NCBI GenBank assembly: GCA_028534125.1
Contig: CM052816.1
Coordinates: 17,610,001 to 17,674,000, forward strand
Reading direction: 5' to 3'
Source: Lama glama
Lineage: Eukaryota
Length of the DNA stretch: 64,000 nt
This document shows positions 1 to 64,000 of the stretch, piece after piece. Within the stretch, counting starts at the first letter, position 1. Every line of letters begins with the position of its first letter. Under the pieces are notes generated by a model, which was given only the letters and a program-made list of their open reading frames with translations, was not told the origin of the DNA and made no database searches. Position numbers and translations under genes: made by a program.

Positions 1-2219
1 CTGCCAAGAGTAGTTCAGCCATCAGTTGGCTGTCAGGCAGCAGAAAAGGCTGTGATGAGCTGCTGCTGTTTTCACCTTAAGTGGCATCACAGATGGGCAT
101 GGACAATGGACGGTTAATTCTAAGGTGAGATCTTAATCTCGGGGGTCTCTGCAGGAATAATACATTCATGTTCTTTTTTCTTGCCAAGACATTTTCCTGC
201 TGTTTCTTTAGTTAGAGAATATGGATTATTTCCTGAGTTATGAAGACCCACTCTAGAAAAGGCAGGTGGGCATACCTTCCCAGCAGTCATGAAGCTAGCC
301 AACCCTGTGTGTGGGTGGCCAGATTTCTCCACTCTGATAGCATAGTACATTTTCTTCACAGCATCTCTGGCAATTATGCATTTTTTATTATTCCCCACCT
401 TACAGATGAGGACTTCGAGGCACAGCCTTGTTATTTGCTTGGCTCAAGGTTACACAGCTTGTATATAAAATTAAGGGTTATATTTAAAGAATGTACCAGG
501 CTATTGGGATAGGAAGCCCCGAGGGGCCATATAGAGAATTTGGGGAGGATTATTTCCTTTCTCTTTGTTGGGATGTTAAGAATCATTTTCTCAACATTGG
601 TGTCTTAATTTCCCTGATGGCCTAATGGAGGTAATTGTGTTGACTTTTGCCAGTGTCAGGGGGGATATTTAAGGCTTCATTATATTTAAGAATTTTTTAA
701 AATTTATTCTTATAGGTTAAGATTATGAAAATAAACTGCTACTATTTTATATCAGAAAAATACAGGTTTATAAAAAACTATTAGTTACATATTTTGACTA
801 ATATCAGTCTGCATTATTGGGATACACCGAACAATATTCATTGCAGCTGACACTAAGGATTTACCATGGGGCAGGCAGCCTATTAGGTGATAAACTCCTG
901 GAATCTTTAAAAGCAGCCTGTATGGTAGGCAGTTGTATGGTTCTCCTTTTAGTGTTAGGAAGTGGTGGAGTTGTGGCAGGGAATCAATCCGACTCATGAT
1001 TTTGTGTTCTTAACCATAGTGCTCTGTCCCTCCCACACCAGAAAGCATAACACTTGGGCTCTTTGAAGGTTCTATTTAAGTCAGTGATGAATGCAAATGA
1101 TTATTTTTCAGAATTCAGGTGAAGTGTATTCAGAGTGTGGCTCTTTTAGACAATGTCATCCCCAATAATGAGGTTTAATGCAATGTGTATTAAAATGCAC
1201 CCCATGTGAGGGCATCCTGAAAGAAATTACTTGGTTGATTTTTACAGTGGGCAGAAACACAATGGAATGATAGACGACATGAATTCAGGTAATCTCTGGA
1301 TTAAAATTCTGAGCAGTCAAAGGGCATCTTGCACAAAAGGTTGAATTTCCTGATAAGCTCCAAATTATATTCCCACCTTATTTAAGAATATGTGTTGGCA
1401 GGTTTAACAAGATCTTGGCACATTCTAATTTGAGATTTATTACAAGATGTGTGCATGTTTAATAGGGGCTTAATTATTCATATCCACATCTTCCTGACAC
1501 TAACTTACTTCAGCTGTAGATAAATTCCTGCTACATGGGGAAATACTGGCTTCTACTGTTGGCAAAAAAAAATACAGTGAATGGAAAATCGAATGCATAT
1601 GCAAGAAATTACCTAGGATAATCAGCTCCACTCAGGTAGGAGATTTGAGTGAGTAGGTGCCCATGTTCCTTGTAGGGCATTACCTAGAGGGCTCCTATAT
1701 GCCTCTGAACTCCAAGACCCCGTGTCATGGAAAGAGCTCACATTCTGGAGTCAGGCTTAGTGGAGGTCAGTTCCAGTTATGTCCTAATGATTGTGTGCCC
1801 TTGGGCTGATTTGATTTCCCAAAGTGTCTAGGCCTCAGCTTTTTTGCATATGAAGGAGGGTACCTGTGCTTCTCTCAAATGGTTGATGCTAGGATGAATC
1901 CAAACATTTGTCAAATAAGGAGCAAAGCGCATGGTATGGGGAGCACCAGATGGAAGCTGCCTTCCTTTCATTTTCTCTCCTCCCATCATCCACTCCTTTG
2001 AATCCATCTAGCCAAAGCTCTTGAAGAAAATACAGTGATCATTGTTTTCTATAGAAAATAGAAAGAAATATGAATCAATGAGATGCTCCTGAAAATGTAG
2101 GGAAAGAGGTACTCCTGGATGCTGCAGGTGAGTGTGAATTGGTGCAGTCTTTTTAGAGGTCAACTTGTTGATACCCAGCAGAAGAAAAGGCCCCAGGGCC
2201 TTGGCACTTGCTATTTCCA

Positions 2220-2530
2220 GTCTGGAGTGCTTTATTCACACTTGTCTGCATGGCTGGCTCACTCTTTATTTCAGGCCTTGGCTTTGGCATGACTTTCTCA
2301 GCCTAACTACCCCATGTAAACTAGCACCACTTGTCACTCTATAGATGTCTTACCCTTCCTTGTTTTCTCCGTAGTTCTTACCTCTCCATGACTGTTGCAT
2401 CTCCATACCACTCACAAAGGGGAGTCACGAAGGCAGGGTCTCTGATTTGTTCCGTGCTGTGTACCCAGTGCTGACTGCAGTGATGTGTCTGGCCTAGAGT
2501 GGGTGTTTGATAAATAATTGCTGAATGATA
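2220..2530 (+). mobile_element. LINE-2 3' fragment
   Basis: ggcagggtctctgatttgttccgtgctgtgtacccagtg..ataaataattgctgaatga tail. Confidence 0.7.
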
Positions 2531-3315
2531 CAGTTAAAAGTTACTCCCTTGAGGTTCTCTTGGGGCAAACATTCCACAGAGCTAGGGTATTAGCTCTTAG
2601 CAGCATACATGCAATTAGTTTGAGCAGAGACAGAGATGTGACAGACACTAAAAGAAGTGTCTCTACTGAGATCTGGCTGCCCTGACAAGGAGCAGGTCTG
2701 GTACTTTGTCCTGGTCTCAAAGAGCTAAGGACAGTGAACCCAGTGGCCAGAAACCTTGTGGCTTGTCAATGCCAGAAAGGTGACATTTCCCTTACTTGAA
2801 AAGGGGTGTCATGCAAAGGAGGGCTTAGGTTTTTTCATGTGTCAGTGACATATACGGAGAGAGAATACCGTAACTGATTGATAAATAGTGTTTTTAATGA
2901 AGATATTTTATTTTCACTATTTTAAATTACACAATTAAGTCATTAATGTTTTTCTTTTGAAAGACTGTAACATTACTCCCAAGGCTAACGGACGTTGACC
3001 ACCTCTTACCCAGTTGCCCCCATCTTCTCCCTCTCCCCCCAAGAATGTCAGTGCTGTTACCAGTTTGCCATCTCTATATCCAGACATACTTCTTTTGTAT
3101 TTACATACATGTATATCAGACTCAAGGTCTGCAAGTGGATTGATAAACATCAAGCTTTCTGGATGGGTGCTGATCCTTCATTTTGCTTTAGGGTTGGAAC
3201 CATAGAACTTCTATATGGTGGTGCCTTGTTCTTCGACCTTTGGAAGCTGAATTTAGGATGGAGAAACCTGCTTGTGAAATGTTTTGGGGTTCAGCTTAGA
3301 CAGGAATTACTGTTT

Positions 3316-6300
3316 CTGTTTTTTACTGTGCTAAAAATGTGTAACTTGAAATATACCTTATGTGCATTTTCAGTGTACAGTATAGTATTCCCTACATGCA
3401 TGTTGTTGAACAGCAGAGCTCTAGAACTTCTTTGTCTTGTGTGACTGAAACTCTGTACCTACTGAATAGAAGTTCCCATGCGTCCCTTCCGCCAGTCCCT
3501 GGCAACCATCCTAATTCATGCTTCTAAGGTTTGACTACTTTAGATACCTCAAAAGTAGAATTATGCAGTGTTTGTCCTCTATGACTAGCTTATTTCACTT
3601 AGCATAATGTCCTGAAGGTTCACCTCACTAGGGAGGGTCATGTGATTTTTATCCTTCATTCTGTCAGTCACATTGATTGGTTTTTATTTGTTGAATCATT
3701 CTTGCAGCTGAGGGATAATCAGCACTTACTATGTGATCCTTTTCATGTGCAGTTAAATTCAGGTTGCTAGTATTTTGTTTAGGATTTTTGCATCTATATT
3801 CATCACTTACATTGGCCTATAGTTTGATTTTCTTGTATTATCTTTGTGTGACGTTGGTATCAGGGTAATGCTGGCCTTATAAAATGAGTTTGGAAGAAGT
3901 GTTCCTATTCAGTATTTTGGAAGAGTTTGAGAAGGATTGGCATTAATTCTTCTTTAAATGTTTGGAATTCTCTAGCAAAGCCATCTGGTTCTGGGGTTTT
4001 CTTTGAGGGAAGGTTTTGATTACTGATTTAGTCTTCCTACTCATAGATCTGTTCAGATTTTCTGTTTCTTCATAATTCAGTCTTGCTAGGTTGTGTGTTT
4101 CTAGGAATTTTTCTGTTTAATTTAAGTTTTGGCTTTTGACTATTGACAGTATTCTCTTACAATCTTTATTTCTATAAAATTCATGGTAATGTATCCTACT
4201 TTTATTTCTGATTTTACTAACTGAGTTTCTTTTTCTTTCTTTTTCTTTTTTTTTTTTGCTTAGCTAAAGGCTTGTCAAGTTTGTTGATCTTTCCCCAAAA
4301 CCAACTTAGTTTCATTGATTTTTTTTCAGTTATTCTCTTCTTCTCTATTCTATTTATTTCTGTTCTAATAGTTATTTTGTTCCTTCCGCTAACTTTGAGC
4401 TTAATTTTTTTCCTAGTTCCTTGCTGTATAATGTTAGGTTGTTTATTTGAGCTTTTGCTTCTTTTTTAAACCAGGTATTTACTGCTATAAGCTTTGCTTT
4501 TAGTATTACTTTTGCTGTACCCCGTAAGTTTTGGTATGCATTTTCTGGGTCAAGGTATTTTCTGATTTCCTTTTTGATGTCTTTGACCCATTGTTTGTTG
4601 TATTGTTTAGTTTCCACACATTTTTAAATTTTCTATTTTTCTTTCTGCTATTCACTTCTAGATTAACTCCATTGTGATTAAAAAAGATACTTCATATGGT
4701 TTCAGACTTCTTAAATTTGTTGACTAACATGTTATCTGTCCTTAAGACTATTCCGTGTGCTGTTGAGAAGAATGTATATTCTGTTCTTGTTGGGTAGGAT
4801 GTTCTATATATGTCTTTTAGATTCATTTGGTCTATAGTGTTGGTCAGTTCTATTTTTTATTGATCTTCATTCTGGATGATTTATCCATTTTTGAAACTAG
4901 AGTATTAAGATCTGTTTATATTATCATATTGCTGCTTTTTCCTTCAATTCTGTCAATATTTGTTTCATATATTTGATTTCTCTGATGTTGATGCATATAC
5001 AATCATCCTTCAGTATCCACGAGCTCCCATATATTCCAAAATCTGTGGGTGCTCAAGTCCCTTATATAAAATAGCATAGTACAATTAATACAGTCTACCC
5101 TTTGTATCCATAGGTTTCACCTCTGCAGACTGAACCAACTGTGGATGGAAATTTCAGTCCACGGTTGAGTTTGTTGAATCCGTGGATGCAGACATAGAGG
5201 ACGAGCTGTATATTTATTAAAAAAAAAAATCTGTGTATGAATGGACCTGCATGATTCAAATCCATGTTGTCTGAGGGTCAACTGTATATTTGTAATTGTT
5301 TTTTCATCCTGGTGAATTGACTTTTTTATCATTATATAGAGTCTTTCCTTGTCTCTTTTGATACTTTTTATCTCAATGTCTTTATTTTGTATGATTAAGT
5401 ATGATCATCTATGTTCTCTTTTGGTTCCCATTTGTGTAGAATATCTTTTTTCATCCTTCAGCATTCAGCCTGTGTGTCCTTAAACCTTGAGTGAGTCTCT
5501 TTTAGACAGCATATTGTTGTATTAAAAAAAAATCTATTTAGAGACTGTCTTTTTGATCAGGGAGTTTAAATTCATTTATACTTAAAGCAATTACTCACAG
5601 GGGAGGCCTTAATATTGCCATTTAAAAATTGTTTTTCTTTCTTGTAGCCTTTTTGTCCCTGTTTTCCTCTCTTGGTATATCTTGTTTTTGTTTCATTAAA
5701 ATTTTTTTTTGTATTGAGATGCTTTGATTCCTTTCTCAGATAATTTCTTTGTGATCATTGTAGGACTTAAATAAAACATAATGATAATCTATTTTGAGCT
5801 CATAACTTCAGTCACATACAAAAAGTCTACTCTTTTATTTCTTCCACAGTGTACTTTGTATTATTGGTGTTATAAATTAAATCTTTTTATATAGTGCATT
5901 CATTAACTTATTTTTTTTGTTATTTTGTCTTTTAATTCTTATATCAGAATTAAAGATTATGTATGCACCATCATTGCAGTAGTATAGTATTCTGTATTTG
6001 TGTATAAATTGACTCTTGCTGGTGAGATTTATACTTTGATATGCTTTCTTGTTGCTGTATACCATCCTTTCATTTCAGCTTTCATTTCAACTTGAAGGAC
6101 TCCCTTTAGCTTTTGTTTTAGCACAGATCTAGTGGTGATAAACTCCTTCAGCTTTTGTTTGTCTCACAAAGTCTTTATTTTTCCTTCATTTTTGAAGGAC
6201 AGTTTTGGTTGATATAGTATTCTTGGTTAGCAGTTTTATTCTTTGAGCTTTTGAAATATAGTATCCAACTGCCTTCTGGCCTGCAAGGTTTCTACTGAGA

Positions 6301-7911
6301 AATCCACTGATAGTCTCATGGGAGTTCCTTTGTACATCATGAGTCAATTCTCTCTTGATGCTTTCAACCTTCTTTGATTTTTGACAGTTTGATTATAATG
6401 TGTCTTTGTGGACTCCTTTGGATTCATGTTTCTGGGCTCTTTTGGACTTCTTGAATCTTGGATGTCCATTTCTTTCCCCAGTTGGGAAGTTTTCAGCTGT
6501 AATTTCTTCAAATAAGCTTTCTGGTCCTTTCTCTCTTTTGTTTTGGGAATACTACAATGTGTATATTGATCATCTTCTTACTGTCTCATAACTCCATCAG
6601 GCTTTCTTCACTCTTTTCCATTGTTGTTATCTTTTACTATTTGCTCCTCTAACTGGATAATTTCAAATGACTTCTCTTTAAATTCTCCGATCTTTTTTTC
6701 TGCTTGATCAAATCTGCTATTGAACCTTTCTAGTGAATTTTTCAATTTATGTGTTATGTCTTTCAGTTCCAGAATTTTGACTTGGCTTTTCTTAAAATTC
6801 TCTGTCTCTTTGTTGATACTCTCATTTTGTTCATGCATCATTTTCCTGAGCTTGTTGAGCATCTTTATGGTGGTTGTATTGAATTCATATACCTCTATTT
6901 TTTGTGGGTTGGTTTCTGGAGATTTATTTTGTTCCTTTGGTTGGGCCGTGTTTCTTCATGTGACTAGTAACTTTGTGTTGGGATGTGCATATTTGAAATA
7001 AACACTCATTTCTCTCAATCTTTACACACCACATTCTATAGGGAAAGACTGTAATCAATCAACCAGGCTGAATATTTGGGGAGCCTCTCAAACCTTTTCT
7101 GGGCATGTGTAATCTCTGGGCTTGTGCATACAATTTCCCAGTTAGAGAAGTTTGCCAGTTTCTTTTCCAGCAGTTAGTTGTCTCTTGATCCTTCTCATGT
7201 GTGTCTGTGGCACTGCAGGTTCTCTGGCACTGCTACAAGCCACTGAGCACTGTTTTGTCTCTGTGGCCCCCTGGTACCCAAATTGTGCCATTTCTGTCAG
7301 TGCTCTGAGTCATGTGAGTCAGAAACCAGTCCCTCAGGCAGCCCTCTGAAAAGCTAGAATGTTTGATGTGTGTTTCACTGTTTTCTTCTCCCAAGGGAGG
7401 AGCCACAAGCTGGGCGGTTTCTCCCCAGTTGCAGCGAGCTGTGTTGGTTTCTCTTTGCAGTGTTACAGGTTCTCTGGTGTTGCCACAAGCTGCTGAACTC
7501 TTCTTTGTTCTCTGCTGCTCCCAGGCATCCAAGGTATGCTGTTCCTCATCAGTGCTCTGAGTTAGGTGAGACAGAAGCCGCTCCCTTGAGCGGCCCGCCA
7601 AAAGCCAGACCGCTGATGTATGTTCCACTGTTCACTCTCCCTTCCAAGGGAAAAGCTACAGATTGGGGTTTTCCTCCCAATTGTGAGCAGTACCAAGTCT
7701 AGGGAGGGGCTGACATGGCTGTAATGAAATGACTTTTATTACCCCTTTTAATGCATTTCTTTTTGGCTTTTAGCTTGCCTGGGGTACTATGACTTTCTGA
7801 TTGATTTATGGAGTTCTTATAAAGGCTTTTTGGACCCTCTGTTGTTCTTAAGTTGGATTTTCTGTCAGGAAATGAAGTCTTAGACTTTGTTTTGCCATCT
7901 TGCTGATGTCA
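3316..7911 (-). mobile_element. Old LINE-1 (L1M/L1MA-like) with both termini, internally deleted in the 3' half of ORF2
   Basis: 3'UTR-like 3320-3625. ORF2 remnants (MNIDAKILNKILA-like at ~3760-3805; ORF 4372..4617 WVKDIKKEIRKYL..YQNL; EN-like MIKKSIHQDE at 5332). ORF1 coiled coil 6608..6862. 5' terminal CAAGATGGC (YY1-type) at 7894-7902. Confidence 0.9.
5000..5284. mobile_element. TcMar-Tigger non-autonomous element (MER2/Tigger2-like) nested in L1 ORF2
   Basis: Flanked by TA at 4998-4999 and 5285-5286. Contains gctcaagtcccttatataaaat (MER2-like) and ends gagggtcaactg. The L1 sequence resumes on both sides. Confidence 0.85.
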
Positions 7912-10900
7912 CTTGAACACAAAGTATTGTTTTATGGCATTTCCTAAAATCGTAACCCACCATTACTCTTAGTGGTGTCATAGTAGTTTTATAATTTATG
8001 CCTTCCAGGAAACCATTTTACAAGTATTAAAAAGACTTTCTTTTCAGGGGATGTCAATCTTCTACCTATAATGAGCAATAAACATATTGGAAAAAATGTG
8101 TTGAAAGAAGGAAAGGGGTAATAAATGGCTTGAAATTAATAGGTATTTCATCCAACACTAGCCATAGAGCGTGACTTGCAAATCAATTGAAGGCCAAAGG
8201 AGAGCTGAATTGTTGAACTCTCTCTGGGTTTTTACTTACAGAGATTTTCCTCCAAATGTAGTTTATCTCGGAGTCCATGAGTCCTCAGTTCTTTGGGGAG
8301 AAGCAGCTTAAAATTCAGCCAGGTACTTTTCATGATGTCTCAAACAGGCTCCATAACCTTTGTGATATACAGCCTTGGAGTTTGTGTGCACCTCCTCTTT
8401 TCTGTAAGGCAGAGAGATTTAGCAATCTTTAACTGCTGGGGTGGAGAAAGTGACTTATTACATTTCTGAGCCTATAGCTGCATCGGTTGGCAAATTTTAG
8501 GGGCAAAAATGTGACTTGTAAGCCTGGTAGAATGGTGTTCATGAGACCTCCTCTGTGACTGAGCAAGGCTGCAGATGAGTGAAGTTTTATTTCCTGCAGA
8601 GAAGCAGGTGAATCGATCACCAAGCCCAAATTACTGAGTGTCTTTGTGCTCAGTGGCGTGTTTTGGGGTTAGGAAGAAGTTTTACCTCGACCAGGGGATG
8701 TCCAGAATGGGCCTGCTCTGTGCTTCCCCATGCGTACTCTGGTTCTTATGAGTCCTAGCTTTTCTCTAAGTACCTTACTTATAACAGAGGGAATAGTCTG
8801 CAGTAGGCAGTGCTTGTTTCATCTTTGATTTCCTGTTTTGTCAGGGGTGGTTTTCCTGGTGACATCCTGAATCTGTTTCTTTACCGACTTCAGATCCCCT
8901 GGGGCAACTAGACAGTTATCTGGTTCATCACTCAGCAGAGACCTAGTTATAGGGAGAAACCACCTTGAGCCCTCTTATCTCTTCTCAAGGCACTGAGAGC
9001 GGTTCCTGGGAGAGAGCGGAGAAGACAGAGCCTCGCAAGATGATCCAGTGGTCCTTTGCTGTTGTTGCCTGGAAATAGGAATTCTGCTTGTATTCTAGAC
9101 AAAAGGGCCATACTTTTTTTTTTTATAATTTAAAGACACTTATTTCTTTCTTTTCAGGTAGCTGACAGCTAGCAATTTAAATGAGCTAGGTTTATGGATG
9201 GTTGCAGAAATCCTCCTCACTCACACCCAGTATCTATCCATCAGGCATCGTGCAGCACTTTACTGCGGAGGCTACAGGGGGACAGTGCATCAGAATTGCC
9301 CCACTGGAATGTTATGATAGAAGAAGAGAGGACTAGATTACATATCTATGTGGTCTTTGAAAATGCAGTGGGACAGGAAGATTGCTTGTAACGTATGGAG
9401 TTACATTAAGTGACTATTAACCTTCACTGCTTGCAAATGTCTGGTGAATACGTTTGTGCCTGTGTGTGTTGTGTGGCTTGAAAAATTAATGAGACTTTTC
9501 AAATAATAAAATTAAAAGTATTTGTTACCCTGGTGAGCTATCAAAAGAGAACTAGAGACAACTCACAAAAATAAAGTGTCTACCAAGGTAAAGAAAAATA
9601 TAAATTGCTGGGGTGTTGGGCCTGGAATTATAGCTAAATGTAGATCTTGGAAGTTAGCTTCATTTGATGGAGTAAAAGAAGAGAAAATATTGTAACTTGG
9701 TTTCATTAGTGGATTATGATTGGTGAATTACCTCTTTGGTCATAATTGCATCATATGCTGGTGGAAGGAGGCATCCTTTGCAGTCATGTTTTATTTCCGT
9801 GGGTGTTAGACTTTCCTCCCGCCTCTGACTTGTTGGGTTGGTTTGCCTGCCAGACATGATGAACGGTACCTGCTGACCAGAACCTTCACTTCCTGAAACA
9901 GGATGTTTTGAAGATGCTCATTTGACTAACATAGTTTGATCTACTGTAGGTTCAATCACAGTTAAATTTTTAATTTTTTAAACATTCTCACCCGACTTTC
10001 ATAAAGGTCACCCTCCATCCATTGTTTTGGAACTCACCCATTCCTGATAAGCTGAAGGCCATGTTCTTCCTAGTATCCTGCCCTGCGCCACAGCAGCACG
10101 AGTATGGGTCAGGGACAAATCCTTGGAGTCCCTGAAGGTCAGAGACCATGAGTTCTCCCTGCCCTCATTCTATGGCTGTGGGATGGGAGGGATGAGAAGG
10201 TAAGAGTTTCCAGCAATTTCACTGGAGGGACTAGCAAAACAGAGGTCTTTTCTGCTTCAGTTATAAGATTTTTTTCTGAAGACTTAATTTATCTAGTAGA
10301 AGCCGGGGAGGGAAACAAGGGCTGTAGATTGGTGACGGAGGTTCTCTGGAGGAGGTCAGCATTCAGCTCTGCCAGCAGAGCCGTCCCGCCTCCTCCGCCA
10401 TGCAGCACATGAGGGAGTAGCTGTGTTATACCCAGAGGCCTCTGAAAAAGGTGGGCTGATTTCTCTTCCTGGCCCAGTGACCATTCAAAGACCTTGCCAA
10501 CGTGGACAAAAGCATAATCCTCAGAGGGATCCACAGTGTCCCCCGTCTCCTGTGACAGGGCACTGTGGGGCTTCTAGCTCTTCAGCGTGTCTCCTCCGAA
10601 GGCTACTCGGTATTCTCTGGTGGGTGTGTGGCCGGCCCGTGCCAAGCGCAGAAACCATGCTATTCTAATTGTGAAATGAGAAAAACCACACGTTGTGAGT
10701 TAGGCTAATCGATCTGTAGAGTTCTGGTTTCCTGCAATTTAAGACTCTGTCCCGGGCATGAATGAAATATTCAAAGGGCAGAGGAGCCAGAGGTGAAACC
10801 TACAGGGGAAAAAAATCATTAGAATAAGGCTTGGTGTGTACAGTTTGGAATTCCAAGGATTGGAAGGCCATCGCATCTGTTCACACCTCTGTGGCCATGG

Positions 10901-11179
10901 CCAAGTTGTTAGTAATGAGCTGTGTGGGCCCTGGGTCCTGGCCAGGGACCTCAGAACCGGCAGAGAAGGGAGGAAGGCTGGGGACTCCTCTGCCTTAGGT
11001 CTTCAGGACCAAAGCTTCTGTCTCCGATTTTTTGGAATCGCAATTCCAAGCATCAGTGGGGTATTCTCATTACATGGCCGAAAGAAAGGATGACTCCAAG
11101 TGCCTAGGAATGAAAACCAGAAGTTGTTTTTTGAAAAGGAGAGGACTGGCTTGAGCTAGCTGAGCCTCCCCGATGACAG

Positions 11180-11340
11180 CCTTGCATCTCAGAATGCGCT
11201 CTGCTTTCCAGTTCATCCCCGAAGCTTATTAGAAATACGGACCGACTCTCAAGCTCCACGTCAGCCCTACTGAATCAAAATCTGCATTTTAAGCATATTC
11301 CTCAGGGATTTGAAGACACAGAAAAGTCTGACAGGCACTG
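11180..11340. mobile_element. MER5A-like hAT-Charlie MITE
   Basis: cctactgaatcaaaatctgcattttaagcatattcctcagggatt. Confidence 0.75.
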
Positions 11341-13999
11341 AGGGACAGGTGAGCTATTGCATTCATAAAGCAAATTTTAAGGGAACCTAGCCTGACCACC
11401 CTGCTCATGCTGGACACAGAGGAGACAGACACAGTGCCTGGTCTTAAGGAGTTTACCATCTAGAGGGGGAAGAAGGCAAATAGTCCTAAAACAAGATAAA
11501 CTGATCACATCAGTGTATTCTGAGAGCCTCAAGCCTTCAAGGCAGCAGGGTGCTGCCTGGTGTGCTTTGGTGGCAAGGGTCCTGGCGTGGAGGACTTGTT
11601 TTCCTCCTGTGTAAAGCAGAGGGGCCCCAGGGGAAGTGCTAAGCCTCTCTTAACTTCTGTTTTCTTGTGTACAAAATGCAGGGGAAAAGCATTATAGACT
11701 TCCCAGGCTCCGATCATTCAGTAGAAGTCTGTTGAACATCTACTCTATACCCCCAACCATACTTGGTGTAGAGTTGAAGACAGATCACAGCTCACAGCCT
11801 CCTGGGGATGACAGATGGTATGAAGAGGGAATTATAGTACGGTGGAATATGAATTGGGCAGGGACACTGAGCATTAGAGATATATGTCCAGCTGATGATG
11901 GAAAAGCTGGCCTGGCCCAGGTTCACCATTATCTGTTTAGCCCTAGTCATTCCCATCTACTCGTAAGTAGGCATTTCTGGTGTGTGAACCCTTTCAGCCC
12001 AGTCCTGCTGCTTGAGATTTGAGGGGGCTGAGTTTGAATTTGGAGCCACATCCTAGGGGATTTTCTAGGCAGTTTTTGCAGCGAGATGTGTCTTGGAGCC
12101 CTTTGAAAAAGAAGCGCCCTAAAGAAATAGCATATGAAGGCAGTGACGTGTTGAGAAATGAAAGGGTCTCCACATTTTAAAATACCCAAGTACCTGCTTT
12201 TTCTGATTTGGTATAGAAATGGAAGACTAACTTTTGTCAGACAGGAGCACCTAATTAATTCAGACGAGCTAAGTAAATGAGAGCACAGGCCTCTGCTGCG
12301 ATCCTAGACAGCCACTCAGATGATGCTGTAGAATATGTAATGACACGGAGAGAAGTTCATGCTTTATTAAGTGTCAAAAGCAGGTTACAAAAGAGTGGGT
12401 GCAGAATTACCCTATTCTCTTGTAATGTAGAAAAAGTATAGAAGACAACTGACAAGACAGGCATCACCTGTGAACAGGGGCTCTTCCTGGAGTTCACTTT
12501 GCAGGTGATGGTGATTTTTTCTTACTTTTACATGTATGTTAACTTTTAGTATACATGTGATATTACTCAAATACTAGAGAGAGAAAAGCAAGAAAAGTAT
12601 GTGTGTGTAGAAAGATTAGACTTGAGAAAAGAGGAAAGGAGTTGGTATTTGGAAGTTATTTAAAAGTATGTTGGACCAATGGCTCCGCTTATAGATGAAG
12701 AAACTGAGATTCAGCACAGTGGGAATAACCTTGTCTGTTCTCCAGGCTTGTTGTAGTTATCAAATGAGAACATCTTTGTAAAGAATCTAAGACATGAGTA
12801 CTTTTGAATTCTTTTTCCAGAGGCTTTTAGTATACAGCCAGGACTGAATACCAACCATTAGCTGGGGCCCAGGAATAACCATCAATTTAGCACCCTTCTC
12901 CTTGCTTCTCCAACAACACCCCTTCCCCTCCAAAAAACCAGAATTTAAGGTGGTACTTAGCACATAGTAAGTCATAGAAAATGATGAGCCATCATTTTCT
13001 GAAATCAGGAAATTACAGTAAAACCATGACATTCAGAAGCAAATGGGAAAAAGAAATGACTTTGAATTTGTCCCTTTGGATTAGCTAAGTTTGTTCGGCC
13101 AACACCAGAGGCTCTGTCTTATGGCCTGAGAGATTACTGTCTGCTTTGAAACATGTGCTTTTTAACATGAAAACAACATAGATTTCTAGACCAGCCTGTA
13201 GGAGGTTTGTTCCTGAATGAGCGGAGGGATCCCTGAGGCCTGTCCTCTCGCGAGGAGTGCCTGTGTTCCGGAACAGAGCGATCCTTCTGTTCCCTACTCA
13301 TAAGCGCAGAATTGATTTTAACGCTGTGTCTTACCTGCATCTGGAAGAGGCAGCTTTTTCTCACATTCAGCCTCATAGCCTCTCATTTCCTGGGTTGCTT
13401 TTGCAGTATTTCATGGACATTACTCAGGAGAAAATAGCCGGTAATGTTTGCTAAATTATTAATTCATTAATAAACCCATTAAACTGGAGCTGCTTTGCAG
13501 TAATGAATGATGGAGGCCCAGTCTCCACTGGTACTGTCATTCCCAGGCACGGATTTCCATGGCTGTGGAATGGGGCAGGGCTGGGGGAAATGCTGATGAA
13601 TTGTTGGATGACACAGCTACATAGTAGATTTTTGTGCAAATTCTCCTTTCATCGCAGAAAGACAGCTCCGCCGAGGCCAGCTCATCAAATTTATGTTACT
13701 GTTTTGATGATTAATGATTCCAGCGTGTTGATCCACCCAGTTTTCTTGAAAACAATTATTTCAACTGTAATCTCCCCTGGGGAATGGCTTCTTATGGTTA
13801 ATAAATCAGTAGACAATATAAAATTCTTAAATGAAGATGACACTTGCGTGGTTCCACCTGAGTGCCGTTATGTTGTGGTGTTTATAATTGCAGTGAGGTT
13901 GGCTTGCTTTTTTTCATGAGCTGAGAGAAGACTTGGTGTCATCCATTTAAATGGAAGGGATGGAGGCTAATATTGTAGCATCCTTCCCTGCCAGGAGCT

Positions 14000-14190
14000 A
14001 TGTGAAGCCCAGGGTATACATTTTTTCCTATAATCTTTATTAAGAATTCTTTTAAGGAAGTTAGTATCATCCCCCTTGTATAGAAGGGGCTCAGAGAGGT
14101 TCAGTAACTTGCCCGAGGCACACAGCCAGTGACTGGGACCACCTAAATCTGAACCAAAGGACCCTGTATCCCAAGACTGTGCTGTTTCCA
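14000..14190 (-). mobile_element. MIR SINE
   Basis: ggctcagagaggttcagtaacttgcccgaggcacacagccagt core. Confidence 0.8.
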
Positions 14191-15464
14191 AGCTTCTGTG
14201 CCTCTGGGGTTATTGTGCAAAGAGGCAGACGTTTTCACGTGAGGGTTCCTTGAGGGCAAGATTAATGAAGTCTGTGTGTCCAAAGGCACAGTGAACAACA
14301 GCTGTTGACAGAATGCCTGCAGTCTGCCAACCCCTCTAGTGAGGCTGGACCTGTGGATGGCAGGGAAGCCCTACCGTCTAAGTCCCTACTACGTGGCGGG
14401 CGTAATACTCGATCTTTCACCTGAGTTTTCTTGTTTAATCTTCATGATCAGCCCATGTGATAAATGGTCTGAACTCACAACTCAGTGAAGAATACGCTGC
14501 CAGAGGATACAGATTTAAAGTGGCAGAACCAGAGTTTGGGCTCATGTTTGAGCCTCTTAAAAACACATGATCACAGTCAGTGGGAATCATGCCATCACAT
14601 GCTCAGGCCACAGTGGAGAAGGAGCGTATTTTAGCAAACATTCATATTGTGCCTCTGCTCTACCAAGAAGAAAAGGAGTGGGCCCACTTGGGGAAAATTA
14701 CAGCCTTGGCTTAGAAGGGCAGGGAAGGCTTCTGGAGGAGAGGAGCTGGTTGATTTGGTTCCTGGGAGGGAGCTGGAGGGAGCTGGTGGAGAAGTGACTG
14801 GTGATGACAGAGTTCTCCAGACCAGTTCGGGGTGATCAGGAGAGACACGGAGCAGGTACCTGGTGCCTATTGCCCCGAGCAGGAGTTCTGGCGACTCTTG
14901 GGCACCCTTGGTCGTGGCCCACACTGTCTTCCCCTGCTCCACGTACCAGAACAAGGTTGGAAAGCCATCTCCATGAGGAGTTATGCCCAGGAGACTGATA
15001 AATGGCAGTGGAATGAATGATCCTTCAGTTTTTCCCAAGGATCAATTTCTTTTTATGTGATTATTTTCCCCCAAAAGAGAATTGCCTTTTAAAAAATATG
15101 TATTAATCATAAAAAAAATATAAAAGTAATTCCTACTTATTAGAAAAGAATGAAACTCTTCAGAAAAGCACAAGGAAGTAAAGAAAACATCCATGCTCTT
15201 ACTACCTGGAGATAACCGCAGTCAAAATTTCATATATATTTAGTGTTTTTTTTTAAAGTGCTTTTTTTTTTTTTCTTCAGTGCTTAAATGAACATGCCTC
15301 TCTCATAGCTGGCCTTTTCCTAAGTATTCTACTGTTTCACAGTCGTCTTATTCTCTTAACCGTAGCCCCTGTCCTCTTTATATGTTTCTACGTTTATTAT
15401 TTGTCATTGTTTCTAATGGCTGCTGAGTGGTCCGTTGAATGATTGTACAAAAGTTCTTAAGGTG

Positions 15465-15900
15465 GTTTATCAGTCAGGGTCCAGTTAGAGAAACAGAAAC
15501 CACATTGGGTGTTCTCAGGGGAGAGAGTTGAGTACAGAGTTGGGTTCATGGGAGATGGAAGAGCTGAGAAGAGCTGGAAATTGTTCCACTCCTGGGCTGA
15601 GAGGCACACAGGAAGAGGTGGTGGTACCAGAGGTCGGGAGCCAAGATCCTCTGGCAGGAGCCAGGACAACGGTGAGGGCTTCCCTGCCTGCACGGAGACC
15701 CCAGGGACAGCTGTCTGCAGGAGTAGGGTCACGGAGGAGACATAGTTACTGCAGAAGGGCCACTTGAAGCAGAGGAAGATGGCGGGGGAACACCCTGCAG
15801 CCGGAGGTCAGAGGAGTCTAGAAATGTCTTTGCCCCTGATACACAGCAGAGGAAGAGCAAGGAATTGTTCTGAGTTCAAACAGGCAAATGACTGGCATAG
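15465..15900. mobile_element. Probable old ERVL/MaLR-type LTR remnant
   Basis: tcagtcagggtccagttagagaaacagaaaccac opening motif typical of old eutherian LTRs. Confidence 0.5.
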
Positions 15901-17244
15901 ATGTGAGTTGGGTACATTAGTCTGAAGGCTTTTTGTGTGTCTGTAAAAAACTTGGTTGAATCAGTCAAGTGCTATCTTTTTAGCACTCTTGCTTGCCCTG
16001 CACTGGCTGGAGTCTGGTTGGGAATACAGAGCACTCCAGGCTGTTACCCCGGCTCTGTAGCTAAGTTTCTCAGGGGACATCATAAGAATTGCTGACGACT
16101 GCTGTTTGTTGAGCATTTACTAACTGCCAAGCACTGTGCTCAGTACTTCGTGTATATTATCATTTTAATCTTCATGGCTCTAGAATAGCATCCGGTTTCT
16201 TCTTGACAGTGATCTCATCCTGTCATTATGTAAATGCAGACCTCTTTCAGTGCAGGGTGAAAGTGCTCCCTGAATCAGCACTTGGCAAGGTCGCGGTGCA
16301 CGAGCCCCATAGTGCTGGGTTCTGGGCTTTAGATGCCTGCAGTCACCCTTCAGCACAGACGCCCCAGGGTCGGGCCAGGCATCCACCTGTTCTCCGTCCA
16401 GTCCCCGATTCTGAAGGTTGTGAGCTAGTCCACCCAGGCTGCAGTGGTTTTTATGATGTCTTCCCTGGGGTCTGCTCATCCTTACTCCCTGTGTCCCTGA
16501 AGTTTTCATCTGAAATTTTGCATTTTATCATCAAGTGTCAGAGTCTTCCTCTGCTTCCTACTTTTGTCAACCATTAAGCGTGCAACCCACAATGACTAAA
16601 AACTGTTGACCAGAACACAAACTCCATGCTGGAAAAAGAGGCCACAGCAGAGTAAACACACTGGAGTAGGATCAACTCACGATCGTGTAGTGGAGTGCAC
16701 ACTGGCTGAGAGACTCAGCTGTCCCATGAGCCGTGCTGGTTCTCTCTGCCTGGGAACGTGATTAGCTCTTGGAGAAAAATAGTTGCACATTACAGCTGTA
16801 CTGGTGGGGCTGGTGTATACAGACATTTTGGGTTGTTAGAAAAAGATTTCACAGGCCGTTGAAAGATTTCCGAAGCAGATGGGCTCTAGCATTAACAAAG
16901 ATCTGCTGCCCTTCTGGTCTGTGTGCCTCAAAACAAGGACTGTGTCTTTCTGTCTGTTTTCGCTTGATTTTCTTTCTAGCTCCTGGCACAGTATTTGGAA
17001 AAGCAACAAATACGTATTTGGGACTGAATATATAAACTGCCATATAAACTATCCTCATTTTACAACCAGGGAAATCGAGGCTCAAAGCAGTTGGATAAAC
17101 ATCCATCAAGTGATAGAGTTGGATAAGGATGGGGGTCTGTCTGGACACCTGAGTGGTCCTGCCTGAGGGTGTGTGTGAGCCCAGTGTGTTCCGAGACTAC
17201 TCAATTTTCCAGAGAGAGTAAACTCAGAGACCTGCAGTAGCACA

Positions 17245-18030
17245 AGGCTGGATGGATTCAGGTTTTGTGGGGTCTGAAGTTGATACCGTGTAGGGGGCCC
17301 TCTTAATGAAAAAGAACACTGAATTGTGTGTATACACACATTTAGAAGTAAAATTATTTGTTGTTGAGGCTGAGAAAGTAAATCGTTGCAAAATTACAAA
17401 TTTTATAAGGCCGGCACATATTGCAATTATGACCTAGTCCAGAAAATAACAGATTGATATTATAAGTTAACTGCCTGACACACCTCTGTAATAAATTTTT
17501 TTTTGCTACATGCTCTTTGGTTGCTTCTTTATATGACATTAATTTTATAACATCTTCAGAGAGATTAGAAAGATAATTCAGTCTTTCCTCTAACATGGCT
17601 GATGAAATTTGTTTTTTTATTTTTTTGTATATATATTTTTTTCTTGAAGTATAGTCTACAGTGTTGTGTCAATTTCTGGTGTGCAGCACAATGCTTCAGT
17701 CATACATGAACATACATGTATTCATTTTCATATTCTTTTTCACCAAAAATTACAAGATACTGAATATAGTTCCCTGTGCTATACAGTATAAACTTGTTTA
17801 TCGGATTTTGTGAGAATCCTCCTGCATTTCGAAATCAGAGTCACTCTGCCAGAGTTAAATAGGTGTTCTGTGCGATTCAGTGGGTCTGTAGATGTAATTC
17901 TTGGGGTATTTGTAGGAGAGGGCGAGCGGTGAGTCTCTGCTCTGCCATCTTGACACCTGCCCCGGGTTTGTTATTTTTGATGATTGGGTGCACGAAGCAC
18001 AAGACTTCTCACACAGATCTCTTCTGCCTA
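17245..18030 (-). mobile_element. hAT (Tip100-like) DNA transposon fossil with transposase C-terminal remnant, split by the L1 derivative
   Basis: ORF 17354..17596 MLEERLNYLSNLSEDVIKLMSYKEATKEHVAKK resembles the end of the hAT dimerisation domain. MER53-like terminus (ggattcaggttttgtggggtctgaag) at ~17253. An IKN-like upstream motif continues beyond 17967. Confidence 0.7.
17612..17963 (-). mobile_element. Short bipartite L1 derivative: ~160 bp L1 5' end fused to ~180 bp L1 3' end plus A-rich tail
   Basis: 17635-17801 is closely similar to the L1 3' end at 20400-20578. 17802-17963 reads on the minus strand GGGGCAGGTGTCAAGATGGCAGAGCAGAG..CTCTCCTACAAATACCCCAAGAATTACATCTACA, resembling laurasiatherian L1 5' termini. 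Flanks are tttgtttttt / tttgttattt. Confidence 0.8.
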
Positions 18031-18657
18031 CTGTTGGTCCTGCCGTACCCCAGGGATTCTGATTAATTTGATGTCATGTGACTCCCACCAAGGAAGGAAG
18101 GAATGAAGCTTGGGTGTTCGTAGGACCCTCCTGTTGGGAGAGAGCTTCCATTTTGAATAGACATTAACAAGTGCTGTTGGACATGTCAGATTTCTTACGG
18201 TTGTCCTGTGGCCTGGATTCTGTCTCTGTATGTCTCAGACCTTGTTTCTTCCCCACCCATGTGCTTCCAGTGCTGGGCCCTGTAGGACATGTTCCTATCT
18301 TGACCTGACTTCCAACACTGTTCTTAGGTGTTACCATGAAAGCTGGCGAATGGGATCATTACTGAAAGCCACCCTCATACCATGGTAATTTTGCCTAGTG
18401 GTAATTTTGCCTCTACATAGAAGTGCCCAGAAGCTGCACAGTCCATCCCGCTGAATCCTCCTTGGGTATATCTCCACCTGGTTCCTCTTGGTTGGATTCC
18501 AGTGGTAGCTGAACCAGGTGGAATGTGACAGAGGGGGCTGTGGCCTGGAAGGAGAGGAGGTCTTAATTGATTGTGGTAACAAGATCTTACTTCTACACAT
18601 TTTATGTAAACATGTATCCATGTGAGCACATTGCTAGGCCGTCTCAAGGTCCTGGAG

Positions 18658-18819
18658 GGAGTATGTTCATGCAGGGGCCTGAGGCTTATTACCTCATGAG
18701 TATGTGCACAGAGGGACCTGAGGCTTATTACCTTCATGAATTATGTGCACGGAGGGGCCTGAGGCTTATTACCTTCATGGAGTATGTGCACAGAGGGGCC
18801 TGAGGCTTATTATTTTCAC
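18658..18819. repeat. Minisatellite, 4 copies of a ~40-bp unit
   Basis: Unit ~gagtatgtgcacagaggggcctgaggcttattaccttcat repeated four times with few substitutions. Confidence 0.95.
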
Positions 18820-19154
18820 AGCATGTCTGCTTTCAGCCAGGGGAACTCTGGTCCCCTGGACTGCCATGGCTGTAGAAGTTTCTGTGGAGGAATTTGATTT
18901 GAGCTGGGCATGAAGGTGATGGGCCTGGGAGCAGCCTAAGGGAAGGAGCCATGTTTTATAATAATGGTCCTAATTCAGCGATCAGGAAGCCAGCAACAGT
19001 GAGCTGGAGGAGAGCAGAGACGATGGGTATGGCCAGCCTGAAACCTGCACGTTACTGATAAGAGTCATTGGAGCTGCTGACATTCATTGAGTACTTCCTG
19101 TGGCCAGGTTCTGTGCAAAGAGCTCCTCCTGCCTAATTTCAGTGAATCTCCCTG

Positions 19155-19537
19155 TTAAACATTGAATGGTGGCTTCCAGAAAGCTGTGCTGAAGCCCTAA
19201 CCTTGGATTTTGTGAGTATGACTTGATTCAGAAATAGTGCTTTTGCAGATGTAATCAATTCAAGGTGGGGTCATTGGAGTGGACTGTAGTACAGTATGAC
19301 TGGTGTCCTTGTAAGAAGAGAGACACACATAAGGGAGGATCTGTGTGACAGCAGAGGCAGAGGCAGCTGTAAGCCAAAGATGCCAGGGACTGCTGTCAAC
19401 CTCCAGAAGAGGCAAGGAAGGATCCTCTTCTACAGGCGTCAGGGGCAGCGCAACCTTGCTTTTGGATTTCTATTGTTTCTGTTGTTTTAAGCCACCCAGT
19501 TTGTGATACCATGTTACAGCCACTCTAGGAAACTAAT
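19155..19537 (+). mobile_element. MaLR solo LTR (MLT1B/C-like)
   Basis: tttgcagatgtaatcaa, atgactggtgtccttgtaagaagag, ttgttttaagccacccagtttgtg, ctaggaaactaata. Confidence 0.85.
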
Positions 19538-20383
19538 ATGCTTCCCAGTGACCACGTGAGGGAGAAAGGGTAAGTCACTCATTGAGGGCACACTGCTGGT
19601 CATGGTAACACCTGCTCGGCTCTCACCTCTCTTCTCTGGGAAACGCTGTCCTGGTGCTGTTTGTGCAGTAAGTGGATCACTGGCCCAGAGCAGCATGTGG
19701 ACTTCGCTTTTCTTTGGGCCAGGACAACCTGCCCAGCCAGCCATCAGGACGGGAGCATCTCCCTTGTCCGCTTTGCTGGTTCCCAGTGGCACAGATCCCA
19801 CCGTGGTGCCTTCTGGGAGACCTCCCTATTCCTATCACTATAAATAGTCCTATCCATGACTGCGCCACATGTTCTGCAGCTTCTGCCCCCCAGGCCTGCG
19901 CAACTCCACTGACATCTCACTGGACAGTTAAAACTGCTAAACTTGGCAAATCCTGTGCCTTCCCTTTGAGAGCCTCTGGAAGGCTCTGGAGGCCAGAGCG
20001 TTGGGAAGGAATGCAGCTGCAGCGGGGCTTGTGTTTGGCTGTTCACAAGGGCTTCTTGGCAGACCCGCTGTGTGCCAGGGCCTGTGTGAGGTGCAGAGGT
20101 TAACAGAGCATTGTTCCTTTCTTGCTCTCAGTGTTAGGTGTTGATTCAAGCCTGAGAACATCAAAGTCTAATTTCTTATGGATACAAATATTTCAATAAG
20201 TTTATCAGTAATATCTTCTCTGTTATCAGAAGGTAAAGGCTTTTTAATGTTTTAGCTTTTATGTATGTATGTATGTATGTATTTTTGCTCTCCTTGTTTG
20301 AAGTTTGTTTTCTGATTCAATAACAGTATTTTCAACCACCTGTATTTAGTGAGCATCTGCCTTGTACCAACCCTGTACCTGTT

Positions 20384-21511
20384 TTATTTTTAATGTATAT
20401 ACTTTTTTTCTTGAAGTATAGTCAGTTTACAGTGTTGTGTCAATTTCTGGTGTACAGCACAGTGCTTTAGTCATACATGAACATACATATATTTGTTTTC
20501 ATATTCTTTTTCACCATAAGTTACTATAAGATATTGAATATAGTTCCCTGTGCTATACGGTATAAATTTGTTGTTTATCTATTTTATATATAGTAGTTAG
20601 TATTTGCAAATCTTAAACTCCCTTCCCACCCTCATCCCTCATCACGTTAACCATGAGTTTGTTTTCTATGTCTGTGAGTCTATTTCTGTTTTATAAGTAA
20701 GTTCATTTGCCTTTTTTTTTTTTAGGTCCACATATTAGTGATATCGTATGGTATTTTTCTTTTTCTTTCGGGCTTAGTTCACTTACAATGACATTCTCCA
20801 GGTCCATCCATGTTGCTGCAAATGGCATTATTTTGTTATTTTTAATGGCTGAATAGTATTCCATTGTATAAATATACCATAGCTTCTTTATCTAGTCATC
20901 TGTTGATGGACATTTGGGTTGTTTTTTTATGTCTTGGCTATTGTAAATAGTGCTGCCATGAACATTGGAGTGCATGTATCTTTCTGAATTAAAGTTCTCT
21001 TTGAATATATGCCCAGGAGTGGGATTGCTGGATCATATGATAAGTCTATGTTTAGTCTTTTGAGGAAACTCCATAATGGCTACACCAAACTACATTCCCA
21101 CTAACAGTGTAGGAGGGTTCCCTTTTCTTCACAGCCTCTCCAGCATTTATCACTTGTGGACTTTTGAGTGATGGCCATTCTGACTGGTATGAGGTGATAT
21201 CTCGTTATTTGCATTTCTCTGATAATTAGCAACATTGAACATTTTTTCAAGTGCCTGTTGGCCATTTGTATGTCTTCATTGGAGAATTGCTTGTTTAGGT
21301 CTTCTGCTCATTTTTGGATTTTTTCTTTTTGTATTAAGTTGTATGAGCTGTTTATATATTCTGGAAATGAAGCCCTTGTCCGTCTCATCTTTTGCAAATA
21401 TTTTTTGCCATTCCATATGTTGTCTTTTTGTTTCGCTTTTGTTTCCTTTGCTGTGCAAAAGTTTATAAGTTTAATTATGTTCCGTTTGTTTATTTTTGCT
21501 TTTATTTCTAT
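20384..21511 (-). mobile_element. Young 5'-truncated LINE-1 (3'UTR + ORF2 C-terminus) with 12-bp target-site duplication
   Basis: TSD CCTGTACCTGTT at 20372-20383 and 21512-21523. ORF2 remnants [22 protein letters not shown] and [28 protein letters not shown]. Confidence 0.93.
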
Positions 21512-22639
21512 CCTGTACCTGTTCAAGACTTGGACATTGGGTGCTGAAAGTGACTGCAATGGTTCTAGCCTTACAACCCCCATTTTTATGCCCCAGGATG
21601 GAGTGACAGGATGGGAAACGAGGGATGCACTACTGAATTCTTTAAGTTTGTGTCATGAACCCCTGATAAATGTGAAAGTTCATGGGCACTTTGGAGTGTG
21701 TACTAAACTACTGAAATTATTTGTAATGTATGTGTGTGGATGTATGCTTTTTTTCCCTTGGGAGAGAACTTGTAATGTAAATAGACTTTCAGTGGGATCT
21801 AAAACAGATTTAAAGGAACCCTAAGGTCAATGCCTTTTATAAAGTATAGGAGTCTTCTACAATATGCATGCCCTCCCACAATTTAGTTTTTCAAAGCTAT
21901 TTAAAATGTAACTTGATTTTTCTCTTTGCCTTTACATCCGAATTCTAAGAGTCCATGAAGGAGGGCTAGCCTGAATTTCTGTTAGTCTGTTTATAGGTCC
22001 TGCAGTATTATTTAGTAGTAAGTTCAGGCCACTTATAAGATGCCTCTTCAAGAGGCAATTCAATTTTATAACGATTGGAAGCACATTGTTTTAGAAACAT
22101 CATGACCCTCAGCATTATGGGTCACCTGGAGGGTGCTTGTGGATGTCAGTCACCATACTTACAGCCCTTGCTATCCTCCCAGCATTTAAGTTATTCATCT
22201 GTGACTCTGAAACAGTACTGTTAAGGGAAAATTTGTGAATCTGGACTTGTCAAAATATAGACTTGAAATCATACTGATTTCCTTTATTGTCTAGATTGTT
22301 TCCACTTATGTACAGGAGATTGTGTAAGACATAGAATTATCTTGCCAGCAACATATATTTAGAAAACTGTGATTCTTTGTCTTTCTGTGTAAATAGAACA
22401 GAGCCATCCTGCTTTGTTGGGGAGGGAACGAATTGCCCTGTATAGGCCCTGGACATCCCAAGTGGGGATTGCAAGGCAGTAAGAGTCCAGAGGAGACAAG
22501 GATAAAGAGACCAAGGGGTCAGTTAGGGGACTGGAAGTTTCCCAAGGATATGTCTGTATTTCTTTCCTGTTTGGCTAAGGAAGAGCCTTTCCCTTTATCA
22601 AGACCTCATAGTCTTAGACTGGACTCCTAAAGAGGAGCA

Positions 22640-25005
22640 AACCCGTGGGTTTAGGTGTGCCAGAAGAAACTGAAAGGGAACTCACCCTTGAAAGAAGAGT
22701 ACTGCACTTGGTAAAATTTTTATCCCCTCCAGTCACGGCAGTTAGTGGGTAACACGTGGGTAGTTAGAAGTCAAGCAAAAAGCTGTGCTGCTACTGAGTT
22801 GGGGGGTTGAAAGACAGAGTTCAGAGCTGCCAGAACAGCTGGAAAATGAGGGGAGCTATTTCTGAACAGAGAGAACCACAGAAGGGGGGAGTACAAAAAC
22901 CACTGTGAACTTTGCCCAAATCATTGGCTGACTCCTGAGCTCACACGAATGGAGGAGACTCCAAGATTCTCAGCAAAAAGCAACAGCCTTAAGGCTGAAG
23001 AAATGGAAGTTTTAGCTCGTACCCATTGCAGGGGAAACTGAATTTGAAGTTTGAGTCTAGCCAAATTAACTGCTAGAACATAAAAATAAATACTTTCAAA
23101 AATAACGTAAAAGAATCCAGATCCTCAGCAATGTATCCTACTCAATATCCACTGTACAATAAAACTTGCTAGAGGAAACAGGAACGTATAAGTTATGGTT
23201 AAGAGACAAAGCAAATAAAGCTGAGTCTGAGATAATCCAGATACTGGAGTAAGAGAGAAATACTTTAACACAACCAGTATAAATGTGTTCAAAGACTTAA
23301 AGGAAAAAGTCCTAATAATAACAGACTGAGGAATCCAAGCAGAGAAATGAAAACTATTTTTAAAATGAAAATTCTAGTATTGAAAAGTATAGTATCTGAA
23401 ATAAAAAGTTTATTAGATGTTGTTAAGAACAGATTGGAAGTGGCAGAAGAAAGAGTCCCTGAACCTAAAGTTAGATCAATAAAAAATCAATCTGAAAAAT
23501 AGAAAAAAGATAGAAAAAAATAACAGAGCGTCAGGAACAGTGGGCAATATGAAGTCTAATATATATGTAATTGAAATCTCAGAAGGAGGGAGGGAGAATG
23601 AGGCAGAAAAGATACTTGAGGAAATAATGGCCTAGCATTTCCTAAAATTGGAGGAAGAAATGAACTTAAAAATAGAGCAAGCTCAGTAAACCCAGAGCAA
23701 GGCAAATACAAAGAAAGCTGCATGTAGGCACATTATAGTCAAAGTGTTAAAAACCAAAGAAAGAGAAATCTTGAAAGCAGCCACAGTGGGGAAAAAGACG
23801 CATTACTTATAGTGAGAATGATACTAAAAACCTGACTTTTTATTAGAAATAATGGATACCACATGGAAATGGAACATTTAGAATAGTAAAAGAACACTAA
23901 AAAAATTTGTCACCTCTTAAAATCTGTATCCAAGAAAAATATCCATCAAAAATGAAAGTGAAATATTTTCAGAGAGGTAAAAGCAGAACATTTGTCACCA
24001 GCATAACTGCACTGCAGGATATATTAAAGGAAGTTCTCCAGGCTGAAGGAAACTGACACTAGATGTCAACACAGATCTACAGAAATGAATGTCTTCTCTT
24101 GCTTTATTCAAAATCTGTTGATCTGTTTAAGACATATAGCTATTTAAAATAAAAAGTACACAGTGCATTTGGTATATAATGTATGTAGATGATGGATATA
24201 AAACATATGTACATATATTCATATTTATTAACATCAGCAATAGCTCATAGGAACAGAATAGGGGAGGGGGAAATGTGAGACCTGAGGTCAGCTGTATAAT
24301 TATTACATTAAATGTAAGTAAACGTTCACTTAAAAGGCAGAGATCGTCAGACTAGATAGAAAGGGAAGACAACTAAATGCTGTCTACAGGAGGCACACTT
24401 TAAATATAGAAGAATGGATAGGTTGAAAGCAAAAGCATGGAGAAAGATCTACCATGAAAAAAATAAGCTTAAGAAAACTAGAGTGGCAAATTAATATTAG
24501 AAAAACAAGGAGTATCAAGACAAGGAGTATTCTCTGAGACAAAGTGCGACATTCTTCATAATAAAAGTGTCGATTCACCAATGAGACCTAGCAATTGTGA
24601 ATGTGTATGTTGTGTGTGTGCTTGATAATATAGCTTCAACATACTTGAACAAAAACATACACCTATTGAGAGACATAGATTCTTCACTGTAGCTGGAAGT
24701 CTCAACCCTACTTTCTCAGTAATTGGTGGAGCAACCAGAGGAAAAACATCAGAATACTGAAGATCTGATAAATACTGCCAGCCATCTTGACCTGTTAGAT
24801 TTTTGTAGAACACTCGACCAAATAGAAGAGTATATTTACTTTTCAGGTGGATGTGGAACGTTTGCTGAGGGAGACCATCTTGTATCATAAAGTGAGGCGC
24901 ATCTTTCAAAGATTGAAATCTTAGAGTTCTTTGACCACAGTGGAATTGAATTAGAAATCCATATCAACCACATCCCAAATATATGGAAATTAAATCACAC
25001 TGTAT
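22640..25005 (+). mobile_element. Ancient LINE-1 5' portion (5'UTR, ORF1, ORF2 endonuclease remnants), 3' part missing
   Basis: A-rich, with ORF1-like gaaaagatacttgaggaaataatggc and aaatcttgaaagcagcc, and EN-like tgctgtctacaggaggcacacttta and tttgaccacagtggaattgaattagaaat. Heavily disrupted. Confidence 0.85.
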
Positions 25006-25553
25006 GTGCAGTCCCCACAGGAGCTCTGGGAAGACCCTATTCTGGTGTCCAAAACAGGACACCCTGTACTCGGAGTTGGGTATGGTCAGCCCACCACAAT
25101 GAGAGGGGAAGGTACTGACAGTCAACAAGTCCTCACTGCACACATGGTAGTATGTTAAAAAGTACCTTAGATGCACTAATTCATGGAGTCCTTACACAGC
25201 CATCTCTGAGAGCTGCGACTTCAGTGACTTGCTAGTTTCATGGCTACTGGGTGGGAGAACTGGGATTAGGGCCAGGTCTGTCTGGCTCTAGAGGCTCTTC
25301 TGTGAACCACCTTTAAGTATGGTCTCTTAGTCATATTTGTATGGTTGCGTTTCCTTTTTTGATGAGATTTTCGAACTATGGTCTTTTTAGATGAAAATTT
25401 GTCCATTGTCTACCCTTATAGCTTAAAGCTGTACGTTTCCCATTTTATGTAATGATTCTGTTTTTATTAAATTAAGTTTGCACAGAAGTCACCCTTTTGC
25501 ACCTTAGTTGAAGGTACCCGCTGACCCCTCTAGTTGTAGATGATATAATCTCT

Positions 25554-25660
25554 AACACATATGTGTACACACATATGGATGTATATATGTTGTGTATATG
25601 CACCCACACACATATGTATGTATACATGCATATATGTATCATACAAATAATATACACAAA
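25554..25660. repeat. Degenerate alternating purine-pyrimidine (CA/TA/TG) low-complexity tract
   Basis: acacatatgtgtacacacatatggatgtatatatg... Confidence 0.8.
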
Positions 25661-27134
25661 TTAGATGTGGTCTCCTGTTTTTCTTGAGGTTCACTCAAGC
25701 TAAAATTCTGTAAGCAAATGTATTACAGTTCATTGGGTTTGGCTGTGCCCCTTACCTTTTTCTGGAGGGCTCAGGCAGCCTCGAGTCAGAGGCCTTCTGT
25801 GGAGGTCTGTGCCTACTGTTTGTGTGCTTCATCAAATCCCACATCCCCGGTCCCTGCTACATGAGCTCATGTCAAGATTCTACATGGTGCTGAGTACACC
25901 TTTTAACCTGTCTTCCTGGGATGATGAATTGTCCTAGTGGTGTGTCAGGACACCTCCACCAGCCCTTCCAGAGGAGACCCCTAAACTGGGATTTATCTGT
26001 GCTTGTCACAGATGAATGCTATTTACTTATGAGGCCTGCATTAGTGTCAGGCCAGTGGGAAAGCCTTTCCATCTCCTGATTCACGGGGCTGCACTTGTCA
26101 AACACTAATGTTTGTAGGCAAAGCCTGCAGTGCAATTTCGCAGCCTGGATGCTTCTTTAGTTCGTTTTCAGTCGGCCATGACGCACTTTGTAGCTGCCCA
26201 TCATGGCCCCTCTATTATCTGGACACCCTTCCTTGCTGCTTTGCTCATAACTCTCACTAGAGATTATGCCTTTAACTCCACTATATAGGCCTTGAGTTTC
26301 CATCGCAGCTCCACCTGTATGACAGTCTGCCTCTGTGACTTGGGACATGTGAGAAGTCACATTGCTTTTCTGTGCTTTAGTTTCCTCCACTTAACTGGAA
26401 TACAAATAAAACCTACCTTACTGAGTTGTTAAGATTCAATAAGGTGATACAGGAGGAAAAACCTTTTGTAAAATGAAGGGGTACACTATGTGCCTTTATT
26501 GTTTTGTATATGATGCAGCTCCATGGATACTTGATTGACATCAAACAGTGCTTTTTTTTTTTTTTCAGTAAAAAAGACATTATCTAAGCCTGCTTGGTTA
26601 GTGAGGTTGGAGTCTACCCTCAACTTCCATATGCCAGTATTATAAACACTGTTTACAGTTGTCCTTTACTGGGGGGAAACTGGGTAGCTGTTTCTGCAAG
26701 TACAGGGCCCTTTAATTCTTAGCTTCTGATACAGTTGTAAAGTTGTCGGGAATGATGGAGGTGTATTTTCTAAATGAAAAAAGTCAAGTATGATTCATTA
26801 GCAGCCTCTCTGGTTGAGCTCCTTGGATCCAGCAGTTATGATGAAATATAGACGTGACCATTTCGAGGGGCCATTAACTCTGTGTCATTGTTCGTGGAGC
26901 TTGGAGGAGGAAGGATGGAGAGGAGGGGCAGGTAAAAGATAGGGCTTCATGGGGATACTGACATTAGGGCAACACAGTGACAACTGAGTAGGATTCTGTG
27001 AAGAACATGTATTGATTAATGACCGCAAGGGACATGGATGTTTATTGTGGAATATTGGGGAAATAGAGTAGTCTAAATAACAACAACAAAAAACCCTATA
27101 TTGCAGTCATGCAGGCAAACTTCTGTTGTATATT

Positions 27135-27610
27135 TATGTATTTATTCAGCGTATTTACTCAATGCCTCTTACAGGCCAGGTATGGGGATACATCAGTGAA
27201 CAAGACAGGATTTCTGCCCCTGTGACAGCTTGTGTCCCAGTGGGGGGCAGAGGGAGACATGATAAACAAGTGGTAATCTCATACTGCAAAGGAAAATAAA
27301 GGGAGAGATCAGTGCCAGGAGTAGTGGCTTGAGGGGGTGGAAGGAGGAATTTAAAAAAAAAATGGGAAGGAAGGACTCACTTCTAAGAGACAAATGAGCA
27401 GAGTTGTTAGGAAGGAGAGAGTAAGCCATGTGGATATCTAAAGATGGAACATTTCAGGTGAGAAAACAGCTAGTGCAAAGGTCCTGAGGCAGGAGAGTGC
27501 CTACTTTGTTCCTGCACAGTATGGCTGGAGCAGAGGGGAGAGCTGGAGAATAGGAGGAACATTGAGGACCAGATCCAGTGGGGTATGTTTGGCCCCTGGA
27601 AGCTTTTCTT
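27135..27610 (-). mobile_element. LINE-2 3' fragment
   Basis: tttattcagcgtatttactcaatgcc..ggggatacatcagtgaacaagacag..gtgcaaaggtcctgaggcaggag. Confidence 0.8.
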
Positions 27611-28064
27611 TCTCTGTGTGATGCTGTATTTGTTTATTCATAGAACCCTGAATAGGAATGCCAATTGGTAGGTGAAAAGTAATGAAAAGTTTCAGGAGTT
27701 TAGGATAAGGGAAGTGACAATTCCATTACTTTATCTTTGTGTGTTGAGTTGAGCTCGTATAAATGGAGGCAGCATGTTGTAACGGCAGCTTTGCAGTGTT
27801 GGAATTGCAGGACTTGGATTCAAATCTTGTCTGTTATATCCAGCCCTGTGACTTCAGACGCATCATTTAGCTTCTTTGAGCTTCAGTTTCTTCATTTATA
27901 AAACTTATCTGATAGAGTTTTTGAGAATAGTAAGTACTCAGATCATGTTGTTTTGCATATATTAAAGAGATTGCTGAAAATTTGCCAAAGAGAGGAAGGA
28001 ATATGGTCTAATCCAGTTGACTTCCAAATTTTTCCATAAATGCTGCTGTGCCTTCAAGAATTAC

Positions 28065-28263
28065 AGAGTTCAACACATAAGCCAATAGACACATGTGGCC
28101 ACTTAAGTTAAAATTAATTGAAATGAAATAAAAGGAAGCATTCACTTCCTCAATCTTACTCCTTTTATTTCGAGCACTCACTACTCCATGTGTGGCTACT
28201 GTGTGGGCAGTGCAGACTTTAGAACATTTCCATCATCCTGGAAAGTTCCATTGGACAGTGCTG
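28065..28263 (-). mobile_element. MER3-like hAT-Charlie MITE
   Basis: cacatgtggc repeats; ends agaacatttccatcatcctggaaagttccattggacagtgctg. Confidence 0.8.
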
Positions 28264-28349
28264 TTCTAGAGCAACTGACAGACCCCTGCTCATGCTGAGC
28301 TCTGGTCCATGGTGTGGGGAGAGTGCTAATGCCCTTCTTTGTGGTGGCA

Positions 28350-28530
28350 TTTCAGGATGTTGCCCCTAGATCTCCATGACCACAGTCACTTGGGAGAGGA
28401 AGTGGGGTGGCATTTCTAAGCCCCGTGGTAGATCTCCTGAATCAGAATTCCTGAGGGTAAGGCCCAGGGATCTGTCTCTTAATCACGTCCTCTGTGATTC
28501 CAGCACAGGCTAAAGTGTGCTATTCGGGGC
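28350..28530. mobile_element. MER5-like hAT-Charlie MITE
   Basis: ctcctgaatcagaattcctgagggtaaggcccagggatctg. Confidence 0.6.
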
Positions 28531-29711
28531 TCTAAAGGGCACTGTCAGAATTAATTAAGGCGTGTTGCACGTCCTAAGATGCTCTGATGGTGTGAACTCC
28601 AGAACTGCAGAATATTATTACTAGTTGCAAATTGCTTTGGTGAGTCAGTTCCTTTCCTCCTGGTCCACTTGAGATTAGACTAATTTGTTGGGCTCTGTTA
28701 ACTCCCTGCAGATAGCGTTTCATGTGTTCTCATAAAAGCTGCCTGTGTCTTATTTGTACTTTCAAAATATTCCTGAAGTAAATGGTACTCTGTGTTGGTT
28801 TATTAGATTTATTAAAAAAAAAACCCCAAAACAATACCCAGCGGCCTGTAGTATACAGTGAAAAGAAAAAAAAGGCCACAAACCAACCCCAGAGCTGAAT
28901 TAGACTACATGGCCATGGTTTTGTTATAGGAACATGCCAGGCTGGCAGTGGCCACACGGGATTACTAGACCAAGAAGATAAACAAGATTAAAATGGAATT
29001 ATTTCTCATTCCAGATCAGGATTTTCCACTGTTTTTGCAGCAAGGACTCTGGGGAAAATACCGCCTGCAAAGAGTTTACTGTCATAGTGCCTGTTGGGTG
29101 TTTGTGCAGTGATAAATCAGTGGATTTATGGATTTAATTTCCTCTTATTACTAACCCCCTTCCTATCTGAAGATACGAATTTAAAAGGTAAGGTGTGTAT
29201 CTACAGGTAGTAAAATACCATTTTGATCATTCTCACTGGCTGAGTCTTGTACGAATTAAAATCACCAAAAAAATCTCATTAAAAATGGGTCGATTCATTA
29301 CGCCATAGAGATTCATCTGTAAGAGACAAGCCTGGCTGTGTGTTCAGTTCTGCTGCTGAAGGGCTTAATTCTGACAGTTGTTTGCTCTGGAAGGTGATGA
29401 GTGACTCGGCTGTCGCAGGTTCTGTCTGCATCCGTGGTAGCTGCCCCAACATTTTGGTCTGGTTCCCTTTTACCTTTTCCTTTTAACTGCACTAGTGAAT
29501 AGGGACAGTATAGAGTTTTCTCATGAAACCATGTTGCTTTCCTTTCTCGGAAGCTGAATCAGGGTTTTGGAAATTCTACTTAGGGTGCTTTCCATTTGAA
29601 ACACGCCTTGGAGGTAATTCAGACCGCTTGACTTCACCCCATCCAGTTTGCCACCACTTGCTTTGAAAAAGGTCCCTACCATACATCATACCTTATTCAG
29701 AGACCTCTGCT

Positions 29712-30210
29712 GTGTTAGGACTTTAAAGGTTGCAAGCAAATGAAACCCAATTTAGACTGGCTTAAGTACAAAGCCAGGTTATGGTCTACTTAATTTGAAA
29801 GCCCAGCTGTGGGCTTCAGGCAGGGCTGCACCCAGGGCTTGCTCTCACTCTGTCCTCATCTCTCTGCTGCAGTGGCTTTGGCATGTTGGCTTTATTCTCA
29901 GATATGCTTTTCCCATGTGACTTGAAAAATGTTCTCCAGCACTTCCAGGACAACTCTTCTTAATGGAGAACCCTGTCTGTCTGGCATCCATATGCAGACT
30001 CGGGGAGGACTCTTACTGAGTTGTGGGATTGCGTTTCCCCATTCCTGTGTGAACTCCTGTCGTGTGGCAAGGAGGGAGAACCCACACTGACCATGCCTGA
30101 GTCATGTGGTTCTCTGTGTGGCTAGGGGTGTGGTCAGCTAGACCTGGACCAAAGGTAAAGGGTTCTCTTAGAGGAAGAGGGGGACCCTGTGGGTCAGACA
30201 AAACAGATGT
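29712..30210. mobile_element. Old MaLR LTR (MLT1J/K/L-like) remnant
   Basis: Begins tgttaggact..ggttgcaagcaaatgaaacccaatttagactggcttaag. Contains ggctttattctcag. Confidence 0.6.
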
Positions 30211-30789
30211 CTACTCCACTGCTCCAGGTGGAGCATCCTCAGGCCTCCCTCCAGCTTTTGTTTGTGGAAGGATTCTTCTGCCTCAGCTTGCCCCCTCTCC
30301 AGACTCCTTTCTTACTATGAGTTTGGCTCTGACCTGGGTCTGTGAAGCAACCACGCAGGCAGGAGCATCCCCAGATGCTGCTTCAATAGGTTGGCCTTCT
30401 GGAGTTGCCATGGAAACACCATGATGTCCGGGCCCATTCTGGCTGGTAGGACCTGGGAGACTACTGACCTTTCAGATAGGGGAGTGTTGGGTTCACATCC
30501 TGCCTGTGCCCTTCACTGGCCTAATGAAGTTTTCTGAACCTCATTTTTCTCATCTCTCAAATAAGGATAACAGTACTAGCTACTTAATAGCACTGTTGTG
30601 AAAATTAAATCACATTTGGCATGAAGAGGGCCCTTAGCCCATTGCTTGGCACACAGTAGGTGCTCTGTTAATGGTGGCTCCCCTCCTCTTGGCCTGTCTT
30701 CTCTCTCCCTGTCACTGGCATGAATGCCTTTGCTGAGGCAGACGCTTGGATTTCCTGTTCTTCCTCAGATTGTCAGGTAGTTTAGGGAG

Positions 30790-31020
30790 GTGGCACAGCA
30801 TGGGGCTAAGTGTGTGGGTTCTCCAGCAGGAACACCTGGACTCCATCTGCGCTCTAGCTCTTCCTAGCTGTGTGACTTTGGGTAGGCCACTTAACTCCTC
30901 TGAGCTTAGTTTGCTTATTTGAAAAGTACAGTCAGGACTTAGGAAAATTATATGAGTTAATCCATTTTAAGTATTGAAAACAATACCAGCACTTAGTAAG
31001 TGATAATACATTTATTATTA
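30790..31020 (+). mobile_element. MIR SINE
   Basis: ctagctgtgtgactttgggtaggccacttaactcctctgagcttagttt core. Confidence 0.8.
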
Positions 31021-31207
31021 TTTATGCCACTGTCAGGTTTCCCGTATGCTTTTTTGGCTTCCCGGACTTGTCAGGGTTGAGACAGGTTGGTGCCCCTCCC
31101 TTGCGCTGGCGAGGGGGTGTGCCCATCCAGCAGTTCACCTGGTGTCAGAAGAACATACTCTGCCATGTGCATGTTTCCTTGGAAATGCGTGTTTCTGGCT
31201 CAGAGCA

Positions 31208-31435
31208 CAGCTGGCCCTTGAACAGTGTGGGGGTTAGGGGCACTGGCCCTCTGCACAGCCGAAAACCCGCATATAACTCGTAGTCTCTAGAAGCAGTTTC
31301 TCTGTGTCTGCATTTCTGCATCCGTGGATTCAGCTGACCCTCGACCATGTCGTACTATAGTCCATATTTATTGAAAAATATCAGCAGATAAGTGGACCTA
31401 CACAGTTCAGACCCATGTCGTTGGGGGGTCAACTG
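31208..31435. mobile_element. Tigger2-like MITE (TcMar-Tigger)
   Basis: Terminal inverted repeats CAGCTGGCCCTTGAAC.. / ..GGGGGTCAACTG followed by TA. Confidence 0.85.
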
Positions 31436-31509
31436 TATTTCTTTATTTCCAGCTAAGCATTGACTCAGCTAAGATCACATAAATACAGCAGAATAGACTA
31501 TCTCTGTTT

Positions 31510-32420
31510 CACTCATTTCTTAAACTTTTGTACTGGAGTATAATATGCAAGTGAACAAGGTGCACAAATAGAATAGATTTCTTACCAAGTGAGTACACCC
31601 ACGTGACTGGCCCTAGATCAAGCAGCAGGACATGAGTAGCACCCCAGAAACTTCAGTCATCCTCCCCTGATCTTACTCTTCTCCTGACTTCTTTCTGCTG
31701 CTTTCCTCCCAGAGGTTACCATGTGTCTAACTTTTCACTATATGTTAGTTTTGTCCTTTTTTGAAATTAAATGACATTGTGCATTTTATATTCTTCTTTG
31801 GTCTTTTTTCACTCTGTATTATGCAAGTAGTCTCATCCACTTGGTTATCATTGCTGCCTAGTATTCCATTGTGTGAACAGACTGCAATTTATCCATTTTG
31901 CTCTTGGAGGATATTTGGGTTGTTTGCTGTGAAGATTATTTTGAGTGTTACTGCTTATGAACATTCTTGTATCCATCTTTTTTCTGTACCTGTACTCATT
32001 TCTGTTGGGTGTATTCCTAGGGGTGGGGTTACTGGGTCACAGATCCATGTAAATATCTTTAGTTTCAACTGTTGGGTGGTTTTCTGAAGAGGCTGTGCCA
32101 TTGTAATGCTACACTCCTGCAAGTGGTGTGTGAGTGTCAGTCACTCTGCATCTTTTCTTAGACTTGGTATGGCCGAAGTTCAGTGTTTTAGCCCTTATGG
32201 TACATTTTGGCCTGGGGGGGATCCTATTATGTGAAGTGCCTGTTCAGATCTCTTGCGCTTTACTTTTAACTGGGTTGTCTGTCTTTTTAAAAATTGATTT
32301 ATCTAAATTCTTTTATACATTCTGAATGCTAGCCATTCATTTGTTAGGAATGATGCAAGTATCTTCTCCCTGTGGCTTGGTTTTTTTCACTCTCTTTGTG
32401 GTGGTTTTTGATGAGGAAGA
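31510..32420 (-). mobile_element. Ancient L1 (L1ME-like) 3' fragment
   Basis: Antisense L1 3' motifs: tagtattccattgtgtgaac, gcttatgaacattcttgta, ttgggtgtattcctaggggtggggttactgggtcac. Confidence 0.75.
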
Positions 32421-32899
32421 TGCTGTATGAGTTTTCATCTCTGCATACCATTTCCCTTACATATTTTAAAGAAGCATCTAGGAAAGCGTGGCTCCCTGCT
32501 CTTTTTCAGCAGAGTGTACAGCTCTCTGTGGCTTTATTCTGGCATCAACCAACACAGACGTGTGGCTCTTTCCTCCTGAACTGCTTTTTCTTTTTGAGAA
32601 AACAGAACCACTTTCCCTCACCTTTGCCTCTGGCTTACATGTTAGGATTTTGTTTTGTTGTTTTTTTCTTCCTTCTTTTTGAAAGTCAGTGATTCTTTGG
32701 ACCTGTTTTCAGACTATGGAGCCAGGGAGTGCTGTTTTTCAAAGAAAAGCAAGAGGCCAATCAAGTGTTCCTTTTAAACTTTTCCACCTAAGATCCTAAT
32801 ATGATTGGCCAGCTTTGAAAGAAAGAGTAATTAAGGGTTAAAATGCACATACATGAGAATCATATATTAAACAATGACTATTTCTAGTGGTTACTCTTT

Positions 32900-33110
32900 C
32901 TGAGGATTCATCAGTCCTTTTGCTGAGTGCTTTACATGGATTACCTCCTTTGAACTTTATAAACTCTATGAAGTTGGCTCCATTAATAACCTCATTTTAT
33001 AGACTGGAAAAATGAGGTTCAGTAGTTTTCCAAGGTCACACACAGTCAACACATGTTGGGGCCAAGATTCAAAGTGGGCTCTGTTGGACTCCCAAGATCA
33101 GTGCTCTGCT
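32900..33110 (-). mobile_element. MIR SINE
   Basis: ctcattttatagactggaaaaatgaggttcag..ccaaggtcacacac. Confidence 0.75.
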
Positions 33111-36055
33111 GTGCTGTCCTCCTGGTGAAGATGCATCCTTGGGCTTTACAGGATCAAGCCAATCAAACCACATTTCAGGCCTCCTGCTATGAAAAGCTCG
33201 GTACTGATGAACAATTGGTAGCTTCTCCTACCCCAGTTCTCCATCTCAGAAATAAATCGATGAAGCTGACTGGCTCCTCAGTGCCTTTCAAAGTGCTTCT
33301 ATTTCTCCTCATTACAGAAGGCATTGTACCTTGTTCCTTGGATGCAAACAGGAGGACCTGCAAGTTTTGAGTAAAATATGGTAGACTTCAAGGCTTAGTC
33401 ACAACCTGGTCTAGAATAATGTATGTGAAAAATCATTGTGAGTTCAGGTTTGTTTTTTAAATGGAACCTGATGTTCAGGCTTGGCAGCAAATAACTGCCT
33501 GGTCTCAGGAACCTAGGAGTGGCCAGGGATTAGAACCTCTAGATGCTTCCAGATGATCTCTCTGTTCATTGGTTAAAAGACCCTTGATTTCCAGCCTGTT
33601 GGACCAAATTCTCATAGCCATGAGGGTGGGAATTGGCCCTGGTTGGAGAGATAAGACCTTCAGAGGGAAGGTGTTGAGTAGGATTCAGGATTCTGTGCTG
33701 GGCTGTCTATGTTGGGGGCAGCTTATTGTCAAGGTTGGGTTGGGGTATTCCAGGGGTTCCGATATCTCATAGATTTTTGGTTTATGGCTGGGGGAAGTAG
33801 TAGTTTTGCCATTACCTCTTTTTTTCAAAACGTCATAGCACTGTGCCTGGAACAGTGCAGTTGACCACCATTGATGTTTGGATGCTCTGTCTATGTTGTA
33901 GAGTTGTGTGCTTGGAGGGAGAAAGTCATCCAGAAGCTGGGGGCTGGGCCTGACTCCCTCTTGCTGGGTGAAGCATCTTCAGCGCTCTGGGCACCATGAC
34001 TTGTCATTTGGAGGTGACCCTTGCCCCTTTCCTTCTCTCTCCAACTAGAGGGTCTTGTCCTCTGGTGCTTCCACTCGACTATTGGTTACCTCTCATGAAG
34101 GAACTTCCCTGCACACTTAACTTGAAAATAGTATTTTCTCAATTTTACGGCTTGTGACTTCCACCCGCCCATTGCTTCTCTCTCCACGTACGTACCGCCT
34201 AAAGCATAAACAGCTGTTTTCTGGGTAATTTTCCACCTCGCCTTTTGAACATTGAGCAGTAGGGGTGGGCTCTGGGAATGATTGCCCTAGCCTGAACCAG
34301 CCGCCCAGAGACACAGCTACACTGGCAGCATAAAGATGGGCTGTTTAGGGACTTCAGAGCTTAGTAATTGCAGAGGGCAATTTGCTTTCTCTCCTCACTA
34401 GTGTCTGTCTAGAGACAATTGCAAAAACTTTTAGGGGCACGTGAGAAAAATCTTATCCTTGGAGCTGGAACTGAAAACGGAAAGAAAATGCAGTTTCTTT
34501 TACTGGCTTAACTAATTCCCAATAACTTAACTAAGTTTTTTCCCGCTGAGGTCTCAGGAAGACAGTCATTGAATGTTTTTTATTTATTTTGCCATTTGGG
34601 TAGGGTGTGGGAGAAAGGAAGTCTCATGGGACCTGAAGGACTCTTTATCAGCACTGTCGCTCTGGGGAGCTGTCCCCATGTGCTAGGCAGGAGCAGGCCT
34701 CTGTGTTTCAGGACCTCCTGCAGCCTTGGCTGAGCTTGCTTCCTGCAAGTGACGTCTGACGTCTGGACGTCTGAGCCCAGGAGGAAGGGCGTGAGGCGTG
34801 TACCCATGGGCCGTCTCAGGACTGGGCTTGGGCTGTCTTCCTCCAGGGAAGTCTAGGCAGAAGCAGTTTATGACATGACAGCTGTGCAGGGCCCTTGTAG
34901 GTCTGCATTCCCTGTACTGTGTGGGTGAGAGGGGAGGGACGTTGATGGCCTGGGAGGCAGGGGTCAGGAGAATTGGGGCAGAGGAGCCTGGGGGAACACC
35001 TGAAGTGTGCTGGGTCACATTGGGTCTCACCCAATTTGCTTTGTGATTAAGAGTCCCTTTTTGTTAAGGATGACACTGATAGCATATAAATTGCATGATG
35101 AGAGGAAAATTTTGCACCTGCTCCTGGCTTCCGGTAATAAACTCTTAAGTCGTGATCACTAAGAGAGTCCATAACTGTTTGTTGAACTAAATAGAATTTG
35201 TGTAAATCTTCCTTTAAAATCCCTGTTTTCCACCGTTATCACCTTTTAGAGTAATGAAGTCCATTAATTCACATTGTGTGTGAAACAGTTGTCTTTCTCT
35301 TGACTGCAAAACTCCATTCTAACGTTTCAGAGTGGAGGTGAGCTTGATTTTCCTTAGCACCTGAGGCTTGGTGCCTGGATTGCTGTCACTGGCTTCCCCC
35401 ACCCTGCCATGGGAGTCTGTGTACTTGGACTGTATTCTGGCCCCCATCATTGTTCCAGGCTACAGGTTTCCCTGGCTTTTGGCGAGGCTGTTCTTCCTGC
35501 CCCCTGTCCGCTGAGGGGTACATAAGCAGAGCTACTGCAGCCAGCTTGGTGCCCTTAGAATAGGAGGAAGAGTCCTGTCTGGGTAGGAACAGCCCTGCTC
35601 CAGGGTGTGGCTGATGCATGCAGTGCACACAGCATTTTAGCCCCCGCTCCTCTCCTGACAAGGCATTCTTACACAGTGAGCAACCTCTACAACCGTCCTT
35701 GCCATCTCTGGGGACTCTCATGTGTCAAGTCCATGGGTAAGGCTCAATACATAGTAGATGCTCAACAATTCTTAGTTCCTTTGTCATTGCTTTGTACTTA
35801 TAATGCTGAGAAGACAGTTGCCAAATTCGAAGTATTTTTGAAGCCATGGGTATAGTGGGGAGTATATGACCCTTGAAAACAGGTCAGTCTAGGCTTGGAT
35901 CCTGCCTGGCTTTAGATTAGCACACTTAAGCCAAGTGTGTGAACTCAAGCAGGTTTCCTAACATCTTAGCACCTCGTTCCCTTTGTGTTGAAAATAGGAC
36001 CACACGCTGCATCTGCCACATGGGGTGGTAGAGAGCGTTAAGAAGTCTGTTTAGA

Positions 36056-36230
36056 GCAGGGGTGGACAGACTCAGCCCGAAAGCTAAATCCAGCTGAGCT
36101 CACTAGTTTGGAGTGATTTGTACACTTTTAAAGGGAGACAGGGAAAAGAATGTGTAGGAGAGTCTGTGTGTGGCCCACAAAGCCAAAAATATTTATTCCC
36201 TGGCCCACAGAAGAAGTTTGCTGACTCCTC
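36056..36230 (-). mobile_element. MER58-like hAT-Charlie MITE
   Basis: tggcccacaaagccaaaaatatttattccctggcccacagaagaagtttgctgactcct. Confidence 0.75.
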
Positions 36231-37534
36231 CTTCAGAGGGTTGAGCCCTGTGGGCCACAGTTCCAGCTCTTCACGTGCGGTTTCCCCTCTTCCACCTCTT
36301 CCACATCTTTCCCCAGGGCTCTCTCTGTCTGAGCATCTGGTGCAGGAGGCTTCCATCACCAAGATCAGCCACAGAGGCCGAAGAAATGAAGATCTGCTCA
36401 AAGCGAAAGTCCGTAGCAGTTAGGTGTTTTATGTCTTCCTGCCTTTTAAGTGTGAAGCTCACTGAGGACCATGTGTGCTTAGAGTTACTGCAGGTGTGAG
36501 TAGCTTTTGATAATTTCTAATGAATAATCATGTTTAAGCTGAGTACCGGTGGAACATTTTTCTGACAATCTTTAAACTGGTTATTTATTTTTCTTGGAGA
36601 AATAGAACCCAAAATGTTTCAGTAATGAACTGCCGCTGTTATTACGGGACCTGTTCACATTCTGGTGAGGGAGATTTATGTTCCCAGGTAGATTTTAGTT
36701 GTGAAAGATTTAAGAATAGTGTAGCAAAGAGTAGTTGTTAATAAGCACAAAAGGTCTGGGTAGCTATGGTTGACTATGTGTTCATAATTTATTCAAGATT
36801 TTCTCCAATTCTATCATTCAGGCCTAACTGTTGTGGGCCCAAATGTGAGTGAGGACCAGCAGGAAGGCAAGCAACAACCCAAATCAGATTTTTGGTAAAG
36901 CAGACTACAGCTTTGTTAAGATGTGTGTGCTCACATGCGATCGCCTGGGAGCCACGCATGGCCTGCATGCCTTTTAGCCAGTCTGAGCTCGCATTGCTGC
37001 CCAGAGAGGAGGCTCGATAATCTGGGGTGATTCAGGGATCAGACTGAAGACTGGTGCACCCAGCCAGCTACTTTCACATAGGATGGGAATTGGCCCCTCT
37101 TGGAACCTGATCCGTGCTGTACATCTTAGGGGCAAGGTCCTGTTTCATCCTCTGTCCTTCAGCCCCAACTATACCCTAGCCACCACGGGCATACTGATGT
37201 AATAGCTTGTTCCTCCCCCCTCCCTCTGGTGTTTCCTGGGGTTTCAGTTTTTCTCCCCTCTCTTTCCATACTCTGGCTTCCTCCCATATCTTAGCACTAC
37301 AGGCTCAGTTTCCCTGGGCTTTGTCAAAGGTGGGCCTTTCCCTTAAAATAATTAAATTACAAGTTGCCAAGAGAATCCTGATTTCTCCACATATCTGCCC
37401 TGACATTCAAACAATAGCTCTTCTGAGTCTTTGCAGGTTGATCAGGTCTGAGTTAGGTCCAGCAGAGTCCTTCCTTCAGGAACTGATGGCCTAGAGCTCG
37501 GTGGGGTACTCAGACAACATGGGGTGCTGGGCCG

Positions 37535-37790
37535 TTGTGACATATGGAAAGGGCCCAGGACTCTGCAGTTGGACAGATCTGGATTTGAATCCTTGCCTGG
37601 CTGCTTCTTGCTGTGTGACCCGGAGCAATTTACTCAACCTCTGTGAGCCATAGTTTCCTCAAAGCTGAAATGTAGGGGAAGCCTCCATCCTTGTAGGATC
37701 ATTGTGATGATTATGGGGGATGATTGACATAATGTGCAGAATGTAGTGCTTGGCTGGCAGTAGGCGCTCTGTAGATATCCATTGCTTCTC
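37535..37790 (+). mobile_element. MIR SINE
   Basis: ggatttgaatcc..ctgtgtgacccggagcaatttactcaacctctgtgagccatagtttcctc. Confidence 0.8.
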
Positions 37791-39547
37791 GTTGTAGGTT
37801 GAACACAGGCTCGAGTTGCTGTTTCTTGATCTTCCTTTAAAAAATGGTGAGGTCCCAGCACCTCCCTAGGACCTGGGTCCTTGCTCTCCTGTCCACTGGC
37901 TCCATTTTGGGTCTGGAGTAGAAAATAGTCTCATATTGCCCGTGTTCATTCACTTTGTCTCTAGATCTTTTCCCTTCAAGACTATTTGCAGTCTCTTTTC
38001 AGTCCCTTTCCTCCTCTCCACTGGTTCTTAGTCATCTTTACCTGCACATCTTTAACTGGATCTGGGTTGACAGATGTGCTATAAGTTCAGGGGCTAGCCA
38101 AGGCCCTCTCCCCAAATATTCCTCACCTTCCCCCAGCAGACATGCTGGCAGGATTTTGTCACCACAGGATTGGATCCCTTATTGAATGTGAGTGGAGCTG
38201 TCACAGTCCTCTTTACTTGGCTCTGAAGGAAGATCAGGGAGCTGGTTGTGATGAGCAAGGATTGGGGAGAAGACCACGAGGGCACAGATGCCCTGCTGGG
38301 AGGTGGAGGCAGGAAGGGCAGTCTCTGATTGTTGCAACTGAGGCTCCCCATCTGGGGAAAGGCAGCAGGTGCCTTGGTGAATCTGGATTTAACATGAAGT
38401 GACCCTCACGTTCTTCCCTGGGGGTATTCTAGCCTCTGCCCCTGCAGACATCCACATACTGAAAGCATGCTCACGGCTGGATTCTGAAGTAGCTTTTCTA
38501 GAAGTTCTGTGTTTATCCAGAGCATAAATGGTCTAAGAACCTACTACATTCCCACCGAGTGCTTGGCACCCATGAGGGTGGCTTTGGTCAAATGGAAAAT
38601 GCTGTGATTTCAGAGCGCTCCTCAGAGAGAAGGTAGATTTAGCGCCACACTGTTGGTTCTCTCCTTGGCGCTTAGTTCAGCAGTCAACACTGCTGAGTCA
38701 AAAATAAGTTCTATCACAGCCTCTGAGGAGGCTTTATCCCCACCTGGCAGGGCTGGGAGGATTCAGCTAGGGATTTCCTTTCTCCCCAGCTATCTCGGAA
38801 GCCCCTGAGAGCTGAGGAAGAGACATTTAATGGCTGACTTAGAACCTCGCAGCTCTTCCCCAAGCAAACACGTCTGTTTGTATTATCACCTCATTTTGAA
38901 GGCATTGCCTCCTTCCTGCTGAGTCTGTTCCCACTGATAGCAGGAATGTGGGTCCCATCCGGAGCTAATGTAGACGTTCCCAGTCAGGGATGCCTGCAGA
39001 CACTTGGAAGGGCTGCAGCGGCAGCCGACAGATAATGAGAAATCCATCACACACACACGCTTGCTTGCAGTTCCGAATCACATGCATTAAGCTGTGAGTA
39101 ATGTGATTACTTAAGTGGCATTTTATTTACACTTTCTCACCGAGCAGTGGCTGCTGCTTTTCTAAAGCAGCCATTACCCAGATTTGATTCCTTAAAACTC
39201 TCCTTAGAGTCAGGATGGCAGCATCACAAATATCCTAATCCAGAGGAAACTGGCGATCTGTTTTTAAAACTCTGTTATCAGCTTACAGCAGAGGATGTGC
39301 TGAGGTCAATTTAAAAATGCAGTGACCATGTTTGGATTTTTGGTGTATACTCTGTGCTGGATATTTTGCATCTATGTCCTGAGTAATCCTCCCAGTAATC
39401 CCAGTGGAATGGGCACCATTGCTCTGTTATACACGTGAAGAAACTGAAGCTCAAAAAGGTTGGAATGTTTGCCCAGAATCACTTCAGCAAGGACAGTGGA
39501 GACGTCAAGAGAAGTAACAAGTTAAGAAACTGCTGTAGGCTTTAATG

Positions 39548-39550
<3 letters not shown>

Positions 39551-39595
<45 letters not shown>
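39551..39595. repeat. (TG)~22 microsatellite
   Basis: Perfect TG run. Confidence 0.98.
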
Positions 39596-39597
<2 letters not shown>

Positions 39598-42511
39598 CAG
39601 ATCTAGAAGCAGAGCCATTGATTTCAGCTCCAAACTGGGTTAAGAGCTGAGTTTTGTGAAAGAGGTGTGTGAAGCAGACATATGAGGCTTTGATGGGCAG
39701 CACCAAAATACCCCATGCAGTATTGTTCCCAAATAATTCTGGTGGGCAGCCCTGACAAGGTGCCTCTGCTTCTAACTGTGATTTGTGTATCCTGCTGGTA
39801 AATCAGATGAGGGATGCAAGCCTCAGATGCCTTATTAAATCGAGCCACAATTTGGATTTTTTGCAGGAGCTGTGACTGCCTCATGAGTAAATGTATGATT
39901 TCTGCTGTGAGCTCTGGGTCCTTCTCCTGCCTTTTTCTGGTGAGGACCATAGGCTGTGTGCTGGTGAGTGAGCTGAGGGTCACACCCTGTTTATTCCAGA
40001 TCTTTCATTCCTGAATAGGGTGTCAAGACAAAAGGAGTAAATGAACACTGACCTTGTGTGCCAGCCCAGAGACCAGCTACTTATAAGGGTTTGTGATTCC
40101 ATTGAGCTACCTGGAAAGGGTCCTAAGTTCTAGGCCATGGCACAGAAGTCCTTCCTTCTTAATTTCCATGTCTGGGCTGTGGGTACATTTCTCACTCTAA
40201 ATCTCTCAGTGTACATGGTTCTCATACTGCAGATTTTAGTGCTGTGCGAATTCATATGAAAATGATTTTACCTTGCTGGCTAGAGTTGCCCTGACCATAG
40301 TATTAGGGTAATGCTGTCTTCATTTTCCCTTCCCGTAGAACTGTAAATGAATGAATGAATGGGTAAAGGGATGAATGCATAAACAGCATATAAATACATG
40401 AAATAATCTATGTAATTTTTTATTGAAAAATAATGAAGTAGAAGCAGGAAGAAAACTGTTATATTCCCCCAACCATTCATAACCATTGTTGCCACTTTGG
40501 TTTTTCTCTAGTCCTTTTTGTATTTTCTTTTCCTTATGATGGGTTGTGGACACTCTTTAAGAATAGTTGAGATACTTATAAAATGTGACTACATGAAAAC
40601 ATCAATTTTAATGAATGGGACCCAGCACTACACCCCTCGCCTCCAGTGTAGCCACGTTGTCCTGGCCTCATGCATGTTGGTGGCCGTGGCTGCTCCTTGT
40701 TCTTCATTGGCCTCTGAGGAGGTGGGCTCTGGGCATGGAGAGGATGTGGTGATGGAGTGGATGAAGTTGTCACCGCTACATCTTTGGTCCTCTTTACTGC
40801 TTCTTGGTTTCTTCCTTCCCATGTTGTATGTGACCTTCTAGGAGTCTCCAGTTCTTAGAAGAGGGTAATTTGGCTAAAGAACTTGATCTTGGAAATTATT
40901 GGAATATATATATAGAGAGGGGGGGGAGTATAGTCAGTTTACAATGTTCATTAGTCATTTAGTAGGAAGGAGATTTTAAAGATCTAGGACATAATTATTG
41001 TTTGTGTTCATATTAGGCTCTTAAGATTTGGAAGCAAAACTAAAAATCAAAGAAAAAGCAGCTTATTGCTTTGGTCCATCTTGGATTCTTCCAGTACATT
41101 CTAGTCCTTGCTAGTCTGTGAAAGTTGCTCCCACTTTATTTACACAGAGCTTTCAGGCATATTTGATTTATTATCTGACATGTTATAGAATCATTGAATT
41201 TTAGGACTGGAAGGGACCTGGATTGTTACTAACATTCCTGTTGTTTTCCAAATAATAAATGAAAAGAAAGCATAAAAATTAAAATATTATATGATGTCTG
41301 CCAGCTGAGTACTCTTCCACAAGAAATAAATACATTTTTATTGATGTGTATTTTGTTATGATGTGAATGATCTCACCTGATAATTTTGTGCTGGAGGGTT
41401 TTGACTTTAAAAGATAGGTATTATGCAGGAATCCTGGTTGTTCATCGTCTCCTTTACCCCTGTCCCCTGCAGACAAGAGTGGGACCTTTCAAAGGCTCAG
41501 TGAGAGCAAGAGGCCCTTAAGTGTTGTTATTGCCTGAGGGTGGAGAGGGGGACCTCCAGGGTCTTGGTTCCCAGAGCATGGTCACCTGGCATGTTCTTTG
41601 TTCACAGGGAGGGATGTTTATTTAATGAAGAAAGGTGTAGCAAGCTGGCAGTATGTCTCTGCAGGACAGAGAGAGGGACAGGCACACAGACTAGTTGGTT
41701 CCAGTTGCGGCCCATATGACTCACACATGTCCTTAAGAGGTGGCATGGGGATGCTTGCTGGTTGGAAGGGCCGGGGAGTGAGTTGGCTCTGGTTCCCGGG
41801 ATGGCATGCCATGGGTCAGTGTGGCTCCTCTAGACATTGTGTCATTGCTCTGCCTTACAGCTGGAGTGAGCAGGTCGCAGTGATGCCAATGACCAGCCAC
41901 AACAGCTACAGGCTTCCTGGTCCCAAAACAAAGGGCAGACCGAGTGGTGTGGCCATGGGGATTTGGGGACCCTGAGCAAAGCAGGTAGGTGTGGCCTGTT
42001 GTCCGGTCTCTGTGGCTGCACCTGGGCTCAGGCTTCCCCACCTTTTGCCTGAGCCCAAGGCTGTTGAAGCAAAGACTCAGGCTTGTTGTCCTTGCTGGCT
42101 TCTCTCTCCCACCCTGCTGTGTGTCCCTTGCCCAGAAAACTCCTTGTCCATCCAGACCCAGTGTAAGTCCCACTTCCTCAGTAGAGTCTGCCCTGGTTCC
42201 CTGGAGTAGTTTGTGGCTTCCTGCTCTGTGTTCTGTAGCTGCTTTCTTCATGTAATGACCACATTGCCTGGTAATATTACACTTCATCTGCTGACATTTC
42301 TTGTTCCCCATCCCCTAGCCAGATTCTGGGCTTCTGAGGGTAGGGGCTGGGGGTTATTCATGTCTGTTTTCTAGCACAAAGGCAGACATGCAGCACATGC
42401 TCCATAAGTGATGTTTGTGTACTCGTGGAATGAACTTCCTTGGTGTCCTTGGTTACACTTGGGCTCTCTCTAATCTGCCCCACACTCAGCCCAGCGTGCT
42501 ACAGAAAGTAC

Positions 42512-42537
42512 TGATGTGATGTGATGTGATGTGATGA
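42512..42537. repeat. (TGATG)5 pentanucleotide repeat
   Basis: tgatgtgatgtgatgtgatgtgatg. Confidence 0.9.
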
Positions 42538-44224
42538 GGTCCAACTCCATATCAGCCCTCCAGTGGCTCCTTAGTGCCTGTAGATGAGATGTGGATGTCT
42601 CATCAGGCACTGACATCCTTGAGCCTCTAGTCCCAGCTTCCTTGGTAGCTGCAACCTCGTTCTGTTTCTGTGAGTGTGCCAGGCCCTAAATGAGCACAGC
42701 CAGATGATGGAACCCCCTCTGAAGGGCAACAGGACAGCTAGATGTTCGTGGAGTAGAATAGTTCATGGGTCCCCAAGTGGTGGGGCCTGAACGGCTCTCA
42801 GGGATGGGTGCACATTGCTCTTGGTACGAGGACCATTCTCTTGCAGCTTCTCTGGGCACTCTGTCTTGTCACATGACATAAATTCATTATCTACCTGTCT
42901 GAGTGGCCAGGTGAGCACGTTCCCAAGTCTGGAGCCTGGCTGAAATGCTCTGCGGCTGTTTCTCTAAGTCTCCTGAGTCTACCAGGCATCTCTGCGGCGC
43001 TGCTGGGGTGAGGGACTGGATTACATCCATCACAGAGTTGCATAAAGGCTTGGTGGCTGAGAGGAAAATGAGCCATCTCCACGATCCAGTGTTGCTTGGA
43101 CCCAGCTGCCTTTGGGAGCGTGGGTCCTGTGGAGGGTCTTCAGTCAGAGTGAGAGGGTTGTTCTACCTCGTGGCAAACCCTAGTTAAAGCAGTGGCTGCG
43201 CTTCAGACAGGGCACACCCCCCTTCTCTGTGGAAGCTTTGCCAGTGATTGCAGAAGGAAACTGTGGCTTGGGACTGTGGGTCTATTTGACAGGCTTGTCT
43301 ACACTGGTGACCTCTTACCAGAGGGAAAGCGTCACTTTGGAAGCTGCAGATTTTAAATGAACCCTCTCAGATTCTGACTGTGACATCATGGCTTCGAAAT
43401 GGGCAAAGACCTTGCCCAGATCTATTTCTGGGGCTTTGATGAGGAGCGTCCGCTGTGGGCATGGTCCAAGGGCTAGAGCCTCAGGATGCACAGGAGGGTA
43501 GACAGGGAGGCGCTAGGATCCTTTCAGGGACCCCATGAGGGAGTTTTTATTGCTAACTTTCCCAGATGTTCCTTCCAAGAGAAGAGGCTGAGTGGCAGGG
43601 CCGGGAGGAAGTGCAGCAGGCCTGGCTGTGCTGCTAATGAAAATTTCATGCAAAGTCTGTGGCCGTGGCTTCCCAGAGAGTGACCGGTGCCAAAGCCACC
43701 GCATCCTCTATGCGGTACCTTGATGTCGGTGTTGGATGCTCCACTTTGAAGTGGGCCCCGGAGAGTGCAGTGGCAGACAGGTGTGAGCACTCCGTCCACA
43801 GCTCACAAAGCTTGCTGCTGAGGCTGCTGTCATCAGGGCTGACGGCCATGATGCTCAATCCCAGGAAGCCATCTGGCAGTTTGGGGGGAGGTGGGTACCA
43901 GGACATCTGGGTGTCCTGACTGCTTTTCCAGAGCCAGGCATGAGACAGATGAGCTTGCTGTCCAATCTCACAAAGACCCGTGAGCAGGTGTTTGCATCCC
44001 CCTTTAACAGATGGGACAGCTGAGGCTCAGCTGCCCTGTGGGTCAGTGCATTGGTAGACAGAGCATCTTGGGCAGCCTCTGGTCTTTGTGCTCATCTCCT
44101 ACCCCTTGGTATCTCCTGTGAACACTGAGTTCCATCTCTAGAGGGGAGTGAGCCTCATGTCCTCTCTCCAGGGTTTCCAGTCTTCACCTGCCTCACTGTC
44201 CTCCCTTCGCATGGTGCCATTGAA

Positions 44225-44470
44225 CAGTGTGTCTAGGGCTTAGAGCATGATCTTCAGAGTCATGCAAAACCGAGTTCAGATCCTCCTACTTCTCACTAGC
44301 TGTGTGACCCTGTGTAGTAATTTGATCTAAACTTCAGTTTTCCCAACTATATCATAGTTGGGAACATAGGCATGCTGACTGTGCCCACCTTCTGTACATG
44401 GTAACTATAAGTATTAGGTGAACTAACACAGTTGGCTTAGCACCAGGCCTCAAAACGTGGTAGCTGCCAT
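44225..44470 (+). mobile_element. MIR SINE
   Basis: gagttcagatcctcctacttctcactagctgtgtgaccctg. Confidence 0.75.
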
Positions 44471-44899
44471 TATGTTTCTGTATGATTCATGTTAATATTA
44501 CTATCACTTTGATTTTTTAATTTAATTTCAACTTTTTCACTTGAACTGTAACTGGATGCAAGTCCTGAATCTTGACTCAGATTTTTGCCAGCTGTGACAG
44601 GCCAAGTCATGAAGTCTCTTTGTTCCTTGGGGTGACTCTGGGCCTTAGCAGATGTAGGGTGAGGATGTCCAACAGAGGTCTGCCTTTCCTCCTTGGTCGT
44701 CTGTCCAAGGTCTTCCAGTATCATACCCACTGGCCCCAGGTTCCAGTTCCTGCTCTAGCTGAAGTCACACAAAGGGCGTTCGTTGCCTGTCTCACTTTCC
44801 TGGAAACCTCCAGGTCACGGAGCCTGCAGCTCTGCATCAAAAGGAATGAACTAGGGAGCTGCAGCTCAAGATACCGGCATAAAGAAAGCAACAGAGGTT

Positions 44900-45480
44900 G
44901 AATTGTTTTATTTCTCCATGGGAGATGCTTACTGAGTACTTGTAGCCTAACGAGCACCCCGCTGGGCCCTGGAGGTTTAGAGGTGAAGACAGACGGCCGC
45001 CCGTGGCTCTAGGGGCTGTCATCTGTGTGGTTGATTGGTGGGAGAGTGACCAGACACTGCAGAGTCCGTGCTCTGTTGTGGGTAGCACAGTGGGGTTGCA
45101 GACCACAGGGAATCAGGGACAGGGAGGCAGCCCACAGGTAGCATCATCTAAACTGGGATTTGATAGAACAGTAAATGTTAATCGAAGAAGGGCGAGGAAG
45201 GTTGTTTCAGGCACAGAAACAGCAGCAAGTGTGGAATTTCAGAGCTTTTAAGTGAGCATGGCTGTTGTGGCTCCAAGAAGTAGTTCACTTACGGCTGGAA
45301 TAAAGTGTGGGAGCTGGGATGTGGGCCCAGGGGGACTGGAGGACTCAGCAGGGGCTGCTCCTTGCAGGGTCCTGTAAGCTGCTAGTGAGCTTGGCCTTCA
45401 CCTGGGAGCTGAGGGGAGCAACTCGAGTATCTGATACCGGGGAGAGATGAGGCCAGAACGTCCCTTCAGGAGGTCACCAT
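44900..45480 (-). mobile_element. LINE-2 fragment
   Basis: gcttactgagtacttgt.., tttcaggcacagaaacagcagcaag; degenerate. Confidence 0.55.
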
Positions 45481-47335
45481 AGGAGCAGCTTTCCCCAGTC
45501 CCTGTGGTCAGCACCTCCCGTGTAGGGTGGTAGGGAGGCAGGAGGGAGGTGATAGTTAATACCCAGTGTTTTATACCCTAAAAGGCAGCATCTGGATGTT
45601 CAGGGGCCTGCTATACTTGGGTGTGGCAGGAGTGGCATTCTGAGAAAGATGGTGGGACCTGATTAATTAGGAATTTGTGATACTTGGACAAAGCTGGGCC
45701 TCAGGCCAGCGTACTTTGGATTTTCTGTAAAGTACAGGTTTATGTGTGCCAAGATGGCAAAGGTCTTATTTGGTATGTCAATGGAATGGACCTTTTCAGA
45801 GTTCCTTTATCTGTTTTCTACATGGAAATTAATGATTATGTAGGAATTTTACTTGTTCAGAGTAGGCCGACTTCACTTCATAGTGAGTGAGTCGTAATGG
45901 GAAACTTCAGTTTACTTAGAATTAAATGATACGTAATAGCCAACAGTGGTTCAAAATGCATCATTGGTTGCACAGAACAGCTCTGTGGTATATTACCTTT
46001 TTTCCACAAATGGAGTCACTAAATCTTAGAGAGTGGGAGCCTGACCTTTAAACAGACGAGCTTGCATCTCATGTTTTCCCATTTCATTGCATTTTTTCTA
46101 AGCCACTCTTCATACATAAGACTAATACAATTGCATGCATTTAAAATATTTCATAACTATTGTTCCCAAGTGTAATCAGTCTCCCTTCATTTGGACCTAT
46201 TTGGTTAGGTTCAAATGCACAAGATGTCACATTATTGAAACTTTAAACACACCATTCTTTCTGTAATGCCTGTTTCTCAGTGTTCCTGGTTCATCTCAGT
46301 ATTAAAAACCTCTGGATGTGGACACAAAAGTTCGTATTTATTAAGTCATTTTATGTACTTAATAGTATCCCAGGCAGTTTGCCACGTCCTCGTGAATCAT
46401 TGTGACCCATCCTCCAAGGTAGGTGTAGCGGTCTTGTCCTGTGGAACCACAGCTCAGAAGCTGAGGGGGTTGTGCAAGGCCACCGAGCTGGTGAGTGCTC
46501 AGGGCAGGATCTGAACCCGTATCTGCTTCAGAGCCTCTCCTGTTCGTAGCATCTCCTCTGCCTTTAACTCCATAGTCCTGCCTGCTTCTCACCCGTCTAG
46601 ACATTCATAAGCCCCCTCCTGGCCAGTTCAGACGTTTCAGTCATTGTACTTGTGAGATCAAGGGTGTGGATGGCTTTGAGTCTGGAGACACCCCTTGTCT
46701 TGGTCAGAGTACAGATGGAGCATCATAGATCCATTTGTATTCCCACAAGAAAAGCCAGATGTAGGGCATGCTTTCTGGAAGGGACGTCAGACTCAGTTTT
46801 TGTCTCTGAGAAAGCCCAAGCCAGCAGTCACTCCCCCTGACCCCAGCTTGGATGGATAGACGGGATAGACAGACAGTCCTGGGGAGGGTGAGCGCTTTGT
46901 GGTGGTTATAACCCCTTAATTGGCTGGAGGGGCCATGACAACCCTATTCATTTTAAAACCCAGGACCCTGGACCCATGTCTTTCTCAGGTTTTAGACCCC
47001 TTCAAGCTATTTTGGAGCTGCAAGGGAAAACTGTTTCTTTGCAGCAATGTAGAAGGCCTATTACTCTTGCTCTCTGGTGTCATCACAGGAGACATTTATT
47101 GAATTTCACCCTTTGGACCAATGGCACAGGAAATTCTCAGAGGTAATAATCACGACTGAGAGTTTGGATTTAATCAGGATGTTGTTAGCTGTTCTACAGT
47201 AATGACACAGATCACCAGAGGACCCTCAGGTTTGCCCGCTCTTAAATTATTCCACTGAGAATCTAATGTTATTGCCTATGAACTAGTGAACGAGGGGACC
47301 TTTTCAAGGGGATGATGGTCAGTGACTTAAGGGAG

Positions 47336-47472
47336 AATATCTGCCTGTGACTTTTGTAATGTTATGATAATTTGAAATTGTGATGCAATTATCGAAAATG
47401 TTTACATTCCTTCCTGTTGTTTGATGTGATTCTTTTATTTTTTTTTCTCATTTATAATGCTTTCGTACTCAG
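47336..47472 (+). promoter_or_regulatory. Microexon 3' splice region: ~135-nt AG-free zone, U-rich tract and UGC motif (SRRM3/4-type intronic enhancer)
   Basis: No AG between 47336 and 47470. T-rich tract ~47430-47453. TGC at 47458-47460, 15 nt before the exon. Confidence 0.75.
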
Positions 47473-47481
47473 GAAGTTGAG
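47473..47481 (+). CDS. SPOCK1: SPOCK1 9-nt alternative microexon encoding Glu-Val-Glu (EVE)
   Basis: tttataatgctttcgtactcAG|GAAGTTGAG|GTAGGT. Frame-preserving, phase 0/0. Inclusion gives RFRD-EVE-DDYF, the form known in testican family proteins. Confidence 0.92.
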
Positions 47482-50400
47482 GTAGGTTTTTGACTTTTCA
47501 ACTGTGTGTAGACATAGCATCGAAATAGTTGCCAAATAAAATGTAAATTTCACTCTGAATCCTAAATATCTGTGATAAATATTTGTTTTAGTTCAGTGAA
47601 CCAGCACTGCATACATTTATTTTTCAGTGGTATATCCAGGGGATGCAATTTATCAGATGCATATAAACAGTCCATTTGCTGCTTTATCTTTTCCCATTAG
47701 TTACAGTGCAAGTATGATTGTCAGTTATTATCTGTGTTTTACTGGTGGCTTATTTATTGAAAAAGCAGAGCAACTGACATTGTTATTGTCTAAATCATTT
47801 CGTCTGAGGCCTGCAGGACTTTATACCAAATGTCAGACCAATTTATCAAAGAATCACTCTATTCAGGAAGAAAGTGATTTAGAGTGTCTATATAACATAC
47901 ACCCACCTGTCCTTACACACACAGCAAGAGCAGTTATGGGCAATTCACGTGGATACAGAGATGTTAAAGTTGGAACATCTGATTTAGATTATATGCAGTC
48001 TAAGTAAGGACTTACTGTGTACTGTTGAGTGATGCCTTGGGGGACTATGCAGGTGAGTAAGACCCACCACTGCTCAGAAGTCACCTGGCCCAGGTGTACG
48101 GCTATGATACGTGCACATGGGAATGTGTGAATGCCCTGTGCACCAGTCCTTGGTGTACAGGGTTCTCAAGAGTGCGGTCTGTGATGGGATTGCTGGGGTA
48201 GGGGGCTCAAGCCACTGCTCAAGCTGGGCTGGTTGGTTGAATGCTTCATTTGGAAGGATTCTCACTGGGGCTCTTCACCAAGGATGGGAAGGACAGGCCT
48301 GACTGAGAGGAGACTGACAGCACATTGCTTGCCCAGAAATGTGACCAGAAATAGCTCAGAGGTGAGGTGGTGTCTGGGAAGCTAGCCCCTTTCCTTTCCT
48401 GATGGGTTTGTTTTATATCTCCTGACAGCATGATAGGTAGGGATTTCCAGTGCACACAAATTAAAATTGCAGACAAATTTCACCTTATACAGGGGATGCA
48501 TGTGTATAATGTCATCTGGGAATCTCACATGTCCAGTGACTTCTATTACCATTTCAGGGACACTCATCCTGCCTGCCAGACAGCCCTCCTTCCCATTCTC
48601 TCCAGACAAGTAGAGTGAAAATTAACTAGTTGGTACTAAATCCTTTTGAGAGCAGTTTGCCTATAGTCCCTTAATTGATCTGTCTGTAAAGGTTTTGGGT
48701 TCGATAAAGTGGGATTGACCTCCATCTAGGAACTGTGAACGTGACTTTAGTCCACCTGACCTTGGTATTGATAAATCCCTTTTGTATTTATCTGCAGGGG
48801 GTCTTAGATGACCCCAAAGGGGCTGCCTGCCCTCGCTCTGCCTTACTTCCTTCTATACACGTCTCCGTTGCTCAGTCCTGGTTGAGACAAATGAGGCTCC
48901 CATTTATTTTCTAGGCTGGTAATTTGTATTATCTCAGGTAATCTTCAGATGAAGCTGCAGTGTTCAAACAACTTAGCTGAAATATGTATGAAGGAGACAT
49001 GATCTGTTCCATGGGAGCAAAGTGTCTTTGATCTGCAGTATCTAAAGCTGTAAGGTATATAATAAATTGCATCATCATCTTTGTAAGTGGGAGTAAAGCA
49101 GGCGGATTTCAAAAGTGGTTTCCATGTGATTATGCCATTCCATCTCTTCCCCAGAGTTGCTTTGACATTCTTGGAGCTGAAATAAACACCTCCGGAAAGG
49201 CAAACCCTTGGGGAATATTTGAGCTAAATTGCATCAGCCATTTTGGGGCTATGGGACAGTGGAAGAAAAATTCAGTTTCCCATTCAAAATTGGCTGTGAC
49301 ATCCATGATGAAGAGGCTTAATCATGGTAAATTATGGCAGGAATGTTGTTGCCTCATTTCATGGTAGGGAGGCTTTAAAGTTTTTCTTGGAATATGCATT
49401 ATAGAGCAGAATGTTCTTTGGCATATACGTATATATGTACATCTATATGTTACTAACATGGATAAATGGTATATCCTTATTAATATCTATTAGATAATAC
49501 CCAATATGTGTTATACATGTATGTATTTTAAATAAATTTCCCTTTCCAAGAATGCTTATCAAAATAGTGTATCTCTAATGTTGTTGAAAACTCAGAGGTA
49601 AGGTCCTTTGTACCAGCCGCTGGGTGCCAGTAATTTCACAGGATCCAGTATTATGTTAGTAGATTATTTATTTAGTGAGATAAAGATGATTTTATCTATA
49701 TTGATCAGCTGTGGAGGATTTAAAACAAATATTTCGGGTCATGATCATTCCCATGATTCTTCCTCTGCCATCAGTACCACCCCTGCCTTCCTCATTTTTA
49801 TGATTTGTCACTTTCCTATTGTGATCTGTAGGCTGACTTTTGATGTTTTTTTACTATGACTTTATTGTAACTTGAGATGTTTCATGATTTTGGACATAAG
49901 TCAATATGTTCAAATTTGAGACTTTTAAAATTTACAAGTTCTTCCAGATTTTAACAGTCCCTAAAGAGTTGGGTAATTTTCATTTTTGAAGTGGTACAGT
50001 GAAATGGAATCAGCCTTCCTCATATGGTTAGAATTTAGAGGAAGACTGTTCTCTGCTCTGTCCAATAGAGGCTTGACATAATTAGCTTGTGCTGTGTAGC
50101 CCATGAAATACACATGGATAGTAACATGGCTGTCCTTCATTCCTCATCCTGTAGAATGCACTAACAGGAGTTAATGAATATAATAAATGACCATATTTAG
50201 GTATGCATCTTTCTATTAAGGTGTATGTTTTAAAAAATGAACTGTTACTGGGGTCCTTGCAAGTCATTTTTAAAAGCATCATCACTAGATGGTAAAATTA
50301 TCAGTTAAGATACCAACTAAGACAGATACACCTCTCCTGGCAACTGTGGTCTGAGACATTCCACATGTCTTCTATCACAGTCTGGATTTTAATAGGTTGC

Positions 50401-50650
50401 AATTTTATTGGGCCTGAAGGAAAATCAAGGGTGAGGGCTCTCCAAGTTCCGCCCTTTACTGGTCTCTAGATCAGACCCTGAGGTCCCCACAGCGGGAAGG
50501 CCCTGGGATACAATGCAGCACTGGGATAAGGTAAGGGCAGGCACGCTGCTTCCCATGGAGGGATTTATAACTGAGAAAACAGAACTGTGAACAGCACAGG
50601 AAGTCCTGGGTCTGTTTTAGGATAACATAAAATGTACACTTTACTTAAAT

Positions 50651-51150
50651 NNNNNNNNNNNNNNNNNNNNNNNNNNNNNNNNNNNNNNNNNNNNNNNNNN
50701 NNNNNNNNNNNNNNNNNNNNNNNNNNNNNNNNNNNNNNNNNNNNNNNNNNNNNNNNNNNNNNNNNNNNNNNNNNNNNNNNNNNNNNNNNNNNNNNNNNNN
50801 NNNNNNNNNNNNNNNNNNNNNNNNNNNNNNNNNNNNNNNNNNNNNNNNNNNNNNNNNNNNNNNNNNNNNNNNNNNNNNNNNNNNNNNNNNNNNNNNNNNN
50901 NNNNNNNNNNNNNNNNNNNNNNNNNNNNNNNNNNNNNNNNNNNNNNNNNNNNNNNNNNNNNNNNNNNNNNNNNNNNNNNNNNNNNNNNNNNNNNNNNNNN
51001 NNNNNNNNNNNNNNNNNNNNNNNNNNNNNNNNNNNNNNNNNNNNNNNNNNNNNNNNNNNNNNNNNNNNNNNNNNNNNNNNNNNNNNNNNNNNNNNNNNNN
51101 NNNNNNNNNNNNNNNNNNNNNNNNNNNNNNNNNNNNNNNNNNNNNNNNNN
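50651..51150. other. Assembly gap (500 N) flanked by a 199-bp exact duplication
   Basis: 50452-50650 is identical to 51151-51349. Confidence 0.97.
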
Positions 51151-53672
51151 CCCTTTACTGGTCTCTAGATCAGACCCTGAGGTCCCCACAGCGGGAAGGC
51201 CCTGGGATACAATGCAGCACTGGGATAAGGTAAGGGCAGGCACGCTGCTTCCCATGGAGGGATTTATAACTGAGAAAACAGAACTGTGAACAGCACAGGA
51301 AGTCCTGGGTCTGTTTTAGGATAACATAAAATGTACACTTTACTTAAATACAATATATTTAGAAGACTTAGAAAATAAGATACAAGAAGAGCTGGGCCAG
51401 TTTCCCTGGCTCTTAGGCTCTGGAGACATGACCAGCTAGCCATCTTTGTCCCTAGAGTGTACCGACTGTTCAGTGGGAATCAGGGATGACATGGGCCTCT
51501 AGAAGGACATTCTTTTATCTTTGGCTTTTTCCATGTGAATTTGAATGCTCCCTCACCAGACTTCCCGCAGAGACAGAGTGGGTTGATGGGCACAGCCCCC
51601 GCTGCTTAGACTGGCCACGTATTCAGACCAGTCCCAGCTGCCGGTACAGTGTGGGAGGCTGACCTGTGAGCTCCAACCTCACTGTAGCAGGACCCGCTAA
51701 GCAGTCCCCTCCCCCGTGCTCACTGACCACCCCCTAGGTAGGCTCTGGGGTGGTTCTCCCCCCGTGAGCACCCTCCACGTGTTCAGGATCTTGGCCCCTG
51801 ATAAGCCGTTTCTCTCTCAGCTTTAGCCAAAGCAGTTACACCCAAGGTTTTCTCAGCTTTTGGCTCATTGGGTTCTGCTTTGGCCATCAGCTTTCCTAAA
51901 GGCTGGGCAAAAGCAATCAGATTCAGGGAATCATTTTCTTTCTCGATTGGCCTTGCTGCGCAAGAGGCTATTTGAAGGGCTTATTTTGCATAATGAGCTT
52001 TGACTCAAGGTGTACTGTCGCATTTGGGCAGCAATAAGGCAATACTACATTCACAATGACTTATAAATATTCTAATGCAGATATCTGCTTTTAGAGGCTT
52101 TATATTTAAAACCATGATTTTTCCCTAAGAAACACGTAAAAATGGCAAGGATAGTTAGCCTGGAAAAGTGACTAGGTCCAGAAGAATGCTTCACATTCCA
52201 TCCAAGCCATCACGTATGTTGAAATCATTAGGAAATAGTTCTTGAGACTTGCTTGAACCTTCCTTGGACATGAAAGAGAATGTGACATGTGAAATTAAAG
52301 GAAAGGAACTTGTCTTTGGCTCCAGCGCTTCCCTGTCAGACACACATCCTAAGCTTCCAAGGACTTCTGTGTATTAGAACAGCATGTTCAAGTAGAAAAT
52401 ATTTTACAGGATTCCAGATCGCTGTTGGTGTGATGCCACCGTCTGGAGCTCAGAGGGCACTGATGAACCACTATTGGAAGGATGGATGTTTTGTTATTTA
52501 TTTTTTTTCCAGTGGTGAGGATGAATTCTTCTTGGGTATTTCTTCCCTTGCTCTTATGAAAAGCAGAGTGTCTAGATAACTTGCTTGTGTTTAGGACCAA
52601 GAGGATATTGGCTGTCAAACTGGAGAAATCAGGTGCTAAATTTCCCACTGATCATCCAGCCCTTAACTTAGAATCATTTAACTCTGGCTTCTGAGTTTGA
52701 AACCATATAGTTCAAAAGATTAGGATCCTATTTAAAATAATAAATGAAGAGAGATGTGGCAGAGGGGAGGGATTCTTTTCAACTTTCTCACTTCCGAACT
52801 GGGTAGATGAGAAAGCCAGTTACACCATAAAATTAAAGCCAGAGCAAACTGTGCCAATTCCTTGGAATTAAAAATAATTTAATGCCAAATCCCAAGGATC
52901 CAGAGGCAACTGATCATGTTTATTCATGCTCTGGAAAATGGAATCACCACCCAAGAAGTCATGTTCTGATTTTACTCTAAATCCAGGTTCTTAAAATCTA
53001 TTGCAGGGCTTAGGTGAACTCAACAAGAATCTAATAAAGCCAGGTAACTGAATGACACAGAGGCCAATAAAATTCACAGGAAATGGTGACGGAGATAAAC
53101 TGCAGCAGGAGATAGGCTGGACTAATTGTGCACTTTTGATGTAAATGAACTTTTCTAGAAGAGAAGTTGAGGCCTCATTTTGGACCACTTTCTGAAACTG
53201 CAGTGTGCAGAGTACCAGCCCAAAACACATAGAGTAAAGAATTTGAGTACTTTCAGGAGGAAATTAACTACATAGGGGCACATGCCCTAAAAATGGGGTG
53301 GGGATGATGTCCACGGGTGGGGCCTCTGTGTGCTGTAAATTGTCGAGCTGAGCTGACGGAGCAGGTGTGCTCGGCCAAAGTGGGGACGGGTGAGCGCTGA
53401 CAGGGAGGGCAGAGTGGATAGTCGAGGTTTGGAAGGAAAGGGTTATTAGACGTGGAGAAGACGTTAAAGTGACAGTGGAGAAGTGAGTGGCCTAGCCCAT
53501 TGCAAATCCAGACTGATGAACTGTCTAAGCCTGCATGTACGAGAGACACGGTTATGAATCAACCAGATGGGCCAGCCTTTGTTTTTTATCTGTACATGCC
53601 CAGAACAAATAGTATTAAGCTAAATATATGCCTATGGTTAATTCTAACATTTGAATGGCCCTCTCTTTGTAG

Positions 53673-53678
53673 GTTTTT
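53673..53678 (+). other. Candidate 6-nt microexon (GTTTTT, Val-Phe), unverified
   Basis: TTCTAAC branch motif 53642-53648, no intervening AG, ccctctctttgtAG|GTTTTT|GTGAGT. In frame with the 46-nt exon 443 nt downstream. Confidence 0.3.
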
Positions 53679-54121
53679 GTGAGTGTTAGGGAACTGGCAG
53701 TGTGCACCACAAGCTACATGTCTTCATGTAGAAGGAATGTTGATGGTTGAATTATCAGTGGTTACAAACACAGAGGCTTAATCCTAAGTGGGAACTGCAA
53801 GGCATCGCCTTCAGTATAATTGATAGCAAATATCTCTTGCACTTAGGAGGTATCTCGGTGTATCTGTCAAACAAGGAAGAGCAGTGCTGCTTCCATATTA
53901 GCCTGAAATGTATTAACTGTTCCCATTGTTGAATCTGTACTGTTTGAAAGACAAGTTTTTTTTTTTTTTTGATTGCACGTGAATGCCTCAGAACGATTTC
54001 TAAGCTGTTAGTGTTTTCCTTTGAATTTTGGGAGGTGGGGAGAAAGTCAGGTTTTTATGCAATTATGCGAGAAGCGTCCTGAAATCTGACCTTTGTTTTC
54101 TATTTCTTTCTCCTTATATAG

Positions 54122-54167
54122 GATGATTATTTCAGAAACTGGAATCCCAACAAGCCCTTTGACCAAG
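54122..54167 (+). CDS. SPOCK1: SPOCK1 internal coding exon (46 nt, phase 0 to phase 1), DDYFRNWNPNKPFDQ + first base of A
   Basis: Branch-like CTGAC 54086-54090, long pyrimidine tract, AG 54120-54121, GATGATTATTTCAGAAACTGGAATCCCAACAAGCCCTTTGACCAAG, donor GTAAAG at 54168. The peptide matches the testican-1 N-terminal region as I recall it (RFRDDDYFRNWNPNKPFDQALDPSKDPC) and differs from SPOCK3 (DDYFRTWSPGKPFDQ). Confidence 0.97.
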
Positions 54168-55184
54168 GTAAAGGATGCACGATTTCTTGCTGTATGTTCC
54201 CTGGGAAATGCTTTCTCATTTTTCCTTCCTGGCATGCTGAGTTGCTCTTCCCACAGAGGCCAGCTTGCTGTCTTATTTTACTGACTTCGGGGACTAGTAG
54301 AGATTCTTTTATCAAATTGGTTATTTGTCTGCTACTAAGACAGATTAAAAGACATTTTTTGATTGAATTGACCACTTTAATCATTGGTTGGTATTGGAAG
54401 AAACAAACACTTAAAAAACCAAAATAGTAAAGTGGTTATCAGGCTAACCTGGTGGATTGTTGGGCTGAATCCAGTCGTTTCCCTCATGGAACAGACTATG
54501 CCTGGAGACGCTGTCCAGTTCACATGAGCCACAGACATGAATCTTTCTCTCTGGAAACAGGCTAATCCTGGGAGGCTTTCGAGGGCACTGATACTTCATT
54601 TGTTAAATAACTTCTTCGTGGTCTCTAAATGAAAGCTTGTTTCAGAGGCCACCCCCGACCACTTGGGGTTAAGCTGGGTCCTCAGGACCATTTCTGCTCA
54701 CACCAGCAAGCACCAAGCCAGTCTCCTGATGGCCATTGTACATCCCCACCACTGTCCTCCTGTGGGTTGTTTAAGACACAGTGAGGCCCTGCTGTGAATT
54801 GTGCCTTTGCTCTTATTGTTCCATGTGTCACTGCTGTTCGCACAGGCTGCTGCCAAAATGCTGGTAGGTTGGACTTCAAGTCTGTGCCTGCAGTTAATGC
54901 TGGAACTCAGAGGGAGAACACTCCCTGCCAAGTCTCAAAGGTCCATACCTCTGAGAATCAGCGTCAGTTCTGTAGCTTGAGTGTTTAATGGAATCCTGAT
55001 GGTCCCCTTGACACAAAGTCAAGGAAGGCATCGCCCAGTAATGTAATAGAAGGCGCCCCTTTCTGCCCTCTCCTTTGTCACTTTAGTGGGTCTCTCCATC
55101 TGGACTCTAGTTTTCTTATAAGCAAAATTGGCATTAAAATATCCACATGTACATTTAGCTTGTATCCTCCAGTAGTGTAGCATT

Positions 55185-55500
55185 TTATTCATTCATACAT
55201 ACCTACATTTATTCATTCTCAAACACCCATGGACCTAATGCTCATTCTCAAACACCCATGGACCTAGTGCTCTGTGTTCAAGCACCAAGGTGGTTGCTGG
55301 GGATAAGGCAAAAAATCTGTGGTGCCCGCCCAGGAGGAGCTCAGAGTGGGGAGTGGGGAAATAGCTCCGTCAGCAATTGCAGTAGGCTGTGCTAATGACT
55401 GTGATGCAGGTGTGTGTAGGTGAGTCTTTAGGTGGAGACTTGGTGAGCATGCGTGTGTGTGTGTAGGGGGCAGGTCCCAGGGAAGGCTTTCTTTTGGAGG
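55185..55500 (-). mobile_element. LINE-2 3' fragment
   Basis: ttattcattcat(n) start, ctgtgttcaagcacc..gctggggataag. Confidence 0.6.
55213..55270. repeat. 29-bp tandem duplication
   Basis: tcattctcaaacacccatggacctaatgc / tcattctcaaacacccatggacctagtgc (1 mismatch). Confidence 0.95.
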
Positions 55501-58024
55501 ACCTCCTAGGCTGTACGCTGAGTCTCCAAGGTCCACATTTTGACAACTAACAATGACTAAATCATCACAGGAAATCACACGAAGGTACTTGTAATTTAAT
55601 CTAGAAATTTTCCATCAAAAATGGTCACAATTTCTAAAAAATTTCTTTTAAAAGGCTGTGCCTTCATGGGGAAGAACACTTAACACATTCACTGTGTGTG
55701 CCTGGTAAATGAGTCCTTCTGTAAACACCTCTACCAGGCTCTTGCTTATGGAGGTACTACCTCAACTGATGCTGGCTGTGAACTGATGCATTTGGCTCAG
55801 GTGCAGAAATAAGTTCTCATCCTGTAAGGATCAAATGTTGCCTAAATAACTGCGCAATTTATTCTTCCCTGCGGGCTGCAAACAAATACGACAACTTTCC
55901 CAAGGGAAAAAATGTGATTCCCATTTTTATTTTTCCTAATACACCTTGGGAAAGGTTACACAAGAAGGTCGGCATCCTTTGTCATTTGATACATGTAAAC
56001 GATACATAGGATGTAAATGATAACTTCCTTTGAACCTGGTATTTAAATCTGCTTAACCAAAAAGCCGTATAGGGATTTTTCTCTCCAAAGAAGGTTGGCA
56101 ACTGTATCCAGCAGTGTCCTGTCCTGGCTCCCTCTTTTTCTAGCTCTGCAGACTGGAGAACTGGGTCTGCTAAGATAAATCGTCCCGGAAAACTGCATGA
56201 CTTCATGGGGTATAATTGAGGACCTTAGCCGAGAAGCCCCACTTTGTGCCTCAGGTGTAGCTGCCATTGGCTATTTATATACAGAGCCAGGGGGAGAGCA
56301 GGGAGGCCTGAGAATAGCCTTCACTTACAATGTCAGCCCCAGTAGATGTCATCAATTACATTGTGTGCTTCTCAATAAAAATGGGAGGTTACTAGATCGG
56401 CGCCGACACGGCTGGGTGAAATACAAACCACAGGCATGGAGGAGGTAGAGCATTTCATCTTCCAGAAAACAGGGGGACAGCAGAACTCCAGCGGAGACTG
56501 TCAGCTGCAGGGAGAAGTCATTTCCCCTCCGGAGCTGGAAAAGAATCAAACGTGGTTCAGGTGGTTTTGTGGTTGGGGAAAACTTTGGGTTGATAGAGAT
56601 GGAACTCGTTGGAAAGCATTTTGGAGCTCCAGATGACACATACGTTCTAGGATGGTGCTGAGGGAGGCTTCATGATGGAGTGGCTGTGGGGTGGGCATGA
56701 CATGTAGGGAGAAAAGGGAAGGAAGGCCATACGTGGGGGATGCTGGTAAAGCCAGAAAGGTGGATTGGAGGCAGGTTGTGAAGGGCATTTCATACCAATC
56801 TGCGAGTTTACTCTTTGTTTTCTTGGCAGTGGGGAGCCATGGAAAGTTTTTGAGCACAGGAGTGATGTGATGAGAGCAATACTTTACAGGACTTAGTTTG
56901 GTGGCTCACCAGCCATGGTTAGGAGCCTGAGACAGATCTGCTAAATGATGTCCCTCCTACAGAACTCCTGGGTTACTTCTCTTTTGCTCCATTCATTGCG
57001 TTGGAGCCCTGGGCTTTAGTCACAGAGGGTCAGACATCATCATTCAACTCTGTAGCTTGCCCTCTGAAATGCCCATGTAGCTCCTGATTGTCTTAAGTAT
57101 TGGGGTGAATAGTAAGGGCACCCATAGTATTCAAGAAATACTTACCTGTTGTTGTGTGCTCTGATGAAGGATATTTACTGAACTTGGAACACCAGGGCTT
57201 TATAGAGCCAGCACTTACCATATTACTCCAAGGTAGTTAGAAGAAAAGTTCCTCACCTGGAGGTCTCCTTCCACGAGACTGAACATGTCCTTAACTTGTT
57301 ATCTTTAAGAGAATCATGAATACTTCTGTCAGTGGAGTGTAATAGCCAGCAACTTCAGGCTTTTCTAAGAATTCTTTCTGAGATTTGGGCAGAGTAGTGT
57401 ATGCTTTTTGATTGTAATGATTTCATGCCAGATCTCCACACGGAAGAGAGAGACTTGAGTTTGGAATTGAAGGAACAATGATTAACTCAGGCGAGAAATT
57501 TCCTTTGTGAAGTCCACAAAGACTGACGCCGTGCAGGCAGCTGCGCGGGCTGCACAGTTGGCGAGGACACTGGGCAGAGGCAAGCAGCTCTTTGTTCTGT
57601 GTGGGCAGAGGGGCAAAGGCCCTTGAGGGGACCTCTGCAGGGGGATGGCCGAACCTGTAGGGCTCTGGAGTGATTCCAGAGTTTCGGGTGATCTCTGCCG
57701 CTTTGTCCTTTTGGCACCTTCCTTCCGCTGGCCCCCTAGCCGACCTCGGAGCACAGAGTGGGTGTTGAGCAGACATGAGGTTATGCTTCTGAAAGTGACA
57801 TCTGGTCCAGCAAGATGCTTCCTTAAGAAAACAGTCACCGTGCAGATTAATTTGGGACATACATATGCTCCATTCATCTCTTGGAGATTCACTGTGCTCG
57901 CTTTGAGAAGTCTTCTGGTCAAGAAGCCCAGTTAACTTACCTTTTTCTAAATTTGCCTTGGATCACATTTTTCTTTCTTTTTTCACCCTACTTCTATCAG
58001 GTACCCAGAGAAACTAGTGTATGC

Positions 58025-58245
58025 TGTGCGATACACTTTGCCAAGTGCAGTATGGGGTCTTGAGGTTTGTAGTCAGAGCCTCTAAATTTGGAACTTTGCC
58101 AATTACTAGCTGTGTGAGTTTAGGCAAGTTGCTTAACTTCTCTGATTCTGTGCCTTCCCATATGGAAATGGCAACAATAAAATCCTTGAGAGGATTAAGT
58201 GAGTTAATGTTTTCACAGATAGTAAGAGCTCCCTAAGTGTTGTAA
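58025..58245 (+). mobile_element. MIR SINE
   Basis: ttactagctgtgtgagtttaggcaagttgcttaacttctctg..gaggattaagtgagttaatg. Confidence 0.8.
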
Positions 58246-61200
58246 TTGATTAGCCGGTAATTGATCTTGTTCATTCCCTCCTTTCTGTTTAGCTGCCTCT
58301 CCTTGTTGCCTCTCTCCCTCCACGCAGGTTTTCTTTCTTATATTTCCTTCTGGGGGCCTTCACAGTTGTCATGCTCTGAAGCTCCCAGGCTAAATTGGAG
58401 CTGGCCTGTCTTCTGGTAGGTGGGTCTTTGCATTATTCCACCCCATATCCTCATGATTGGGGCTGAAAAGGTTCAGGCTCTTAATGTGTTCATTCGGTCA
58501 TTCATTCTGTGCACAATTACCAAAAGCTGATGTTTATCCCCCCTGTGCTAGATGATAGGGCCCACACTAAGGAGGGCCTCTCCTGGGACACTCGAGGTTA
58601 CCCATCATTGGTTATCCATCCAGGCTCTTATAGGGGGCAGGAGGGAGGGAGCAAGAGCAAGTGCTGGTGAGGGTGGGGCTGCAAAAAGGGTGGTCTGGGA
58701 AACTGGGGAATCCATATGATGTCACATATTTACACAAGTGACATAGTCACTTTTAGTCGAGGTGAGATTTTGCTACCACTCGGCCTCACTCGTCTTGTCT
58801 GTGGAATGTGGATCGGTGCACCGCCAACCTCAGCTGGGCACCGTCCCCTTCAGGGCAACGATCAGGTGCTATTGTAGAGACTCTCTTTTCCCCTGGAGTT
58901 GGGTGGCTGATGATGACGTTTCTTCACAAGGCCTGAGGGGAGAGAAAGAGATCATGGATTGAACCCCAGCCCTGTGGTACAGAAATAAAAGGTAGTGCTT
59001 CGGGGGTTCACTGAGGGAGGGGACGAACAAGGAACAAAGTGAGTTCTAACAAGCAGTTTCAAAGCTTCTAGACCAGTCCTTTCTGAAAAAGAAAATTGAA
59101 GCTTATTCACAATGCTTTTGCTGAGTGAAAGGCTATCCTTGTTGTTGTTATTGCACTGGGTAGTTGGGAAGGTAATTTATGTATATAACCAATACATGAC
59201 TTTAATGTAAAATTCTGATAACTTGAAGATGTCTTAAAGTGATGGGACACAAATTAATCTCGGTTCTCGACTGTAGCTGTGGTCTGCTTAGGAAAGAACC
59301 CGCTGATTTATTAGGATAGGAAGGTCCTCTTGATGAGACAAACCATTTTAGGAAAAATGGTTGAAGGGGATTTATCATGGAACTTTTTGGAGATGAGTGG
59401 GTTCCTTTAATATGGAATAAATGAATGTCTTAGGTAAAGTGTATAGGTGTTGGTTTAAAGGATAATGTCTTCCCTTCTGTAGTGAATACTAATCATTTTT
59501 CCTCCAGAGCAGCCCGGCTGTGACTAAATCTCAGATGATGCTGGTGATCTTCAGAGCAGAATAGGAACTTGTAGAAATTGATCTCCAGATAAAAATAAAG
59601 CTCGAGAAGGCAGGGGCCCTGTTCACTCATGCTGTTCACTTGAGTAGAATTAAAGAAGAAAAACCTTGCCCTTTGACGTCCAATCTATAATACCCAGATC
59701 CTGACAAGCTCAGATCCTGCCCAAAGCCCTGAACTGTTTTCAGGTGAAAATTCTAAAACTCAGAAGGGAAGAGTTCTTCACGTCTTCCAGCTGTGTTTCT
59801 GGAGCCAGAGCCCTATGGATTGTCATAGCATTGTGTTTTGTCACAGTTTTAAAGGGTGCTTTGGGAGGCAAGATTGCTTATTGCTGAAATTGTTCTTTAG
59901 AAGATTTTTTTTCCCCTCTAGATTAATCTGAAATTTTACACGATGGGCTTAACAGAAGTCTGAAATCCCCATAGCTTTCCTCTTGACATGAAACTCAAGC
60001 TCACCCCTTAAAAGACTCTCTGATTTGCATTTGGAGGACCTTGAAAAATTTTTGGTGTTGAAGGATCTGCTCATCCTGCCTGATCTCTTAGGCTACCGAT
60101 TCTCAGAGGCAGCTGGCCTGCTTTGTGGGAAGCATCTTAATAATTTTCTCCAGGTTCCCTCATGTTTGGTCTGGTTGGTTTCTCCCTCTCACATTTGCCT
60201 TTCCATGTAATTCAAGGACCATTCCCTCCCCTTAACAGGAACAGCGCCTCTTTCTCAAATTAACCAATTCATACTCCACTCCATCCATATCGGCCTCTCT
60301 CCTACTGCCAGCCCTTCTTCTGTTTCTTGATTATGACAGTAAAATAGTTACTAGTTAAAAAAATTTAGAGTATTGATTTTTAAATTTTCCAAGTCACTTC
60401 TGCCAGAGAAGAAATAGAAAACTACTAATTCAAATATTGGTTTGCTCCTGCTTTACTCAGCCTATCTGCTTTGAAGTTAGATCAAGTTAAAAGAATTATC
60501 TTTGATCTCTGGGTGCCTTTGCCTGTTTGTTTATTTTAAGGAAATACAACATCACAGGTAAGGTTGAAATCCTCCGGGTGCCCCTTCTTGGTCCTCTTTT
60601 CCATTTTCTTTTTCCTAAAGCTGACCCTGTCATTAACATGCTCTTCTCTCTGTGTTCTCATCCTTTCATGTCCCATGTGTCTGTCTGTAAACTCTGTTAT
60701 ATGTTGTCCAGCAGAAATGGATGTTTTCTTCTCTAACCTGTTAATTTCACTGAAAATTGTTTTTGAGGGTTTTTGTTTGGATAGTTGTCCGTGTAGTTAA
60801 TTCCTTTATATTGAAGAGTTCTATTTTACTTTGCTATGCTCCAGTTTATCCACTTAGTCCCCTACTGGTGGCCATTTAGATTGTCTCATCTGTTTTGCCA
60901 CTGGGGCTGCCTTATCTAAAGATTTCTAACACATGCTGAATGATTCTTCCTTCAAGCCCCTTGGCCCAGAGAGTGTGATGTCTCAGGAGGGAGACCCAGG
61001 TGGGACACAACTCTACCGGTATTAAAATGTGCAACTTTCAGCAAGTCTTTCTTGACTTTTGTTTACCTGCCTCTTCAATCAAAGGGGTGGACGGGATGGC
61101 TCCTGAGGTCCCTTCCATCTGATAGCTAAGCAAGCGCTCATGGTTTCAGGCAGCAGAGAGTCTGTATATGTTTTCCTCATAAAGGAAGGAAACATGTAAA

Positions 61201-64000
61201 ATTTTAAGTCCAATGCTCTTATTTCACAGGTTACAGTTGAACCAATGAGGTATGAATATCACTTCAATAAAACCAATGGAATTAAATGGGCCTTTTAACT
61301 GCCAGGAGTAGGGTGGGAGGCTTAGAGTAAAAAGCAAAGAAGGCCAAAGTAGAAGGTACTTTGTCTTGTCACTGAGTCCTGTGAGCACTGCAAGGAGTGG
61401 AGAAAAGAGCCAGGGATTAAAAGGCTCAAGTTCACATCTCAGCTTTCCCATGAACTTGAGGCATCTCTTTGAGTAATCTGATTTACCTAGGCTGATGAAA
61501 TCCGTCTTGTGGGCATTTGGGAAAACTGAGTGAGCTCATGTCTGCAAAGAGAGGGGGGTTGGTGTGCAGCATGTGCTTAGGAACGCTCACTTTTTTCTGA
61601 GCTCAGCCCTGCCCATAGTGTCTGTGTGTCTCCGTTTCCTCATGGGAGCCGCGGCTGTGTGGGTGTTAAGGTTTCAGCATCTTCAGGCTTCTCTAGGAGC
61701 GCCCAGCGCCCTGTGTCTTCAGAACCTAAGAGCCAAAGCCATTCTAGGCTGTTCCACCCTTTGGATGGAGTCTGGGGGAATCACGAAGGCTAGTAAAATT
61801 TACCTTCCAATAACGGGGCCCCATGGCTTTCTATTACTGTGTTTAAGAGGTTCTTTCAGCATGAACAAATCCGTTTAAAAGACAGGTTTATTACTTTTCC
61901 CTAAACTCGTAAAACATAGTGTTAGTTATATTAAAAAAAGAAAGAAAGAAATCCTTCCTGCTTTTCTACCTGCGAGAACAGCAGCCCCTGAATTAACTAT
62001 ATTGTATTTGTGGAGTCCTAATGAAACAGCCTGGGTTTGGGGAAATTCTCAATAGGGAAAAAAATGTCAGCTGAATTTTAAAATCAATCAATAATGCTGT
62101 TTAGATTTTCCTCATTGGAGACTGTAGAGTGGATTAGAGCATTTTCGCAATAGGGAGATGGCTGCTTGGAGAAACACCGCCAGCATCACCTGTGTTCCCA
62201 GAGCCCCTCTGCCTGAGGTGAAGGGTTTTCCTTTGTTAAGGTCATTGGTTGTGTTATGCAGCAATTCATTGCTGGAGGCCTATCAAATGTTCCTTCTACC
62301 CTAGTAGCTGTGGTGGTGAAAGGCGTTTTGTGATGTATTGGGACGACCCTGAGCTTTGCAGTCTCACAGATGGGGTTCATCTGTAGCTCCTCCCTTTAAT
62401 AGGCAAGCACTTAGCTTCTCTGGGCCTCGATTTCCTTATCTGTAAAACAGAAACTGTGACATTTTTCAGCCCTGTGACGTGAGGGGTCTGTGAATCTCCT
62501 GACGTAGTGCCTGATCCAGTCTTATTACTGTGTATATGATAAAGGCAATGATGCTTTGGTAAAAGAGGATGAATGTTGTGTTCGGATTCTCAGTTTGCAG
62601 GGTGGTTTTGAAGTGCCCACTTCTCCCCTGGGGTGTGTGAGCTGTTGGATCAGTGAATTGTTCAGTCCAGCGCTGACCAGTAGTGCTGAGCTGGTTCCAC
62701 GCAGGGACATGATATGCAAGGTGACAGAAGCGTTCCTCAGGGCGTGTGTAGTCTGTGTATCCCCGAGAGAGACAGGGATGTGTGACATGGAATAACTCAG
62801 AGGTGTCCTTGAGGAGCCCTGACAGAATCTTGCAGACAGGCAGCTCAAGGAGGGGGACAGTCAGCCCTTCCTGGGTGAGAGTCTGGGAAAGCGTCCTGGA
62901 GGACATGACCTGGAGCCTTTTTAAGGATGGGTAGATGTCAGGAGAGGAGTGGGTGGAGCAGCCTCTGATGGGAAGAAATGTGTCCTGATGGTTGAGCCTT
63001 CAGCTGCTACAGAAGGGATATTTTACAGGCTGCTTTTCTAAAAAAGATGTTTCACAAGAGACAGGAAGAAAATGTAAGTCATGACTCTAGCAGGTTGTTT
63101 CCCTCTGTCCCCAGCTGTCTCTCCAGATCGTTCTGATGTTGAAATCCCTCTAGAGCAGGGGTTGCAAATAGTGAGGTGGATCTGGTGCAGGGACATGGGG
63201 AGGGGCTAGGGCCTGGGACAAGCTAGCACCTTCTCCACCTCGGGAGAGTGACCGTGACCCAGCTTTCGCTGAGGGTGGTTCTGAGGGGCCGAGTGCAACA
63301 TCTCTAGGAATTCTGATTTCTGCAGTGGATCAGTCTTTGTGTATGAAAACTCTTTCTTTGGTGTTAGCAATTAAATCCATTGTTTAAATACCAAACAAGA
63401 GGGTAAATGTGTCCTTGGACTGGTTTGTGGCTTCTCTCAGGCAAAAGCCAAAGGCCCCATTGTCAAGCCTTGTCTTTTGCTTGTGGCATGTGTGCTCCGG
63501 AGGCTGATGAGACCCTGGGGTCCCCCTGACCTGGAGCAGCAGGGTGGCCCGAGGGGAGAGGCAGCACCAGCAGAGCGGGGACCCAAGTGGGTGGAGTCAC
63601 TGTTGCCCAGCTGCACTTTGACACAGGGAGGCCCGAAGTCACATGTGATGAGCATGAATGCTGAACCCCAGCGGAGCTCGGGGTTATTGCTACTGGTTCT
63701 CAGTGGCCGCCCGCATCGCTTTCAGATGGATTGCTTTAATCTCAGGAAGAGGGAAACAACACCGCTGTCCTCTCACAGATACACAAGCACTCACACAACT
63801 CACGTGAAATGAGGTGCCGTGGGGATTTAGAAACACCCACCACGTCCTGAAGAGCTGAGCCCCTTTGGTCTTGGGGTGACGGTATTAGGTTCCTTCTCTG
63901 GGGCAGGTAGGGGCAGTGGCTGCCTGGCCTGAGGAGCCCTCAGTGGGAGGTGAGTGCTGGGGACAGCAGTTGCTCTGTGCTGCTCCTGCTCTCCTTTGGC

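Follow-up and report, generated by a model that had tools for sequence, protein, structure and literature searches.

A 352-nt mini-L1 that is probably a retrocopy of a spliced L1 RNA lacking both open reading frames

Results

Location and layout of the mini-L1

The window, by which we mean the whole 64-kb stretch of DNA that was analyzed, consists of non-coding mammalian DNA in which dispersed repeats are few (four self-match pairs at E 1e-5), and no Rfam match was obtained at gathering scores across its length. SINEs are scarce in it, as described in PMC8605555; together with the pig-like L1 head reported below, this suggests a camelid host. Of 24 sequencing runs compared with 16900-18600, 14 contained 0.85-0.92 of the sampled words; RNA runs contained 0.07-0.26, a fraction that we do not take as a sign of expression. 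On the minus strand, at 17963-17612, lies a short element that a preliminary description of this DNA had presented as a junction of two L1 ends, and the coordinates and letters given there were reproduced in full. The element, designated the mini-L1, is 352 nt long and holds an L1 5' end (head) and an L1 3' end (tail), both in the sense orientation. The head comprises 162 nt with 49% GC and five CpG, and the tail comprises 190 nt with 27% GC and no CpG. Six-frame translation yielded short frames only, and the frame that spans the junction was without a Pfam match (five frames searched, 0 of 5 matched). The RNA fold of the mini-L1 was marginal (z -2.16, 2 of 100 shuffles). The features of the element and its immediate flank, in window coordinates, are as follows.

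17802..17963, minus strand: head, nt 1-162 of an L1 5'UTR, the putative upstream exon (five exact pig L1 blocks; 69% amino acid identity over 45 residues to P0002, a protein match)
17944..17952, minus strand: YY1-type motif CAAGATGGC, element nt 12-20, typical of mammalian L1 5' ends (PMC5381506, PMC2912911)
17801..17802, minus strand: head-tail junction, a putative exon-exon junction, with a 1-nt ambiguity (G common to both parents)
17612..17801, minus strand: tail, the final ~190 nt of an L1 3'UTR, A-rich at its end (88.5% to 20572-20382)
17621-17616, minus strand: AATAAA within the tail, read from the sequence
17964..17966, minus strand: three C bases 5' of the G-run, possibly 5' extra nucleotides
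17967..17978, minus strand: possible 5' copy of an A-rich target-site duplication of ~12 nt, whose counterpart falls within 17608-17624 (the match is not significant)

Assignment of the head to an L1 5' end

The assignment of 17802-17963 to an L1 5' end was borne out by the YY1-type motif at element nt 12-20 and by five ordered blocks that are found in pig L1. A G-run followed by CAAGATGGC occurs a single time in the window, at 17963-17944, and was matched in 1 of 100 shuffles. The motif lies at nt 12-22 in human L1 (PMC2912911), and an opening made of a G-run and a YY1 motif is the pattern in nearly all mammalian L1s (PMC5381506). The L1 consensuses in the supplement of PMC5381506 were compared over the first 400 nt of each record. 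Five exact blocks of the head (9, 14, 11, 11 and 9 nt) were collinear with the pig L1 consensus, and four of the five were unique among the records as compared over that length. The spacers between the blocks measured 15, 19, 10 and 11 nt in the mini-L1 and, as counted by eye, 17, 21, 10 and 11 nt in pig L1. According to PMC5381506, mammalian L1 5'UTRs share no significant similarity beyond the YY1 motif; despite this statement, pig L1 is clearly collinear with the head. The L1 5'UTR is 1,892 nt long in pig and 3,229 nt long in cow, and the mini-L1 keeps only 162 nt. Extra nucleotides are frequent at the 5' ends of full-length L1s (PMC2912911), and the three C bases at 17964..17966 may be of this kind.

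The relationship of the head was also seen at the protein level. A 63-residue frame across the junction, searched against 1.84 billion protein representatives, gave two matches, P0002 and P0003. P0002 (E 3e-10) was matched in one frame and represents an unspliced relative: it follows the head to the junction exactly and then continues with 69 residues of different sequence. A further protein-level search with the same frame returned P0002 as the sole match among 18 candidates, and two other such searches gave no match. Viral contigs held no relative of P0002, and the ESM Atlas matches for it were all below 0.9.

Two other candidate relatives of the head were dropped. P0003 (E 3e-4) is a Cys-rich protein of 377 amino acids and is unrelated. 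The head of an older L1-like element at ~7900 was rejected as a relative when 1,669 of 2,000 shuffles scored as high.

The tail is an L1 3'UTR with a counterpart in the window

The window holds a second, unspliced L1, referred to here as the reference L1, that served for comparison with the tail. Its features are the following.

20384..21511, minus strand: separate 5'-truncated L1 comprising the end of ORF2 and the 3'UTR, the unspliced reference (human L1 ORF2p matches)
20596..20602, minus strand: branch-point motif TACTAAC, whose branch A (20597) precedes the junction-homologous base by 19 nt
20579..20580, minus strand: acceptor AG (TAG), the first AG past the branch-point motif, ~145 nt downstream of the ORF2 end

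Frames of the reference L1 matched solved structures of human L1 ORF2p at residues 1073-1143 (E 4e-23) and 1220-1274 (E 3e-15), and the element is flanked by an exact 12-nt target-site duplication (21523-21512 and 20383-20372). The tail matched the reference L1 at 88.5% over 192 columns (E 8e-65), which established it as L1 3'UTR and the mini-L1 as L1 sequence on both sides of the junction, in sense order. Of the 168 columns in the body of the tail, 147 were matches, 11 were substitutions and 10 fell in gaps. The L1 had been called young, a word that holds here in a relative sense only, with the mini-L1 and the reference L1 differing at 11 of 158 aligned bases. The gap columns form three gaps of 3, 3 and 4 nt, each within a short repeat, in which the bases are absent from the mini-L1 and present in the reference L1; these may be private slippage or family-diagnostic changes.

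The junction was found where it had been placed, at 17802/17801, with two qualifications. Its position is ambiguous by 1 base, since the G to its left is common to both parents, and one 3-nt repeat unit is absent from the mini-L1 directly to its right. The A-rich end that had been described is likewise present, but most of it is also found in the reference L1, and thus little of it is demonstrably untemplated. The A-rich 12-mer at 17978-17967 matched the 3' end of the mini-L1 at 11 of 12 positions. Because 69 of the 349 A-run sites in the window scored equally, a target-site duplication is compatible with the sequence but unproven. The flank below 17612 resembles, by eye, what we take to be the decayed C-terminus of a hAT transposase; if it is such a remnant, the target site accounts for some of the A-rich end.

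The tail begins at an acceptor-like site with a perfect branch-point motif

The observation that the 3' part begins right after an AG was upheld: the TAG of the reference L1 ends at 20579, and the junction-homologous base, 20578, lies inside the 3'UTR, ~145 nt beyond the end of ORF2. In the reference L1, 75 of 1,139 positions are preceded by an AG, and an AG by itself is therefore weak evidence. Upstream of the acceptor AG is a perfect TACTAAC whose branch A lies at -19, and no other AG intervenes between the motif and the acceptor. Such an arrangement was found at 1 of the 71 scored AGs in the reference L1 and at 14 of 9,457 AGs in the window, and it arose in 526 of 200,000 random draws of 3'UTR composition. 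Because the motif was recognized after looking, the strict count must be read as post hoc. The looser CTRAY was found at 4 of the 71 AGs in the reference L1 and at 763 of the 9,457 in the window, and YTNAY at 29 of the 71. Both the branch-point motif and the acceptor AG were seen in one paralogue, the reference L1.

According to PMC5378181, branch sites are mostly located 19-35 nt away from the acceptor, and yeast has TACTAAC as its strong consensus. The acceptor is without a pyrimidine tract (7 pyrimidines among 17 positions), and the caveat raised on this point in the preliminary description stands, if probably offset by the branch-point motif. A strong branch point could compensate for the missing tract; PMC5378181 states only the converse.

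The head ends at a donor-like site found in related L1s

The head ends 42 nt past its last conserved block. When aligned by eye, cow L1 has G/GTAGGA after nt 167, 43 nt past the homologous block, and pig L1 has G/GCAGAA after nt 166, 44 nt past the homologous block. In this alignment pig L1 matches the final 24 nt of the head at 14 of 24 positions, without gaps. Dog L1 has G/GTAGGA after nt 166 and, by eye, has little else in common with the head. In the supplement of PMC5381506, G/GT is seen by eye in cow, dog and panda L1 and G/GC in pig L1 at about nt 166-167 of the 5'UTR. To judge from these alignments, the donor-like site at ~nt 166-167 is possibly conserved.

P0002 provided a second view of the donor side. 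Past the junction it reads Gly-Arg, which requires G at +1 and AG or CG at +3/+4, an agreement with a chance of 0.017. Position +2 is not fixed, and 12 of the 48 allowed hexamers begin with GT. The head thus appears to end at a donor-like site common to relatives, with the donor dinucleotide seen in those relatives rather than in the direct parent.

Other features of the window and pattern scans

The motif CAAGATGGC occurs four times in the window, compared to 0.81 expected, and two of the occurrences are at L1 5' ends. No L1 head was found around the occurrences at 24781-24789 (minus strand) or 45750-45758 (plus strand). The minus strand at ~3800-7910 carries what we take to be an older, decayed L1-like element, with presumed ORF2-like remnants below the frame at 6608-6955. 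This element has CAAGATGGC at 7902-7894, a 71% internal repeat at 7216-7683 and a coiled-coil frame at 6608-6955; Pfam and PDB searches gave no confirmation for the frames of it that were tried. It is interrupted by a ~280-nt block of different composition at ~5003-5283, which we take to resemble the remnant of a small DNA transposon.

An exact 199-nt duplicate (50452-50650 and 51151-51349) flanks a gap of 500 N and is most likely an assembly overlap artefact. Tandem repeats were found at 18659-18812 (period 41, 3.8 copies) and at 55213-55272 (period 29, 2.1 copies). The stretch at 39551-39595 is a microsatellite, (TG)22.

The mini-L1 pattern was unmatched in viral contigs, GTDB genomes, plasmids and phages, non-mammalian collections that are silent on its copy number. 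A metagenome match, L001, was considered as a second copy and rejected: the two motifs had matched by chance, and the contig, in which the mini-L1 reached a best E of 0.14, is unrelated and apparently fungal. Positions 1473-3427 of L001 hold a 474-aa frame that resembles, by eye, a fragment of a fungal transcription factor.

Discussion

Origin of the mini-L1

The signals on the two sides of the junction point to RNA splicing, and we consider it very likely that the mini-L1 arose in this way. A full-length L1 would have been transcribed from its own promoter, and the spliceosome would have used a donor that follows nt ~162 of the 5'UTR and an acceptor that lies ~145 nt inside the 3'UTR. A single intron of several kb, consisting of the rest of the 5'UTR and both ORFs, would thereby have been removed. 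Since neither L1 protein is encoded by this polyadenylated RNA of ~350 nt, a different L1 would have to supply the ORF2p that copied it in trans by target-primed reverse transcription, as is known from L1 biology. Because the RNA is short, it would have been copied whole, with its 5' end included. The resulting copy would most likely be dead on arrival, one of many products that arise independently from the recurrent splicing of active L1 RNA, as the human SpIREs do. This dead-end reading follows from the small part of the 5'UTR that was kept and from the precedent of human SpIREs, in which the retained L1 start does not preserve promoter function: the first 97 nt are kept, promoter activity is lost and the elements are called dead ends in PMC5860796, and transcription is reduced about 30-fold in PMC5860798. 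The full proposal, namely that the mini-L1 is a retrocopy of an L1 RNA that lost both ORFs as one intron and that it is a dead end, is on the strength of its sequence the likely one.

The preliminary description had likewise proposed a 5'UTR donor spliced to a 3'UTR acceptor and mobilization in trans. That part gained support from the branch-point motif at the acceptor, from the donor-like sites in cow, dog and pig L1 and from P0002. It had further suggested a SINE-like, promoter-bearing family, for which we found no support, the element having kept 162 nt of the 5'UTR.

A family of that kind would require that a splice-born mini-L1 master was itself transcribed again and re-amplified, giving an ORF-less, Pol II-transcribed, SINE-like L1 family. 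The retention of the L1 start site and the YY1 motif would suit such a master, and ORF-less bipartite families are known in other LINE clades (PMC5786205). The three segments of 3, 3 and 4 nt that are absent relative to the reference L1 could be diagnostic of a family, although they fall in short repeats and may be private slippage. Human SpIREs that keep the first 97 nt lose promoter activity (PMC5860796; about 30-fold less, PMC5860798), and the 162 nt kept here come from a 5'UTR of 1.9-3.2 kb; both speak against continued transcription. Even a high copy number would fit recurrent splicing too, since short RNAs would escape 5' truncation and many copies would be expected. We therefore regard re-amplification as unlikely. 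In its boldest form, the mini-L1 would stand for a family that arose through splicing, not deletion, and amplified from its own masters, the first in the L1 clade to be bipartite and without ORFs. A donor at ~+165 common to cow, dog and this lineage and, in the 3'UTR, a perfect branch point would together let one splice strip both genes, and the GC of pig L1 could be an escape from it. This form of the proposal is equally doubtful.

Origins that do not involve splicing were also weighed. An internal deletion that occurred in the DNA once the element had inserted, or a jump in which the reverse transcriptase left the 3'UTR for the 5'UTR of the same RNA, would be in keeping with the 1 identical base that both parents share at the junction and with a 5-nt A-rich match, offset by 1 base, that lies just left of it in both. 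The frequency of AG in the reference L1 (before 75 of 1,139 positions) also leaves room for such an event. The A-rich match, however, was not used as a crossover, because the crossover lies beyond it and the element keeps head bases past it; a microhomology-mediated deletion at this match was rejected for that reason. A deletion or jump would also have had to break at the sole AG among 71 with a perfect branch-point motif and, on the other side, at the position of the cow and dog G/GT, and we consider this origin improbable.

Two adjoining events, a 3'-truncated L1 head beside an independent, 190-nt 5'-truncated L1 tail, would explain why no significant duplication surrounds the whole unit. 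Short 5'-truncated L1 tails are common. The placement of both breakpoints at splice-like sites would then be chance, and no duplication belonging to the tail only was seen by eye in the last bases of the head, which makes this the least probable of the origins, one that we give very little weight. The spliced, ORF-less retrocopy thus remains our preferred account.

Significance and comparison with known elements

If the splice account holds, the mini-L1 indicates that one splice can strip all coding sequence from a mammalian L1 and that the remnant can still be copied. Repeat annotation would be expected to break such an element into two unrelated L1 fragments. If copies of this kind are common, they would form a fossil record of how frequently splicing inactivated this L1 lineage and would bear on splicing as an L1 restriction (PMC5860798). 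They would also make it testable why ORF-less bipartite families have been reported, in the account given in PMC5786205, for RTE, Ingi, Vingi and R2 and not for L1. Neither a 5'UTR-to-3'UTR spliced L1 nor a camelid element of this form appeared in the titles and abstract openings of the papers listed by literature searches confined largely to open-access work.

Several classes of known elements share part of this structure. SINEs have a head derived from tRNA, 7SL or 5S RNA and a Pol III promoter; the head of the mini-L1 is L1 5'UTR and had no Rfam match. In L1-mediated processed pseudogenes, a spliced, polyadenylated Pol II RNA is copied in trans by ORF2p. The template there is a host mRNA, whereas in the mini-L1 it would be the L1's own spliced RNA. 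Processed pseudogenes are treated in the introduction of PMC5860796. HAL1 (half-L1; PMC5786205) is, like the mini-L1, a non-autonomous, internally shortened L1 derivative, but it keeps ORF1, whereas the mini-L1, at ~350 nt, is without any ORF of L1 origin.

The ORF-absent bipartite LINEs (Bov-A, RTESINE, MAR4, RIME, NARTc and the Vingi derivatives; Kojima 2018, PMC5786205) are closer in layout, with 5' and 3' ends only, no ORF and reliance on the proteins of the parent LINE. As described in that source, they are reported only from RTE, Ingi, Vingi and R2 and are ascribed to internal deletion. The mini-L1 differs in belonging to the L1 clade and in having splice signals at its junction, and it is seen here in one copy.

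The closest known relatives in mechanism are the SpIREs, the spliced integrated retrotransposed elements of human L1 (Larson et al. 2018, PMC5860796), which account for 131 of 6,609 full-length copies. As is proposed for the mini-L1, they derive from an L1 RNA that was spliced from a donor near its 5' end and retrotransposed; they keep the L1 start and 3' end, and their junction coincides with splice signals that include a branch point close to the acceptor. The published classes (97/622, 97/790, 97/853 and 97/976) are spliced within the 5'UTR or into ORF1 and keep ORF2 (PMC5860796). With an acceptor in the 5'UTR or ORF1 and a retained ORF2 as the mark of these classes, the mini-L1, at 352 nt in total, falls outside them: its acceptor lies in the 3'UTR, both ORFs are lost, its mobilization would have been wholly in trans and its host is not a primate. 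The mini-L1 is probably a retrocopy akin to the SpIREs but more extreme, of a new splice class in which both ORFs are lost, and probably a dead end.
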